DNA of 64,000 bases. Source: Candidatus Heimdallarchaeota archaeon. Lineage in GTDB: Archaea > Asgardarchaeota > Heimdallarchaeia > Hodarchaeales > Hodarchaeaceae. Below are positions 1-64,000 of this stretch, one piece after another. Every line of letters begins with the position of its first letter. Positions within the stretch are counted from its first letter, which is position 1. The notes under the pieces were generated by a model that was given only the letters and a program-made list of their open reading frames with translations, made no database searches and was not told the origin of the DNA. The stretch covers positions 147,210 through 211,209 of the forward strand of contig RDOB01000005.1 of the NCBI GenBank assembly GCA_011364965.1, given 5' to 3'. The translations under genes and the position numbers were made by a program.

Positions 1-1097
1 AGTAAGCCTTTTCGAGAATCAAGATAATCCAATGAAATTTTATTCTGGAGAATTCCAATTACAAGAAAAATATAAAAAACCAGAAATCCAAAAATAATAA
101 TATCGATGGAAATCACAACTCTCGAAAACACGATGTTTGCTGGTAGAGAGAAAATTGTGACAGTAATGGGCATGATTAACACGAAAATTATGAACCCAAG
201 CAATGCACGCAATTTTAGTTTCTTTATCATTGTTATTTGAGAAAAATCAATGGAAATGAACATGAAATAAAGAACCACAATTACAATTAAGAGTAAATTG
301 ATATTTACTAGCATCCAATAAAAATTGATTCGAAAAAAGCCAACTTTTTCTAATATGATATCAAAAGGTTGAGTATCAAGAGGATTCGGACGATGTTCAG
401 TTGTAATTCCAAAAAGAAAGAATGTCACTCCAATTATTGTAATCGTAAATACTAATTCACATAGCAAAAACGCTATATCTCTTCTTTTGAATCCTTTGAA
501 TGAATTAGGGTAGTCGTAAGCAATTATATTTAAAATTAAAAACGAACCACTGATGGTTAAAGCAGGTTGAATTAAAAGCCAAAGATATAGAATTACAATA
601 CCCATGCGATAAGATAATTCATCTAATATTCGGATATCATGAAGTACAATATCAAATGGTGTTACACGACCAATAAAGGACAAAAGGTCTAAAATAAAGA
701 TTATGAAAAATAAACTGGCTCCGATAATGATGTAAACTTTTCTAGTCCCACGAATTGCCTTCAAATTTATTATTTGTTCCCTAAATGGTTTATCTTCTCC
801 AATTGTATAAATGAATATACCTAATAATAAAGTAAAATTAAGCAAACGCGATAATTGACCCCAAATATTAGGTTGAATCATATAATGTTCAACCTCCAAC
901 TCCGTTAAGGGATTTAAAATTATAATATCCGAAATTTCAACAAGAGTGAACTGAATAAATCCAAAAAAAATACTCAAAACGAAACAAATCAAAAGGAATA
1001 TCTTGAATGGAGATAAATTCAACTCATTTTGCGAATTCTTAACATAAAGTAGCCTTTGTACTCCTAAGCTCAATGGTTTGAAGAATTCGCGAAACAT
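1..1097 (-). CDS. Multi-pass membrane protein, hypothetical; runs off the window edge
   Basis: Manual translation from ATG at 1097 (MFREFFKPLSLGVQRLLYVK...) gives a long open frame with many hydrophobic segments. It is probably absent from the ORF track because its stop lies outside the window. Confidence 0.7.
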   Translation of the reverse strand, partial: MFREFFKPLSLGVQRLLYVKNSQNELNLSPFKIFLLICFVLSIFFGFIQFTLVEISDIIILNPLTELEVEHYMIQPNIWGQLSRLLNFTLLLGIFIYTIGEDKPFREQIINLKAIRGTRKVYIIIGASLFFIIFILDLLSFIGRVTPFDIVLHDIRILDELSYRMGIVILYLWLLIQPALTISGSFLILNIIAYDYPNSFKGFKRRDIAFLLCELVFTITIIGVTFFLFGITTEHRPNPLDTQPFDIILEKVGFFRINFYWMLVNINLLLIVIVVLYFMFISIDFSQITMIKKLKLRALLGFIIFVLIMPITVTIFSLPANIVFSRVVISIDIIIFGFLVFYIFLVIGILQNKISLDYLDSRKGL

Positions 1098-1156
1098 ACC
1101 CGTTCCTCTATAAAGCTAAATAAGTTCCTTAAAAATCATATTTTACGTGGATTATA

Positions 1157-1831
1157 TTGCCTAGTCCTCCAGTATTTAAACCTCAAGAAGAGGAACTCCG
1201 ATCTAACTTTCTTAAATACACTCGTATAGCCTTTCAAGCCTTTTCTTTAAAGTCTACTCCCCGAATTTTAGACATTGGTTGTGGAACAGGAGTTCCAACA
1301 CTAGAACTTGCGAAATTGACAAAAGGGGAAATTATTGCTCTAGATATTGATGAGTCAGCTCTTAAAGAATTAAATAGGAAGATTGAAATTGCAGGGTTAT
1401 CATATCGTATTAAAACACAACTAGGTTCGCTTTATGAATTGGAATTTCCGCCTAATTCTTTTGATATTATTTGGGCTGAGGGTGTAACTAGCATCATCAG
1501 TGTAGAAACAGCCTTGAAAACCTGGTATGCTGTATTGAAACCTCAAGCATATCTGGTTATGCATGTAGATGCTCAGAATCTGGCTTTTGATTTTGAAATG
1601 ATTTCAAATCAATTAGGTTATGAGGTGGTTGAAACTTTTTTACTACCTGAAGATGCATGGTGGAAAGGATATTACTCTCCTTTGGAAAAACAAATTCAAA
1701 GCTATCTTGAATTACATTCAAATAACAAACTTGCATTAGAGAGTGTAAAAACTTATTTAAAAACTATAAAACAAGTGAAAAAAAATCCATCACGTTATAG
1801 ATCGGGTTTTATTATATTTAAGCGGATTTAG
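1157..1831 (+). CDS. Class I SAM-dependent methyltransferase
   Basis: Motif I ILDIGCGTG, ALDID, FDIIWAEG. Confidence 0.9.
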   Translation: MPSPPVFKPQEEELRSNFLKYTRIAFQAFSLKSTPRILDIGCGTGVPTLELAKLTKGEIIALDIDESALKELNRKIEIAGLSYRIKTQLGSLYELEFPPNSFDIIWAEGVTSIISVETALKTWYAVLKPQAYLVMHVDAQNLAFDFEMISNQLGYEVVETFLLPEDAWWKGYYSPLEKQIQSYLELHSNNKLALESVKTYLKTIKQVKKNPSRYRSGFIIFKRI

Positions 1832-1918
1832 AAATTGTTTGAAAACATCCGATTATTCCTATTGTTTATAGGTATTTACATAACAAACCTTATTTGCTCC
1901 TTAATGGAAAGATGACCT

Positions 1919-2377
1919 ATGAATGTCGAGCAACTGCTGAAACAAGCCATAATACGTCATTTAGATGAAACACACATCCTATTAGCTCAATTATCAGGTT
2001 TGGACGTTAAACAAACCCCAATAGAGACTGGCAGGCCACTTGGCGAGATTATTTTGCATATGATACGTTCCCTTGAGTTTTATGCTCATGGATTATTTGA
2101 AGATCACTGGGAAGCTTTGAAATACGATTTAGAGGTTTATTCTACAGGAGAGAGTATTTTTCAGCTTTATATTACAGTTAGTGAAACGGTTAAAGGTCTA
2201 GTAAACCATTTAACTCCTTCTATTTTAACACGAGAGTATTTAGAGTGGAATCGTCCAGCAACTGGAGCTGAGATACTTCTAGAAATGCTTGAACATAGTA
2301 TTCAGCATCGTGGACAAATAATTGTTTATTATCGATTACTTGGGCTTGATCCAGTCAAAATTCCCTATATTCTCTAA
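1919..2377 (+). CDS. DinB/YfiT-like metal-binding protein
   Basis: IILHM and EHSIQHRGQ His triad; C-terminal YYRLLG.P. Confidence 0.85.
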   Translation: MNVEQLLKQAIIRHLDETHILLAQLSGLDVKQTPIETGRPLGEIILHMIRSLEFYAHGLFEDHWEALKYDLEVYSTGESIFQLYITVSETVKGLVNHLTPSILTREYLEWNRPATGAEILLEMLEHSIQHRGQIIVYYRLLGLDPVKIPYIL

Positions 2378-2759
2378 TTGAACTTCTTATCAGAGGTAAA
2401 ATTGAACGATATTCCAGAGGAGAGTATAATACCTTCAAGTGTCCTCAAGATGGATTTGAGATAGGAAAATAAGTAAAGCTAGGTTAAAAACAATTATCCA
2501 GCTAATGAATGTGATAATCTCTTTCAGCACATGGGTGCACCTGATTGCTCAAACTGGTATAAAAGTTAGTTTTAAATTATTCTTGACTTGAGGATCGAAA
2601 TGTACAAAGATTAAAAATAATTTGATCAAACATTGTTTTTCTAAACTCTCACTCACGGTTTATTTTCTTCCGTAATCAAGAATTTATATAGCTTAAAGCT
2701 CTCTCATATAGATAACTTTGAAGGACGAATTACTTAAATAAGGATAGGATCCTGAAGTT

Positions 2760-5417
2760 TTGCTCTTCCTCAAATTAGCGTTTGCAAATGTCATTCGCAA
2801 TCGTCGAAGTGGTTTATCTATTGCTATAGGTATATTTTTATCCTTGATTCTATTCAATGCCTTAAATTTTAATTTAGTGCTGGTGCAGGACGAGATAATT
2901 TCAAGTATGGTTTTTTCTCCATATGAGATATTGGGATATTCTTATTATTATGAAGGAGATTCTTCTAAACTCTTAAATGATACCGCAACCTGGGATGAAA
3001 TTTCAGCTGAAGCTGAAATTCAATCAGTTAACCCTATAGCTTCATCCTATGCATACGGATCGGATTCAAACCTCGACTATTCTTTCTACGGAGTGAGAGA
3101 GGATGATTGGGAAAAAATATTAACAACGGTAAATCCCGATGTTATTGAGGGAAGCTTAAACTTTACTATATATGATGGCTCAAACATTCCTGTTATAGGT
3201 TTTGCTACAACACCCAAGATTGAAAACGAGACCCTTGCGATTGTAAGCTATGACAGATTTAATATTACTCTAGATATACTCGGATGGACATATTTCGATA
3301 CTACAGAGACATTTTTCTCCACTAAATTTGATTTAGAGCTTATTCAAAGACCAAATAGCTTCGTTTTTATCACTTTATTTCCTTATATGATTAAATTCAA
3401 TTTTTTTGACTTAGAATTGCTAATTAAATTGGAATCCAATGTTATAGATTATCAGGATGTCGTGGGGACAGTAAGTCGCATCGATAAACTTGTTACTCGA
3501 CTTAACCTAAAATATGGAACCGACTATTGGTTTTACTCCCCAGTATCGGGACAACTAGCAGGAGCTCAATTCGCTATCTATGTCTTTTTGGTTGTTTCAT
3601 TAATATTCTTATTACCATTCTTTTTTCTTTCTTTTTATCTCTCCAAATTATCCTCTGATTTGAATTTAGAATCTCGTCGAATTCAATATAGTATATTTCT
3701 TACCCGAGGAGTACACCCTAAAACTATTCAACGATCCTATCTTGCTGAGGGAGTAATTCTAGGTTTAATAAATGGAATAATAACATTTCTGCTTACTCCT
3801 GGAGTGGGATTATTCTTTGGCGGTTTTCTACCAGTGAATATTCCTTCCTTACCAGTTTTAGATTTATGGATTAACTACTACGTCCAAAATTCTGCTCAAT
3901 TATTTTGGAGTATTGGCATTGGGATGGCTTTAGGATTTATGATTATGCGTATACCTCGTTATTATCTATTCCTTTCTCCTCATGAACTTATGCATAAGTA
4001 TCGTATAGAGGAAGGAGAGACTGTTAAAGTCCGAGGACGAAAAGATTTAGCAATTCTTATGATAGGCCTCTATCCCGTTGGGATGGGGATTCTCTTAGTG
4101 CTTTCTATAATTCTTCAAGCTCCAACTATTTTTTATTTTGTTCTTGTACTCTTAGGGTCTTATTCCTTGTATGTTATTCCGTTTAGCCCCTTTTTAATAT
4201 CCTATGGATTATCATCGATTTTAGCTCGACAACGATGGTTACTTTTAGCGATTTCTCGTATCTTTACAAAACCCTTTCCAGCTTTACGACCTTTGGTCGA
4301 ACGATTGGTTTTTTCGAAATTATACCGGATTTCACGAATCGCGTTTGTTATGGCTTTAGCTTTAACATTTATCATTTTTCCATTAATACTTGCTGCTTCT
4401 TTTGAAGCTTATAATGAGAACTTAGCAAATTTCACACTAGGAGGGGATATCCGGATTGATGTAACTATGAATTCAAGTATTAGCTTGGAAATTCTGAAAC
4501 AGAGAACTGAAGTAAAAGAGGTGGCTTTAATACAACGATCTTATGAAAAAAGTTTTACAAAGGTTCATTTAAATCCCTCTGAATATTTGAAATCGGTTGA
4601 AGTACGTCCTTTCTGGCGACTAGACCAAGAAAAGCTAGCTAATCTTTCAGCAACGTCTGTTTTTGTATCCAATATGGTATTGAAGGATTTTAGCGTAAAG
4701 ATCGGAGATTGCTTAACATTCAATGATACTGAATACACCATAGTGGGGAGTTTTATAGCTTTGGGAGGAACAGATATAATTACAGGAAGTACCTATGTAG
4801 CAGTGTTTAATAATCAACTAAATCCTCAGTTTAATTCAGGGAGTTTTGTTCTGAAAATGGATAAACTTTCAGTAACCTCGGTTAGGACTCTTTATGATTT
4901 CATTACAGAGTTAGATTCCAGCGCTAATTTTAAATCGAAAATTGACTTTAAAGACCCTTCTGATCAACCAGAATCCTTTGATATCTTTCTATTTTTAATC
5001 CGAATATTAGAAACTCAGGCTTTACTTCTCTCATTTATTAGTATCTTTACACTTGCTTTTCTAATGGTTATAAGGGTGCGGGAACGAACTCAAGAATTGG
5101 GTATATGGCGCAGTAAAGGAATGAGTGATAGGCAGCTAATAGAAGGAATGGTCATAGAAACAGCGAGCATAGGAACACTCGGGATTTTGGTGGGTTTATT
5201 GACAGGAACACTCCTAATAGTCGGGTTTCAGGGATTCATTTTGAATACAATTGTGGAAGGTGTGTCTCTAATTCCTCTCGAATTGGTCATTCCCATTGAA
5301 ATGTGGATTTTATTCTTCTTAATGACCCTGGGAGTAATAATAATTGCGTTGATTATTGGTTTGTGGGTTACATTAACCCCCATATCTGAGCAAATTCGTT
5401 ATGAAGATTATACATGA
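2760..5417 (+). CDS. FtsX/MacB-type ABC transporter permease (duplicated)
   Basis: N-terminal LAFANVIRNRR; two FtsX-like TM blocks (ESRRIQYSIFLTRG, RERTQELGIWRSKG); overlaps the ATPase via ATGA. Confidence 0.9.
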   Translation: MLFLKLAFANVIRNRRSGLSIAIGIFLSLILFNALNFNLVLVQDEIISSMVFSPYEILGYSYYYEGDSSKLLNDTATWDEISAEAEIQSVNPIASSYAYGSDSNLDYSFYGVREDDWEKILTTVNPDVIEGSLNFTIYDGSNIPVIGFATTPKIENETLAIVSYDRFNITLDILGWTYFDTTETFFSTKFDLELIQRPNSFVFITLFPYMIKFNFFDLELLIKLESNVIDYQDVVGTVSRIDKLVTRLNLKYGTDYWFYSPVSGQLAGAQFAIYVFLVVSLIFLLPFFFLSFYLSKLSSDLNLESRRIQYSIFLTRGVHPKTIQRSYLAEGVILGLINGIITFLLTPGVGLFFGGFLPVNIPSLPVLDLWINYYVQNSAQLFWSIGIGMALGFMIMRIPRYYLFLSPHELMHKYRIEEGETVKVRGRKDLAILMIGLYPVGMGILLVLSIILQAPTIFYFVLVLLGSYSLYVIPFSPFLISYGLSSILARQRWLLLAISRIFTKPFPALRPLVERLVFSKLYRISRIAFVMALALTFIIFPLILAASFEAYNENLANFTLGGDIRIDVTMNSSISLEILKQRTEVKEVALIQRSYEKSFTKVHLNPSEYLKSVEVRPFWRLDQEKLANLSATSVFVSNMVLKDFSVKIGDCLTFNDTEYTIVGSFIALGGTDIITGSTYVAVFNNQLNPQFNSGSFVLKMDKLSVTSVRTLYDFITELDSSANFKSKIDFKDPSDQPESFDIFLFLIRILETQALLLSFISIFTLAFLMVIRVRERTQELGIWRSKGMSDRQLIEGMVIETASIGTLGILVGLLTGTLLIVGFQGFILNTIVEGVSLIPLELVIPIEMWILFFLMTLGVIIIALIIGLWVTLTPISEQIRYEDYT

Positions 5418-6385
5418 ATGGTAGGATAAAATTGAGTAGCTTTATTGAAATTAAGGACTTGAATAAACAGTACATGTCTGCAGCTGAAGTACCTATCCTT
5501 GCATTACGAAATCTAAATCTAGAAGTAGCTGAAAATGAAATCGTTACAATTATGGGTCCATCAGGATGTGGGAAAACGACACTTTTAACTATGTTAGGAG
5601 GGATTGCTTCTCCTACTTCTGGATTCATTCGTGTAGGTAATTATTATTTGACCTCGCCAGAAATGATGTCTCGCATTTTTAGTTCCGCTACTCATACCGA
5701 GTACCGACAGAAGTCCGTAGGATTTATTTTTCAATTGCATAATCTCTCTCCTATTCATACTGCGCTTGAAAACGTCGAATTGCCATTAATATTTGCCAGT
5801 GTTCCTCGAGAAGTTAGAAAAAAGCGTGCTAAAGAATTATTGGAACAGGTAGGTTTAGCTAATAGGATTACTCATAGGCCAGATGCACTCTCTGGAGGAG
5901 AGCGTCAACGAGTAGCTGTTGCTACCGCATTTGCTAACAATCCATCCCTTATCCTAGCAGATGAACCCACTGGAGAATTAGATTCTGAAAATTCTCGTAT
6001 GATATGTGAGTTATTTTTAGAACTAAAGAAGAGAAACAATTTTACAATGATTCTTGTCACTCATGATCCAAAAGTTGCAGCAATTGGAGACCGTGTTCTC
6101 GAAATGCGTGATGGAGCTATACGAGGAGAAATTCCAAAAGAGACGGTTAGAACCCTCACTCCTAGCAGTCAAGAATCAAAAGAATCCTCAAGGCAATTCC
6201 CCTTTCCTCCAAAATTCTGTGGAGCTTGTGGTTCAAATTCTATAATTTTACCAAAAACAGAAACAAGGTCGGGATTTTGGACTGAAGCAAGCGGAAAAAG
6301 GATCTATTATGAGCTAAGATTCGCGCAATGCGTCCAATGTGGTCAAGTGTTCTGGCAACCGACTAATATAGACATTGAATCCTAG
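5414..6385 (+). CDS. LolD/MacB-type ABC ATPase with C-terminal Zn-ribbon
   Basis: Walker A GPSGCGKT, signature LSGGERQR, ILADEPTGELD, VTHD; C-terminal CGAC...CVQC. Confidence 0.92.
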   Translation: MNGRIKLSSFIEIKDLNKQYMSAAEVPILALRNLNLEVAENEIVTIMGPSGCGKTTLLTMLGGIASPTSGFIRVGNYYLTSPEMMSRIFSSATHTEYRQKSVGFIFQLHNLSPIHTALENVELPLIFASVPREVRKKRAKELLEQVGLANRITHRPDALSGGERQRVAVATAFANNPSLILADEPTGELDSENSRMICELFLELKKRNNFTMILVTHDPKVAAIGDRVLEMRDGAIRGEIPKETVRTLTPSSQESKESSRQFPFPPKFCGACGSNSIILPKTETRSGFWTEASGKRIYYELRFAQCVQCGQVFWQPTNIDIES

Positions 6386-6641
6386 TCAAAAAAGATTTTG
6401 CGAAAAGATTTTTCTTCTTGATTGGATTTTTAAAATTCGCATAGATTTCCATTTGCTGGTTGATAGAATAGATATCTTGTTCTTTTGACTTAAAAGTCGG
6501 TTTTTTTCTTTCTCTCGATTTGACCTTTTTCTTCTTCATATATAAGCATGCCTTTAAATAATTCTTCTATTATATATATTAATTGTATGATATTACACAT
6601 TAAAAACACATTATTTATTTAAGTAAAGAAGGAAAAGATAG

Positions 6642-8531
6642 ATGAATCTACCAACTCCAAATTTCAAAAAAATATCTCACCGAATAGTGATATTGAGTTT
6701 ACTAGTAGCTTTAGTACCTTTGACCATTCAAGCATTACTAGATGCGAATGCTCTGGAAAGTCAGCTGTATCAATCCAAAGAAAAAGAATTAGAAAACAGA
6801 TCAGTTGATTTATCTCATATCACTGACAAATACTTTTCAGAAGCTGCAGATTTAATACACTCACTGGCGGACTCCCCCCTTCTACAAGATTCAGCATTAA
6901 ATGCTTCAAATCAAGATTTGAACATACTGTGGGATGCATACGAAGGCTCGAATTACGATAATGAAGCTAATCAAAAGGCAAACAAAACAGCTATTCCCTG
7001 GGATCCCACTAATGACCTATTCCCAAACATTTCGGTCTATATAAATGAATTTGCGATTAAAAATAATTTTACCGAAATTTTTGTGGCTGATGCACAGGGA
7101 CGAGTATATGCTACAACCGAGTCAGTACCTGGTGATTTCCTACAGATAGATGAAGACTGGTGGACAGCTACTGAGAACTCAGAAACATGTGAGTTCACTG
7201 AATTCGAGTATGATGACAGCTCTGCAGCTTATGTATTGACAATAGTCCATGAAATTGAATTAGATAATACAACAACTGTTGGTATGATTAAAACCGCTTT
7301 TAACGTTAATGCTGTTACTAATGCAATTAGAGAGGTTATAGAACATTCACTACACGATACAGAGGAGCATGATCATGAACATGAAGGTACCATTGAAGGC
7401 GTAACTACCTTTACTATCGGATTGGATGGATCGATAATCATTCACATGGAAGAGAACCTGATTGGTAAAAATATAACAAATTTCATGCCTGAAAGAAGTG
7501 TGCTAAATAAACAGATTTACACTGAGCTTAAAGAAGGGCTCATTCCCGTTGGTTACGGAAAAATAGCTTATATGAACACATCTTATTATGCAAGCTATCA
7601 GAAACTCCATAATTGGGAATTCTGCATTTTTGTTATCGAAGATAGTAAAGTGATTTCTGATGCCATAGCAGGCCAGTGGATTAGAAATCTTTTGTTACAG
7701 TTGTTTTTAATAGTTATTGCTGTAGTATTTGCGGTTTTCGCTGCTAGAACCCTAGCTAATCCAATTAAGAACATTGCATTGATAACCCAAAAAGTAGCAG
7801 ACGGAGATCTCAATACTAAACTTGGTGAATCCGAATTGAAAAGAGCTGATGAGATCGGACAGCTAAGTAATTCATTTGAAAAAATGATTGACAATCTGAA
7901 TGATTTCATATATAGTTCGCAAGCAGCTGCGGAAGAAGTCTCAGCATCTGCGGAAGAATTAGCTTCTACCAGCGAAGAAGTTAATGCACTCTCTGAAGAA
8001 ATCGCTGCAACCGTACAACAAGTCACCCGAGGTGCTACAACTCAATCTGAATTGGCTATCAAAGCAATAGAAAGTTTAAACTCAATGTCTACCGTAGTGG
8101 ATACAGCTCTCAATGATATAAGTGCTACCATACAAATTATTGAAGATATTGCTACTCAGACAAATATCTTAGCACTAAACGCTGCAATAGAAGCTGCACG
8201 TGCTGGTGAATCAGGTCGGGGATTTGCAGTAGTTGCGGATAATGTTCGTCGCTTAGCGGAAGAAACAAAAAATAATTCTGCAGAAATTACTACTTTTAGT
8301 GATAGAATTATCCAAAATATCCAATCAAGTGTAAAAGGACTTGCTGACACTCTTCAGAGTTTCGCTGCTCAATCCGAAGAATTTAGCGCGTCAAGTGAGG
8401 AAGTAGCGGCATCAACTGAAGAACAAAGTTCCGCAATGCATCAATTAACAGTTGCAGCTCAATCTTTGACAAAATTAGGGGAAGATCTCTCTCTACGAGT
8501 TATGAGTTATAAAACGAAGGAAGAAAAGTAA
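6642..8531 (+). CDS. Methyl-accepting chemotaxis protein (TM-Cache-like-TM-HAMP-MA)
   Basis: [35 protein letters not shown] hairpin tip; HAMP ([10 protein letters not shown]); two TMs flanking an extracellular domain. Confidence 0.95.
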
Positions 8532-8753
8532 CACGATCTGTTTTTGGAATGTTAATCTTTTCTTTTTCCTTTTCTTTTTCTCTTACTAAAAAATTTATGA
8601 GCTATACATATTGTTTTGGATTTAATCTAAAGAAGTAATACCTAAAAACTTAACTACGATATAAACAAAGGGAAGCATAAGAATCCTACTTTATCTAAGC
8701 TTAATGACAAGTGTCCTTATTCTAGTAGACCGCTTTTCGGAGGAACGTCAGTT

Positions 8754-9158
8754 ATGGTAACATTTCAAGAACTAGATAAGCAATCGAAATATATTAGTTT
8801 AACAACGTATTATAAAAATGGAAAAGGCGTAGCTACTCCAGTAGAATTTGCTGAACAGGACGGATTGATTTATGTTAATACTCGGAAAAAATCCTGGAAA
8901 GTGAAACGAATCAAAGGAAATCCTAAAGGATCAATTGCTCTCTGTACTATGAGAGGTAAACTTCTAGGAGAGAAGCTAAATGTTAACATACGAATCTTGC
9001 CAAAAGAGAAAGAAGCTTATGCACAAGAAGTTCTCAATCAAAAACTTACAAAGGGATTTAACAAATTTTTCATTTATTTATTTAAATTCATGGCAAAGCT
9101 AACTTTCTGGAAAACACCTGATGTTCGGGTTTTCCTCGAGATTTCCCCAACCTCTTGA
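8754..9158 (+). CDS. PPOX-class (F420-dependent-like) split-barrel oxidoreductase
   Basis: YISLTTYYKNGKGVATPV, KVKRIKGNP, CTMRG motifs. Confidence 0.85.
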   Translation: MVTFQELDKQSKYISLTTYYKNGKGVATPVEFAEQDGLIYVNTRKKSWKVKRIKGNPKGSIALCTMRGKLLGEKLNVNIRILPKEKEAYAQEVLNQKLTKGFNKFFIYLFKFMAKLTFWKTPDVRVFLEISPTS

Positions 9159-9185
9159 TAGGAAAAAGGGAAGATTTGGGGGTCT

Positions 9186-9257
9186 CAAACTCTGAGCTAT
9201 TGCTCGGTGTTTGTGTTACTCACACGCAAACCGCGATCCGCTCAACTGCTGTTGGTT
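9186..9257. repeat. Imperfect GC-rich inverted repeat, possibly a degenerate attC-like site
   Basis: TGAGC/GCTCA, CGG/CCG and TTTG/CAAA arms between convergent genes; ends in GTTGG. Confidence 0.25.
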
Positions 9258-9329
9258 TAGAAATAAGTTTTATAATATTTATACCTAACCTGATCTATAT
9301 TTATAGTCGGAAGAAACAGAAGATATGAA

Positions 9330-9809
9330 TCAAGGGAATTTATCTTTTAATCCGTATTTATCTTCTACTTTTTCCAATTCTAATAAAAAATTAAGGTCTT
9401 TAGCATAAGTAAACATACCTGGAGCATCAGTAGCGCGATTTTTAAACCCATATGGTTCATAGAAAGGTCCAAATCCCTTAGCTGCCATCAATCCAACAAA
9501 AGCTGTCGGATCTGCATGTATTTTCAAATAATTCATGATTTTTTGCATAATTTGTCTACCGATCCCTTGACGCTGCCAAAGTGGATGAACAATCACGTCT
9601 TGAATGTAAAAATATATGCCATTATCCCCGATTACCCGTCCATAACCAATTAATTGAGTTTCATGATAAACGCAAATAGAATAAAGAGAATTAGCTAAAC
9701 TTTTTTCCACTGCTTTACCAGAAACAGTAGACCAACCAACTAACGCTCGTAAAGTTAGATAATCTCTCACAGAGGGAATAGCTTCTTCAAAGATGAAATT
9801 TTTCGTCAT
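9330..9809 (-). CDS. GNAT N-acetyltransferase
   Basis: YIQDVIVHPLWQRQGIGRQIM acetyl-CoA motif; FYEPYGF. Confidence 0.9.
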   Translation of the reverse strand: MTKNFIFEEAIPSVRDYLTLRALVGWSTVSGKAVEKSLANSLYSICVYHETQLIGYGRVIGDNGIYFYIQDVIVHPLWQRQGIGRQIMQKIMNYLKIHADPTAFVGLMAAKGFGPFYEPYGFKNRATDAPGMFTYAKDLNFLLELEKVEDKYGLKDKFP

Positions 9810-10135
9810 CTTTCATCAATTCCTTTTCCTTCAAACTTATAGTTATAGTTTTTCATCTTAGAGTATAATACCTCCAATATTGTTTTTCCTTACCTATGCA
9901 AATTCTCAATATAAGAGGAACATATACATGTGAAATAATAAAACCAAAGAACGAAAGGACATGAATTCACATAAAATTATAGAAATTGGCTATATCTTAA
10001 AAACCTACTACTTTAATATGCTATTATCCTCCACAGTATTAATCGTACTCATCCTTTTTACATTCCTATAATAATATTAGGTTGGTTAGTTTGACATAAT
10101 CAGTTTTATTATGGTAATAAAAAACCCATCTAGAG

Positions 10136-10616
10136 ATGAAATTACAATACTATCTAATTACAATACTATCCTTCATTATAATCCTACTTGTGGGGATTTC
10201 AAGGATCTATTTAGGAGTACATTGGTTATATAATGTTTTAACTGGTTGGATGTTTGGATTAGCGTTATTAATAATAGTAGTTTTCATCACGGAACCCCTT
10301 AAAAGATTTATAACCACTCAAAATCTCACTCAGAACCAACTCTTCATTGGATTGGCTTTTTTTGGATTTATATTCATGATTCTTACAGCAATCCTAGATT
10401 GGTCTAGGTTTGGGATTTTATCTAGAGAACATGTATGTAAATTTTCAAAATAAACAGAGAAACAATAATCGATGGTTCATCATTGTGCGAGTGATTGTCA
10501 GTTTAGTAATAGTTTTGGGGATTTATTTAATTTCTGATATCTTTTTATCCTCGAGTATCTTCTGGCAACAAGCATTATTCTATATAATTATTTTACTCTC
10601 AGGAATCCTTGGTTAA
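10136..10616 (+). pseudogene. PAP2 phosphatase fragment, 5'-truncated and frameshifted
   Basis: Only the C3 motif SRIYLGVHW is present; continues in a shifted frame (10410-10616). Confidence 0.7.
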
Positions 10617-10648
10617 TCCTATTTTTTTAATCAATTAGGTTTTTGAAG

Positions 10649-11476
10649 TTATGCTCGTTGCAGATGATCTTGTACAAGTTGAAAAAATTCTTCTGGTTTT
10701 ACAAGGAGAGGCATATGTTCTCCCTCTTGAAAATAATAAAAGTTCGCTCTGGGATATAGTTCCTCAAGTGAAGCAGCAGCATTTGAGGACACTCCTGGAT
10801 CATTTGCTGAAATAATGATTAACATTCGATGTTGAAAGGGAAGGGTGGATTCTACAGTAAGTTTAATACTCTTTTGAAAATCTAATAAACTCTCAAAATG
10901 ACAGATAATATCTGGCTTATCTAATAGACGAGAATTAATGATTAACCGGAGTAGCTTAATAATCTGATCACGGTTGTCAACATTGAGAGGAATTAAATTA
11001 CTAAAAGATCTAAACATGACTTTACGAACGATGAAAGCTGGTACCAGTTTAATTAAAGTAAGACTCCTATTTATTTGTTTTGGAAATGATGAGTCACTAC
11101 TAAGTGTGCCAGTGTTTGAAATTACAATTCTATTTATCAAATTCGGGGCATAATACATGAAAGCTTGAACCATAAGCCCTCCAAAGGAACTTCCATATAC
11201 ATGAGTTTTCTTAATCCCCTCTATAGCTAAAATTTCTCTAATTCCGTCTGTCAAGTCTTTTAATCGACTTATTCGGGGATAAATGGGAATAATAATGCGA
11301 AAATAAGTTGCTAAATTACGAACAAAGTCTCCCCCATAAACTGGACGGCGCATTCCTCCAGGAAATAGAATTAAAGCTTGATTTCCGTTACCTAATACAG
11401 CATATTCCCATTTGATATCCTTATATTTGATGGATTTCCAAATAGTATCAGGAGTAGGGTGATAATCATATTCCAT
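10649..11476 (-). CDS. Alpha/beta hydrolase
   Basis: GSSFGG nucleophile elbow, D (SANDP) and H (EGEHMP). Start moved to ATG 11476 to avoid overlap with the divergent gene. Confidence 0.85.
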   Translation of the reverse strand: MEYDYHPTPDTIWKSIKYKDIKWEYAVLGNGNQALILFPGGMRRPVYGGDFVRNLATYFRIIIPIYPRISRLKDLTDGIREILAIEGIKKTHVYGSSFGGLMVQAFMYYAPNLINRIVISNTGTLSSDSSFPKQINRSLTLIKLVPAFIVRKVMFRSFSNLIPLNVDNRDQIIKLLRLIINSRLLDKPDIICHFESLLDFQKSIKLTVESTLPFQHRMLIIISANDPGVSSNAAASLEELYPRANFYYFQEGEHMPLLVKPEEFFQLVQDHLQRA

Positions 11477-11560
11477 TTTAATCACTTGACCAATAATCAA
11501 TGATTTTTCAATGTTAAACCTATTAAGGTATAGAATCCTATTGTTGGGAAGGGATGTTAA

Positions 11561-11836
11561 TTGGATCAAATAGAAGAAGCTGCTGTAAAAATCTTTAACG
11601 CGATCTTCAATAACCAAAAAACAATCGATTTGAATGGGGAATGCTATAGAATACAAAAAACGCGTACTGGGTTACGCAATGTGACCTTTAAAGGTATTTG
11701 GTTCATAGAACAAAATCCTAATAAAGATTCTTCAACAGCGAAACTTGCAAGGGAAGGGCATAAGCTTTTATGGGGCATTAAGGGGCGTACATATATCATC
11801 AAGGTTCTTGATGGAAAATATGAACGCCTTCACTAA
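11561..11836 (+). CDS. Small hypothetical protein
   Basis: Protein-like composition with FIEQNPNK..AKLAREGHK.LW; fits between neighbours. Confidence 0.65.
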   Translation: MDQIEEAAVKIFNAIFNNQKTIDLNGECYRIQKTRTGLRNVTFKGIWFIEQNPNKDSSTAKLAREGHKLLWGIKGRTYIIKVLDGKYERLH

Positions 11837-11854
11837 TTTGTTCCTCATTTCTAC

Positions 11855-12634
11855 CTATTTGCTCTCTGAAATTAGGCAAGATGGCAAAATAATGCAATAA
11901 CTATTGCCTTTCTCTTTTGAGGGGTATATTCCTAATTTTCCTCCATAGTATTCAGCAATCATATTAGCAAGAGTAATTTCAATATTTTGACCAAGATAAT
12001 CCCACTCTTCATCAGCTAAATTTGACATTAGTTTATCACAAATTTTCTTAGAAAATGGTTCATTTTGAGATTCTGAAATAGTTATAATAAAATAATTAAG
12101 ATTAGAGTCGCAAGGTCTAGCTGAAATGCGAATGAAATTACCTCCTGCATTTTCTATAAAAATAAGAATTTCGGATATTAAAATACAAAACAAATTATCT
12201 ACAGAAATTTCATGATTAAGAGAATCTGTGTCTAGAGTGATATATAACTCAAATTTTGGAACCAAGTCTTCAAATAATCCTAAGAGAGAGAATTTTTCAT
12301 TTTGTTTCTCAAATGTAGAGTGTTGAACATTATGAATCAAAGATAAAGTATTAATTTTTTTTGAAGCTCTTAAACAAAGCTTGATCGCTTTAGCAACAGT
12401 TTCATCTAGTATTGAATGATTCTCAGATTTTATTACTTCTAGAATGAGCATTAATTTTTGTAGGTCGTTACGTATGAAATGGGACTGAATTGTATAGTAG
12501 AACTCTGGTTCATCTCGAATTCTAGGAGATTTTCCTCCATTTTGTTTTTCAATTGTCTTAATTTTACCAGTTTGGTCTATCATACCCTCGAGATCCTCCA
12601 GTATACCAGTTGAGGCATTTAGGGTTTGATTCAA
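11855..12634 (-). CDS. Degenerate histidine-kinase-like protein (DHp plus eroded HATPase)
   Basis: H-box-like SHFIRNDLQ; C-terminal IAEYYGGKL...GNSYCIILP; N and G boxes lost. Confidence 0.6.
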   Translation of the reverse strand: MNQTLNASTGILEDLEGMIDQTGKIKTIEKQNGGKSPRIRDEPEFYYTIQSHFIRNDLQKLMLILEVIKSENHSILDETVAKAIKLCLRASKKINTLSLIHNVQHSTFEKQNEKFSLLGLFEDLVPKFELYITLDTDSLNHEISVDNLFCILISEILIFIENAGGNFIRISARPCDSNLNYFIITISESQNEPFSKKICDKLMSNLADEEWDYLGQNIEITLANMIAEYYGGKLGIYPSKEKGNSYCIILPSCLISESK

Positions 12635-12878
12635 GTGGATAGATTGAAAAGCTATGATTATTTTAGAAAACCTTATAAAGCCTGTTCGATCTATTCTCTA
12701 TTCGATCGAATGGATCCTTTTTAGAATAGATTTAAAATCGTTTGGAATCTGGCCGTTCGGTTTCCTGTGGTATGAGACGGAATGTACTATGTTAAAAGGT
12801 CTTCTCGGAAGAAAACGCTCTTTCTCATCCCAAATCTTATTAGAAAATCTAATTTAATTTGAATGGAAAGGGAATGAT

Positions 12879-13637
12879 ATGTCTGAAAAAGATGTATTTC
12901 AACCATCAATCGGAGAATTACTAGCAAGTTATGAATGGGGGCAAGTTTTCCAACACGAAACTCGTGTTGCTATACTCATGTATCTCAGAATGAATAAACA
13001 GTTAAGTTTTCAGGAGCTAGTCCAATTATTAGAAAAAAGCCCTTCAACTGTTCATCATCATCTCCAAATATTAATAAAAGGTGGAATTGTGAGAGAAATC
13101 ACTGAAGCTGAACCACATAAGCAGTTTGAACCCAAACATTATGAATTAACAAGACATCCATTCCCAGCATACAGTTTTCATAATATTCATGAATTACCGA
13201 GTGAATATCAACGTGATGCTTTCCTAATAACTACCAAATTGCACCAAATTTCATTATTATTTCTATACCAAGCAGCAGACTTGTTTAAAAAGTACTTAGA
13301 CAGTATTGAAAAAGAATTGCTGACAAATAAAAATCTAGATCCAAATAAACTAAAAAAAATTTGGACTGAATCCTTGATACCTTCAGCTGAAAAAATCTCA
13401 GAAATACCTTTCAAGGAGATTTTTTATTTTGGTACTCAGGTTAGCGATTTAGTATATTCTCAATATCGGGCAGAATTGGAGCGATTTCATGAGAAATTGG
13501 TTAAAATGATTCGAAAAGAACAAGAAAGTCATGAAAATATTCCTAAACCATTTTTTATCTTTCATATTGCTGCTCCACTAGGTAAACCTTATCAAAGTGA
13601 TCATAAATTAGACTATGATCTCAAAGGGATGGAGTGA
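12879..13637 (+). CDS. ArsR-like winged-helix transcription regulator
   Basis: HETRVAILMYL...LSFQELVQLLEKSPSTVHHHLQILIKGGIV. Confidence 0.85.
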   Translation: MSEKDVFQPSIGELLASYEWGQVFQHETRVAILMYLRMNKQLSFQELVQLLEKSPSTVHHHLQILIKGGIVREITEAEPHKQFEPKHYELTRHPFPAYSFHNIHELPSEYQRDAFLITTKLHQISLLFLYQAADLFKKYLDSIEKELLTNKNLDPNKLKKIWTESLIPSAEKISEIPFKEIFYFGTQVSDLVYSQYRAELERFHEKLVKMIRKEQESHENIPKPFFIFHIAAPLGKPYQSDHKLDYDLKGME

Positions 13638-13696
13638 AAACAACTATTGAAATATCACGTATTGAAAATTATATCACGTGATTCCTAGGGTTTTTT

Positions 13697-14380
13697 CTAC
13701 CATATTCGTGGAATTATACGATACTTTACTTTTCTCATGTATTCTTTATACCCTTTAAGTTCTTGGATTAATATTCTTTCTTCAAATAAGATTCTTGGAA
13801 TGAAGCAAATAAGAAATAATAATGCAGGTACGAGAGCAATTATAGATCCAAGCGCTATAGGTAGACTCAATACAAAAAAGACGTTACCCAAATACATTGG
13901 ATGCCGAACAAATGCATATGGACCAGTTGAAATGACGCGTTGTTGTTCTTGAATCTCCACGATTCGTGATAAAAAAGAATTTTCTTTCATTACAAGCATG
14001 TAGATAAGCAATGAGCAAACAAACGCAGCAAACCCGAGGTATTTAAATAAAGGTACAACCAAAGGAGCTATCCATTGGTACCGACACACATCAAAAGCGG
14101 TAACGATAAACATGATAATGAAGAAAAATCCCGCTAGGAAAAGGAATAATGCATCCAAACTTAAAACAGGTTTATAATGCTGTCTAGATTGAAGAGTAGT
14201 AGGATTATCCCTGAAGATAAGGAAATATAGAGCTATTCCATAGGTAAAAAGAATAATTATGATTACTCAAGCCTCAGGCCAATTAAATGTATCAACTGGG
14301 ATGAATAGTAATAAAGAGAACACAATAAAACCTACAATTATTCTACTAAACATTGTTACTAGGAAATTTAATTCAACCAT
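13697..14380 (-). pseudogene. Isoprenylcysteine carboxyl methyltransferase (ICMT/PEMT)-family gene with one in-frame TGA
   Basis: Frame from ATG 14380 reads ...DTFNWPEA*VIIII... (TGA 14269-14267), then continues into TGPYAFVRHPMY and EE..L. Confidence 0.8.
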
Positions 14381-14544
14381 CCCCTATTTAATCCCTTATT
14401 ATTTTAAAACCTTACTCTTGTGATATAATTTAAAAAATACAGCCAATTGAGAATTATGTCCGACACCATAAAAAGGTTAAAAATTATGGTTATTTGTCAT
14501 CTTGTTACTTATTTTAATGAACGTGGATTTTTTGTGGTGATAGA

Positions 14545-15522
14545 ATGAATAGGTTTCCTAAACTTGAATATGAAGAATTAATCCAAGGAAAAAGAATTTG
14601 GCATGCAGATGGTCGTGGGAAAAGACCCGAACACATTGCGTATCGTGAATCTTATAGAGCAACCTATCAAGGATCATACACTAAAGGCAAATTATTAGCT
14701 TGGGATGGCTTAACTAGCAATAAACCAGGAATGGTAAGTAATGATCCAGAGAGAGGCTTTGTGTTAACAATGCGAGCAGGTGACGCAGAAGCTGGATCAT
14801 ATACGACACGTGATATTGCGAGCGCTGGACATGGCATCGACTATCAACCTCATTTTAAAGATTGGGAAGAGGATAAAACTGCCCATCCGAATCTAGTAAT
14901 GCCTGGAAGAACTGTTTTATGGAAAAGTGTGCGATTTGATCTTCTAAATCTAGGAAATGAATTATTGGGAACCGCGGGGGCAATTATACAGGACTGGATG
15001 GGAATAGATTTTGAAACAATGGAAAATTATGGAAATACAGCAATGTCACAATACACCGGAGGAGGCTTTGTTATATTCAACCCAAAAGCTGCTTTTCCTC
15101 GGATGGCCCGCGTTATAGCAAAATTCCAACGAGGTCGACCATTTGGTAAACCTATACGTTCTGGATTGGCACCGTTGAATGTTATGTTTGCTCGGGTTAA
15201 AGGATATATGAAAACATCGGTGTTGTATATTGATCCTGATATTCCACATGAGTTGGCATGTCATTGGAGTTTAAATGGGCAAGAAATTAGCTTTTGGTGT
15301 GATGGGGAGAATGTTCTGAATGTGAGGCAAGGAACATGGGCTATTCCAATCGGATTGCGCACAAAAGCTAAAGTTGGTTTTCATAAGTGTGGGTTTCATG
15401 TAGACTGCTGGCAAGATAACGGTACTGGCAGTACTGATGTACAGGGCGCAGCTGGTCACTCTAATATCGATCAGGTGTATACTATCGAAAGTTTGAGTAT
15501 AATTAGTAGTGATACTCATTGA
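14545..15522 (+). CDS. Hypothetical protein, possible ConA/GH16-like beta-sandwich
   Basis: PHELACHWSLNGQEISFWCDGENV resembles the H.Y..W....I.F.vDG..V pattern; no ExDxxE. Confidence 0.4.
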   Translation: MNRFPKLEYEELIQGKRIWHADGRGKRPEHIAYRESYRATYQGSYTKGKLLAWDGLTSNKPGMVSNDPERGFVLTMRAGDAEAGSYTTRDIASAGHGIDYQPHFKDWEEDKTAHPNLVMPGRTVLWKSVRFDLLNLGNELLGTAGAIIQDWMGIDFETMENYGNTAMSQYTGGGFVIFNPKAAFPRMARVIAKFQRGRPFGKPIRSGLAPLNVMFARVKGYMKTSVLYIDPDIPHELACHWSLNGQEISFWCDGENVLNVRQGTWAIPIGLRTKAKVGFHKCGFHVDCWQDNGTGSTDVQGAAGHSNIDQVYTIESLSIISSDTH

Positions 15523-15625
15523 ATACTATGAAAGCATAATTAAACCAAAATCTCTATTCGAATAGTCCCCCCTGAAATTCAGCACACTAATTTACTCTAG
15601 ATATTAAAAATAGGAATCCATTCAA

Positions 15626-15862
15626 TCATAATAACATAACTCCAGACATCAAAAGATAAACTCCTACACCTGCATTGAGTAAGAGAACACCACCAATAAT
15701 GATTATCATACCTAGTGCTAAAGCCAGTAACCCATTTCGTCTGTTAGATTTTCTAGCTTGAGTTTTATGTTTTTCCAAATTTTTCATTGTGTTTTGTGCT
15801 GCACGATCTGCAATTTCCTTTATTTCTTCATCTGACAACAGTATTAGCTTTTCATCACCCAA
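15626..15862 (-). CDS. Small membrane protein
   Basis: Charged N-terminal helix followed by a C-terminal hydrophobic segment. Confidence 0.55.
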   Translation of the reverse strand: MGDEKLILLSDEEIKEIADRAAQNTMKNLEKHKTQARKSNRRNGLLALALGMIIIIGGVLLLNAGVGVYLLMSGVMLL

Positions 15863-16045
15863 AACCAGTTGATGGATTTTAGTGTAAGATTATTTACCTC
15901 TTTAAGAATTTCTGGAATTTCAGTTAATAGACTAAATGAATATAGGAGTGTAAATTTTGATTTGGGGGAGTAATTTACCAAACAAAAGTATTAAAATGGC
16001 AAATATTCAGTGTTGAGAACGTAATTATTTGAGTTGAATATATAA

Positions 16046-16555
16046 ATGACAGTAATATGCTATAGTCCAATTGGGAGAATTAGTACTTCCTTTCTACAAT
16101 CAGAAGGGACTCCAATACAGGCATCCGCAGCTAGAAACCAAAAAGGTATTATAAAGCTCCGAGAAGAGTACCTAAGCTGTCTTAAGGATATAGAAGGATT
16201 CTCACACCTCATTCTGATATATCACTTCCATCAGGCTGGAGAATGGCGACCTTTTGTGAAACCATTTTTAGATACTGAAACACGAGGTTTATTTGCAACT
16301 CGTGCTCCCTCTAGACCGAATTCTATTGGAATTTCTATCGTTAAATTGGATCGAATAGAGAATAATAAGATCTACTTTTGGGGAGTGGATATATTAGATG
16401 AAACACCTCTCCTTGATATTAAGCCATATATTCCCCAGTTCGATATTAATTTGGATGAATCGGTAAGAATTGGCTGGTTAACAGATCATTTATCAAAACT
16501 AAACTCTGCTGCAGACAATGGGAGATTTCAACATACTTCGGAGGTAATTAAATGA
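16046..16555 (+). CDS. tsaA: tRNA (N6-threonylcarbamoyladenosine37-N6)-methyltransferase TrmO/TsaA-like
   Basis: GLFATRAPSRPNSIGIS; GVDILDETPLLDIKPY. Confidence 0.92.
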   Translation: MTVICYSPIGRISTSFLQSEGTPIQASAARNQKGIIKLREEYLSCLKDIEGFSHLILIYHFHQAGEWRPFVKPFLDTETRGLFATRAPSRPNSIGISIVKLDRIENNKIYFWGVDILDETPLLDIKPYIPQFDINLDESVRIGWLTDHLSKLNSAADNGRFQHTSEVIK

Positions 16556-17490
16556 CAAATGAGGAGAAAGAAGATAACAAAAGAATCTCAACTAGGGGAG
16601 TTCGTTTTTATGAATTATATCACTATTTTAAGTATGCTATTGACGCTGAACGGCCAAATCTCCGATTTAAACCATTGATCTTCTGTTTAATATTCTTATT
16701 AATGCTTTTGAATTTTATACTCCTAACTATACCTCAAAAACTAATTTCGAGGATATTAGATATGGCCTTTGTGGAAGTTAATGGGAATACGGTGGGAGGA
16801 TTTATGATTGTTAACAAATTGAAGAGTCATGGATATTACCACTTTGGAGGATTTTTCATTCGGTCAAAATATCAGGGAAAAGGCTATGGTAATCAAGTTA
16901 TGACCTTAATTATCGAAGGTTATGGTCATTCGAAGATTTCATTAGCAGTTGACGGAAACAATGACCGAGCCATTCATTTATATAAAAAATATGGCTTTAA
17001 AATAAGCGAAAGTAGCCAAAAATACCAAATTTCCCTTCCATTGAAAGGGGAAATTCCTGAAAATTTACCTGAGGGTATTGATATTAGTACGCTATCCGAA
17101 GATTTTCTTGATGAATTAGTGGGAAGAAGTGAGGATCTTCATTCTCTGCTAAATATCGACTCATTTTACAAGGATTTTGAAGAATATCAAAAGAAAAAAC
17201 GGTTCACAAATAAACAGATTCTCTTACTACGATATAAAGGACAAATTGCAGGGCTTAGCAGGGTAAAATGGAAAACAATAAAGAATAAAGCTGAATTTAA
17301 TACTGCTTTTGCAGAAAAACATGTTGATCTCTTTCCTTATCTATTACAGCGAAGTATTATTCTTGCCATGAACCAAGGAGCAGCAAAACTCGAATGGAAT
17401 CGTTGTACGCAAAATGAATTTCTCTATAAATACATGAAACCATTTTTAGATCAACCAGTTAAGTACGACCTAACCATGGAAAGACTTTGA
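16552..17490 (+). CDS. GNAT acetyltransferase
   Basis: YQGKGYG, LAVDGNNDRAIHLYKKYGF; overlaps tsaA (ATGA). Confidence 0.8.
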   Translation: MTNEEKEDNKRISTRGVRFYELYHYFKYAIDAERPNLRFKPLIFCLIFLLMLLNFILLTIPQKLISRILDMAFVEVNGNTVGGFMIVNKLKSHGYYHFGGFFIRSKYQGKGYGNQVMTLIIEGYGHSKISLAVDGNNDRAIHLYKKYGFKISESSQKYQISLPLKGEIPENLPEGIDISTLSEDFLDELVGRSEDLHSLLNIDSFYKDFEEYQKKKRFTNKQILLLRYKGQIAGLSRVKWKTIKNKAEFNTAFAEKHVDLFPYLLQRSIILAMNQGAAKLEWNRCTQNEFLYKYMKPFLDQPVKYDLTMERL

Positions 17491-17499
17491 AGACAATTC

Positions 17500-18282
17500 C
17501 TAGAGATAACCCTGAAAAAATTGGGTAATTTCGTTGAAAAGAAGATCTTTGTCAAAATCAACAGTTGCTAGATGGTTAGAGTTCTCAAGCCAAAGTAATT
17601 TCTTCTGGGAGGAGGAAACATGTTCATAGATATAAGATGCGTTCGAAGGATGAACATAAGTATCTTTTATACCATGAGAAATCAAAATTGGTAACGAGAT
17701 ATTTGGGAGTTCTTTGTTCTTCAGATCTTTCAGGAAACTCAAAAGACTTGCCACTGTTGGAATAACAAATTTATCATATCGCTTAATGTTCTCTAAAAAA
17801 ATAGGGTCAGTCCAGATTTCTTTATCCATAGTTAAAATTTCCATTGGATATGGGAAGTATTTGATGCGAAGAAGTCTTACCAGAGGTAGCAACCAAAGCA
17901 GCTTCTGGGTTAAAAACACAGGAGCAGCAATAGGAGCTATTGCAGTAATATCAGCAGCATGTTTCACTCCAGTATATAGACTGAAAGCTCCTCCAATAGA
18001 GAGACCAGCCATAAAAATATGGTTTGGATCGAATTTTTCATTAATTAAACTAATAGTATATTCAATCTGGGAATACCAGTCAGGCCAACGGGTTTCTAAA
18101 AATTCTGTCCGATTTTTACCATGGCCCACCAATAATGGTGCAAGAACATGAAAACCATTATTTGCAAGGTATTGCCCGAGTTCCCGTAGCTCATATGGAT
18201 TTCCAGTATAACCGTGTGAAAGGATAACAAATTCCTTCCCTTCTCCAAATTCAAATGGTTTAGTTGCTAGGTCATAATCCAT
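17500..18282 (-). CDS. Carboxylesterase/monoglyceride lipase-like alpha/beta hydrolase
   Basis: HGYTG, GLSIGG, HGIKDTYV, NSNH. Confidence 0.9.
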   Translation of the reverse strand: MDYDLATKPFEFGEGKEFVILSHGYTGNPYELRELGQYLANNGFHVLAPLLVGHGKNRTEFLETRWPDWYSQIEYTISLINEKFDPNHIFMAGLSIGGAFSLYTGVKHAADITAIAPIAAPVFLTQKLLWLLPLVRLLRIKYFPYPMEILTMDKEIWTDPIFLENIKRYDKFVIPTVASLLSFLKDLKNKELPNISLPILISHGIKDTYVHPSNASYIYEHVSSSQKKLLWLENSNHLATVDFDKDLLFNEITQFFQGYL

Positions 18283-18429
18283 TTAAACATTCCAACATCC
18301 AAATAATTAATAGTTCAGCTGAAAAAATTAATTAATGTATAATGATTTCTCTTTTAAGAATAATCATAAAACAATAATAAAAGGAATTTTCTTCTATAAT
18401 ATGAAGAATTAAATGCTTTAAATCCTGTT

Positions 18430-19485
18430 TTGGAGAACTTAACTATGGAGAAAGTAATAAATCGGCAGTGGCGTTTAGTAAACCATCCTATAGGTTTGGT
18501 AAACGAGTCAGATTTTGAATGGATTGAAGAGGAGGTCGAATACAAACTTCAAGAGGGAGAAATTCTTGTTAGAAATCTCTATCTATCGATAGATCCTGCG
18601 AACAGATCATGGATTGCAGCTTCATCCAAATCCCATTATACAGAACCCGTTAAATTAGGGGAAATAATGCGAGGGATAACTATTGGACGCATACTTGAAA
18701 GTAAAAACTCCAAGTTTGATCAAGGTGAATATGTAATGGGATTAACAGGCTGGCAAGACTACACATTAAGTAATGGCTCAGGATTAACTAACATCAGTCT
18801 TCTACCAAAACCAGAAGGAGTATCGTTAACAATTTATCTTAGTGTATTTGGAATGATAGGATTAACCGCTTATTTTGGCCTTTTGGAAATCGGGAAGCCT
18901 AAAGAGGGGGAAACATTAGTTGTATCCGCAGCAGCGGGAGCAGTTGGTTCATTAGTCGGACAAATCGGACAAATCAAAGGATGTCGTGTAATCGGTATCG
19001 CAGGAACGGACGAAAAATGTCAATGGATAACCAAAGAGTTAGGATTTGACGAGGCAATTAACTACAAAACCGAAAATGTTCGGAAAAGATTAGAAGAACT
19101 CTGTCCTAATGGAATTGACATTTACTTTGACAATGTAGGAGGAGAGATTCTTGATGCCGCATTAGCCAATATCGCAGTTTTTGGCCGCATTCCAGTGTGT
19201 GGAATGATTTCCAAATATATTCAAACTGAACTTCAAGCTGGCCCTAAGTATATCGTCAATATTAATTCTAGGCGAGTTAGAATGCAGGGTTTTATTATTA
19301 GTGATTACTTGGATCGCAAAGTGGAAGGTATACTTGAGCTCATGACTTGGTACAATGAAGGGAAGATAAAATACCGGGAACATATTGTTGAGGGGATAGA
19401 AAATGCTCCTCTCGCCCTCAATATGTTGTTTGATGGATCAAATAAAGGTAAATTGATCTGTAAAATAGCTAATGAATCCATATGA
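18430..19485 (+). CDS. NADP-dependent oxidoreductase (prostaglandin reductase/CurA-like MDR)
   Basis: YLSIDP, AAAGAVGSLVGQIG, GIDIYFDNVGG, G.NKGKL. Confidence 0.95.
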   Translation: MENLTMEKVINRQWRLVNHPIGLVNESDFEWIEEEVEYKLQEGEILVRNLYLSIDPANRSWIAASSKSHYTEPVKLGEIMRGITIGRILESKNSKFDQGEYVMGLTGWQDYTLSNGSGLTNISLLPKPEGVSLTIYLSVFGMIGLTAYFGLLEIGKPKEGETLVVSAAAGAVGSLVGQIGQIKGCRVIGIAGTDEKCQWITKELGFDEAINYKTENVRKRLEELCPNGIDIYFDNVGGEILDAALANIAVFGRIPVCGMISKYIQTELQAGPKYIVNINSRRVRMQGFIISDYLDRKVEGILELMTWYNEGKIKYREHIVEGIENAPLALNMLFDGSNKGKLICKIANESI

Positions 19486-19619
19486 CAATTGAAAATCTAT
19501 CTATGGCCATTATTTATAAAACTAAGGAGTTTCATTGTCTTCATAATCAGTTAATTACCTGAATTTAATCACTCCATTTTGCTTTTAACACCTGAGTAAA
19601 TTCCTTCGTTTCACCCCCT

Positions 19620-20972
19620 ATGAGCCAAACAGAAAGTAATGACGAAAATCTATTGAATAACCACTTTCCTAGACTGACTTATGTACTTGGACTAGGAAAT
19701 TATATTGGTTCAGTATTGTTTGACAATCTATATCAATTTCTTGCGATTATGCTAGGTGCTACGGGCATTATTCAGGGTTTTTTGACTTCTTTTCGTCAAT
19801 TAGGGGCAGCTCTATTTAATCCTCTTTGGGGTTATCTCGCTGATAAATTTGATAGAAGATTGTTTTTGTTCGGGGGAAATTCAGTGTTATTTCTTGTTTC
19901 CTTCATCATTCCATATTCTCCTACCCCTCTAATTGTCTTAATTTTGCTAATATTTCAAACTATCTTAGGATTGGTCGTCGTTGGTCCTGCTTGGTCTGCC
20001 TATCTTGCAGATTTTACCACTTCCAGAACTAGAGGGACAGTGCTAGGACGAATCAGTTCATTTATCACATTAATAGGAAATTTTATATTATTGATAACAA
20101 CCTTTTTCATGGATCTTATGGATCCTACACGCCAAAATATCCGAACATTAACCTTTCCGTTTTTTATTAGCTCATTTGGGTATGCTTTTGCAATGATTCT
20201 CACGGTTTTTTTACCCAAGAGTCGAAAAATTTTAAAAGAGGAAAATCGACTAATTAAAAGAGAATTAAGTTGGAAAGAATTCATAAGACAATTACCCCCT
20301 CCTCTGAGAAAATTCTTGGTTGCAGATTTCATATTTACTTTGGCTTGGGGTGCAGCGTGGCCGCTTTTTCCTTATGTCACATTTGGACTTTCTCACAATT
20401 GGTTTGAAATTGGTGTTTTAGCATTCTCAATGGGTATTACGGTAGCAATTAGTCAAAATATTGGTGGTTGGCTAACAGATCAAATAGGACGTAAGAAAGT
20501 CATACTGGGTTCACGTGGAGCTTTAATTCTTCCTCCATTTTTTGTAATAGTTGCAATACTGACAAATGAAGTCTCCTGGATCCTTGTTACTAATATCATC
20601 ATTGGCTTTTTTTTGGGGGGCTCTACTATTGCCATCCAAACATTGATCTTTGATATTGCAGAATTAACTCCTGAAAATAGCAATCGAAAAGCAACTTATA
20701 TCTCATTGGTAGGATTGATGGGTGGAATAAGTGCTTTTATTGGTTCAAGCATCACAGGGTTAATTCTACAGATTCTGAGTGGGTCTCAACGACCGGATTT
20801 AGAGTTAATTGGAGCTCTTATGTTCATAGTGTTTTTATGTCGATTTGCCCTTTGGTTCGGCTATTTTACCATAGAGGATCCCATTGCTTTTCAAAAAGGT
20901 ACAGCTTCTAATCCCCTCCTTTCCATTGTTAGTTTTGTGAGAGGGAAATTCAATCTATTTCCGCGTAAATAG
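19620..20972 (+). CDS. MFS transporter
   Basis: Motif A GYLADKFDRR and GWLTDQIGRKK; about 12 TMs. Confidence 0.9.
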   Translation: MSQTESNDENLLNNHFPRLTYVLGLGNYIGSVLFDNLYQFLAIMLGATGIIQGFLTSFRQLGAALFNPLWGYLADKFDRRLFLFGGNSVLFLVSFIIPYSPTPLIVLILLIFQTILGLVVVGPAWSAYLADFTTSRTRGTVLGRISSFITLIGNFILLITTFFMDLMDPTRQNIRTLTFPFFISSFGYAFAMILTVFLPKSRKILKEENRLIKRELSWKEFIRQLPPPLRKFLVADFIFTLAWGAAWPLFPYVTFGLSHNWFEIGVLAFSMGITVAISQNIGGWLTDQIGRKKVILGSRGALILPPFFVIVAILTNEVSWILVTNIIIGFFLGGSTIAIQTLIFDIAELTPENSNRKATYISLVGLMGGISAFIGSSITGLILQILSGSQRPDLELIGALMFIVFLCRFALWFGYFTIEDPIAFQKGTASNPLLSIVSFVRGKFNLFPRK

Positions 20973-21260
20973 AAATTCTTGCCTCTCCTTTGATATTATC
21001 TATATAAATCCCCCTTTTTAGCACAATCATGCTTGATACTGGTTCTTGGAAGAACAGGCAGATTTCAGTATAAATTTCGAAACAATAACAATACAGATAG
21101 CATCGAGTGAGTATATGCGTGTAAAAGATTAAGTAGATTTTTTAGAGAATCAGTAAGATAGCTGATTCATCAAGGACTTAGAAAAGAACAATTATTAAAT
21201 TGTAAAGTACAAGAAAGTATAAGGAATTTAAAATTATTAAAAGTTAGAGGTGGGACAAAT

Positions 21261-21920
21261 ATGGCTGTTCCAACCATATTAAGTTATTCACCTACATCAT
21301 TTGATTATGCTCTTGTAAATGTCGTCCGAATAACCGTAATAGTCCAAGCCATACTTTTTCATGGATTTTTAATTTGGTACATGTATCAAGAAACCCAGAA
21401 GAGAGGGAATCCCATTCCGTGGGTATTACTGGTTTTTTTCTCAAATCTTTTAGGTATAATCGTTTACTTCTCTATTGCAAAGGATAAGATAGACCCAAAA
21501 ACACGAATTGCATCCGCTCTTTGGTTATTTACTGCATTTCTCCTTATAGTCCGTGGTGGTTTACTACTCATTGAAAGTTCCTCCGTTATCATGGGATTCA
21601 TGGGAAGTTTTTTCTTTCTAATTATGTTATTACCCATAATTCTCTTCATAGAAACATCAGGGATTTTCGCTCTTTATATTGGGTTTCAAGTGATTAAAGG
21701 CTTTTTGGATAGTTCTGAAATCCTAAATAGTTATATTCTTGTAGGATTGGGATTGGGGTCATTTCTCTCTCTAATTCTGTCTTTTGGTATAAGGAAAGAA
21801 ATTAACGTCATTCCATATATTGCATTTATTATATTTCTCGGTATCTGGTATATTATAATAGTCTATGCGTGTAGAATTCGGAAGCCAATCCAACTTCAAA
21901 ACCATCCGTACGGAAACTAA
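21261..21920 (+). CDS. Membrane protein with PLDc_N-like segment
   Basis: WMYxExxKRG.P..WVLLVFF..LLGIIVYF-like pattern plus further TMs. Confidence 0.6.
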   Translation: MAVPTILSYSPTSFDYALVNVVRITVIVQAILFHGFLIWYMYQETQKRGNPIPWVLLVFFSNLLGIIVYFSIAKDKIDPKTRIASALWLFTAFLLIVRGGLLLIESSSVIMGFMGSFFFLIMLLPIILFIETSGIFALYIGFQVIKGFLDSSEILNSYILVGLGLGSFLSLILSFGIRKEINVIPYIAFIIFLGIWYIIIVYACRIRKPIQLQNHPYGN

Positions 21921-21924
21921 GTCT

Positions 21925-22629
21925 ATGGAAAATAGAAAACAGATAATGCAAAAATGTCAGCAGGGAGCATTCATTTTTGGCATAATAGCAACTAGTTTAT
22001 TTGTTATCTTCTCAATTATTGCTATGACGTTCTATCCAGGAGGGTATGCGTTTTTCAGCGATCCTCTCAGCCAACTAGGATTTACCCAAATTGAAGGGAA
22101 CTCTAATTTTCTTTCAAGTACTTTATTCAATTCCAGTATGTTCCTAGTTGGTATAGCAGTGGCCTTGATATTTCTAAGTATGCTTCCTTTTTTCAGTAAG
22201 ACTCTTATAGAGAAATGGTTTAGTATAACAGGTTCAATTTTCGCTGTTTTTTCAGGAATTGCATTATGTGGCGCAGCACTTACTCCAGGGGATATTAATT
22301 TCGAAGCACATGTGAAATTTGCTCCATTTACATTTTTATTTGGTATCCTAATGGTAGTTTGTTTTGCAATTTCCATGATTGTTAATAAAAACTATCCTAG
22401 AAGGTATACCTTCATAACAATCCTCTATGTGCTGATAATGATTAGCTTTTTGACATTCTTGATCATTGGCCCATCCTATGATACCCCTGAAGGAGCAGCG
22501 TTTCAAATAACCACTCAGAAGATAGCAATCTATTCTGAAATGATAACATTATTTCTTTTGTCTTATGGAGGATTCAAATATAGTCAATCTAGACTTCCCA
22601 ATATACCAAGAAAGGAAAATTTCCTCTAA
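21925..22629 (+). CDS. DUF998-like membrane protein
   Basis: YPGGYAFFSDPLSQLG, P.D.N...H, QK motifs; probable start ATG 21925. Confidence 0.7.
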   Translation: MENRKQIMQKCQQGAFIFGIIATSLFVIFSIIAMTFYPGGYAFFSDPLSQLGFTQIEGNSNFLSSTLFNSSMFLVGIAVALIFLSMLPFFSKTLIEKWFSITGSIFAVFSGIALCGAALTPGDINFEAHVKFAPFTFLFGILMVVCFAISMIVNKNYPRRYTFITILYVLIMISFLTFLIIGPSYDTPEGAAFQITTQKIAIYSEMITLFLLSYGGFKYSQSRLPNIPRKENFL

Positions 22630-22830
22630 AATCCCCATTAAAGTCGTTTTCTAGTCTATTTCAACTTGATTCAAAGAATAATTGGTTTTGTCAATTTCAT
22701 AAACAAATATCCTTAAGAGAATAAATTCAGGAATTTAAAGTCTAGCTAGTATCCGAAAGTTCCATAGTCGGTAATAGTTCTCTATTCGCTAAAATTACTT
22801 TAAAATTATCCGATATTAAGGTAGAAGAAG

Positions 22831-23286
22831 CTAATAATCTTCTGGATAATTCCAAAAACATTTTTCACATTGAATAGGAGTATTTTCAAGATTCCAGCAG
22901 TTAGTGCAGCTGCGTTCGGGCTCTTTTTCAGGTGCATGGTGTTTAAGCCGCGCGTTACCCAGTTGTTTGAGCTTGGATTTACGAGGTGTACAATCTCCCT
23001 TGGAATGATAATATAGATATTTAGGTAGAGAAGGAGAAGCATCGGGCTTGGGTAATACAATAAAATTGATCTCTGTAATCCGAAAATGACAGGTGTGTCA
23101 GATTAAACGGGTATGGGAAAAATCTGTGGCAAAATCTTCTTCCTGCCAATTTCTGAAGAACTCCAGCCCAAATTTTTTATGCTGTCTGGTTGCTTTAGGA
23201 AGAATAGCTTCTTCTATTTCCTCTGTATCTTCAGGTTGGTTCGATCTATTAAATTCCTCAATATCTTTCTTTTCTTTACTTATCAT
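22831..23286 (-). pseudogene. Zn-finger protein (151 codons) with an in-frame TGA at a Cys position; pseudogene or Sec candidate
   Basis: Reading through TGA 23100-23098 gives RLI*HTCHFRI...YYHSKGDC...CTNCWNLENTPIQCEKCFWNYPEDY; SD-like GGGAGGGAG upstream. Confidence 0.65.
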
Positions 23287-23526
23287 TTTCCTTCTATCTC
23301 CCTCCCTGTTTGGAGATTTCCTCTTAATGCCATTCGGAGTATTTTTGAATTAGAGTTATGGAGAATTAATAAAAAGTTGAATGTGATAAACATTCGACTT
23401 TATATTTATAGAGATCATCCGAATTACAGTACTAATCTAGGGGATAATGTTTCTTAGATATTTAATGCGATATGCAGGTCAAAATATTTACAATAAGGGA
23501 TATATAGAACAGGGAAGCATAACATC

Positions 23527-24396
23527 TTAGAAATTATCATAATCAAAAAAGAGGGGTAATATGATATGAATCCTATTGGGTAGGATCCAGGAACGGAAGT
23601 TGAAGAAAGCTGACACATATACAAGATATTCATAAATAAGCTGGTACCCGGTTCTTTGTGACAGATCTTCTGAGTCATTTAGGAAAAAAGAAACTGAGAC
23701 AGAAAAGGGATTAAACATCTCCACTTCAATTTTAATAGGCTGAGAGCACCAATATAGGAGTGTTCGAAAGAAATTTGTTAGAAAATGGGAATTTCCCCAG
23801 ATAACAGGGTCATTAAGTTGTCCATGGTTCATTTCCAATTTATTAAGAATATTAATTGTTGTATGTGAACGATCACCGATATAAAAACTCGCTTCCCGAA
23901 GAATAGAAGATAAAGAAGTAAGCTGAATCTTCTGTGTTGTTCCCAATAACTGAAGCAAATCCGAGGCAACGATTGTAGCTAACTCTTGTCGTTTTAAAGC
24001 GTTAAATATCTTATCTTCAAGAGCTGAGTTCCTAAATGGAATTCTTTTTCCTAGATTCAGAATTAGACTTGATGTGCGGAGTTCATGAATACACCTTTCC
24101 ATCCAAACAGATGTTGTAAAAGCTTTATCAGGGAAGAACTGTATTATTTTATGGGAGTTCCCCTCAATGTTCGAAGAGACAAAAAGCTCTCCACTTCTAA
24201 CATCCGGTAGAGAAAAATTCTGAGTCGATGGATGTAATTTGAATAAGTTTGCTAATGTTTGGGAAAAATATTCAATCTGGTTTTTTTCAAGAGAGATGAC
24301 CAAAAAGGCGCTAAAAGGAATTTTGAACGGGTCCTCACAGTAATTTCTTCGAGTGAGTGGATTTCTCGTTATTATTTTTTCAAAACTGGGTTCCAT
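23527..24396 (-). CDS. PAS-like plus HisKA pseudo-histidine kinase
   Basis: PFSAFLVISLEKNQIEYFSQ (PAS-like); H-box IHELRT; IWGNSHFLTNFFRTLL at the N-box position without the conserved Asn; no G boxes. Confidence 0.6.
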   Translation of the reverse strand: MEPSFEKIITRNPLTRRNYCEDPFKIPFSAFLVISLEKNQIEYFSQTLANLFKLHPSTQNFSLPDVRSGELFVSSNIEGNSHKIIQFFPDKAFTTSVWMERCIHELRTSSLILNLGKRIPFRNSALEDKIFNALKRQELATIVASDLLQLLGTTQKIQLTSLSSILREASFYIGDRSHTTINILNKLEMNHGQLNDPVIWGNSHFLTNFFRTLLYWCSQPIKIEVEMFNPFSVSVSFFLNDSEDLSQRTGYQLIYEYLVYVSAFFNFRSWILPNRIHIILPLFFDYDNF

Positions 24397-24700
24397 TTTC
24401 TACACATAGCATTTTCTTAAGATGTTCCTGCAATTTCTTAAAGATATGTGGATGACTATTACATTTTATCTCAATTAAAGGATCTATCGTCCTAGAGCTT
24501 AAAAGAAAGAATTCTGATTCGATATCTAGGTTAAGGGAATTCAAAAACCATGAAAGCAGAACCCTTCTAGAATTAGAATCATCCTCATCCCTGAGCTTTA
24601 AGACCACACGATCTTCTCCAAAATAAAAATCCTTAAACAGGTAAATTGATAGGAAAAAAAGAAGAAGGGACTCTATTCTAGTATCTTTTTCACAAGTCAA
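24380..24700 (-). CDS. Hypothetical protein, possibly an eroded HATPase-like fold
   Basis: Overlaps the next gene; RVVLKLRD and LNSLNLDIES loosely match the HATPase strand pattern. Confidence 0.5.
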   Translation of the reverse strand: MTCEKDTRIESLLLFFLSIYLFKDFYFGEDRVVLKLRDEDDSNSRRVLLSWFLNSLNLDIESEFFLLSSRTIDPLIEIKCNSHPHIFKKLQEHLKKMLCVENGTQF

Positions 24701-24723
24701 GATCTTATCCTCTGATTAACTTG

Positions 24724-24870
24724 TTAAAATCCAGGTGGAGGAGGTGAATTTGGTGGTGCTGTACCTGTGATAACTTGGATACTAAAAAGAGTCGCCAGAA
24801 GCAACAAGGGAATTATTTTGATGATATAACTCTTACTAGGTTTTCTTAACATTCTCAAATGTCTTCTCAT
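24724..24870 (-). CDS. 48-aa putative secreted peptide precursor MRRHLRMLRKPSKSYIIKIIPLLLLATLFSIQVITGTAPPNSPPPPGF
   Basis: Manual translation from ATG 24870 to TAA 24724; basic n-region, hydrophobic h-region, Pro-rich tail; GGTG 9 nt upstream; 23 nt before the next gene. Confidence 0.7.
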   Translation of the reverse strand: MRRHLRMLRKPSKSYIIKIIPLLLLATLFSIQVITGTAPPNSPPPPGF

Positions 24871-24886
24871 GGGATTTTACACCAGC

Positions 24887-25004
24887 CCACCTAAGTATTC
24901 ATCATTCACTTTAATTCCAAGCAGGATCTTTTATCCCATTTTTTATAAAGAAATGAGCATTCTTGATAAATCTTATACGTTAAAATGTTATTTAATGTAG
25001 GTGG
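24887..25004. promoter_or_regulatory. Divergent promoter region with central palindromic TTTATAAA
   Basis: TTTATAAA at 24942-24949; CCACCTA (24887-24893) and TAGGTGG (24998-25004) share the same centre. Confidence 0.45.
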
Positions 25005-25018
25005 ATGGAAACTAGAAA

Positions 25019-26512
25019 ATGGAAGAGCTGGGGAAGCAAAAATATGTGAATGAGGAAATTTTATCTGTAAAATTTCCCTCCCAAGCAACCCCGATTGAGA
25101 AGGAATTTTTTTCCAGCTTAACAAGATATTACGAAAAAATAAAAATTAATTGTAAAGAATCAAAATCGGTACCTAAAATCTGCAACAATTTATATGAAAA
25201 GGATACTGTACCATTTCTCAATAGGTGGCACGAGCATTTTTCCTTTCTTCAACCGAGCCCAACCTATTCTGGTTGGCCTTACTATTCTTTCGAATTACAC
25301 CTACCAGATAAAGTAGTCCTAATACCCCATAGAGCGGTTGTTTATGAATTTATCAATCCTGATAATGTAATAAAAACCAAAATATCCAATCTTAGAAATA
25401 TTTCGGAATTTGTACAATTGTTCAACCGCTTTTATACAAATATAAGTGTCAATTTAAATTTAAATGATCTCAAAATTATCAAAGGGCTTACATCCAAACG
25501 TTTTTTACAAAGTAGTTCTCGATTTCCGACTAATGAGAAGATGGCGAAATTATGTGGATGTACCCGTCAAACGTTTACCAGAAGATTCGACGTTCTAACA
25601 ACTGGTCTCTCCGTCATTTATCTAAATTGTAGAATTGATGTTGGTAGACTCGGTTACGAAACATTTAACTCTATACTTCCTTTAAACCAATTTGAAAAAG
25701 TCAGGGAAGAGTGCGAAAAATATTGTCTAGCTGTAATACCAATTAATACATTTTCAAATATCTCACATACCGAATCATATTATCTTATTATAAGCCAAAT
25801 TCCAATTCATCGAAATGATTCTTATTCGATTCTCTCAAATGGGGCACATGGATCATTTCATCAGCGATTATCACAAGCTTATATTGGATGGAATCTCAAA
25901 ACGATCCATCCAGACTCTAATCTTCGGTGGAAAGTTCTTCCACCGATTCTTTCGACACAAACTTGGACAGACCATATAATATCCGAAAATAATGGGATTT
26001 TTTATGATTTAAACCCTCAAGAGTATAATCCATCTTTGACTTCAAGCGAAATTAAATTATTGAGCTATTTTGAAAAATATGGCTTCGTTCAAGATAAGAA
26101 ACTCGCCACCACGCTAGGATTATCATTAAAGACTATTCAGAATACATGGAGACGATTGAGCCAACGCAAACTGTTTCATCGATTTTCATTTATTTCTAAT
26201 ATTGGCTTAGACTTTAAACCGTGGATCACCATAATCGGAAAACAAGAATCACATTCCCCTCAACTCATTGAGAATATTGTAGAACATCTGAAATTCTTCC
26301 CATTCTGTTTTTTATTCTTTGAAACTGGAAACCGCGAGAATTCTCATCCAATAATAACAGGAGTGCTTCATATGCCTCCAGCATGGGTGGATGACTTCTT
26401 TTTTAAAATTTCACTACTTTCAGAATTGCAATTCGATGTAAACGTCAATTTTGCCCATAATCGGATAATAAAACAGAACATCAATCTCGAAGAAACTTAT
26501 AATAAAAAATAA
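25019..26512 (+). CDS. Large transcription regulator with two HTH/Lrp-AsnC-like modules
   Basis: HTH1 PTNEKMAKLCGCTRQTFTRRF plus DVGRLG linker; HTH2 QDKKLATTLGLSLKTIQNTWRRL plus NIGL. Confidence 0.7.
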   Translation: MEELGKQKYVNEEILSVKFPSQATPIEKEFFSSLTRYYEKIKINCKESKSVPKICNNLYEKDTVPFLNRWHEHFSFLQPSPTYSGWPYYSFELHLPDKVVLIPHRAVVYEFINPDNVIKTKISNLRNISEFVQLFNRFYTNISVNLNLNDLKIIKGLTSKRFLQSSSRFPTNEKMAKLCGCTRQTFTRRFDVLTTGLSVIYLNCRIDVGRLGYETFNSILPLNQFEKVREECEKYCLAVIPINTFSNISHTESYYLIISQIPIHRNDSYSILSNGAHGSFHQRLSQAYIGWNLKTIHPDSNLRWKVLPPILSTQTWTDHIISENNGIFYDLNPQEYNPSLTSSEIKLLSYFEKYGFVQDKKLATTLGLSLKTIQNTWRRLSQRKLFHRFSFISNIGLDFKPWITIIGKQESHSPQLIENIVEHLKFFPFCFLFFETGNRENSHPIITGVLHMPPAWVDDFFFKISLLSELQFDVNVNFAHNRIIKQNINLEETYNKK

Positions 26513-26524
26513 CGGAAAAAAGAA

Positions 26525-27613
26525 TCATTCAGTCTTAAAAAAGGTTGAAATCTTCGCTAATCCTTCACTAACTTGAGATAATTCTTGAGCATTCCTAGAT
26601 ATTTGTGTAATGGAAGCGGTTTGTTCTTCTGTTGATGCAACAACTTCTTCGGTAGATGCAGAGTACTCCTCAGATTGAGTAGCAAAATTTTGGAACGTTT
26701 CACTTACCATTCCTATTGTGGAACTCAAGTGCGCAAGTAAATTTGTAAATTTCATCTGTGTTTCTTGGGAGTTATGTTTTGATTCTTCAGCTAATCTCCG
26801 AACATTATCTGCCACTACAGAGAATCCTTTTCCATGCTCACCAGCTCGTGCAGCTTCAATGGAAGTATTCAATGCAAGGATATTGGTATTATGAGCAATA
26901 TCTTCAATGATTTGAAGAGAAGATTCAATCTCCTTTCTTGCCAAATTAAATACTTTGAGCAGATTCTCGATATCCTTGATCCCCGCTATGGCTGATTCTG
27001 ACTGTATATTCGCTCCTTCACTAATATTTTGTATAGTTGCTGTAACTTCTTCTGATATGGCAGTAAGTTCCTCGGAAGTTGTAGCTAGATCGTCAGCCAA
27101 CGTATTTGCTAATTGGGCTGATTTCTTAATTATTCCAATATTTGATTTCAGATTTTCGGTCATTATATGAAAAGATGAGGCCAATTCACCAAGTTCATCT
27201 TTCCGTTGCTGAAGGTCATTACTAATTTTAATTGTTAAATTTCCTTTAGCAATGGATTCTGTGGCTATAAAAGTAACAGATTTAAGGGGAATGACCAAAC
27301 TGCGGTATAAATAAGAAGCGATAGTAGCAATGATGATAAAAGTAATCAGTAAAAGTAAACACATCATCACAATATAAAGAAAAGAGGAATCCCCCCAGAT
27401 AGATTTGGCACGGACAAGAATCCCTGTAGCTAACCCCGTATAAACAACCAAGGTTGTCATAGTTATCACAAGCTGTAATACTATCGAATTTCGGGCTTTC
27501 CAAACCCCGACGCCGATAACAAGCCCTCCACTAATCAACATAATACTAACATCGAAAAACATTTCTTGAGCAATTTGTAACAGTCCATTTGAAAGCGATT
27601 GAACGTAAAACAT
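26525..27613 (-). CDS. Methyl-accepting chemotaxis protein with 3-TM membrane sensor, HAMP and short MA domain
   Basis: [35 protein letters not shown]; [14 protein letters not shown]; no extracellular domain. Confidence 0.92.
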
Positions 27614-27625
27614 CTTTGAAACACC

Positions 27626-29407
27626 TTAATTTTGTAACTTTAAATTTTCTAGCAATTCTATTCCTTTAGGTTCATGACTGAATAAAAAACAGGCCATTGA
27701 AAGATAGATGAATATCGGACCATGAGCTAAATCATTGTAACGAATAGGTCGAGGTCCAGTTCCTTCAGGAAAACTTTTCATTTGACCTTTAGTTAAGTAC
27801 TGGAGCCATAAAAGACTTTTTTCAAATAATGGATTTGAAGGATCTAATAAAGCCCAGATAATTGCTGCATAGCAAGTAGATTGTTGTTCACTTTTAGAGG
27901 AAATGTGTAATTTTGGCGAATAACCTCCATCAGTGTTAACGCTAGTCATTAAGCAATCTAATATTCTGGTTTTGAGTATAGTAGTTTGAGCTTCAAAGGA
28001 TGTTCCTTTTGTGAAAGGTGATACTTGAACAAGGTAGATTGCTATCGCAATTTGTGAGAGAGGGTAAATGTCACTAAAGGAATAAGCACAATATTTAAAG
28101 CTCCCATCCTCCTCTTGTGACTCTAGAAGATTAAGAAAAGCAGAGTTAATCATTTTAATCCTCATTTCTTCATTTATGAGAGTAGGAGGTAAAAGAGCAT
28201 ATAACATTACTAATCGGGCGGTCATCTCGGCAAGAGTTTCCGTAGAATGAAGATACATCGAAGATCCACCATCATCCCTACTGGTACGTCTAATAAATTT
28301 AAGTCCTCGATTTATCGCTTTCATTATCTCCTCTTTAGTATGATAATATGGTAGAAGCGTCAACATAACAAATATTGTAGTATCTACGTCACTTAATAGC
28401 ATCTGGGGTTGTAGTGGCCAACCTCCATCCTCATTCTGGGAAGTTAGGAGAGAGATTATTGTAGAAAAAGGAGGTTGATTTCCCTCGAAAAGCCATTTAA
28501 AAAAGAAGAAAAGGGAGGAGTTATATAATTTCATTGAATTGAGAACTGATAATCCCCCTTCTTTTCTACTAAGGTATACTTCGGATTTATGAATCCCATG
28601 CTGTATTAAATCAGGATATTTTGTAGAGAGAGCAAAATATTTTACAGTATGTAGAACCAAGAGAGTAAGAAATTGATTTTTTTGCCAAGTACCATCATTA
28701 GATTGTAATTCAAAGAGATCCCGTAAGTAATTAGACTGGATCAAAGAAGAATCATTATTTTGCTTTCCTACTATAAGCAGAAAGAGATAATAGTATACTC
28801 TCCTCCAGACATCAATTTCTTCAAGATTGACTCCAGATACGTTTAATTTTGCTGAAATAGACGTTAAAAAGGAATAAATTCTTTCTTTAACCTGATCATC
28901 TGGACTAGTATATAAAGCGAGTAAGTTGAAAGATAGAATTTTACGAAAATATCGCTTTAAATCACCCTCTTCTGCATCTGTTTTAAATAAATCCGCTAAA
29001 ATTGAATTATATTCACTAATCCAGGCATCAACTTTTCTACTTAGGGAATCGCTAGTAAAATTCTCTGAACAAATATAATAGAGATTAAATAAAGAATTTT
29101 GCAGATGTTGATCAAGGAAAGAAAGGATTGAAGGATTATTAGTTTGTCTAGCAATTTGAATTAAGGTTTCCTCGGAAATGGTTGCTTTTTCGGGAGTATA
29201 AAGAGTGAAATATGATGCTAGTAAGAGGGACTCAAGCAAACGTGCTTCATATCCAAATTCGACAAAACTACTACTTTTTTCAATATGTGAATGGATTAGC
29301 TGACTAGCGCGATCTAATATCTGTTTGAAAAGCTGTATGAATGGTTGATCAAATAACTCCTCAGGCTTCGGTCTTTTATCAGGTTGGTCTGAGATTTGGA
29401 ACTCCAA
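27626..29407 (-). CDS. Class II terpene cyclase-like (prenyltransferase/squalene-oxidase repeat) protein
   Basis: QW-type repeats LQSNDGTW, SQNEDGGW, SRDDGG, SQEEDGSF, SVNTDGGY; general-acid motif DVDTT (28390-28376); RLLESLLL and GPRPIRY segments. Confidence 0.75.
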   Translation of the reverse strand: MEFQISDQPDKRPKPEELFDQPFIQLFKQILDRASQLIHSHIEKSSSFVEFGYEARLLESLLLASYFTLYTPEKATISEETLIQIARQTNNPSILSFLDQHLQNSLFNLYYICSENFTSDSLSRKVDAWISEYNSILADLFKTDAEEGDLKRYFRKILSFNLLALYTSPDDQVKERIYSFLTSISAKLNVSGVNLEEIDVWRRVYYYLFLLIVGKQNNDSSLIQSNYLRDLFELQSNDGTWQKNQFLTLLVLHTVKYFALSTKYPDLIQHGIHKSEVYLSRKEGGLSVLNSMKLYNSSLFFFFKWLFEGNQPPFSTIISLLTSQNEDGGWPLQPQMLLSDVDTTIFVMLTLLPYYHTKEEIMKAINRGLKFIRRTSRDDGGSSMYLHSTETLAEMTARLVMLYALLPPTLINEEMRIKMINSAFLNLLESQEEDGSFKYCAYSFSDIYPLSQIAIAIYLVQVSPFTKGTSFEAQTTILKTRILDCLMTSVNTDGGYSPKLHISSKSEQQSTCYAAIIWALLDPSNPLFEKSLLWLQYLTKGQMKSFPEGTGPRPIRYNDLAHGPIFIYLSMACFLFSHEPKGIELLENLKLQN

Positions 29408-29723
29408 TTATAAGTCACTACTCAATTATGAAGAATATTTACAATGAAATTAATATAAGTAAGAGACGAAATTACTTGATAAATTTCATTAAAAGACTTC
29501 TTATTCAATATAGGACTATTATTTTTTGCTCAAAAATGAAAAAATTTTGATCATCTCGAATTTAAATGACTTAAATTTTAATTAAACTTAAAAATTTAAA
29601 TGAAATTGAGTAAATATTCATAATATTACATGATAAGCTGTTTTAAAGGCATTGCATAATATAATGCCTGAACAAAATTAATATTTTTGGAGGCAATAAA
29701 ATTAGAAGACTTAAGATATTCAA

Positions 29724-29747
29724 TTACTAGAAATTACTAGTTACTAG
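29724..29747. repeat. Three copies of TTACTAG
   Basis: 29724-30, 29734-40, 29741-47. Confidence 0.6.
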
Positions 29748-29821
29748 ATGCAATGTTCATCTTTAAAATTGAAGTCGCTAAAAATAACTGTGGTTTCTTT
29801 GGGACAACAGAATGTGGGGAA

Positions 29822-30334
29822 TTACCCCTTCATTAGCTTCTGTAGCTTCTGGAGACATTTCGGGCAAAATTTGCTATTTTTCTGTTTAGCTTCCCACACA
29901 CTATTAGAGAAGGTCATTACGCAGGGAAGGATGCAGTGACTCAACCCGAAGACATGGCCTAGTTCATGGATTACCTCCTTTTGGACAAAGTCAGGATTAT
30001 TTTCAAGTCTTGCAACAGAGACCACAGCACCTAGTCCATCAGAGGCGATACCAAAGACAAAATTCATATAGGGGACAAAAAGATCGTGAAAAACTAGCAA
30101 TACAATGAGATTTAAACGAGAGCGGGAAGCTGCAAATTTCAAGAGACATTGGGCATTATATTGGGAGCGAGCTTCAACCCAGCAGGAACGTGGTAGCTGT
30201 TCGGCGATTAGGTGATTAATAGTTTGAAATGAAAAGATCTCCTTTAATGAAGGTTCAAGAGGTTCAATTAAAGATGAAATGATTAGTTGATCTACTAGGA
30301 GTACCAAGGTTCTAAAATTTCGATACATTAACAT
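29822..30334 (-). CDS. amzA: Archaemetzincin (peptidase M54)
   Basis: HELGHVFGLSHC...CVMTFSNS...FCPKC; probable start ATG 30334. Confidence 0.88.
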   Translation of the reverse strand: MLMYRNFRTLVLLVDQLIISSLIEPLEPSLKEIFSFQTINHLIAEQLPRSCWVEARSQYNAQCLLKFAASRSRLNLIVLLVFHDLFVPYMNFVFGIASDGLGAVVSVARLENNPDFVQKEVIHELGHVFGLSHCILPCVMTFSNSVWEAKQKNSKFCPKCLQKLQKLMKG

Positions 30335-30537
30335 ACCACATGAAACTGAAGTTTTTAATCTTTTACTCCGATTTCTCCCAAAAAACAATGAAATAATAAA
30401 TTAAATAAATAAAATGAAGCGTTAAAAGCTTATTTTGGTTTTGAAAAGGAAAGTTCACCGTAGTTAACTTTTTGATCAAATGCATTATAATTACCTTAAT
30501 CTGTATTATTATCGCAGAAGAATGAAGATGAAGAACG

Positions 30538-31095
30538 ATGAATTGGATAACAAAAATAGAGCTCGGGATTCTAAATGGCTGGATTTACTTTTCTATTTAT
30601 ATGATTATTTTTCTCCTAACTCTACGAACTTGTACTCCAGAAGTCCGAAAACGGTTGTATAATCGATCCTTTTGAACAAAAAAAACCAAAATTATCACTT
30701 GCATTGGAAAAGTGTTTTCTTTTTTAAATATTATCATGGTCATATTTGGTGTGTTGGTAGTTGGAACTCTAGAACTCATTTTAGGAACTATTCTCTGTAT
30801 AGCTGGTTTAAGCTTGCTGGTTGTTGGACTTATACACTATCGGGACGCTTCATTAGACCAATCTGTCACCACAGGAATATACCAGTATTCTAGAAATCCA
30901 CAGGTAATTGGTATATACCTTCTATTCTTAAGCATGATTTTAACAATCGGATCGGGGATCAATCTGATATTTTGGAGCATATCAACCGTCTGTGCCCACT
31001 TCAGTATTTTAGGCGAAGAATATTCACTAGAACAACAATATGGCGAATCATACCTAGATTTCAAACGAAAAATACTCCATTATTTCTTTATTTAA
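30538..31095 (+). pseudogene. ICMT/PEMT-family methyltransferase with one in-frame TGA
   Basis: Frame from ATG 30538 reads ...RKRLYNRSF*TKKTK... (TGA 30673-30675), then TTGIYQYSRNP and EE..L...YG. Confidence 0.78.
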
Positions 31096-31283
31096 GCCCT
31101 AAATCTCAAGCTGCCTTCTTACTTATATAAAGGAGCGTTTTTGCCCTACAAGGAGTTCTAAGATTCTTAAATTGCCACAAGTTGAGACTTTTTAGAGAAT
31201 AGACAATAAGAAATACTTCAAAAAAAGGTATATTAATATCTTGAAAACAAGTTCACATATGTAAACTTTTCCGAGACTGTATC

Positions 31284-32114
31284 ATGAGTACTACTAATAA
31301 TAGACCTGGGATAACTATCTTGAGAGAATATATGCCAGAGATCACGAATGTAAAAACTCTATCTTTAATTGGGATTTCAACTGGAATAGCGTTGCTAATC
31401 GCTCATTTTTTAAATACGATAGATTGGTGGGTCCCATTACTCGTAGCCATTATTGCCAATCTAGCAAGCTTTTGGACTATGGCTCGAATTTCTCTGAATG
31501 CGGAGAAAATTCGAATAACTTATCGTAAAAAATATACTACACGGGCATATGCAAAATTTTTCTATCATTATGTAATTCCAGTTATTCCCCCGAATATGCT
31601 GGTTATCTTTCAGATTATTATGGTCGAAAATAACACATTTTTCAAGATGATTTACCCCTCATATGCCTCTAACATTCTTTATCAAGCAATAATACCATGG
31701 CAGCTCGCTGTACCATTAGGCATTTTTTTAATTGGATTATATGCCCTTATGAGTCGAGATCCTGTCAATGGGGGTTTTGCTATAGACACTGAGCTCTTTC
31801 TTTATATAATCTATCCAGAAAAGGCTAGAAAATTACAGAGAGGAGTATATGAGTATATCCGCCATCCACACTATGCTGAGGGAGTGTATATGTGTTTTGG
31901 ATTCGCACTGCTTTCTCAGAACATCATAGCACTTATTTTCGCTTCCCTATTTCTAATAAGCTATTATGGGATAGCTAGAGTAGAGGATCAAGAACTAATA
32001 AGGAGATATGGTGCATCGTTTGAGAAGTATGTTAAAACTCATCCATGTTTTATACCCAAGAGAAAGGATTTGCAGTCATTTATAAAGCTCATTTTTTTAG
32101 GGGAAATAGAATGA
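31284..32114 (+). CDS. ICMT/PEMT-family membrane methyltransferase
   Basis: GVYEYIRHPHY; EDQELIRRYG...P.FIP. Confidence 0.8.
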   Translation: MSTTNNRPGITILREYMPEITNVKTLSLIGISTGIALLIAHFLNTIDWWVPLLVAIIANLASFWTMARISLNAEKIRITYRKKYTTRAYAKFFYHYVIPVIPPNMLVIFQIIMVENNTFFKMIYPSYASNILYQAIIPWQLAVPLGIFLIGLYALMSRDPVNGGFAIDTELFLYIIYPEKARKLQRGVYEYIRHPHYAEGVYMCFGFALLSQNIIALIFASLFLISYYGIARVEDQELIRRYGASFEKYVKTHPCFIPKRKDLQSFIKLIFLGEIE

Positions 32115-32279
32115 GATTATGACACAGAGGGTCACTGTGATTAAGAATAGTTGACTCATTCAACAATTCCTTGTTTTAGCAACAGATAAGTTATTCAGAC
32201 TGCTACAGAATACAGACTAATTCATTTAGTTTCTCATGGGGAACTTGTGATTTTATTCTTCTAAGAAAAGAAGATGCAT

Positions 32280-33512
32280 TTATATTGAATTTAGGGGAAA
32301 ATGACAAGCTACATAATGATTTGGAAATAATTCTCTCAATTCTGGTTCTTCAGTTTCGCAATAAGGAAATTTAGCATAAGTACAACGTGGATGGTAACGA
32401 CAGCCAGGGGGAGGATGCACTGCATCAGGAACCTCCCCCTTAGGCAGGTTATAGGCTTTATCTCCGGGAATAGGAGTAGGTATAGCTTCGATGAGAGCTT
32501 TAGTATAGGGATGCAGGGGATTTTTGAATATAGAATCTATACTGCCCATTTCAGCGACTTTACCCACATACATTACACTAATCCTATCACCAAAATGCCT
32601 AGCTGTTGCCAGATCATGAGTAATGAAAAGGATTGAAATGTTATGAGTCTCTTGGAGAGATTTTAACGAATCAAGGATACCTGCACGCAAACTGACATCT
32701 AACATACTTGTTGGTTCATCAGCAATGAGTAATTCAGGATTCAATATTATCGCTCGCGCAATATTAGCCCGTTGTCGTTCTCCTCCACTAACTTCATGTG
32801 GATATTTAAAGTAATATTGAAGAGCAGGAGAAAGACCAACTTCTGTGAATAAATCTAGTACACGAGGGTCAGCAATTTTCTTCTTTTGGATCAAGGAGTA
32901 ATTAACATATATCCCTGATGCTAATGTAAATAAAAGTGCAGCAGTTATTGCAATGAGAAAGCCACTAGATGCATCGAGCATAAAAGATATTATAAATAAA
33001 AAGATTGAGAATAAGGCACTAATAAATAGAATAATTTCAGATTTAAATGCATTCTTTAAACGTTTGAGTGTAATTTTATCTTGTACACGATTATGAATTA
33101 TTAAGGAATGAAGAACAGAATCACCCAATCTCATTCGGGGGCTTAGGGCCGAGTAGGGATTCTGAAATACTATTTGAGATTTAATATCCTTAATTTTAGG
33201 TTTAAGGTCCTGATATGAAATCAAATTATCTTTCCATTTGAATGAACCAGCTGTTGGCTCTTCTAATCCCACGAGTATGTTCGCAGTAGTTGTTTTTCCA
33301 CATCCACTTTCCCCAACGAGACAGAAAATTTCCCCTCTATTTATTGTAAAACTAATATCATCAATTGCATGTACATAATCCTTTTGAGTTGGCAAGATGC
33401 GTTGAATAATCCCACCTTCAACTGGAAAATATTTCTTCAAATTGATGATTTCAAGTAAAGGGGTTCCTGATTGTATGTTTAATTCTGGTTCCAATTTTAT
33501 CACAGTTTTCAA
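32280..33512 (-). CDS. dppF: Oligopeptide ABC ATPase (OppF/DppF) with an inserted hydrophobic hairpin
   Basis: GESGCGKT, VSGGERQR, DEPTSMLD, HPYT, GCRYHPRC/VACH tail. Confidence 0.9.
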   Translation of the reverse strand: MKTVIKLEPELNIQSGTPLLEIINLKKYFPVEGGIIQRILPTQKDYVHAIDDISFTINRGEIFCLVGESGCGKTTTANILVGLEEPTAGSFKWKDNLISYQDLKPKIKDIKSQIVFQNPYSALSPRMRLGDSVLHSLIIHNRVQDKITLKRLKNAFKSEIILFISALFSIFLFIISFMLDASSGFLIAITAALLFTLASGIYVNYSLIQKKKIADPRVLDLFTEVGLSPALQYYFKYPHEVSGGERQRANIARAIILNPELLIADEPTSMLDVSLRAGILDSLKSLQETHNISILFITHDLATARHFGDRISVMYVGKVAEMGSIDSIFKNPLHPYTKALIEAIPTPIPGDKAYNLPKGEVPDAVHPPPGCRYHPRCTYAKFPYCETEEPELRELFPNHYVACHFPLNSI

Positions 33513-33538
33513 TTAATTTTCAAGTAATCAGCATATGA

Positions 33539-34591
33539 TCATTTTTGGTCGAATAGATGTCCATATCGATCATCGTAAATGAAACATTTGACCTTATGCT
33601 GAACTCCATTCTCAAAATTAAGGTTGATCGATTGAGGTTTTTTAGAATGACAAATATCTTGGCTATATGAACATCTATCAGCAAAACAGCAAATCAGCGG
33701 GGGATTTCTTAAGTCTGGGGGGTGTCCAGGAATAAAGCTCAATAACTTCTTTTCTTCATCTTTTACATTCGGAATTGCTTCAATTAAAGCCCGAGTGTAA
33801 GGATGAGCAGCATTTTGAAAAATTGTTTGAGTATCCCCAATCTCTAATATCTGTCCAGCATACATAATAGCCACACGGTTTGTTATTTCGGCGACAATTC
33901 CCAAATCGTGTGTTATATACAAAACAGTTAAGTCATATTCTTTAATAATTTCCTTGAGAATTTCCAATAAGCGTGCTTGTACTAATACATCTAGCGCGGT
34001 TGTTGGTTCATCTGCAATAATTAATTTTGGATTCAAAATAAGTGTTAAAGCAATAACTATACGTTGTTGCATGCCCCCTGAAAATTGAAATGGATAATCC
34101 TCTAACCGTGACTCTGGGATCTCCAAACGGTTAAGGAGCTCTAAAATTTTCTGCCAAGATTCATCATTCCACCGATAATGGGTTTTCAATGTATCTATGA
34201 AATGATTTAATACTTTCTGCAAAGGATTCAAAGCATTTTGAGAAGCCTGGAAAATCATTGACAATTCAGGCCCTCTGAGAAGTTGCATTTCTCCTTCAGG
34301 TATAGTTACTAAGTTAATATCGTTGAAAGAAATTTCTCCGCTTCGGATAACTCCTCCTTTTAGTAACTTTAAGATAGTAAATCCAAGAGAGCTTTTTCCA
34401 CATCCTGATTCCCCAACAAGACCGAGAACTTCCCCTCTATAGAGAGTAAGAGAAACATCATCAATAGCTCTTACATTCCCTTCTTTGACTGGATATTCTA
34501 CAATTAAGTTTTTAATTTCCAATAATGCCTTATTATAATAACGGTCATTACTTTGCGTTTTTCTGGCTGATGAGAGGATTGAACTTGTCAT
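33539..34591 (-). CDS. dppD: Oligopeptide ABC ATPase (OppD/DppD)
   Basis: GESGCGKS, FSGGMQQR, DEPTTALDV, HPYT. Confidence 0.93.
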   Translation of the reverse strand: MTSSILSSARKTQSNDRYYNKALLEIKNLIVEYPVKEGNVRAIDDVSLTLYRGEVLGLVGESGCGKSSLGFTILKLLKGGVIRSGEISFNDINLVTIPEGEMQLLRGPELSMIFQASQNALNPLQKVLNHFIDTLKTHYRWNDESWQKILELLNRLEIPESRLEDYPFQFSGGMQQRIVIALTLILNPKLIIADEPTTALDVLVQARLLEILKEIIKEYDLTVLYITHDLGIVAEITNRVAIMYAGQILEIGDTQTIFQNAAHPYTRALIEAIPNVKDEEKKLLSFIPGHPPDLRNPPLICCFADRCSYSQDICHSKKPQSINLNFENGVQHKVKCFIYDDRYGHLFDQK

Positions 34592-35483
34592 TTAGCGCAT
34601 CTCCTATTAATGATAATGAAAATGATAGTAAAAAGATCATAAGGCCTGGGAATAAAATCAACCAAGGATATGCACGGACTTTCACAAGAGCTCGTGAGTC
34701 ATATACATCATAACCCCAATCCGCTGTTGGAGGGGAAATACCTAATCCCAAAAATGCTAGTCCTGCATTGGTTAGAATCGCATCTGTCATATTAAACGGA
34801 ATAATTGCAATAGTGGAAGCCAAGACATTTGGTGCTATATAGCGGATCAAGATTGTGATTCTTTTAGCTCCCATTGATCTTGCTGCTTTGACGTAGCCTT
34901 CTTCTTTAATTTGCAATACTTGTGAACGTACAACCCGAAAATAAGTAGGGATGTAAACTACTGAAGTGGCAACAGCTACTGCAGATACGACTTTTAAAAC
35001 TCCAAATACTGATAGATATATAGCTAAAGTTATTGCAAGCAATAATGAAGGAAATGAATAAATTGAATCCGCAATGAGAGTAAAAAGGCGGTCAATTTTA
35101 CCACCAAAATACCCAGAAATGATTCCAAGGGGAACTCCTAGACTCAAAGACAGTATGGTCCCCGAAAAAGCAATAATTAATGCAACTTGTGATCCATAAA
35201 TCACCCGTGATAGAACATCAAATCCAAGTAAAGTTGTACCAAAGGGATGATCCTGTGATGGTGCTTCATATCGATCCCCCGAACGTTCTGCATAACCGTA
35301 TGGAGCAAGGAAATCTGCAAATAATGCCATAATTACTATTATAGAAAGAATGAACATCCCTACTGTAAAGGATTTATTCTGCCTCAAGAAAGAAAAAATG
35401 CTTAGAATGATGTTTTTTTGACCATTTGTAGTTCTAGTTTCCCGTATGCTTAAATCCATAATATTTTTCTCCTTGCTTTTCAA
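34548..35483 (-). CDS. dppC: Oligopeptide ABC permease (OppC/DppC)
   Basis: HPFGT..GFDVLSRVIYG, EAA-like YVKAARSMGA, GDALNDKFNP. Confidence 0.93.
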   Translation of the reverse strand: MKSKEKNIMDLSIRETRTTNGQKNIILSIFSFLRQNKSFTVGMFILSIIVIMALFADFLAPYGYAERSGDRYEAPSQDHPFGTTLLGFDVLSRVIYGSQVALIIAFSGTILSLSLGVPLGIISGYFGGKIDRLFTLIADSIYSFPSLLLAITLAIYLSVFGVLKVVSAVAVATSVVYIPTYFRVVRSQVLQIKEEGYVKAARSMGAKRITILIRYIAPNVLASTIAIIPFNMTDAILTNAGLAFLGLGISPPTADWGYDVYDSRALVKVRAYPWLILFPGLMIFLLSFSLSLIGDALNDKFNPLISQKNAK

Positions 35484-36541
35484 TACGTAATTCTAGGGTC
35501 AAGTAGTGCATATAAAACATCCCCAATCACGCTGACTATACTAACAATAATAACAAAGAGTACCATAACACCTTGGACAGCTGGAAAGTCTTTCTCTTGC
35601 AAGGATTGAAACAAAAACCTCCCTAATCCAGGAATATTAAATGTTGTCTCTGTTAAAATAGCTCCCGCGAGTAACAATGCAAATTGAAGACTTATTAATC
35701 CAATAGTTGGCACAACAGAATTTTTAAGGGCATATCTGTATTTTACAACATTTTCAGGAATACCTCGTGCTCGTGCGAAATGGACATACTCCTGTTCAAG
35801 ATGATAAATCATATTTGTTCTAACTTGCCGAGCTATTACCCCTGCGATCAGCATTCCAAGAGCAAGACTTGGCATCAGTAAGTGGGTTAATAAATCTAAG
35901 GTTAAATCTAACCGAAAGCTTAAAATTGTATCAATTAACCATATCTCAGTGTAATGGTTAAATTCTCCAGTATTTCCTGCATCCATTAAAGAAACAGGAG
36001 GAAATATTTCTTTTAAAATTGCATATATTGTAGGATTCCCTCTGAATATATCTGGGATGAAATAGGAGAAAAACATCTGCATAAATATGCCGACTAAAAA
36101 GATTGGAATAGAATAAATGCCAATAGTAAAAAGTCTAATGATATGATCCAAGTATCTTTCCCTGTGTGCGCCAGCTACACCCCCCATAACTATCCCGAGA
36201 GGAACTCCAATCAATACTCCAAATACTGACAACATTAATGTAGGCCCAAAAGCAAGCCCTAGTTCTGTGGCAATATCAATGTTTGTACGATAAGAAACTC
36301 CTAAATCAAATGTAATGGTTTTTATCAAAAAATCAAAATATTGTTCAATAAGTGGCCGTTCTAAACCCAAACTTTCAGAAATTAACTCAACTTGTTCATT
36401 AGTCAATTTAGGATTCATAACGAGAGCAGGATTAGCTCCTGGAAGAACCCGTAATAGAAAGAAAACGATAGTGACCAATAACCATATCATTGGAATTAAA
36501 AGAGCTATTCGTGTAATCACAAATCTAGTTAAAGACCCCAT
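35480..36541 (-). CDS. dppB: Oligopeptide ABC permease (OppB/DppB)
   Basis: EYVHFARARG, TETTFNIPGLG, DVLYALLDPRI. Confidence 0.93.
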   Translation of the reverse strand: MGSLTRFVITRIALLIPMIWLLVTIVFFLLRVLPGANPALVMNPKLTNEQVELISESLGLERPLIEQYFDFLIKTITFDLGVSYRTNIDIATELGLAFGPTLMLSVFGVLIGVPLGIVMGGVAGAHRERYLDHIIRLFTIGIYSIPIFLVGIFMQMFFSYFIPDIFRGNPTIYAILKEIFPPVSLMDAGNTGEFNHYTEIWLIDTILSFRLDLTLDLLTHLLMPSLALGMLIAGVIARQVRTNMIYHLEQEYVHFARARGIPENVVKYRYALKNSVVPTIGLISLQFALLLAGAILTETTFNIPGLGRFLFQSLQEKDFPAVQGVMVLFVIIVSIVSVIGDVLYALLDPRITY

Positions 36542-36854
36542 GGTTGTTTCCTTCTCATGAATGGAAGTTCTACATGCTTCAAGATATTACGATGAGTCTA
36601 ATATCAATAAGAATGCTTTCTTCGAAGAAAATCCATCATTAGCAGCTTCCACTACCTCGCTTATAAAAAACGCGGATCTCTAAATATACTTCACAATTTC
36701 TCAATAATGGTATTATTCCAATAGAACCTTGTATTAGAAGACCAAAAATTGACTAAAAAAGTAATAGTCATTTTAAGATTGCAACTAGGGCAACTCTGAT
36801 GTTAAAATAAGAAAAAAAGAAAAAAAAAGAAAGCTAATCACAGGGGTAACTAAC

Positions 36855-38483
36855 TTACTTTTTCCTTTTCAAGACAATTCCAATGGAGAAGATAGCTATA
36901 AAGGCTGTTAAGAATTCAAACCCAGGTATACCAGCAGCACTTACATAAATTGAATTATAATGCAGGTTTTCCGAGGGTTCCAGTACAACCCCTTTTACAC
37001 CTGGCTGCCATGCTGAGAATTGCGATAACATTGTGAACAATGGAATCAAAGGTACATCTTCAGCCATTAATTCTTGAGCACCGATCGTTGCATCTAATCG
37101 ATCATCAGCATCTGGATCAGTTAACATTGTATCTATGTATCCATCCATTTCAGTAGTGGAATAATTTGTTCCAAAACTCACTGCACCTGAACCAACGAAT
37201 GGATCCACATAATTACTTGGATCGGGGTAGTCAAACCACCAGCCTAATAGGTAGAAACCCATTGTTTGACGCTGATCGAGGTATTGAGACCATTCTGTGT
37301 TGCTCACTGTTACATCAAAGAAGCCTGTCGCTTCAAATTGAGTTTTAAGGAGTAGTGCAACATCATCTTCTGTATCTCCATAATGAGTCGGAGTATACCA
37401 TAACTCAAGATCAAATTTATTCGTATCTTTGACATAACCAGAGAGTGTCATGTTGCCTGCGACTGCATCTTGATCAGGACCTTCCATAAAAGCATCAACA
37501 TGGCTTGAAAAAATGCCTGGGATCATACTGTATAATTCTACATTATAATTGTCGAATATTGTATCCACAATTTCTGTCCTGTTTACTGCTGCGGCGAGAG
37601 CTCGGCGAACATTGATATCATCATACATATCAACGTTAATAAGAATGTATCTTATACCAGCAGAGGATTTAGTGCCGTATTCGAGATCTGGATTATCCAT
37701 AATAGAATCCATTTCATCAGGACCAAATACACGATGCGCAACATCAATATCTCCGCTTTCAAGAGCTGCAAGCATAGTAGATGCGTCTGTATAGAATTTA
37801 ACGATTAACTTGTCATTCTTTGGAGGATCACCAAAGTAGTATTCATTTGGAACGAGAATTATTTCTGTTCCTTTTGTCCACGTATCTACTTTATACGGTC
37901 CTAATCCGGCAGGAATCATATCAGGAGTACCTGATAATGCGTCCACTGGTAAGGAAATGGTACTAACTGGCCAAGCAACTGTATAAGTCAATCGTTGCAG
38001 AAAAGTAGCGTCAGGAAATTGTAAGTAAACTTTAAATGTATCAATATCAACAGCTTCAGTCCGATTAATGACATCGGTAAGAAGAAATGCGGGTTCACCA
38101 GTGGGAAGGCCGAGGACACGATCAATATTCCATTTCATAGCAGTAGCGTTAAAAGCTGTGCCATCACTGAATTTAATGTCAGTTTTTAGCTCAAAAGTAT
38201 ATTCCATAGCGTTGGGACTGACACTATACGATTCAACTATTGGGCCTTTTTCAGCGTCAGTTGAATCAATGGGCATTTGCATAAGCCCGTGCGTGAGTTG
38301 AACGAGGATATTTGAAGAAAAATAGTCGTAAGCATCGGCGGGGTCTAAATCATCGATAGAATCAGTTGTTCCAATGACAACCTGTCCCCCTGCTGCTTGA
38401 ACTGAAAGAGATTGAGAAGTAGCAAGTAATCCAACAAAGAATACTAAAAGCACGAGACTTGATAAAATTTTTCTTGACTTCAT
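36855..38483 (-). CDS. dppA: Peptide ABC substrate-binding protein (family 5) with PGF-CTERM-like anchor
   Basis: Signal peptide, LDPA, KFSDGT.FNA, GLGPYKV; C-terminal IPGF-TM-KRKK. Confidence 0.92.
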   Translation of the reverse strand: MKSRKILSSLVLLVFFVGLLATSQSLSVQAAGGQVVIGTTDSIDDLDPADAYDYFSSNILVQLTHGLMQMPIDSTDAEKGPIVESYSVSPNAMEYTFELKTDIKFSDGTAFNATAMKWNIDRVLGLPTGEPAFLLTDVINRTEAVDIDTFKVYLQFPDATFLQRLTYTVAWPVSTISLPVDALSGTPDMIPAGLGPYKVDTWTKGTEIILVPNEYYFGDPPKNDKLIVKFYTDASTMLAALESGDIDVAHRVFGPDEMDSIMDNPDLEYGTKSSAGIRYILINVDMYDDINVRRALAAAVNRTEIVDTIFDNYNVELYSMIPGIFSSHVDAFMEGPDQDAVAGNMTLSGYVKDTNKFDLELWYTPTHYGDTEDDVALLLKTQFEATGFFDVTVSNTEWSQYLDQRQTMGFYLLGWWFDYPDPSNYVDPFVGSGAVSFGTNYSTTEMDGYIDTMLTDPDADDRLDATIGAQELMAEDVPLIPLFTMLSQFSAWQPGVKGVVLEPSENLHYNSIYVSAAGIPGFEFLTAFIAIFSIGIVLKRKK

Positions 38484-39258
38484 TTAGTCTTTCACCTGTT
38501 TGATATAACCCAGGGGTATCTGAGTTACACAAAGTTTAGGAAGGAATTCCCGTTAATAAACTTTTGCACCAAAATTGTCATTCCTCTCTCTTCGTTGTTT
38601 TTTAACAGCACTCCAAGAGTATTTCTCCTCCTTTCATTCTTTCTTACTTAAATTTATAAAGAAATAATCAAACAATTAGCTTTGTAATAATTCATCGGGA
38701 GAATTATGCATTCATGGTTAGATTTAGTATCTATTGAAGGCATAGAGGAATTATTTCTATCCCTTGTCATTTGTTAGAGAGTTTTTCTTCTGATTCAATA
38801 CATTACGAAGACCATTTTTAATATAAAATAGGAAGTGAAAGTTCAACTCGAAATAGATTATTTTCCTTAGTTAAACCTAGGAAAAAACAAGCTTAGGAAT
38901 ATTACCGTGAGAATGATGATCTCAAAGACAATAGAAAAAAAGCCAACTTTTTTATCATTATTTATTTGACACGTTTACCTCCCCCTTTAGAGCTTTAATA
39001 AGTACATTACGTGTTAAGAATAACATTTTATTCATTCTACTAATTTATAGGATAATTATTTTGTTGGTATTATTAAAAAGCACGTTTAATGCATAATTAG
39101 GGATTAACACCAGTTTTTGCAGTCTTGAGTGGACAAAAATAAGGAATTTCATCATGAATACCCTGAAAACAATGAAATTTTTTAATATAAAATTAATGCA
39201 AAGTTCTGGTATCTCATTATTTAAAAAGAGGCTATTAACGAATCATATTTGAATTTCA

Positions 39259-40593
39259 ATGAAAAAATTTCAGTCCCGCACTCTAAAATTACTAAAACCG
39301 ATAGCTCAAACTGTTAGCATTTTATTTTTAATTACACTGAATGCAATAACTTACATTAATTTACAAACATCGTTATCGACATTAACCTCAAATTCGTTTT
39401 CCATCCCAATTGCATCAAATTATAGAGAAACAAGCGCAGTAGTTATACAGGTAAATATAACCTATCGTGTCGAATCTGTAGGAGGATATTTGAATTTCAT
39501 ACGATTCTGGACACATCGTCTTGAGAGTCACAACAATTCGACTCAAATTGGAGTTGCTCCCATTCAAGAAAGTGAACTCCTATCCCTCGACTATAATTTG
39601 ATGAATGCTACACATAAAATTGATTATGGAGATGTTAATAATAATACTGTTGAGTATTTTGGATTTAATTTAACCAAGAACCAGAAATTTAAATATACTG
39701 CTATCTATCGAGTCCGACTTGCCGAATTAAAATGGCAAATCGAAAATGATATCTCTGAGAATACTGAAGGCAATTTTCTCGATGCTTATGAACAACATGG
39801 GGTAAATATTTCCTCTCCTTGGTACCAACATCTCACACAGTCAGAAAATAATCTTGAAGCAAACAATTCAGAACTTGTCTCACTAACTTACGAAATCTGT
39901 GAAGGGAAATCAACCCTTCAGGAAAAAATACAAGCTATTCTCTTGTGGTTACGAGATAACATAGCTGCAGAACCCACTGATCGGTCTCAGGGGGCATATC
40001 AAACTTATCTCCGGGGAATCGGTGATTGTAGTGATTATGCAACATTATTTGTTACTATGTTACGTATCCTCAAAGTACCAGCCCGAAAAATAACTGGATT
40101 GCAGTTTTTACATATCCCTGATTCCTTCTATCCCCTCCGAGTCGGTGAATCTTTTAAATATTCAGGAGCTAAAATTGACTCCTATCAGTATTATGCGTTA
40201 TTTCCAGGACATGCATGGGCCGAGTATTATCATCCAGACTGCGGGTTTATTTCCTTAGATCCTACTTTTGCACGAACGAATCCCCAGAAATATACCAATT
40301 ATATTGGGTATTATTATCTTACCTCGAATATTGGAGAAAACTATTACGAAGGGATTGAACCCCAGTTACCTTATCCATATACTGGCTGGGGAATGCTTCC
40401 TTATATCAAAGCAGCATCTACATCTTCCCTTCGGTGGAATTATACTGTCGAAGCTGTAGTGGAAGAAACGATGGGTTATGTCTGGATCCCAAAATTTCTA
40501 TATTTGATCCGTGGTCTCTTTGTTACAGTGCCTATTTCTGGCTTGGTGTTTCTTATTTATAGATATTGGAAAAAAAGCAAGAAAAATGAGTGA
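39259..40593 (+). CDS. Membrane-anchored transglutaminase-like protein
   Basis: Catalytic triad GDCSDYA / HAWAE / LDPT; N-terminal hydrophobic segment and C-terminal TM. Confidence 0.88.
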   Translation: MKKFQSRTLKLLKPIAQTVSILFLITLNAITYINLQTSLSTLTSNSFSIPIASNYRETSAVVIQVNITYRVESVGGYLNFIRFWTHRLESHNNSTQIGVAPIQESELLSLDYNLMNATHKIDYGDVNNNTVEYFGFNLTKNQKFKYTAIYRVRLAELKWQIENDISENTEGNFLDAYEQHGVNISSPWYQHLTQSENNLEANNSELVSLTYEICEGKSTLQEKIQAILLWLRDNIAAEPTDRSQGAYQTYLRGIGDCSDYATLFVTMLRILKVPARKITGLQFLHIPDSFYPLRVGESFKYSGAKIDSYQYYALFPGHAWAEYYHPDCGFISLDPTFARTNPQKYTNYIGYYYLTSNIGENYYEGIEPQLPYPYTGWGMLPYIKAASTSSLRWNYTVEAVVEETMGYVWIPKFLYLIRGLFVTVPISGLVFLIYRYWKKSKKNE

Positions 40594-40625
40594 GCTTTGT
40601 TTTCCAATAGGTTAGATTCAGACAT

Positions 40626-41057
40626 TTAGAGGGGATACCAGCTAAGATAGAGAAAAGTTCCACTAATTACTAGAGTCAGCCAAAGAATGGCGGTTATTCG
40701 CATTAACAAAAATGTATTTTTAAACTTGAACTGGTCTGGAATCCTGTGTGGAAAACTCATCACCAATACGGTATAGAGAACCAGAAGAAAAGCGATTGCT
40801 CCGCCCATGCTATGCAAGAGAGGCAGAATCTCAAGTTGATTCAAAAGATTTGGCAGTACACTGAGTAACCGAAGATCCATATACAGAATCGCTAGGAAAT
40901 TAAGAATAAGGAGCCCCCAGATAACTTTGTGGTGAAATTTGAATTTTTTTTGAAATGCCAGATACCAAGCTACAATGAGCCCCACAAACACAATCCAATT
41001 GAGAATTAAACTTAAATCTGAAAGAACTAAAGCATTTGGATTAAATAAACCAACCAT
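40626..41057 (-). CDS. DUF420-like 4-TM protein
   Basis: KFKFHH after TM1; H in TM3 (LHSMGG); LW....SG..LY ending. Confidence 0.6.
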   Translation of the reverse strand: MVGLFNPNALVLSDLSLILNWIVFVGLIVAWYLAFQKKFKFHHKVIWGLLILNFLAILYMDLRLLSVLPNLLNQLEILPLLHSMGGAIAFLLVLYTVLVMSFPHRIPDQFKFKNTFLLMRITAILWLTLVISGTFLYLSWYPL

Positions 41058-41261
41058 ATATACAACTCCTTTATAGATAAATCTAAATAAGTACTAAGCT
41101 GTAGTTTAAATAAGTAATGGAACAGAATGGACTTTCTCAATCATGTAGTGACTAACAAAATCACATTTCTTTAAAGGTCGAGGTCAAAAAAATCATCAAG
41201 ATCTTTATCTAATTCAGAAGATTTTCTTATATTACGAAATCAAATAGTAAGATGAAAGATT

Positions 41262-42044
41262 ATGTTTGATCAAAGACTTAAATTCGCTTCTTCTCGTAAA
41301 AAGACAGTGTTTCAAATCCTTTTCATCAATTTCATCATTCTCATTATTGCGTTTTTTGTAGCATATTTTATAATCGAACCCCTTACAACCCCCAAGAAAA
41401 TGGATAACCCTTTAGTTGCATTTGGCGATTTAATAATCATTCTATTCGTCATTTCAGTTTTAATCGGCATTATAACCATAAATACGTACTTACTTGCTAG
41501 ATATTATCAAACAAAGTATTCCTCAAGTCCTCCTCAAGAGATCTTTCAATCCACAGAGATTCAATTCCTAGAATCAATACGACATAAGGTAATAATAGGA
41601 TTAGATAATATTAAAAATGAGTACCTAGAACCATATGTTATATCGGAACCACTTCCTCTAGAATCTGGATCAGCTGGGGTATATGATTATTTTCCCTCTG
41701 AAATTCAAACTGAAATTCAAACCCTGATGAAGAGTAAAACAATATTTACCCTCATTGAAGTTGCTTATCAAGATCCCAGAGCCACAAATCCTGTAAATAT
41801 TGCTAAAAGCTTAAATATTCCTCTATCCTCTCTCTCGAGAGAAATCAAAAAATTAATTGATTTGAATTATCTAGAAAAGTCTATAACGGAAGCTGTGATC
41901 AAAGATGCTCGATTGAGGAATTATAAAATAACCCCTAAAGGCTATTATTTTCTTTCTCAGCTGAATAGTGCATTGAAAACGACAATTGAGCGTTTAAAAA
42001 TCCGTCAGACGAAAAAACTCCCATTGATAGAAGAGACCCTCTAA
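41262..42044 (+). CDS. Membrane-anchored winged-helix (MarR-like) regulator
   Basis: Two N-terminal TMs; PVNIAKSLNIPLSSLSREIKKL...DARLRNYKITPKG. Confidence 0.75.
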   Translation: MFDQRLKFASSRKKTVFQILFINFIILIIAFFVAYFIIEPLTTPKKMDNPLVAFGDLIIILFVISVLIGIITINTYLLARYYQTKYSSSPPQEIFQSTEIQFLESIRHKVIIGLDNIKNEYLEPYVISEPLPLESGSAGVYDYFPSEIQTEIQTLMKSKTIFTLIEVAYQDPRATNPVNIAKSLNIPLSSLSREIKKLIDLNYLEKSITEAVIKDARLRNYKITPKGYYFLSQLNSALKTTIERLKIRQTKKLPLIEETL

Positions 42045-42213
42045 GTAAAAAATCCTTCCATTTTTGGTAGGATTGTGGTTTTTTTTATATTCGACAGAAA
42101 GAGAGGCTTTTACTTGAAAGTCTCGGATTTACTGAAGATTCAAAGTAATTCGGATTCAAATATTTCAAAATTAAAGGTTAATTGCCTTCTAAGAGTCAAT
42201 GAGGAATTAAAAA

Positions 42214-43254
42214 TTGAAATGTAAGTTCATTGTGGTCATTGGAAGTATTAGTTGTATAATAGTTCTACTAGTAGGAGTAATTTTATTGTTTTCCCCTCAG
42301 ATACCCTTCGGATTAGCTGTGGGGTATGATGTTGCAGTTCAAGGGGATTATGCATATGTTTCGGACAATGAGGGGGTGAATATTTTCAATATTAACAATC
42401 CGAACAATCCTATACGAATTAAGGAGGTTCGAAGTCCAGATGGAGCATTTGGAATTTGCATTGAGGGCAATTACCTCTTTATTGCAAGTGATTCTGATGG
42501 ATTTGAAATTGTTAATATATCAAATCCCGAGAATCCAACTGTTCTAGGAACATATAATGATGGCGGATCAATATACGATGTGGACGTGAATGGAGGTGTA
42601 GCATATACACTTGATCTTCAACTGGGACTAGAAATTCTCAATATCACATATCCCGAGCAAATCACAAAAATCGGAACCTATTCAGATGGTGGGGAGTACA
42701 CAAGCGTCCTAGTAAGGCAGAATATTGGGTATATAGCAAATCCACAGGTCGGATTAAAAGTATTCAATTTTACAGATCCAACCTCACCTTCTAAGCTTCA
42801 AACTGTCTCAAATACTAGGGGAGTACGAGACTTATGTATCTATGAGAGTCTACTGTTCCTTGGATGTCATGCCAATGGAGTAAAAATTTACAACATTTCC
42901 AATCCAATTTCTCCCCAACCTCTTGGATCATTTATTAAATCAGGTGGAGAGGTTTACGGAACCACTGGAAATCATACTCATCTTTATGTTGCAGACCTAC
43001 TACTAGGTACATATGTACTAAATATCACAGATCCAACTCAACCAGTTGAACTAATTTACAATGAAAATGCTGCTCCTCATGCAATTACTTACGATGGGGA
43101 ATACCTTTACCTCGCAGACCAAGATAGACAACTTATCATCCTGAATTCCCGATTAGATGCACAATTCTCAGGCTATCTTATCCCAGGATTTTCCTATCTG
43201 ATAGCAATAGTGGGATTACTACCAATAATTATCTATAAGAGACCAAGGAACTAA
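42214..43254 (+). CDS. LVIVD-repeat surface protein with PGF-CTERM-like tail
   Basis: Repeated YAYV.D..G..I.NI.NP..P units; IPGFSY-TM-KRPRN. Confidence 0.88.
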   Translation: MKCKFIVVIGSISCIIVLLVGVILLFSPQIPFGLAVGYDVAVQGDYAYVSDNEGVNIFNINNPNNPIRIKEVRSPDGAFGICIEGNYLFIASDSDGFEIVNISNPENPTVLGTYNDGGSIYDVDVNGGVAYTLDLQLGLEILNITYPEQITKIGTYSDGGEYTSVLVRQNIGYIANPQVGLKVFNFTDPTSPSKLQTVSNTRGVRDLCIYESLLFLGCHANGVKIYNISNPISPQPLGSFIKSGGEVYGTTGNHTHLYVADLLLGTYVLNITDPTQPVELIYNENAAPHAITYDGEYLYLADQDRQLIILNSRLDAQFSGYLIPGFSYLIAIVGLLPIIIYKRPRN

Positions 43255-43439
43255 TCAATCCTCTTGCTCCATCCAAAGATTTTAGGGGAATAAATGTAGA
43301 AATTTGGGGAAAAAAAGTAATATTATTTAACCACTATTCAATATAGTAAAAAAGATGTAGAACACATCTCATATTATGAACTATTGATAATAAATATTGA
43401 AATTCCTGACTAAACTGGCCATCAGAAAATAAATATAGA

Positions 43440-43475
43440 CTAGATCTTGGATGTGGGTCTGGAAAACAATTATGA
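43440..43475 (+). pseudogene. Relic of a SAM methyltransferase motif I
   Basis: CTAGATCTTGGATGTGGGTCTGGAAAA encodes LDLGCGSGK, flanked by stops. Confidence 0.4.
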
Positions 43476-43536
43476 TTTTTCTTTATATGGGTTGAAATAT
43501 GGATAAAAAGATGAACTCAAATCTCTAGGTGGTTAA

Positions 43537-43845
43537 GTGAGTAGCGAAACGTGGATCATTTCCGTTTGGAGACATACAAGTAGAACAGGACGGATAATGC
43601 TTATTTTTGGACTCTTCAGCTTCTTAATTGTCTTATTTGGAGTATTTCTAATCTTTGTAGGAATCTTGGGACTACTTACAATTGCTGGGAAACTTAACAC
43701 AAGTAGTAACGATATCTTCAATATCTTGTTCTCAGGGTTGGGAGCGTGCATAGTTGGTGCATTCCTCATGATTATTTATTCCATTGGAATGAAGTTCCTC
43801 CCTCCACTTGTAATTCCTGAACCTGAAGCGAAAAAAGATAACTAG
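43537..43845 (+). CDS. Small 2-TM membrane protein
   Basis: Two hydrophobic helices; AGGTGG upstream. Confidence 0.55.
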   Translation: MSSETWIISVWRHTSRTGRIMLIFGLFSFLIVLFGVFLIFVGILGLLTIAGKLNTSSNDIFNILFSGLGACIVGAFLMIIYSIGMKFLPPLVIPEPEAKKDN

Positions 43846-44183
43846 TCACGAAATGAATCCAAAGTATTTTTGGCTTGAGGAGATTGTAATTGATTCCATA
43901 AAGCTTCTAATTTATCGTTACAAGGATAATCTCCACAATCTGCACATGTATTGTAGCCTTTGATGGACGCACAATTCCGCACAGAACACTGAGAACAATG
44001 GAAAAATGTATTCTCAGTAGCATGACACCCGTTACAATTTATTTGCTCGGGTTGAACAGTGAATCCACCTCCAGACCATCGCTTAGCTGTCTCTTCCCGT
44101 AAAGATTGGTCATCTGTTTTCTGCGCAATATACGCAGGACATGTTTTACAATTTAAACCACAATAAGCAATTCCTACACTCAT
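43842..44183 (-). CDS. DUF3795-like Cys-rich protein
   Basis: YCGLNCKTCP, CNGC, C..C..RNC, CADC..YPC. Confidence 0.88.
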   Translation of the reverse strand: MSVGIAYCGLNCKTCPAYIAQKTDDQSLREETAKRWSGGGFTVQPEQINCNGCHATENTFFHCSQCSVRNCASIKGYNTCADCGDYPCNDKLEALWNQLQSPQAKNTLDSFRD

Positions 44184-44335
44184 GAAGAAATCTCTCCTGA
44201 ATACTAGGAAATTATTCGCTTCCTATATATAATTTTTAATTAGAGCAATGAATTATTCTAAAAATTTACTAGGAATTTACAGGAAAGACTATTCTTAAGG
44301 GAAAAAATATACCCCCAAAATGGAGACATTTTTCA

Positions 44336-44818
44336 ATGAAGATAATTATTGTATATGATTCAGTTTATGGCAATACTGAACGAATTGCTCAAGCTATAGG
44401 TACAGCATTAACGAGCGAATATGATGTTAAAGTAGCCAGAGCAGCTAATATAACAATAGATCAGTTAACAGCTGTGAACATATTATTTGTTGGTTCCCCT
44501 ACTCACGGAGGAAGGTTCACTAAAGAAATTCAAGACTTTCTAAACGATATTTCGAAGCTCCCCCCTACGGATATTAAAATAGCAACGTTTGACACTAGAA
44601 CCTCATCAAAAGGTATTGCTAGGAGGATAGAAAAGTTGTTTGGACATGCTGCAATTAGGATAGCTAAAGCTGTAAAAACTCAGGGGAAAATCCTTATAGG
44701 AGAGCCAGAAGGATTTATTGTTAAAGGAACGAAAGGCCCATTAAGAGATGGGGAGTTAGAGCGTGCAGAATCTTGGGGAAAGAAAATAATCCAGTTATCA
44801 GACCAAACAAATATTTAG
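44336..44818 (+). CDS. Flavodoxin
   Basis: YDSVYGNTERIA, GSPTHGG, FDTR, GPL..GELERA. Confidence 0.9.
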   Translation: MKIIIVYDSVYGNTERIAQAIGTALTSEYDVKVARAANITIDQLTAVNILFVGSPTHGGRFTKEIQDFLNDISKLPPTDIKIATFDTRTSSKGIARRIEKLFGHAAIRIAKAVKTQGKILIGEPEGFIVKGTKGPLRDGELERAESWGKKIIQLSDQTNI

Positions 44819-44916
44819 TCAAAATTCGTCACAATTATATTATAGTGTTATCTTAAACTCCTTTTTCAACCCCTTTCAAGCGAAGGGAAATCTTATCCCA
44901 AGATAAATTGTCCAAA

Positions 44917-45531
44917 TCATAACTTTTCTTTGTACATGTTGTAAGCTAGCAGGAAAAGATATGCTAAGATCAAAATGAACGTTAACCACTCAAAGATTGT
45001 CGCAATGGGCCTGTAAGCTCGAAGCAAGTACAAATAGGTGACACAGCAGACGAAATCCACGAGAGCAATAATGGACAACCGATTCCAATATGATGGATGG
45101 GTTCGTAACCCAATAATGGCCAGAAGAATAACCAGTTCGATACAAATGAAGTTCATTAAGCTCCAGAAGTTATGTTCAGTAGAAGAGAGATCAGTTGGAA
45201 AAATCGCAATCATGACCATAGCGAAGCTATTGAACAAGCCAAGGACTTGAATGGCTACTATATACTTTTTAACGGAGAATTGTGCCTCATACCATTTTTT
45301 CATATCAAGAACAAAGGGAATTAAAGCGATCGCAATTAAAATGAGGCAGATGCTAAAGAGAAACCAGCCATTCGGATTTTTCGTTGTATTTCCTAAGGCT
45401 GAAACTGTGTGTTGAAAAGGTGAATAACCAGGATATAACAACGCTGCAGGAATTAATAAACCATAATAGAAAATATTCGCTAAGGCTGTAGAGATTAAGT
45501 AAAATGGGAGTCTTTTTCGAGTATTAATCAT
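44917..45531 (-). CDS. DUF998-like membrane protein
   Basis: YPGYSPF..TVSALG, FPTD...H, FEW. Confidence 0.7.
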   Translation of the reverse strand: MINTRKRLPFYLISTALANIFYYGLLIPAALLYPGYSPFQHTVSALGNTTKNPNGWFLFSICLILIAIALIPFVLDMKKWYEAQFSVKKYIVAIQVLGLFNSFAMVMIAIFPTDLSSTEHNFWSLMNFICIELVILLAIIGLRTHPSYWNRLSIIALVDFVCCVTYLYLLRAYRPIATIFEWLTFILILAYLFLLAYNMYKEKL

Positions 45532-45892
45532 TGAAGTACCCAGTCGTGAAAAGATATTATTATTGATTGATTTTAACCTAACTACCTAGTTCAAGAATCA
45601 GCAAGGAACCTAAATAGCGCTAGATACGGAATTATTAATTAGATTCAAAATCATTCTTCTTCTTTAGAAAGACAGATTATATCAGAGAAAGGGCCTTATA
45701 ATAACTCTTCCCTTTTCTACAAAATAAACACTCTTTTTTGTGGAGGAGAGGGAGTATTTAGAGAGAATTATTTATTGAAAAGCGTGTGTGCTAGCTGAAT
45801 TGGCTAAACGTATCGAATATTGATCAGATTACAACAAACCATTAGGAGTGACACGCTCATATCATCGCGTGTCCTATAATTTATGGAATGGG

Positions 45893-47014
45893 TTAGATTT
45901 CTGTAAATCCCTTTACAGTGTCAGAATCAAGCCTTTTTATGACCTCAATAAGTAATGAAACTGCTTTTTCGACATCTCCAAGATCTAAAATACCATTATG
46001 GCTATGAATATGTCGAGTGGGGATTCCAAGAACAAGAGATGGACAACCCGAGCCAGTTAAATGAATTCGACCCGCATCTGTTCCGCCGCCCATGACAACA
46101 CTATCTTGATAATCGATATTACATTCTTTGGCAATGTCGATAACAAAATGCCGTAATCTAGGATTAGGGATCATAGAAGCATCTCCCGCCAAAATTGATA
46201 CCCCTTTCGACATTTCTGACGGAGCTTTCAACTTTGGTACATCAGGTACATCTCCCGAAATATCAACTTCAAGAGCAAAACCAATTTCTGGCTGGATCAT
46301 TTGAGCAGAAGTTTGAGCCCCTCGGAGGCCAATTTCCTCTTGAACAGTGGCTACAGCATATAATTGATTGGGATGGTCAATATTTTCTTCTTTAATTAAT
46401 CTTAAAACTTCCGCTGCAATAAATAGGCCAATACGATCATCAAAAGCTTTGCCAATCAGAAGATTCACATCTTTCCTCTGCTCCATTCCATTCTTTTTAT
46501 CAATCTGAGTTCTTTTAAGCATTTCAAATTTGGAATCAGGAATGATGGGGTCTCCAATCTGAATACCGAGTTCTTTTACTTCTTTATCACTCTTACATCC
46601 GACATCTATAAACATTTTATCTTTAGTAAGAACTTTCTTCCGTTCCTCGGGGTCCAATACATGGGGAGGTGGGGCAGCAATAATTCCACGATGTAAATCT
46701 CCTTTTTGAGTCTTTATAATCACTCGTTGGGTTAAAAGAGATTGATCCCACCACCCCCCTATTTGGTGAAAACTAATATAACCTTTCTCATTTATTCCAA
46801 CCACGATAAACCCTATCTCATCAACATGACCAGCAAGCATAATTTTAGGCCCCTTATCACCAATTTTAAAAATTAAGGAGCCAGTTTTATCGTTAAAAAC
46901 CTCATCTGAAAAAAGTTTGACATAATCCTTGACAAGACGAGTCACTTCAAGTTCATGACCTGATGGACCAAATGCGTTACTCATTTGTTCTAAAAACTCA
47001 AGATTTAGATTCAT
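45893..47014 (-). CDS. M42 (TET) aminopeptidase
   Basis: GPSGHE, AGHVDEIG, KAFDDR, QEEIGLRGA, GGTDAG, RHIHS. Confidence 0.95.
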   Translation of the reverse strand: MNLNLEFLEQMSNAFGPSGHELEVTRLVKDYVKLFSDEVFNDKTGSLIFKIGDKGPKIMLAGHVDEIGFIVVGINEKGYISFHQIGGWWDQSLLTQRVIIKTQKGDLHRGIIAAPPPHVLDPEERKKVLTKDKMFIDVGCKSDKEVKELGIQIGDPIIPDSKFEMLKRTQIDKKNGMEQRKDVNLLIGKAFDDRIGLFIAAEVLRLIKEENIDHPNQLYAVATVQEEIGLRGAQTSAQMIQPEIGFALEVDISGDVPDVPKLKAPSEMSKGVSILAGDASMIPNPRLRHFVIDIAKECNIDYQDSVVMGGGTDAGRIHLTGSGCPSLVLGIPTRHIHSHNGILDLGDVEKAVSLLIEVIKRLDSDTVKGFTEI

Positions 47015-47266
47015 ATTATCTCCTCAGCAAAAATCCAGATTTTTTTTAAAAAACAGCTTTATAATAGATTAGAATTCTGATTTGGAATGAATTCTATGCC
47101 TAATCTAAATATTTTGTGTGAAAATCCGATAAATATCTAATTGCGTTAGAACACCAATTCTAAGATTATCTAAGACTGGCAATCTAGCACCAAGGAATTT
47201 AACAGACAACTAATGTTCCCAAAAAACAGAACAAAACAGTGGAATCATATACGAGTGAAATTGCTA

Positions 47267-47863
47267 TTACTTGGATGAAATCACCTGTTTTGCTAACTCT
47301 AAGATAATTTGAGCTAATTGTTCTTTCTCAGTGGAAACATGGTAATATGGCATTTGATACTTTTCTGCAAGTGTTTTCGCTTCCTCCAAATTAATGGGAA
47401 TTTTCTTAGGGGATATTGACTTTCTTAATAACCTCCTAATTTTCTCGATCATTTGCCTTAAATAATTCAATCCCGCCTTGTTAGGTTCTTCAATCCCTAT
47501 TAGTGCAGTTGGGGGGATTGGAGATTCAGGGAATTGATGTTCAAATTCTTTGTAATAATCAGAAATCGCGTTGAAGGAGTTTCTATCTATCAAATCAAAT
47601 ACAAAAAGGACTATAGATGCACCCCGATAATAACTGGATCGTGTTTTTCCGAAAAATTCTTGTCCCACCGTATCAACAAGAATGAGCTTTACTAAATTAT
47701 TTGTAATTTGAATTTTTTTGGTAGTAACATCCACTCCTAAAGTTGGCAGATAATTGGTCGAAAATTTACCTTCCGCATATTCCCTGATTAGTTGTGTCTT
47801 ATATTTTGAGGTTCCAACAAAACAGATTTTCAACAAATATTCTTCTTGCGCTATACGAATCAC
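47267..47863 (-). CDS. Rab-like small GTPase with degenerate G1 and G4
   Basis: YLPTLGVD, DTVGQE and YYRGA present; P-loop reads GTSKYKT; NKxD replaced by IGIEE. Confidence 0.85.
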   Translation of the reverse strand: MIRIAQEEYLLKICFVGTSKYKTQLIREYAEGKFSTNYLPTLGVDVTTKKIQITNNLVKLILVDTVGQEFFGKTRSSYYRGASIVLFVFDLIDRNSFNAISDYYKEFEHQFPESPIPPTALIGIEEPNKAGLNYLRQMIEKIRRLLRKSISPKKIPINLEEAKTLAEKYQMPYYHVSTEKEQLAQIILELAKQVISSK

Positions 47864-47950
47864 TTCCTCTTGTGAATATGTATTTACTACCTTTAAAGAT
47901 TAACTAATGATAGACCTATAATTAAGATTTTACCTCTTCTGAGCCTAAAA

Positions 47951-48649
47951 TCAGATGTAATAATCAACAGGTAGTTTTATAGCACATTTAGGACAATAAA
48001 TAGATCCAAAAAAAACTTGATTATCACAAGAGGGGCAGAAGAGCTTCTTACTTTGAATCTGTCCCCCACTCATAGCAGGGGGACCCGAGGGATGTGGAAA
48101 GGTGAAAATAAAAGGATAGGGGCCGTACTCATCTGGTTGATCTCGATTTAAAGCTTCTATCCTAAGAAGGAACAACTTCTCAAACTCGAGGTGATTGAGA
48201 GTACGAGCATAGTCTGCTGCTTTCTCATAATAAAACAATCCATCCATGGGGAAAAGAGTTTGAGCTTTAAGATCACCCAAAAACCCGTACACTATCATCA
48301 GCCCATGAAGGTCATTCAGCTGTTCAAATAATTTCAAGGCGTTTCTAAGGTGAGATTCTGCCTGGTCAAGCTTCAATTGAACGAGAAGCACTCTTGAGAT
48401 ATAGATTTGAATCACTGCTAGAAAATGAGAATCATTCTTGACCTTTGCAATGGTATAGGCACGATCATAGGCCGTTAATGCAATAGGGTATTGCTTCAAC
48501 TGAAAGTGGCATTCTCCTAAATTACAATGGATAATAACAATAACTCGCCAGTTATTTTCCTTCTCTGCAGCCAGTAAAGCTTTCTCAAACTGGGTAATTG
48601 CGTGTTCATAAAAACCTGAGTTATACAAGAAGATGCCTTCAGCAATCAC
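47951..48649 (-). CDS. TPR protein with C-terminal Zn-ribbon
   Basis: NLGECHF..KQY..AL..Y..A-type repeats; CPSC...CPKC. Confidence 0.8.
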   Translation of the reverse strand: MIAEGIFLYNSGFYEHAITQFEKALLAAEKENNWRVIVIIHCNLGECHFQLKQYPIALTAYDRAYTIAKVKNDSHFLAVIQIYISRVLLVQLKLDQAESHLRNALKLFEQLNDLHGLMIVYGFLGDLKAQTLFPMDGLFYYEKAADYARTLNHLEFEKLFLLRIEALNRDQPDEYGPYPFIFTFPHPSGPPAMSGGQIQSKKLFCPSCDNQVFFGSIYCPKCAIKLPVDYYI

Positions 48650-48790
48650 ATCTGTTTCGGGTTCAGATATAGGAAAACCTCCGATTTTAGTCGCTAAATA
48701 TTTCTAGTTTTGGGTACAAAAATCCTCCTCTCTTTCTCATTAATAGGATATCATTTCATCGGAAAAAGTTTCCTCTTTGATGAATTCTAT

Positions 48791-49315
48791 TTGAACAAAT
48801 TAAGATCTTCCAAACAAAAATATGATAAAGCAAATGAAAACTTACAAGGGAGACTTATTCTAGGAATCTGGTTGGATGTTACAGGAATTGTTCTCTTAAC
48901 TTTCTTAATAATGAATGGCTTTCAAGAGTTTGTACCATTCTGAATAATTCTCTTAATGATCTATTCAACCTCCTTTTGGAACCATTTCTTCTTGACAGGG
49001 AAACCAACTGATGTGCCCTACTTCCAACTGCTGAGTATGAAGAAAACGTTGGATAATCACGTTAAGGAAAGATATTTCATGTTTGATCCTGTCCTAATCT
49101 TCATAAGTGTGATCTTAGTAGCACTTTGGTTAATTTTCGTAGATAGGTTCCTTCATCCTGCGATTCTAGGTCAAGAACTTGTTTTAGTGGGAGGATTAAC
49201 CTTGATTGCGATTATCATCCTCGCGAACGGATTATTCTTCATGTACTTCTATAACTGGCCTTACATCAAGAAATTGTCTGCGACAGCAGACGGTTCCAAT
49301 GGAATTTCCTTTTGA
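48791..49315 (+). pseudogene. Membrane protein split by one in-frame TGA
   Basis: ...FQEFVPF*IILLMIYSTSFW... (TGA 48941-48943); the two listed ORFs are in the same frame; start uncertain. Confidence 0.6.
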
Positions 49316-49472
49316 TAAATGTGATGTGAAGGTTATAAAGCGATGGAAAAATTGACAAACAGAAAAAATATTGTTGTTAGCTCAATTTTTAGTGCAAAAT
49401 ACGTGTGAGAAATTAAAATTCACATTCCAAGGAATTCAAATAATTGTAATAATAAATGGGAGACAAAATTAA

Positions 49473-50423
49473 ATGAAAATAATATATCAGCATTACTCAC
49501 CTGATCGTGGCTTAGAAAATCAACAAGCAGATGTTTATATGAAAGCGTCAGGGCTACCTGCGGATGCTGAGGAGATTAAAAGGCGTTTTAAAGGAGAGAA
49601 AAGAGATCCTCAAAGTGCCCGATATGCACTAACCGAAGAGGGACAGCTCCTAGCATATGTTCAGGTAAGTAAATGGGTAGCAAGACCCGGGACATACATC
49701 ATTAGTTATCCCTGGGCTGTTCCCGAATGCCCGCCAGAGGTAAAAGAACAAATTTTTGATGAATTACTTGCATGGCTAGTGAATACAGTTCAACCCCAAG
49801 TGATTACTGGGGAAGTTGTGTATAATACTCCAACCACCGATGATAGGACTGCATTTTTTTTAAGGAAAGGATTCATCGAACAAGAATATCTCTTTGAAGA
49901 CAGTATTGTGGCTAAACTGGAAGATGTAGCCAATTGGGAGATATCTGAACATCTAACCTCATATACATGTAGAACAGGAACCGCTGCTGATTTGAACCAA
50001 ATCCTTGAAGTCCTTCATGCAGACAATTATATGCGTGATGTCTTCCCTAGCGTGGAAGAGGCTACATACTATATAGAAGAAACATTTCTGAAGGATCCTC
50101 ATAATAAATTAATATTTAAAAACAATCAGCTAGTCTCAATGGGACTTCCATATCGCAAGAAAATAACACGGGGAAAAATGAAGGGAAAAGAAGTAATAGG
50201 GTTCAGATCAGCAACACGGTCGGAATACCTAGAGGCATGGAGGTACCTGCTTATAGAAATTGCTAGGGAAGGTTTAGATAAGGGTTGGAATGAGCTTCCT
50301 CTACAAATAACTTCATTATTTTTCAGCTATTCAATCAACGCTATTCATCTTGCCCAAATGCAAGGGGGGTTGGAATTGATGGCTGTGCTTTATTCTTACC
50401 CTCTTGATCAAATATTAAAATAA
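49473..50423 (+). CDS. Hypothetical protein, probable tandem GNAT-like fold
   Basis: YAL...GQLLAYV, YPW, FFLRKGF, RTGTAADL..I patterns. Confidence 0.55.
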   Translation: MKIIYQHYSPDRGLENQQADVYMKASGLPADAEEIKRRFKGEKRDPQSARYALTEEGQLLAYVQVSKWVARPGTYIISYPWAVPECPPEVKEQIFDELLAWLVNTVQPQVITGEVVYNTPTTDDRTAFFLRKGFIEQEYLFEDSIVAKLEDVANWEISEHLTSYTCRTGTAADLNQILEVLHADNYMRDVFPSVEEATYYIEETFLKDPHNKLIFKNNQLVSMGLPYRKKITRGKMKGKEVIGFRSATRSEYLEAWRYLLIEIAREGLDKGWNELPLQITSLFFSYSINAIHLAQMQGGLELMAVLYSYPLDQILK

Positions 50424-50799
50424 ATAGAATTAACTAAAGAGATGTTAATTTTCAGCTGTTCTTTTTTGAGATTTCCTCAATACAGTCACCTAATGAAGAT
50501 AAAAAATCAATCTATTAAAAGCAATTATTTATTGAAAAATTTACAGAACAGTTGAAATGATTAACCAGCATACCGTATTGTGGAATTGTTAAATATGATA
50601 GTGGAATAGATATTGAAGAAATTTATCCCTGGGCTGTGTTTGAGCTGTAATGTTATCCTTACCATTTATTTGTCAAATAGGTCCTATTATTGTATTTAAA
50701 TTCTACAAATCTAGGCTAGAAAATCCCACGAAAATCCGAAGAATTGAATTACCAACTAGTCCCAGAAAGAATGACTTATGGTTTTTCCTCTACTTCTTT

Positions 50800-52010
50800 C
50801 TATTCCCAAACAGGTGTAGTTGCATCAGAATGACAGATTGGACATCGGATATGTTCCTTAGGCATTTCTTTTGAGGATAAAATGACTTTAAATGTATGGA
50901 AGCAGTTCCCGCACACAATTTTGAGAGTAACTTTTCCGTATCGTCCGTGAATCGGTTCTCCAGTAGATTGGTCACCCTCAGGAACAGTAGGAACGGGATA
51001 ATCGAAGAGAGCTCCTCTTGAAGAGAATAGAAGTTGTAGCTGATAATCCAGCTCTCGATATACAGGTTGGACTCGATTCTGGAGACTGATGGATATATCC
51101 AAATTTTCAAACCGAAGTACTAAGCAAAATGCAAGAAAAATAAGGCCAAGGAGTAAGAGAAATATCTCAAATCCGATCATCGACACCAAGGTCAAGGGAA
51201 AAGGAAGAAGAAGAAATATTGCAGTAGTAACGCTTGATAGGATTGAAAATTCAAGGAAAATCATAAATTTTTTTGATTCAGAATTATTTTTCAACTTTTT
51301 ATATGCCTCAAGCGCTCCTTCACTCACGAGAATTAAAACAGATATCCAATACCCGAAATAAAAGAAAAAACTGACTATATCAACCAGATTTGTAAGGAGA
51401 TTGAATGGTAGAAGGAGAAGAACAGCTTCAAATATATGTACGAATTCCTGAGCGAAATCCAAAGCGATTCTTTGTTGAAAAGAACAACCTTCTACCAGCC
51501 TCTGGGCTTGAAATGCAAGAAACGATTGAAAGCTGATCACCAAGACCAAATTAATCCAAGCTAGCTCAAAGATTTTCAACCAGGTGGCCGCTCCTAAGGA
51601 AAAGCTCGAAGATTTGTGATAAAAGATCACCAGAAAAATGGAGGAATTCAGAATAAAGAAAAGCTCAAATAAGCACAGGCAAGAAAAGTCTATACTTCCT
51701 GCGAAGATCGCTCGGAGGAGTTTCAGATCAGAGTTTACCCCCTCTAATTTTCTTGAAAATGATTTCCACTGGATTAATATGAGGAGGAGACTCAAACCTG
51801 CAATAGAAGACAATTCAAAAGCATAATTAAAAAAAAAGTAAAGAAAGTCCAGTTAGAACTAAGAGAAGTCCGAATTAGGTTAAACAACCAAAAAGACTGT
51901 TCACCTGATATTGAGGTGAGGTATGGTTCAGCTAGCTCCATCCCTACCACAACTAGATAGAGAAAGATAACTAATGAAACCCAAATTTTTAGATAGCTCT
52001 TGATTTTCAT
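50800..52010 (-). CDS. Multi-TM protein with C-terminal Zn-ribbon, split by a -1 frameshift at a T9 tract
   Basis: ORFs 52010-51792 and 51813-50800 join if one T is added at 51837-51829; CGNC...CPIC. Confidence 0.65.
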
Positions 52011-52185
52011 TAGCCAATCCAGCAGGTCGGTTTACCTAAACGAGAAGGTCATTATGATTTCATGTTATATTAAGTCTTTATACAAGTTTCTTCAATATAG
52101 GCTGATAGAAGTCATGATTGAAAGTTTTTTTAACTGATCACCTTTCTTTTTAGACATACTTTCCAAGCTGATAGAGGGTATTCTT

Positions 52186-52647
52186 TTGGACAATAATGAT
52201 CTTCAAAAATATCTTGAAGAAATAAATGCTGATGCGAGAATTTTAACGATGAGTGGACGTGTTCACTCTGTAATGGAAGCTTCAAAGGAACTAGGAAAAC
52301 CACCTAGCCATTTCATTAAATCAGTTGTTTTTACTAATCCAGATGAGAAGTTAATTCTTGCTATTGTTAAAGGAACAGATCGAGCGAGTTCAAAAAGGAT
52401 TACCAAAGCTCTTGATATCGAATCTCTAAGAGTTGCGTCACCTGAAGAAGCTTTGAGCCTTACTGGGTATGAGGTGGGGGGGATGCCCCCCATTTCAATC
52501 TCAAATGCTCTTGTGCTTATTGATCCTAATGTGATGGAAATGGACATAGTCGTTGGAGGAGGAGGGACTGATCATCATCTCCTTGAAATAGCTCCTGATG
52601 AAATTCTTAAACTTACCAATGCCAAAATTACTAGAATTCGAAAATAG
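52186..52647 (+). CDS. YbaK/EbsC aminoacyl-tRNA deacylase family
   Basis: IKSVVF, TGYEVGGMPP, GGG. Confidence 0.9.
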   Translation: MDNNDLQKYLEEINADARILTMSGRVHSVMEASKELGKPPSHFIKSVVFTNPDEKLILAIVKGTDRASSKRITKALDIESLRVASPEEALSLTGYEVGGMPPISISNALVLIDPNVMEMDIVVGGGGTDHHLLEIAPDEILKLTNAKITRIRK

Positions 52648-52901
52648 TTTGGAAAATCGAAGATCTTTTAAACTGGACCTTAGGACAACTTTATTGAATC
52701 AAGAGAAGAAAGCTTTTTTGAATATATAAAAGAAAAAAGGAATAATGAGTCGAGAGAAGTAGATAAGCGAGCCTCTCTTAAAGCTGGATAATCCAACGTA
52801 ATAATCATACTCTCTCTTTCAAAGCAAGTGCAAATAAAAAAGCAAATCAAACTTCGTTACGTGATAAAAATTTTGTAGCTAAAGGTTGTGTGGTACGCTG
52901 A

Positions 52902-53852
52902 ATGAGTATTCTTGGTGATTTTTCTGCCTTATTGAGAACTCGGATTTGCCTGGTATCTGCCCTGATCGTGATAATCGCTGGGTATTTAACTCATAGATTG
53001 AATGTGGTTGCTAGTTCTTCTCTTACAGCTCAAACATTTTTGGATTATTTATTCAGCAATCCTATTCTCCCATTTGAAGGGATCGTGATAGGGATGATTA
53101 TTCCCTTTGCATTGGTTGCTGGAACATATGTAATGAATGATTATTTCGACTATCAGAATGATTTAGAAAACGGACGGGTAGATAGACCTCTAGTGAGAGG
53201 TGAGATTCGAATGTGGGAAGCGAAGTGGTTGTCGATCGTCTTGTTCTCTTGTTCCATTCTTATATCGTTAATAATGGTAGTTATTTATCAACTCTCTCCT
53301 CTTATTCCCCTACTTACAATTCTATTCATCGGAATTGGCATTATATACAATCTGGGAGTTAAGAAATTTGGGATTATTGGCCATTTTATGATTAGTCTAG
53401 CTTTAATGGCTCCAATTTTGCTTGGGGTTATTATTGCTGAACCTGTCTCAGAATGGGTTCTCTTAAATATGGTTATTCTTTCCCTATTTTTCCTGTTCGT
53501 GGCGTTGGGTCGAGAAACTATTAAAGATATTATAGATGTCAAAGGCGATCGAAAAGCTGGAAAACGCTCCTTTGCCATTTCCTTGGGTTTAAATTGGGCA
53601 GCTCGAATATCAGGAATAATATTTGTAATCGGAATCCTAATAGGAAGTTTATTGCTATTTCTTGCATTCAGTAGTAATTTAATTTATCTGGGAGGGTTTT
53701 TAATTGTTACTGCTTTACTCTTTTGGACAGCAATAATGATAATTCGTACGCCTGATCCTGAAACAGCCGTGAAAGCGCGAATCTATTCTCGATGGGCGTT
53801 ATGGTTGTATATATCGGTTATTTTTGTTGCGAGTCTCTTAATGACCTCGTAA
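52902..53852 (+). CDS. UbiA prenyltransferase, DGGGP synthase-like
   Basis: NDYFDYQND...DRPLVRG, YN, RETIKDIIDVKGD. Confidence 0.88.
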   Translation: MSILGDFSALLRTRICLVSALIVIIAGYLTHRLNVVASSSLTAQTFLDYLFSNPILPFEGIVIGMIIPFALVAGTYVMNDYFDYQNDLENGRVDRPLVRGEIRMWEAKWLSIVLFSCSILISLIMVVIYQLSPLIPLLTILFIGIGIIYNLGVKKFGIIGHFMISLALMAPILLGVIIAEPVSEWVLLNMVILSLFFLFVALGRETIKDIIDVKGDRKAGKRSFAISLGLNWAARISGIIFVIGILIGSLLLFLAFSSNLIYLGGFLIVTALLFWTAIMIIRTPDPETAVKARIYSRWALWLYISVIFVASLLMTS

Positions 53853-53949
53853 TGATTGATTACAGTTTATCTTCTAGATTTCTCGTCGAATTAAAACTTA
53901 TTTGCTTCCTCTAGGAACTATCGGCCATAAATAACATTGTATGCTTATA

Positions 53950-54380
53950 TGGATATCAAGGATTTAGGGATTCAGAGATTCTCCAACCCATACGACATCA
54001 GGACGATATAGAGAATTACACAGTTCGCGAAGGGGGAGAACTGGGGCTGCTTGTTGTTTAATATGGTTAAACCAATCATTTGTTCAAGCAATGGAATGGC
54101 CACATTGAACACATCGTACTTTTAGTATCTCACCCTGAACATGAAGTATCTGTGTAGATCCAACTCATTCGTGAAGATTATCGACATTCTGAGTGATGGT
54201 AGAGATATCAGCTCCTGTCTGCTCTAAATCAGCCAAAACGTGATGAGCTACATTTGGTTGCGCGTTTAAAACGAGTTCTATACGCCACTTATATCAATCC
54301 CATACCAGCTGCGGATCACGAGCAAAAGCTTGAAGAGTGGCTAGATCAGCTGGCCTGTAGTTATGCCAGAGACTCTCCTT
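53950..54380 (-). pseudogene. cobB: Sir2/CobB NAD-dependent deacylase pseudogene
   Basis: Manual translation: [29 protein letters not shown]...PNVAH...ITQNVDNLHE*VGS...CVQC...RPDVVWVGESL; stops at 54296, 54167, 54086 and 53966. Confidence 0.9.
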
Positions 54381-54559
54381 AATTATTATTCTTAGTTGAT
54401 TTTAGGTTAAGTTAACACATTATGAGGATTTTAAGCCTTAGCTAGTTCTTCATGCTTAATAAGAATCAAAGTAAAGTGGTTTATAACAGAAAAAACAAGT
54501 GACAAAATGTCTCTTAATACATAAAAAGCTTTTAAATTCTAAAGGCGAATTAAAGCACC

Positions 54560-55342
54560 ATGCAAAAACTAAATAATTTCTTAACTGATTTACAAGTGGT
54601 TAAGTGTTGTGCTATCGCTGCTATAATTATCTGGATTGGTGGGGTAATAACTGCACTTTTGATTGGGCAACTAGATCCTGTTGGACCTTCTTATGATCCT
54701 GCGGGATTTAATCCAGCTATTAATTACATAAGTGACCTGGGGAACCAAGATCTTACACCAATGCCCATTATCATCAATTGGGCCATGATAAACACTGGTC
54801 TATTATTAATTCCTGTATCGTTACACCTGCGAAAATTTCTCATTGGGGATGAGTCAAAAGTATTGCGGAAAGTACTAGTAAATTTCTCAGTAGTTTGTAT
54901 GTTAATAGCAATGGTAGGATTAGTTTTAACAGGCGTAATTTCTGAAGATGTTGGAGAAGTATGGGACAAAATTTTTCCAATTGGGTATCCGTGGCATGAC
55001 CTTGTCGCTGATTTCGCTTTTACTTTTTTCATGATTGCTGGAGTTCTGATATCTACGCAATGTATACTTTATCATGATATTCTTGAGGAAAAAATCGGCG
55101 TATCAAATCCAAAACGAATACAAATTATTTATATCATTAATTCGTGGATTTTAATTCCAATAAGCTTTTACATGTTTTATACTGTTCCTTATTTATGGTA
55201 CACGGATCATTTTTGGACATTTTTGCCTTGGTGGCAATGGGCTCCAGTATGGGAATGGCTATTGATGATCTCAATTAGTTTCTGGTTAACTTCAGCATGT
55301 ATCTTAACGGTAAAACAGATCAATCGAGACTTTCTTAACTAG
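54560..55342 (+). CDS. DUF998-like membrane protein
   Basis: GFNPAINYISDLG, GVISED...H, WEW. Confidence 0.7.
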   Translation: MQKLNNFLTDLQVVKCCAIAAIIIWIGGVITALLIGQLDPVGPSYDPAGFNPAINYISDLGNQDLTPMPIIINWAMINTGLLLIPVSLHLRKFLIGDESKVLRKVLVNFSVVCMLIAMVGLVLTGVISEDVGEVWDKIFPIGYPWHDLVADFAFTFFMIAGVLISTQCILYHDILEEKIGVSNPKRIQIIYIINSWILIPISFYMFYTVPYLWYTDHFWTFLPWWQWAPVWEWLLMISISFWLTSACILTVKQINRDFLN

Positions 55343-55453
55343 GATCTTTTTGACTTTTTATGGCCAGTCTTCATTAGAGCTTATATTTGCACTCCTATAA
55401 AATGTTAAAAGGAATAACTGTGAGGAGGGAAGTTAAAGGGAAATGAAGTTCAG

Positions 55454-56449
55454 ATGAGAGAAAAAGAACTACGAAAGAAACTAAGCGTAGGACTCCTCAT
55501 CTTATTCATCGTTTTAACTATTCTATTTGATCTTCAAGTTCCAGCAGTGAGACAATATTCATTAAATTTCGCTTCAGCAAAAATCCTCCGTCCTGCAGAT
55601 CTTGTGTTCCTCGGGGGAGCAGGCTCTTTCGAAAATCGCGCCTATGTCAACGGAACCCAGTATTTTACTCTATGTAAGTGGTTAGTAAGTGATGAATGGT
55701 TTTTTTACACCTTTAATCTTAATAATAAGATTGATAAATTTAAATCGATCCCTTTTCCTAGGGAGAAAGTAAGTAATGAGACTCATTATTACTTTCATGG
55801 ATTAACATACTCAAACGGCTTATTTTACACCATAGGATGTGATTTCTGGCGAAATCATACATTGATACGCTTTTCTATGGACATGAGCTATTTTGAGGTG
55901 TCATTTCTCCCAATCCCCGAATTATATCTCTCTATGGATGAAGTAACGAGTAGTAATACAAGTACATACTATCATAAAGTTGGGGGAATTGGGGTCGTAC
56001 AGAAAACTCTGTGGATTTATATGTGTGGATATCGTCCACCCTACCTCACTCTTACCTACTGCAAGATGTATGGCATTAATCTTGAACATAATGAATTACT
56101 AACCTCTTATAATCTAGTAGCACCTTTAAGACATCATACCTGTATGGATGAAAAAGGGATCTTCTGGTTTTATTATCGAAATGACACAATCAACGGAACA
56201 AAATATTCAGAGGGAACCCTGATAGGATATGACTTCTCAAAGCCTGCAATTGTCGCTACAATCAAAGGAAACATACACAAGTTTGTGAAGAGTCAAAACT
56301 GGTATAATACAAAACTGGGGATGGCGTATTGTAGCTTTGATTATAAGAATATCGTCATTCATAACAATAGAGTCATTTTTGATGACAATCCAGCCTTCAG
56401 CAATTACGAACATCACTTTAATGGATTCTACATCATCCCATTTTTCTGA
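55454..56449 (+). CDS. Secreted or N-anchored hypothetical protein, possible beta-propeller
   Basis: N-terminal TM; beta-rich with HGLTYSNG and GGIG..LW blade-like segments. Confidence 0.55.
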   Translation: MREKELRKKLSVGLLILFIVLTILFDLQVPAVRQYSLNFASAKILRPADLVFLGGAGSFENRAYVNGTQYFTLCKWLVSDEWFFYTFNLNNKIDKFKSIPFPREKVSNETHYYFHGLTYSNGLFYTIGCDFWRNHTLIRFSMDMSYFEVSFLPIPELYLSMDEVTSSNTSTYYHKVGGIGVVQKTLWIYMCGYRPPYLTLTYCKMYGINLEHNELLTSYNLVAPLRHHTCMDEKGIFWFYYRNDTINGTKYSEGTLIGYDFSKPAIVATIKGNIHKFVKSQNWYNTKLGMAYCSFDYKNIVIHNNRVIFDDNPAFSNYEHHFNGFYIIPFF

Positions 56450-56487
56450 AATACTCCCTAAAAATAAATCTAGAAAGGAGAACAAAT

Positions 56488-56519
56488 AAATAGCGAAATA
56501 GCGAAATAACGAAATAGCT
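56488..56519. repeat. Four tandem copies of the 8-mer AAATAGCG (two imperfect)
   Basis: AAATAGCG AAATAGCG AAATAACG AAATAGCT between convergent genes. Confidence 0.8.
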
Positions 56520-56607
56520 AATAATAAGATCTACTCGCTAGAATTTATCAGAGAATGGATTGTTAGAAATTAGCTGAAGACGATTACAATAATAGCATTC
56601 ATGGATG

Positions 56608-57554
56608 TTACGAACTCGATTTATTTCGGTTTTTTTTGTGCACAATGATTGATAAGGAACTGATTACTAATACAGGAGGAAGTAAAATAAAAAAATTCCA
56701 ATTTATTGAGGCAGGGTCACTTATAGACGATATTTCATCCCCAAAATTTATATATCTTCTAGTGATATTTTGACCTGCTTCGTAGTTAATTATGTGCAAT
56801 ACTGGTCCAGTATTGTAGTATTGTATAAACTGATTAGTTCGTGGATCCAAAAGTAAGGGGCTATCTACGTCAGGTGAAGCCACAAATTCCAATCCGTTGT
56901 CTATGGAGAAACGGTAATAACCACTTGAGGGAATATCATATAACAGCGGATTAAAATCATAGATAAAATACAAAAGTCTTTCTTCATCCGATATATAAGC
57001 AATTTCTCCCGTATGCCACCAACCACCAAGGTCATTGATTTGACAGGTACTAGTATTGAGAGACAGGCTAATCGAACTCCAACCAAGGGGTGGCAGATAA
57101 AGCATAAGAAAAGCTGTATCAAGGATTTCACTAACAAAGAAACAATATTTCTCGGTATAATTGACCTCTATTCCAGTCAAATTTAAATTATCTATATTAA
57201 AAATTGCTATAAGATTACCTGAATTGGTATAAAGATTCCATTTTGTAACATTATCCGTCAAAGTGAAATTAGAAGTATAGGGTTGACCAATCGTGGGGAT
57301 TGGTGGTTGCTCGATTTGTTTCAACTGAGTATCAGCTATATTTTTAATAATTTTCTCATTCTCTATATCATTAGAACATCAAGCGAAGAACCAGATTTAA
57401 AAATGATATCTACATAAAATAAATTAGTATCTGAAGTAAATCGTAGATTAGAAAAGTGTGGATAATTAGGAGGAGGATAGGTACATTTCGAGTAAGTCCC
57501 TGTACCAATGAAAAAGAAAAATAGAATTAATCCAAGTGAATGGTATTTCTTCAA
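56608..57554 (-). pseudogene. Surface protein (signal peptide plus C-terminal TM/basic tail), frameshifted near 57370
   Basis: Upstream ORF has a signal peptide; the downstream frame is open from about 57378 (DIENEKIIKNIADTQLKQ...) to the TM-KKNRNK tail. Confidence 0.6.
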
Positions 57555-57744
57555 TCACATATTCCCCTCAATTCAGCAGATTCTATATATATCCAAGAAG
57601 TTATGTGATTTTTTCAATATAAAGTTTTAGATAAAGTAGCAAATAGATGGACTACTAATGGATTTAGATAGGATTACTCAGGATAACATCAAGAGGAACA
57701 GATTTCTACAAACAAATTCATGTGAAGAAACATTTGAAATCACC

Positions 57745-58593
57745 TCACGACATATCTCGTGCAAACTTAATAGCATCATGAGGACAAATGTCTAGACATC
57801 GATTACAATAATAGCATTCACCTTTTAGACTATCTCGATACGCCTCTTGGGTGGGGCAAATTTGTTCACATAATTTGCAATCCGTACATGCAATCGTGCG
57901 GATGTACTTTTGTTCAGAAAAGCGTGCGATGAAGGCTGAGCCCGCGCCAAAAGGACAGAGAAATCTACACCAAGGACGATAAAGGAAAATACTTGTGACC
58001 GATACAAGACTAAATGCAATAAAGGGCAAGGTGAGTACAAAAGAGTTTATATTGTGAAGGTTTGAAAAACCAGTGAACGGATTTAGCTCTTCTAATAGAA
58101 TCCAATTAAACATAGATGCAAGAAAAAAGAGGGACGCTACAAAAATCCATCTAATACGTGTAGCAAACTTTGTAGGGAGGTCTATTCTGAATTTTACATT
58201 CTTTTGCCTCTCCATATCAGACTTAAAGCTAAGGAATGACAACAACTCCTGCCATGCACCAAGAGGACAAGCATAAGCACAAAAAACTCTTCCAGCGAGA
58301 AAAGCGGTTAAAAATAAAAGACTAAGAATCATCCATGTGGGGATAAGGAATAGAACGATTTGTTTTGCTCCAAGGGCGATTAAAGTTTGCTGAATAGGCA
58401 TCAGGGGGTTGGGTAATCCCCCAAAGATGATCCCAAGGAAGAATGTAACAACTAAGATGGAAATCCTAGCTCTTTTCGTCAATGATTTACTGCTTATTAA
58501 AGAAATCCCAAATAGACAGATGATAAGCCAGTAAAAGATCATGGGTATACCAATTGTATAATTAAAGGGTAAAGGGCGCTCCTGAGCTAGCAT
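57745..58593 (-). CDS. Membrane-bound 4Fe-4S protein (NapH/MauN/YccM-like)
   Basis: GRVFCAYACPLG, RPWCRFLCPFG, two CxxCxxCxxxCP motifs. Confidence 0.9.
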   Translation of the reverse strand: MLAQERPLPFNYTIGIPMIFYWLIICLFGISLISSKSLTKRARISILVVTFFLGIIFGGLPNPLMPIQQTLIALGAKQIVLFLIPTWMILSLLFLTAFLAGRVFCAYACPLGAWQELLSFLSFKSDMERQKNVKFRIDLPTKFATRIRWIFVASLFFLASMFNWILLEELNPFTGFSNLHNINSFVLTLPFIAFSLVSVTSIFLYRPWCRFLCPFGAGSAFIARFSEQKYIRTIACTDCKLCEQICPTQEAYRDSLKGECYYCNRCLDICPHDAIKFARDMS

Positions 58594-59011
58594 ACGTGAT
58601 CACTCCATATTCGGAAAAAAATACATATTGAAAAAAGTATTCAAATACTATTTCTCACGAGGAAATCTCAACGCTATTAGCTTTTAGGTATCTAGTAAAA
58701 AAAAGTGAGTATAAAACGTGGAATGATGCCCCTTTTGACAATTTTAATACCTTCAACCAGGTAAATTGATGAATACTCTTTTTTTCTTTTAATTATTGAA
58801 CTGAAAAGAATTGAAAGAAACGACATCTTTACCAACAGTTTGCGATAATGTGGTTTCAGCATGTTTTATTAGAGTGAGCGTAGGAGTTGGATCCTATGGG
58901 AATAATGTAATCGAGAATTCTCTCAAGGAAATAATCAAAAAATTCACATTACGAGATCTCAGCAGGATAACCACGCGTTAATAGTTAGAATCAGGCTATA
59001 GAGCAATTTTT

Positions 59012-60910
59012 CTACGTTTTTCGATGTCTAAATCCTACAATAAATAGAATCAGATAGATAACTACTGTTGAGGTCGCTAATCCAGGTACCGAAGTATTTG
59101 TTCCCCCTCGATTATCCTGGATATAGATGGATTCTAGTTCTAGAAGATTCAGTGGATATAAATATCCGCTGGATAATTCCAAGGATAAAACCAAGGGTTT
59201 TTTAGCTAAGAGAATACTGGATGTACTAGGTATGGTAGTATTACTCCAAATCCAAACCAAAACATCTTCTCCACCAGTTAATGTAATACGGAAGGGAACT
59301 TTTGCAGGATAAACTGATACTCCAGATTGTTTTACTGTAATCGATAAATTATATCCCGCTGCTGTAGTATCTTCTAGTTGCGTAGAAACAAGCTCCACTC
59401 TTGGAATAAATCCCTCATTAAACCATGGTAAAAACCAATCGATATTTTGAAAATAATTAAAACACTCAATGAGATTCATGAAGGTAGCAATCTGGAAACT
59501 ATATTGCGAATAAAATCGTCTCAGACCATTGAAGAAATACTCATCGCCTATGTAAGTACGAAGCAAATGGAGTACAGATGGGGCTTTATGATATGCTGCC
59601 TCCCAATAGTAGTTCGGATTCAAGTTGTTTTCGAGAATATAGTTGATCGACCTGTTTATGATTAATCCCTCTGGAAATTGCGATTCATTACTCGTATTAG
59701 CCGTTCGCCAGAGATGTTCCTCAAAGAACCCAGTCCAACCATATCGTTCTTCAGAATAGTACCAATGATTATAGCAGACTATTCCTTCATCAAGAAAACC
59801 TTCATCAATTTGATCATTTCCTACAACAGCATAAAACCATTGATGAGCAATTTCATGCGCTATGGTAGTTTCAAACCAAACGTTACCAGTTTCAATATAG
59901 ATCAATCCTGGCCATTCCATTCCATTGTAAAAACCAAAAGTCGTAGCAACTGCAAATGAAGAATAAGGATATGAACCATACAAATTGGTATATAATTCCA
60001 ACGAGTACATCGTAACATCCAGAGCAAAGGAGCTCCAATTTCCCGCGTCACGAGGTAGGTAGTAGATATTAATTAGGATCGAATTAAAAACACCATTTTC
60101 GGTGATATAATCAGGACTAATCGCGAAACTAAAGTCCCGCGCGTTAAGTAATTGATATTGGTATTCAATTTGGTTATCAAATTCTGGTCCTTGCCCCACT
60201 AACATACCTGAAGAAGCAACAATAAATGTTGATGGGACGGTCAAGTTTACAAAATAATTTGCTACATCAGAGTAAAATGGATCACCAATAAAATACTGGG
60301 GTTCTAGATTCCATCCATCATCATCGAAGACAGCTAATATTGGATAATAGTTGCAGAGGGCATAAACTAACCCGTTAGTCGGATCATCTTTATAACATAG
60401 CCGGAAAGACTCGTTATTTGTAATTGCAGTTTCAAATTCCATCCTTAGGGAAAAAGTTTCAGCAGGAAGCAGAGGGTAAGGAAGAGTGAGATTTAGTAAT
60501 TGATCGCTAATAGAATAGTCTAAATCCTGTAATTGATCTTTTGTTTTCACTGTATTAATAAGTAAGCATCCAGGGACTGCTTCATTTATAGCTGCGTTTG
60601 GGTAAAGATGAAAATAAAGTCTGTTGATGTTGATATTTTCATTATTAACATAATCTAAAATTAATGTCCCAGTAAGATAATGAATACTTGAATTTAAAAC
60701 TAAATCAAGTATATAATTTGTAAGATTATCAGAAAAGGTTGGAGTTTCAAGAACATCTGTAGTCTTAGTAGAATTGGTAATTTTATCAATCTTGGGTTGT
60801 ATGTTCCCATATTTGTTAAATACACTCGTTGAGGATGTAAATATAGGCGCATTAAATGTTAATGGTAAAATTATCAGGACAATGAATATTAAATGATGTG
60901 TAAATTTCAT
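59012..60910 (-). CDS. Surface M1-family (gluzincin) aminopeptidase
   Basis: GMEWPG, HEIAHQWF...DEG, Y.KA; signal peptide and VPGL-TM-RHRK tail. Confidence 0.9.
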   Translation of the reverse strand: MKFTHHLIFIVLIILPLTFNAPIFTSSTSVFNKYGNIQPKIDKITNSTKTTDVLETPTFSDNLTNYILDLVLNSSIHYLTGTLILDYVNNENININRLYFHLYPNAAINEAVPGCLLINTVKTKDQLQDLDYSISDQLLNLTLPYPLLPAETFSLRMEFETAITNNESFRLCYKDDPTNGLVYALCNYYPILAVFDDDGWNLEPQYFIGDPFYSDVANYFVNLTVPSTFIVASSGMLVGQGPEFDNQIEYQYQLLNARDFSFAISPDYITENGVFNSILINIYYLPRDAGNWSSFALDVTMYSLELYTNLYGSYPYSSFAVATTFGFYNGMEWPGLIYIETGNVWFETTIAHEIAHQWFYAVVGNDQIDEGFLDEGIVCYNHWYYSEERYGWTGFFEEHLWRTANTSNESQFPEGLIINRSINYILENNLNPNYYWEAAYHKAPSVLHLLRTYIGDEYFFNGLRRFYSQYSFQIATFMNLIECFNYFQNIDWFLPWFNEGFIPRVELVSTQLEDTTAAGYNLSITVKQSGVSVYPAKVPFRITLTGGEDVLVWIWSNTTIPSTSSILLAKKPLVLSLELSSGYLYPLNLLELESIYIQDNRGGTNTSVPGLATSTVVIYLILFIVGFRHRKT

Positions 60911-61186
60911 ATGAGAATCACTTAATCAAAACGTGTATTTAAATCAAAAACGGATAGCGTGTTGCTTGGCTATTCTTTGATTTATAATTTTATATCAGGG
61001 AAAATAAAAAAGCTACGAATAATGCAGAGAGAACAAGTTTCTATAAGTCAAATTTTTACCTTTTGACTTGAGGTCAACTAATACCGACAATACTATAGTC
61101 TGCATGGATTGATCACAATCAATCCATATTTTATTACACTTTTTTTCCCAAACTGAATCTGGAATACTATTAATATACTCTACAAT

Positions 61187-61426
61187 TCAGTCAAGTCCCC
61201 AGTATTGTTTTTCTGGCTGATAATTTTGAATATTTAGTTGATATAGAGTCCACAAGGTCGTTTTATTTGAACTTATGAGACAAATAATGCTTCTAGATCC
61301 CGAAAGACCGTACTTAAACCATATACTTTCAAGTAAATCGAATTCAATTGGCACTCCAAGACTATCACCTAAAGCTAAACCAAAGTAACACCCTTGGATC
61401 CTTTTCTTGTTAATAATAGTTTTCAC
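61187..61426 (-). pseudogene. ADP-ribosylglycohydrolase N-terminal fragment
   Basis: KRIQGCYFGLALGDSLGVPIEF...I..KYG, then homology is lost (no TDD motif). Confidence 0.75.
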
Positions 61427-61463
61427 TTTTGAGAAGAATTGAAATTAATAGTCAATTTTTCTC

Positions 61464-61688
61464 TCATTTCTTTCGATCGACTTTCTTTCTTAATTCCCGG
61501 ATACAAAAGTAGTTATACCCATTTAAAACCATTAGAATAATTAAAAGTATTGACATCACAGTCATTGGAGACGGCGCTATTCCACCAGCTAATATACCCA
61601 AGATAAGTCCCATTATAATAAATATGATGATCGTTAAACCTAAGCTCTTTAACCAATTAATAATTGACTCAATATCACTCTCTTTCAT
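61464..61688 (-). CDS. Small 2-TM membrane protein
   Basis: Two hydrophobic helices and a basic tail; GAGGG upstream. Confidence 0.55.
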   Translation of the reverse strand: MKESDIESIINWLKSLGLTIIIFIIMGLILGILAGGIAPSPMTVMSILLIILMVLNGYNYFCIRELRKKVDRKK

Positions 61689-62892
61689 ATTTTGCCCTCA
61701 GATTATTCTCAATTTTCGTTTTAAATTCTTCATAATCTATTAAAAGAATTTCTAGTAAACTTTGTCATCATCCCTCGATAAGTTAATTGGTAGCTATCTA
61801 TAATATTCGTAGGGAAAGAAGTCATCAAGAGCCACTTGACGACAGTTGCAGAAAATTTGTCAATAGGGTACCATACGGTGACAGTTGAGGTGAAAGTGAG
61901 CAGTGGAACAGGACAGTTTAACAATCCCTCCTTATTGATATTCCAAATATAATAAGGATCCATTTTAATAATGGAAAGAATGAAAGGGTTAGATTGAGGG
62001 GTTTTATAGCACGTAGTGAATTATCTAAATCATTTATAAATATATCGATTATACTCCACATAAATTCGGAATTTATGAAGAATATACTCTACCTATATAA
62101 GGAGGAAGATCTTGAAGAAGCCAAATCACGCTAATTCATACATAAAAAAGAAGTGGTAACTGATAACATGCTGTCTAATTCTACTTCAATAGGTAAAAGA
62201 CAGGCAAATTTCTATTGTGATCAAACGAATATAGGAAGATTTACTCAAAAAAAATTAGCAAACTAATATCGTTTGCATTCACCCACCATTTAAACAGGAA
62301 ATTATAAGCATTTCAATAGCCATAACTTAAATACTCTACCAAAAAAAAATTATAAGTTTTGATGAGATGTTATACTAAATTAATGCTAACTGAGAAGGGA
62401 AAGCAAAAATCACCTATTTTTTCTTTCCTTAGGACTATATCATCTACTCTGGATGGCAAATAACGGTGAAAAGATTATGCAGCAGATTGTGTCTGCATAG
62501 ATTGATCAAAATTGGGGTGTTTTCGTTCAACTAAAGGAATGAGGAGAGGATGTGCGTGTTGTATACTTTCTCTCTAAATCATACTCAGATAATAAATCCA
62601 GATTGAAGTAAAGGATTCCATCAGAATCCAAGAATTCACTCTAGAAACTCTAAGGTGTAATTACCTCAATCTTTCCCTCTGGATTTCCAACACGAATTTT
62701 CTGATCTGAAATATCATCAATCTGGTTCCATCTACCAACCTTAACACATGAATAATCTTAAAAAGTTTAGAATCAAGAGCTATGGAGGTGAGTTGTATAA
62801 TGTAGATCAGATACATTGAGGGTTCCACCGTTTGAAATTGTGCCTTTTTTTCGAAAAACATTATTCAGCTCATCTTGGAAGTGGTGAAATAG

Positions 62893-63487
62893 ATGAAAAA
62901 GCAGAAAATTAAATTAAAAATTTTCATTTTACTAATCTCTCTATTGATAATCCAGGGCTTTTCCATAAATTCTGTAGCTGCAGCAACATATAGTGAAATC
63001 CTCTCTCCAGTGGATGAGTGGATGTGGTACACAGACCATACACCATTTGGTAAAGTCGCATGGTATAGTATTGATGATCTATATATGAAAGCATGGCCAT
63101 ATTTATGGTTCTTTGATGGATGGGCAAAAGCTGTGTGGGATACTTGGTACGGAGGAACTGATCCTGAATATGCTGATTATTTCACTCCGATAAAAAGTCT
63201 TTCCGAAGCAGAACTTCGTATCACTTATACCATTAAAGGAATATATAAAGATAGCGGGCCAGATAGATTCTATTTCTATTATGCCTTGTATTGGGTCAAC
63301 TTTTACAGGAACGACCTACTATCATACTTTTACTACCGGTGCACTTCAAAAGGATCAGCACTATTATCTTAGATGCGAAATTTTTCTGAAAGGAGCAGAA
63401 AATACACAAGACTTCTATGATGGCCCAAATGGACCAATTGCGCTTCAAGAGGCTCAATTAAAAGAATATCCTTGGTGGTATCCGTAG
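62893..63487 (+). pseudogene. Secreted aromatic-rich protein, frameshifted near 63290
   Basis: Clear signal peptide; overlapping ORF 63281-63487 continues the protein-like sequence. Confidence 0.55.
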
Positions 63488-63655
63488 ATTAAATCCAAAT
63501 CGCGAGGTACATTATTAGATATCCAAGCTAATCAATATCAAGGGATATAAGTTCTGATTAGCAACCTTAATTCATTGTTTTGATTCCTCCCCTCTTTCTT
63601 TTTTTCATCTAATTAATTGAGAATATCAGGCGTATCCTGAAAAAAGGAGGAGAAT

Positions 63656-64000
63656 TCAAGGAGTGAGTCTCCATGTTGCTGAATACTCAAACAAATACCC
63701 CGAATATTCAAGGGAATAACCGATGTGCATTTGGCTTAGAAGGCCAGTATCCATATAGATGAACGATAGCCCACAGATAATGGTTAGATTGTCAGGAGTC
63801 GTTAACTTATCGTTTGAATAGATAATAAAGGGGGAGGTAGAGAAAGAAGCTATTTCAAGGGGCATATTCAGAATCAACGAAGTACTGGTGTTAAACACGG
63901 GTACCACCGAAAGCTATTCGAAGAAATAGAGAAAAAGCGGGGAAGTCTGACTTAATGAAAGATTGGTGATCTTAATGGGAGGAGTAAAGCTTGCAAGATT
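63656..64000 (-). pseudogene. 3' end of a hypothetical gene with an in-frame TAG
   Basis: Frame is open from the window end except for TAG at 63916-63914 (FLYFFE*LSVVPVF). Confidence 0.45.

Follow-up and report, generated by a model that had tools for sequence, protein, structure and literature searches.

A conserved, multiplied microprotein–regulator pair in Hodarchaeales, examined as a candidate propeptide/receptor system

Does a 48-codon open reading frame (ORF), divergent from a putative regulator gene on a Heimdallarchaeota contig, encode a real peptide, and if so, what might that peptide do? The window analysed here, meaning the whole stretch of 64,000 nucleotides, comes from an assembly of 2.97 Mb that is 87% complete. 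An initial annotation of its letters had proposed a micropeptide (MP). The ORF (24724..24870, minus strand), assessed by its translation, family alignments and omega values, is present, with an ATG start, a TAA stop, 48 codons and exactly the translation given there. The first 15 residues of MP are basic, a hydrophobic stretch covers residues 16-36 (mean Kyte-Doolittle value of 2.3 for a 19-mer) and an uncharged proline-rich tail occupies residues 37-48; the N-terminal flank has a net charge of +6 and the C-terminal flank a net charge of 0. The leader (codons 1-36; 24763..24870, minus strand), as defined by charge, hydropathy and the -3/-1 rule, comprises a basic n-region, a hydrophobic segment of about 20 residues and Gly36. 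The tail (codons 37-48, TAPPNSPPPPGF; 24727..24762, minus strand) is the candidate mature peptide or ligand on the basis of selection and a co-folded interface. A Shine-Dalgarno sequence, GGTG (24880..24883, minus strand), is located 9 nt ahead of the ATG, and the intergenic regions of four orthologues all retain it without change.

Family members share a recognizable pattern: a basic N-terminus, Lys-Pro-x-Lys, and Lys-x-x-Pro-Leu at the start of a helix of about 20 residues, followed by a small residue plus x-Ala-Asp/Pro-Pro and then a short proline-rich end. A GGAGG or GGTG Shine-Dalgarno sequence is present 6-10 nt upstream of the start in 15 of 20 members. Searches of Pfam and NCBIfam with MP returned no match. 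The peptide had been described as unannotated, which holds for the ORF track available to the initial annotation, but NCBI does contain orthologues as the 'hypothetical protein' of Hodarchaeales MAGs; 15 family members are present in public databases under that name, four of them close orthologues (52-75% identical). Contigs from four public studies carry the stretch almost unchanged, with an identical MP in all four, and are uninformative on selection because no variant falls within MP. In the intergenic region upstream of MP they differ at a single position, 24893, where one run has G in place of A. The samples that contain the organism are from mangrove, estuary or marine sediment, and none of the runs listed for the locus is an RNA run. 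The possibility that MP is a chance ORF and not a gene draws on small size only, given that short ORFs are common in DNA of 34% G+C. Against this, frame, length, Shine-Dalgarno sequence and position are kept in more than 30 loci, and omega is far under 1 with saturated synonymous sites; these conservation data already refute a chance ORF, and its probability is practically negligible. MP is a real, conserved gene.

A search with the single MP sequence detected relatives in most genomes of the genus, as well as two paralogues in its own genome. A profile constructed from 14 sequences matched 19 of the 20 genomes of its Hodarchaeales genus, each with one to six matches. Applied to 280 Asgard genomes outside the genus, the same profile gave noise-level matches alone, many with internal stops, and no convincing homologue. 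MP opens a minus-strand run in which a 106-residue ORF follows after 23 nt and a 289-residue ORF overlaps the latter by 17 nt, and it is divergent, across a spacing of 148 nt, from a 497-residue ORF (c0; 25019-26512, plus strand); the gene map therefore agrees with the initial description of MP as the first gene of that run, divergent from a regulator. In each of the 17 loci that searches with the peptide uncovered, the gene directly upstream of MP is that for c0 (divergent in 16, co-directional in one), and it also adjoins MP in three further orthologous loci. In the other direction, an MP-like ORF lies beside 12 of 16 further c0-like genes in loci found through c0. Small ORFs beside homologues of the regulator, with a conserved layout and a variable tail, had been anticipated, and both parts of that expectation were borne out: the leader is kept and the tails differ among paralogues.

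Four such cassettes are present in the window's own genome and the maximum is six; within a genome they are mutually diverged. The fourth cassette of the own genome has c0 and MP alone, and these two genes are therefore considered the cassette core. A protein of about 100 residues is encoded downstream of MP in cassettes, and a 145-residue longin-like protein and/or an H-box protein occur as optional extras. The MP-c0 locus is thus a conserved, multiplied microprotein-regulator pair that standard annotation presents as two hypothetical proteins, and it is proposed that the peptide gene and the receptor gene have been inherited, duplicated and diversified together as one cassette. In one locus (L042, G020 contig 126, 1-8500), three c0-like genes and two MP-like ORFs occur in 8.5 kb as a local cassette cluster. 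In another Hodarchaeales MAG, an IS605 OrfB/TnpB-type gene (L032:9813-11024) is found about 3.7 kb downstream of the orthologous cassette.

The partner protein c0 (25019..26512, plus strand), a tandem Lrp/AsnC-like candidate receptor or regulator, was characterized by AF2 modelling, Foldseek and a profile search of the PDB. The AF2 model, from a 20-row alignment, has a pLDDT of 86.9 and a pTM of 0.85 and contains an N-terminal domain of about 140 residues, followed by two modules (about 148-291 and 342-477) that each combine a winged helix-turn-helix (wHTH) with a RAM domain (beta-alpha-beta-beta-alpha-beta). The best Foldseek match is the fused siroheme decarboxylase NirDL (4czc, E 9.5e-7, 355 columns), and many Lrp/AsnC 'feast/famine' (FFRP) chains match at probabilities of 0.93-0.99. 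In the profile search against the PDB, the archaeal Lrp proteins PH0140 (the best, E 3e-5), LrpA and PH1519 were detected, and the matches are Lrp/MarR HTH proteins. Comparison with Pfam and NCBIfam gave sub-threshold HTH matches only, with no curated family threshold reached, and no TPR domain appeared in the Pfam search or among the fold matches. On the strength of the fold and profile matches, c0 is a pseudo-dimeric, distant Lrp/AsnC derivative, and it is plausible that it is a ligand-responsive DNA-binding protein. Like NirDL, it has two wHTH and RAM modules in one chain; it differs from Lrp/AsnC regulators and NirDL/AhbAB in its added N-terminal domain of about 140 residues and in its confinement to a single genus at the HMMER level. 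The known effectors of those proteins are amino acids or tetrapyrroles, not peptides, and we know of no Lrp-family protein that binds a peptide. No c0 was found beyond its genus at the phmmer/HMMER level, and a c0 profile searched against 1.84 billion representative proteins detected no more than 36 of them at E <=1e-30, a number that rises to 68 at E <=1e-10. Beyond the end of c0, a membrane chemoreceptor (HAMP and MCPsignal) and a prenyltransferase/terpene-cyclase-like protein (26525-29407, minus strand) converge on it, with 12 nt between the stops.

The 106-residue protein (24380..24700, minus strand) follows MP in most cassettes, with a gap of 6-52 nt across the family, and its identity tracks that of c0 (r = 0.95). 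As judged from its alignment and AF2 model (pLDDT 84.9), it is a cytosolic alpha/beta protein with a sandwich of the order a-b-b-a-b-b-a; comparison of that fold by Foldseek with the PDB and VIA-wide gave no clear relative (best E 0.03, Z 5.4), and an Atlas look-up gave unnamed clusters only. Neither this protein nor the H-box protein matches Pfam or NCBIfam. The 289-residue H-box protein (23527..24396, minus strand) is an accessory in some cassettes (11 of 17) and, on alignment, has an invariant, DHp-like His-Glu-Leu-Arg-Thr (HELRT) together with several other invariant motifs. There is a weak match to the DHp region of CpxA (E 0.024) and no recognizable ATPase or ATP-binding domain, and the protein may be a phosphotransfer or phosphatase-type pseudo-kinase. 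Many paralogous cassettes have a longin-like insert of about 145 residues between the 106-residue and H-box genes (L019:7290-7724, L021:8483-8923 and relatives), with sub-threshold matches to Fuz_longin_1 (E 2e-4) and Sybindin (E 0.014). The idea that the 106-residue protein is a relative of this longin-like accessory protein was rejected, the profile comparison giving a probability of 2%.

A short peptide gene followed by a gene of about 100 codons, under a neighbouring regulator, is a layout resembling that of bacteriocin-immunity pairs. The arrangement of MP and the 106-residue gene is similar, and MP might accordingly be read as a small secreted or membrane toxin, archaeocin-like, with the 106-residue protein as its immunity factor. 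Such a role is highly improbable: an uncharged, proline-rich product of 12 residues is unlike known archaeocins or the arginine-rich, proline-rich antimicrobial peptides, the 106-residue gene is absent from some cassettes, export and modification genes are absent, and no match was found in defence or family libraries.

The region between the divergent genes contains an imperfect palindrome around a TATA-like box (24935..24957, not assigned to a strand), about 75 nt upstream of the MP start, which is conserved in orthologues, takes the form of a perfect 7+7 palindrome in L032 and is a candidate promoter/operator of the divergent pair. It could serve as the binding site of c0. In another orthologous group (L019-L023, L025, L030), the intergenic region between c0 and MP contains a conserved AT-rich motif of about 22 nt, with the core TTCATTAA, a few bases and TCTA, located about 50-70 nt upstream of the peptide start and unlike the palindrome of the window's group.

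Selection on MP was analysed by comparing the DNA of the window with three orthologues, L032, L033 and L036. Over the whole gene, omega is 0.11-0.38 and synonymous sites are saturated (pS 0.56-0.71). The N-terminus has omega values from about 0.1 to above 1, and the leader is 33-56% identical among the window, L032 and L036, a comparison in which c0 is 51-53% identical. In the tail (about codons 36-48), the same three sequences have 6-9 synonymous and 0 non-synonymous differences, which indicates that the constraint in the window's group is on the amino acids of the tail and not on the DNA; comparison with L033 gives three non-synonymous differences. In these orthologue comparisons, c0 is 51-59% identical and the 106-residue protein 39-43%. 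Purifying selection, on which the initial annotation had made its proposal depend, is thus strong across MP and strongest on its tail; selection does act on the tail. In the L019 group (c0 51-69% identical), the leader and helix of MP are conserved and the tail retains just its Ala-Asp-Pro and Pro-Pro elements, and in more diverged cassettes the tails are rich in Gly, Ala and Pro without a proline run.

The composition of the tail bears on whether MP might act during its own translation. PPP and PPG are established EF-P/eIF5A-dependent stall motifs, and MP could be a regulatory leader ORF in which poly-proline stalling, relieved in an aIF5A-dependent manner, tunes the next gene 23 nt on. The proline run does end two codons ahead of the stop, and the short distance to the 106-residue gene is kept across the family. 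This is nonetheless very unlikely, given that the Gly/Ala-rich tails of diverged members have no proline run, the non-proline residues of the tail are equally invariant, one cassette lacks a downstream partner gene, and the conserved leader helix is left unexplained. Arrest of the SecM/MifM type needs an export or insertion signal at least 30 residues upstream. The proline run of MP occupies residues 43-46 and its helix extends to residue 36; with the helix about 10 residues ahead of the run, and so inside the ribosome tunnel, there would be no pulling force of that type.

The hydrophobic part of MP is more difficult to interpret. Across 32 family members, the N-terminal flank has a charge of +2 to +10, the positive-inside bias is strong in all, and the uncharged hydrophobic stretch covers 18-21 residues with Kyte-Doolittle values of 1.8-3.0, which is similar to a transmembrane segment. 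From this charge bias, an N-in/C-out orientation is predicted, with the tail outside and c0 inside the cell. As a cleavable Sec signal, MP has the basic n-region but not the short core (about 7-15 residues). The initial description of MP as nearly all signal peptide therefore stands for the basic leader and the 12-residue tail, but the hydrophobic stretch of about 20 residues exceeds a classical core. The -3/-1 rule, a rule of thumb (small residues, no Pro at +1), agrees with cleavage at the conserved glycine in 24 of the 26 members with a placeable motif; in the window the site is Ile-Thr-Gly followed by Thr, and a cut after Gly36 would free exactly residues 37-48.

Other types of signal were considered and rejected, and other partners of the tail were looked for. 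A twin Arg, as in Tat signals, occurs only in the window copy of MP; a class III (pilin) signal would have Lys/Arg-Gly ahead of the helix, which MP does not; and with no Cys in MP there is no lipobox. As for a PGF-CTERM/archaeosortase signal, PGF is located at the very end of MP, with the only helix ahead of it, and paralogues end otherwise. A RiPP precursor is disfavoured by the absence of a modifying enzyme and by contacts (vide infra) that involve the tail and not the leader. PPPGF had also been pointed out as a ligand motif for GYF domains. That suggestion found no support: a search for the GYF domain (PF02213) gave no match in the 87%-complete genome, control genomes being equally silent, and the tail is predicted to be outside. 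Profilin as a tail partner yielded one sub-threshold profilin-like match, which is irrelevant to an external tail.

Since the segment is transmembrane-like and about 20 residues long, MP may stay in the membrane, which counts against a propeptide. In the main rival explanation, MP is a stable single-pass membrane microprotein, an uncleaved signal anchor with an N-in/C-out orientation whose role in the membrane, like that of MgrB-type peptides, would be to modulate or anchor another component or to act as a small subunit; c0 would just regulate the operon, and any contact between tail and c0 would be an artefact. In addition to the length, hydropathy and charge bias of the segment, this explanation could account for the conservation of Lys-x-x-Pro at the helix start and of a mid-helix Thr, and for the L019 group, in which the tail is less conserved than the leader and helix. 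MgrB of enterobacteria (47 residues) is similar in size, in its single helix and in its N-in/C-out orientation by charge bias. However, MgrB-type peptides act on a membrane sensor kinase, whereas the MP cassette contains no membrane protein, and the most constrained part of MP in the window's own group is the short, predicted external tail. The results of co-folding and co-variation described below also speak against a membrane microprotein, and overall it is considered unlikely.

Co-folding with the regulator had been suggested as a check on MP. Three chains (c0, the 106-residue protein and MP) were co-folded from row-matched alignments, with MP as the scored partner. The ipSAE is 0.84 (0.81-0.85 in three runs), compared to 0.02 for the best of 3 controls; in calibration, 58 of 80 solved complexes scored this high, as did 2 of 110 mismatched pairs, counts that apply only approximately here, where own alignments and three chains were used. 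At least 76% of contacts are common to the runs, and the pLDDT of the partner does not fall below 57. Only residues 37-48 of MP belong to the confident interface, all of their contacts are with c0, and when c0 is replaced, the score falls to 0.00. On the c0 side it includes residues 82-105, 139, 168-172, 190-203, 353-361, 391-400, 431, 449 and 484-486, which line a cleft flanked by the N-domain and by modules 1 and 2. The 106-residue protein has no confident contact with MP in the three-chain model, which is not evidence against binding. With the controls passed and the tail alone in contact, the model lends in silico support to binding of the MP tail to c0.

Co-variation across 32 cassettes was also assessed. 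Similarity of the last 12 residues of MP correlates with similarity of the interface (r = 0.60) and with that of the rest of c0 (r = 0.51). Controlling for the rest of c0 leaves a partial r of 0.375 (partial Mantel p about 0.0005, for pairs that are not phylogenetically independent), and the converse value is -0.08. Entropy-matched random sets of 40 columns match the partial r of 0.375 in 0.8% of draws, a result that depends in part on the fold, since 20 of the 32 rows had entered its alignment; for the 12 cassettes outside that alignment the value of 6.8% is no more than suggestive. Group-specific positions are not significantly enriched in the 40-residue interface (20% versus 13%, p = 0.16). 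The co-fold, in which every control is passed and no part of MP but the tail is in the interface, the co-varying tail and interface, and the diversification of cassettes in the manner of ligand-receptor pairs all argue against MP as a stable membrane microprotein.

The preferred explanation is that MP and c0 are a propeptide and its receptor, analogous in operation to Rgg-SHP or Rap-Phr but homologous to neither, and it stands at about an even chance of being correct. It is drawn from the strict pairing of the genes, the up to six diverged cassettes per genome, the combination of a conserved leader with paralogue-specific tails, the constraint on the tail and the controlled co-fold. In this proposed system, the C-terminal 12 residues of MP would be the specific ligand of the divergently encoded c0. 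The basic N-terminus and hydrophobic helix would carry MP into or through the membrane, N-in and C-out, and cleavage by the conserved Gly36 would release the protease-resistant, proline-rich 12-mer outside the cell. Once concentrated enough, the 12-mer might be taken up, for example by an importer of the Opp/Dpp type, and could lodge in the cleft between the N-domain of c0 and its two Lrp modules. The action of c0 on the shared promoter region would then be altered, and with it the peptide operon (the 106-residue protein and the H-box protein). With the tail predicted to be outside and c0 inside, export, trimming and re-import as in RRNPP systems is the simplest known connection between them, and the need for such a loop counts against this explanation; export, cleavage after Gly36, re-import and a regulatory outcome are accordingly putative steps.

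A complete oligopeptide ABC importer of the Opp/Dpp type is encoded in the window (32280-38483, minus strand), with SBP_bac_5, two permeases and two ATPases with oligo_HPY tails. This operon is 7 kb from MP and is not syntenic with the cassettes, and peptides might enter the cell through its importer. An archaemetzincin-type metalloprotease (29822-30388, minus strand; Peptidase_M54, E 2.7e-20) is encoded between this operon and the gene for the cyclase-like protein.

The initial annotation had likened MP to the Phr, PapR and SHP pheromones. The likeness is one of layout and logic but not of family membership, the receptor being a tandem Lrp/AsnC protein and not a TPR protein. With respect to RRNPP membership, the propeptide gene does adjoin the receptor gene, but the receptor is not of the TPR type (c0 consists of an N-domain and 2 x (wHTH + RAM)). 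With the Rgg/SHP systems of streptococci, MP shares a very short ORF, a basic N-terminus, a hydrophobic body and, by prediction, an active C-terminal part; also alike are the divergence from a cytoplasmic receptor-regulator, the position as first gene of the regulated operon and receptor binding, predicted in the case of MP. The Rgg receptor differs in combining HTH-XRE with TPR, where c0 combines tandem Lrp/AsnC modules with an extra N-domain, and the peptide is hydrophobic there and proline-rich in the tail of MP, which belongs to an Asgard archaeon. For MP, whose export and import are putative, no genes of the PptAB/Eep type for export or processing were identified. Rap-Phr, PlcR-PapR, NprR-NprX and the phage pair AimR-AimP use propeptides of about 40-60 residues that begin with a secretion signal and have the mature peptide at the C-terminus, an organization that is also predicted for MP, and are alike in receptor adjacency, in many diverged pairs per genome and in the availability of an Opp-type importer. 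Neither partner in those systems is homologous to MP or c0 in sequence or fold. Their mature peptides have 5-10 residues, compared to a candidate 12 in MP, and the hydrophobic core of MP is longer than those of Sec signal peptides. Peptide-receptor pairs are multiplied in Bacillota, according to a published account (PMC7425212), and the MP cassettes match that pattern.

The same co-fold evidence is compatible with a second arrangement, in which the tail binds c0 within the producing cell and is never exported. In that case, c0 would respond to MP that is newly made or has not been inserted, whether in an autoregulatory loop or to monitor the capacity for membrane insertion, and no export-import loop would be needed. 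With the helix only about 10 residues from the C-terminus, insertion would have to be post-translational, which implies an at least brief cytosolic pool of MP. However, one monitor cassette would suffice, and genomes have as many as six, whose tails differ and whose pockets co-vary with them. The conserved -3/-1 site also points to export, as do the secretion-type leaders in distant relatives: near distant c0-like genes (E 1e-7 to 1e-16), small ORFs with a secretion-type leader and a proline-containing tail were detected. A purely intracellular ligand is therefore regarded as decidedly improbable.

Returning to a propeptide/receptor pair, the conservation of the tail, its constant position beside c0 and its predicted fit into that protein make MP the best current candidate for archaeal peptide signalling. 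In the paper library that was searched, no report was found of archaea, or of anything other than Bacillota and their phages, in which cells signal to each other by a peptide that acts on a cytoplasmic receptor, and no prior published description of the MP-c0 cassette was found. A broader and more tentative suggestion, possible but held with some doubt, is that these cassettes represent the first peptide-pheromone system of Archaea, for quorum sensing or kin recognition, with several orthogonal channels per cell, each pairing a secreted proline-rich peptide with its cognate receptor in the cytoplasm, where a tandem Lrp carrying an N-terminal lid would be a new receptor class, and that the system arose and diversified within Hodarchaeales. 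If the tail is the ligand of c0, Archaea would have built the same circuit independently from different parts, and the Lrp/AsnC fold would gain a peptide effector. For the barely cultivable Hodarchaeales, of all known lineages the one most closely related to eukaryotes, there would likewise be a directly testable social or regulatory signal. The four cassettes in one genome constitute a built-in specificity matrix.

A few observations concern the most remote c0-like genes. Two very distant ones (L054:1477-2330 and L055:390-1206) are divergent from a stand-alone response-regulator gene, which is followed by ORFs of 75-81 residues with a classical secretion signal. In a third locus (L052), genes for Arf/Rag-like small GTPases are found beside a very distant c0-like gene.

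Follow-up and report, generated by a model that had tools for sequence, protein, structure and literature searches.

The window analysed here, a 64,000-nucleotide stretch of an Asgard archaeal contig, carries on its reverse strand a class II terpene cyclase gene and, directly downstream, a chemoreceptor (MCP) gene, with three associated open reading frames (ORFs) not counted as core beyond them. Residue equivalents refer to SsDMS of Streptomyces showdoensis (PDB 7XQ4, 7XR7). The features were located as follows:

24380–24700, reverse strand: ORF of 106 aa, following the 48-aa peptide ORF; associated, not core.
24724–24870, reverse strand: small ORF of 48 aa, divergent from the regulator gene, with a stretch resembling a signal peptide and a tail rich in proline; associated, not core.
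25019–26512, forward strand: regulator of 497 aa, convergent with the MCP gene and containing two HTH-like regions; associated, not core.
26525–27613, reverse strand: MCP of 362 aa with three transmembrane segments (TMs), HAMP and signalling domain (Pfam PF00672, PF00015; hydropathy).
27317–27559, reverse strand: three-helix membrane input domain of the MCP, residues 19–99, specific to receptors of one cyclase clade.
27614–27625, reverse strand: intergenic gap of 12 nt between cyclase and MCP.
27626–29407, reverse strand: class II terpene cyclase of 593 aa, two-domain, ORF with TTG start.
27746–27757, reverse strand: GPRP motif, with R553 equivalent to SsDMS R501 (diphosphate binding).
28376–28390, reverse strand: DVDTT acid motif, D340–T344, with D342 equivalent to SsDMS D303.
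28940–28945, reverse strand: R155-K156, diphosphate-binding equivalents of SsDMS R132/K133, from hhalign to the bacterial RK.

The ORF coordinates agreed with the 12 nt originally observed between cyclase end and MCP start. The SD-like AGGTG placed in this gap was present (27622–27626), but not wholly inside it, as its first A is the final base of the cyclase stop codon. Contigs of four runs from four other studies spanned the junction, so that the adjacency is not a mis-assembly, and in them no indel was seen inside either ORF. The DNA is also present in sediment and mangrove metagenomes from several studies. In the window both ORFs were intact, all key residues were kept, and the pair as first observed was confirmed.

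The AF2 model of the cyclase (pLDDT 94, pTM 0.94) was matched by SsDMS (7XQZ; Foldseek E 9.6e-19, TMt 0.79), and the top 17 Foldseek matches were class II cyclases; from this model, the 593-aa protein is predicted to be a class II cyclase with the two alpha-alpha barrel (beta-gamma) fold. It matched SsDMS in phmmer (E 2e-7) and bacterial homologs over its full length in profile–profile hhalign (Prob 100, E 1.8e-67). DVDTT, proposed from the outset as the class II acid motif, aligned with DVDD of SsDMS, bringing D342 onto D303, the position changed in the D303E/D303A structures. D340 and D342 were kept in all 11 family members covering the site, and in MtHPS a DxDT motif is functional as the acid (PMC9585517). 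R155-K156, whose SsDMS counterparts R132/K133 bind diphosphate (PMC12232559), was invariant in the nine full-length family members, and the position of R553 held R in 11 of 12; the RK equivalence was taken from hhalign, because in the MAFFT alignment A3 the RK motifs of the Asgard and bacterial groups are wrongly placed relative to each other. The RLLES and GPRP..Y segments, noted earlier for their likeness to drimenyl-diphosphate synthase, both aligned to SsDMS, whose C-terminus is likewise GPRP..Y (Y505, equivalent to Y557). From the five QW-type repeats first counted, three fitted the pattern Q..DG.W/F (residues 226–241, 315–330 and 422–437), and the other two were degenerate (about 368–382 and 482–496).

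Compared with SsDMS, the window cyclase is 17% identical, about 60–80 aa longer, archaeal and adjacent to an MCP, and has DxDT where SsDMS has DxDD. Y205 stands in place of E169 (Mg ligand) and T343 in place of the last D of the canonical DxDD, both at positions also variable among bacterial homologs, and V288 in place of F248; the literature search turned up no paper on SsDMS F248A. Given the changes at E169 and F248, substrate and metal use may differ from SsDMS, and because of V288 chain length and product (FPP to drimenyl diphosphate) cannot be assumed. No TM segment was indicated by hydropathy and the diphosphate-binding residues are kept, so that synthesis of the terpenoid in the membrane, as first proposed, was unsupported; judged from these residues, the compound formed directly should be a cyclic prenyl diphosphate, which is charged and requires a second step.

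Membership of the squalene-hopene/oxidosqualene cyclases was rejected on scores below the family HMM cut-offs (TIGR01787, 18.9 vs 322.7 bits; Pfam, 15–16 vs 26 bits). Squalene-hopene cyclase (SHC; PDB 1SQC/3SQC) is alike in its class II fold (Foldseek E 3.8e-11) and in having QW-type repeats, but the window protein lies far under those cut-offs and has diphosphate-binding residues. The profile A3 scored SsDMS at 544 bits vs 151 for SHC, and fold, alignment and profile together upheld the prediction of a DMS-like rather than squalene-hopene-like class II cyclase. The kinship to Rv3377c read from the DxDT motif did not hold: Rv3377c (6VPT) ranked 15th in the Foldseek list (TMq 0.47), and three Asgard cyclases assigned as Rv3377c-type by a YDTA-type N-terminus and an adjacent transferase gave no significant BLAST match and sat on a separate branch of length 3.7 in the tree. 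BLAST, tree and Foldseek rank thus ruled out membership of the published Asgard Rv3377c-like/halimadienyl clade; the halimadienyl cyclases of McShea et al. have an Asgard host in common with the window enzyme and belong to another cyclase clade.

The Asgard family found here is rare, with 12 sequences mostly 26–47% identical. In a tree with bacterial homologs, from which SHC, MstE and SsDMS itself were left out, it came out as monophyletic (UFB 92), with the bacterial proteins as its sister group. On sequence grounds it is placed as the sister lineage of the DMS-2 clade of McShea et al., which contains SsDMS and was described as bacterial (PMC12324236), and it is a second, previously unreported Asgard cyclase lineage. 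Word-index homolog searches returned only the nearest homolog, P0002 (47% identity), alongside which neither an MCP nor a finishing enzyme was found; scanning genome and metagenome contigs for patterns brought up either nothing or loci found before, and a full HMM search was required. Among incomplete assemblies, none of 21 same-genus genomes yielded the cyclase, and of 400 genomes of the phylum only 2 did. An 828-aa match in G023 was discarded as an unrelated secreted repeat protein.

The MCP matched Pfam HAMP and MCPsignal (98.6 and 29.4 bits, both above cut-off). Three hydrophobic segments (19–37, 44–62 and 81–99) with short loops, from hydropathy only, agreed with the three TMs and missing extracellular ligand domain described before. 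TM-only input, pointed out in the original prediction, turned out not to be unusual: many MCPs of 350–430 aa occur across the class and the short TM-only ones are mostly unlinked to a cyclase, so that such an architecture is no sign of a lipid ligand. The window input domain resembled those of L039, L041 and L040 (z 8.2, 7.3 and 6.0); across 25 other short MCPs z did not exceed 2.4. In the leave-one-out test it ranked 2 of 24, with the unlinked receptor L061 ranking above the held-out member in every test. Mean TM similarity of all six linked receptors was not clearly above that of unlinked–unlinked pairs, the signal lying in one clade only: co-variation with the cyclase held for the window, L039, L040 and L041, and the input domains of L042 and L044 were without the clade signature. 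The signalling domain was 45–51% identical to unlinked same-genus MCPs vs 33–37% to linked ones; the receptor input tracks the cyclase clade and the output follows the host genus. As a point against a cassette reading, operon co-inheritance alone would also keep input-domain similarity. A complex prediction of the cyclase with the MCP N-terminal dimer scored 0.00 and was not used as evidence.

In related genomes, an MCP was found within two genes of the cyclase at seven of the eight other loci that were fully informative (7/10 if two short contigs are scored negative), and the adjacency sought in the synteny survey was thereby found to be conserved. With the alignment of DVDTT, the pair has come through two of the three refuting conditions set for the original prediction. 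The MCP lies on the cyclase strand, downstream in L006, L037, L039, L040, L041 and L044 and upstream in L042; L001 had none within two genes. Linkage at six of nine loci corresponds to p of about 1e-6 when each locus is generously given a 5% probability of chance linkage, the loci being not fully independent. The host genome (G000) has about four MCP loci, and the linkage is seen again in divergent relatives; such adjacency far exceeds what chance would give. Around about 40 other MCP loci, with flanks mostly of 1.5 kb, no cyclase of the Asgard DMS-2-like family was found and an Rv3378c-like gene stood beside only one. The receptor slot is filled by two types, 3-TM and 6-TM, implying that the linkage either arose anew or survived an exchange of the partner. 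No description of a cyclase–MCP pairing was found in the literature search (subscription papers lay outside its coverage), and the Asgard cyclase preprint with its supplements does not mention chemotaxis (10.1101/2025.02.07.637177).

Seven loci carry a third enzyme, either an Rv3378c-like transferase (L006, L037, L044 and L046; PDB 3WQK, E 4e-10; DGTR motif) or a class I isoprenoid-synthase-fold protein, separate in L039 and L040 and fused to the cyclase in L041. The two occupy one slot and follow the cyclase tree. On contig JAJRXH010000470.1 of G022 the cyclase and an Rv3378c-like gene stand in a complete cassette. The predicted class I-fold partner reached Z 13.8 to the prenyltransferase alpha domain; since its model is moderate (pLDDT 73) and gave no Foldseek E below 0.001, only the fold is claimed. 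The synthase-plus-receptor pair of the original prediction stood as a linkage of cyclase and MCP, the third enzyme at most relatives' loci having been overlooked. At the window this gene is missing, and no Rv3378c-like or class I partner was found in the host genome (87% complete).

Arrangements partly like this are known. In M. tuberculosis, Rv3377c/Rv3378c (halimadienyl diphosphate synthase and tuberculosinyl transferase) share with the Asgard loci the DxDT motif and, in four relatives, the pairing with an Rv3378c-like gene, but the mycobacterial locus is without a receptor and no Rv3378c-like gene was found in the window genome. Bacterial class II and class I diterpene synthase pairs or fusions (BjKS, Sat1646, the PvCPS alpha-beta-gamma fusion) recall the three relatives in which the cyclase is paired with or fused to a DDxxD alpha-fold protein; the latter differs in having no RR(G) after DDxxD, which is expected in chain-elongating synthases, and KDL as its second motif, and the Asgard genes precede or follow an MCP. 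In LuxI/LuxR and ComQXPA a small-molecule synthase likewise stands beside a cognate-looking receptor whose input co-varies with the synthase, ComQXPA combining an isoprenoid with a multi-TM sensor; in the Asgard case the signal would be a cyclic terpenoid, the receptor an archaeal MCP of the Che pathway, and the cognate pairing putative.

Our main reading, to which we give a probability of about 50%, is that cyclase and MCP form the core of a conserved Asgard cassette for making and sensing a cyclic terpenoid. Judged from fold and residues, the cyclase would bind FPP or GGPP via R155/K156/R553, and D342 would protonate the terminal alkene to give a mono- or bicyclic prenyl diphosphate. A partner enzyme, as encoded in the relatives, would then take off or replace the diphosphate, the Rv3378c-like transferase yielding a terpenyl nucleoside or alcohol and the class I-fold protein an olefin, alcohol or adduct; with no partner found in the host genome, this step would there fall to a general phosphatase or to a gene missing from the assembly. 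The lipophilic product would enter the membrane and there be detected by the MCP of the same cassette through its TM input domain, which, we infer, binds it. As established for MCPs, HAMP would relay the signal to the signalling domain and on to the host CheW/CheA pathway, the output of which need not be swimming. Counting against this reading are the P0002 locus with neither partner and the host genome, in which no Che core genes came up above cut-off. Of the original interpretation, the class II DMS-like cyclase, the Asgard host and the synteny are carried over, and the Rv3377c kinship and synthesis in the membrane are not. The genome encodes a true actin (443 bits) and its relatives are labelled Odinarchaeota and Promethearchaeota, in line with a host among the Asgard archaea, the nearest prokaryotic kin of eukaryotes.

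Co-regulation in place of a ligand link was considered rather unlikely. The cyclase would then make a terpenoid for defence, membrane or symbiosis, and the MCP, under the same promoter, would sense something else, such as membrane state or a neighbour's molecule, with the regulator–peptide pair possibly in control. The abundance of TM-only MCPs in the class fits this, as does the trio of regulator, peptide and 100-aa gene beside 4 of 8 cyclase–MCP loci. The regulator gave weak HTH matches (Pfam) and HTH_24/AsnC-type archaeal clusters (atlas); homologs stand beside the cassette in L040 (29% identity, E 1.6e-53), L041 and L044 (both hhalign Prob 97). ORFs like the 48-aa one occur at the equivalent position in L040 and at two further loci of the host genome, and the 106-aa ORF, which had no Pfam match, has a homolog in L040 directly upstream of the cyclase (32% identity, E 6e-5). 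PEMT/ICMT-like and archaemetzincin neighbours, tried as cassette parts, were rejected because they are not conserved at other loci. Also in line with co-regulation, L052 (genome G085) holds an Asgard cyclase of the other clade and a transferase with a divergent MCP, so that there may be general reasons for terpene genes and receptors to occur together. Co-regulation alone, however, gives no reason for an input that follows the cyclase clade while the output follows the host, and does not predict two receptor types in one slot.

That the cassette is functional elsewhere and the window copy a remnant, having lost finishing enzyme and Che pathway, appears improbable. CheA Hpt, CheR, CheB and CheW gave nothing above cut-off in the host genome, one of its MCPs is a fragment with an internal stop, its assembly has 3.0 Mb vs 4–5 Mb in many relatives, and the sister cyclase P0002 is without both partners. 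Against this stand the intact, indel-free ORFs with all key residues, the 87% completeness of the assembly, and two further full-length MCPs and a weak CheW-like gene in the same genome. Of 21 genus relatives, 12 have an Hpt, and G022 has a che cluster; searches for archaellin and CheF (Pfam) were empty in all relatives tried and hence uninformative on motility.

A ComQXP- or ChrPC-like lipopeptide pheromone, with a cyclic prenyl put on the upstream secreted peptide and sensed by the MCP, was judged more improbable still. In L040 and L041 the peptide, 100-aa gene, cyclase, MCP and class I-fold gene all lie on one strand, trans-IDS-like peptide prenyltransferases have the fold of the class I partner (PMC13290415), and a Trp lies at or beside the C-terminus of the peptides from L040 and L044. 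All characterised trans-IDS-like transferases require this Trp (PMC13290415), but it is absent from the tails of the window, L041 and two other host-genome peptides; a Trp-bearing peptide together with a trans-IDS-like transferase, as in ComQXPA/ChrPC, was found in L040 only. In addition, the trio occurs twice more in the host genome without any terpene gene, four loci use the Rv3378c-like enzyme instead, and the window has no transferase. Least probable is a sensor role for the enzyme itself, docked on the receptor and signalling its substrate or catalytic state as in enzyme-plus-transducer pairs: the spacing of 1–38 nt between cassette genes and a receptor without soluble ligand domain would suit it, but the partner receptor is swapped between unrelated 3-TM and 6-TM types, the cyclase is without a TM segment, and the usual product-finishing third enzyme points to a released product.

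For the cassette reading, a further step is more tentative than the cassette itself: a dedicated Asgard lipid-signal system, in which the cyclic terpenoid made by the cassette, a terpenyl nucleoside in some lineages and a terpene or terpenol in others, would be recognised in the membrane by its cognate clade-specific TM domain for kin or partner detection. If true, this would be the first defined signal–receptor pair in Asgard archaea. It would bear on how these archaea communicate among themselves and with partners, and we know of no other chemoreceptor dedicated to a self-made cyclic terpenoid. The exchangeable finishing enzymes, Rv3378c-like vs class I fold, predict new terpenoid chemistry, and a first ligand could come from the cassette for the TM-only MCPs of the class, a large group so far unexplained. 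The biological role of Asgard terpene cyclases has been stated as unknown (10.1101/2025.02.07.637177); the cassette offers a candidate receptor for the cyclase product, through which this role becomes testable in E. coli, with no need for host culture.

The original prediction of a class II terpene cyclase gene lying 12 nt from a methyl-accepting chemotaxis protein (MCP) gene was borne out by two open reading frames in the window, and the SD-like AGGTG was present in the gap, overlapping the stop codon of the upstream gene:

27626-29407, minus strand, class II cyclase, 593 aa
26525-27613, minus strand, MCP, 362 aa

The junction was covered by contigs of four separate studies, and the Asgard host was supported by a true actin (443 bits) and by the Odinarchaeota and Promethearchaeota labels of cyclase family members. 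The structure of the class suggests, indirectly, that the host belongs to Heimdallarchaeia and probably to Hodarchaeales. We regard the feature as a real, conserved Asgard cassette (probability about 0.9).

Pfam and NCBIfam prenyltransferase/squalene-cyclase matches to the 593-aa protein were all sub-threshold. A PDB sequence search returned Streptomyces drimenyl diphosphate synthase (SsDMS), which was also the best structural match of the AlphaFold model (pLDDT 94; E 9.6e-19, TMt 0.79), followed by squalene-hopene cyclase (E 3.8e-11); the protein was assigned as a DMS-like class II cyclase. The resemblance to mycobacterial Rv3377c did not hold as kinship: Rv3377c ranked only 15 by structure, and the tree placed Rv3377c-like Asgard cyclases far off. 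Three of the five proposed QW-type repeats were found by pattern, the other two being degenerate. DVDTT aligned with the class II acid motif, D342 falling on the general acid D303 of SsDMS; in MtHPS, Thr for the last Asp of this motif is compatible with activity (PMC9585517). SsDMS holds the diphosphate by R132, K133 and R501 (PMC12232559), corresponding to R155, K156 and R553 in the window cyclase and conserved in the Asgard family, whereas Tyr stands in place of the Mg ligand E169 and Val in place of F248. No TM segment was found in the cyclase. On these grounds a prenyl diphosphate is its likeliest substrate, leaving aside the chain length and the ring system formed. Activity on such a substrate is predicted as highly probable, and two polyprenyl synthases of the host assembly could supply it.

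Of 1.84 billion representatives searched with a profile, ten proteins scored 228-1048 bits, after which scores fell to 82 bits, reached by bacterial DMS-like proteins. With two copies from comparison genome G022 added, the family comprised 12 sequences, mostly 26-47% identical (≤65% inside one subclade), which formed one clade (UFB 92), sister to bacterial homologs; three Asgard cyclases of the published Rv3377c-like type lay far outside it. Occurrence of the gene is infrequent and scattered, with 2 of 400 phylum genomes and 0 of 21 same-genus genomes carrying it. The parts of the cassette are of known kinds. The DMS-2 clade has been described as bacterial (PMC12324236), neither drimenyl synthases nor chemotaxis nor the prefix of the G022 contigs is mentioned in the preprint on Asgard cyclases or in its supplements, and searchable papers yielded no archaeal lineage of DMS type and no pairing of one with a chemoreceptor.

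The predicted synteny extended to relatives, an MCP being present at 7 of the 8 fully informative cyclase loci (7/10 with L047 and L005 as negatives; L046, L047 and L005 were too short for full judgement):

G022: cyclase, Rv3378c-like, 6-TM MCP
L037: cyclase, Rv3378c-like (truncated), 6-TM MCP
L044: cyclase, Rv3378c-like, 3-TM MCP
L039 and L040: cyclase, 3-TM MCP, DDxxD protein
L041: cyclase fused to DDxxD protein, then 3-TM MCP, receiver
L042: MCP 525 nt upstream of cyclase, same strand

At L001, no MCP was found within 4.1 kb upstream, nor before the convergent gene downstream. Genomes of this class hold from 0 to about 24 or more MCP matches; linkage at 6 of 9 loci gives p about 1e-6 even at an assumed 5% chance per locus, a figure that describes conservation and not independent origins, because loci of kin are not independent (L006, the G022 cassette, and L037 are near relatives, 61%). 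A geranylgeranyl-reductase-like flavoprotein adjoins three family members (L039:5190-6539, L043:2641-2783, L047:824-2152), and ubiquitin, E1, E2 and JAB genes lie clustered together downstream of the L037 cassette, at a distance of a few kb (L037:14771-17800). The window also encodes three PEMT/ICMT-type membrane proteins, not conserved at other cyclase loci (30712-31095 and 31284-32114, backed by Pfam; 13697-14158, by resemblance only).

Most cassettes carry a third, finishing-enzyme gene, not visible to the original prediction, whose type follows the cyclase tree. Rv3378c, the tuberculosinyl transferase of M. tuberculosis (PMC11476799), is the match of the first type (E 4e-10); the second adopts the alpha-domain fold of class I isoprenoid synthases (Z 13.8, rmsd 4.7), an assignment with weak Foldseek and atlas support. 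As two unrelated diphosphate-handling folds occupy one slot, we infer that the third enzymes turn the cyclic diphosphate into a product that is released; the alpha protein may instead supply the substrate, as in PvCPS. Neither type was found in the host assembly by BLAST or HMM, even though the clade that uses the alpha protein is the sister of the window cyclase. P0006 (L041:8001-10613), an 870-aa natural fusion of a class II cyclase and a C-terminal class I-fold domain, is possibly a bifunctional terpene synthase in an archaeon. The Rv3378c-like gene of L037 (9832-10431) matches only residues 229-327 of the G022 protein and appears truncated, cyclase and MCP there being intact. Of 83 class genomes, 7 contain Rv3378c-like genes (L030-L036, L050-L055); at L053, L054 and L055 no cyclase adjoins, and at L050 the gene is duplicated in tandem, with one copy fused to an N-terminal domain. 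At L052:7545-11431 (genome G085), a published Rv3377c-like-type cyclase and an Rv3378c-like gene adjoin a 4-TM MCP in divergent orientation; at L050 and L051, the two other loci of that kind, unassigned membrane proteins lie upstream. The class I-fold partner has a remote relative (L091:9260-10135, genome G091; E 4e-11) in an operon of ABC/MFS transporters, and the 19 kb read there contained no cyclase.

The cassette is flanked at four loci by a trio, in which a ~500-aa double-HTH regulator diverges from a small signal-peptide-like ORF (48-80 aa, often with a proline run at the end) and a ~100-aa ORF (100-126 aa):

window: 23527-26512
L040: 5582-7794
L041: 5771-7937
L044: 6499-8810
host assembly, without terpene genes: C11:565658-567851 and C15:104227-107286

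At L040 and L041 the peptide and 100-aa genes lie directly upstream of the cyclase, and in two host copies a 289/242-aa gene follows the trio. Because of its two further host copies, the trio is a separate module, often accompanying the cassette; it looks like a peptide-pheromone/regulator module and may control the cassette.

CheA Hpt, CheR, CheB and over-threshold CheW were not found in the host assembly, nor was a che cluster; because the assembly is 87% complete, its Che core is scored as not found, not as absent. Hpt was present in 12 of 21 genus relatives, and che clusters in comparison genomes G001, G010 and G022. The host carries two further full-length MCPs and an MCP fragment interrupted by a stop codon; next to a kinase-like gene there is also a weak CheW-like gene (window 6642-8531, C13:250227-251969, C15:126287-126451, C9:324500-326458).

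The TM-only input of the window MCP was as predicted, but the architecture is not special, since this class abounds in short MCPs (3-4 TMs, no soluble ligand domain), most of them unlinked. The G022 and L037 receptors are of a 6-TM type whose family has expanded in that lineage; MCP-like proteins that are divergent, ~520 aa long and have 5-6 TM segments form a lineage-specific expansion (G022 C257, C580, C393, C717; G023 C596, C809; L037:4892-6463). The signalling domain of the window MCP grouped with own-genus MCPs (UFB 100; 45-51% identity, versus 33-37% to the linked L039-L041 receptors), whereas its TM input resembled only those of L039, L041 and L040 (z 8.2, 7.3 and 6.0 against shuffles; 2.4 or less for 25 other short MCPs), receptors that adjoin cyclases of the window cyclase's own clade. 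This split ancestry, drawn from a small sample, is the informative result; co-inheritance of the operon together with gene conversion affecting the signalling domains would also fit it. An input kept with the enzyme and an output fitted to the host pathway is the pattern expected of a cognate sensor, and sensing of the cassette product by the receptor is the best explanation, held at about even odds.
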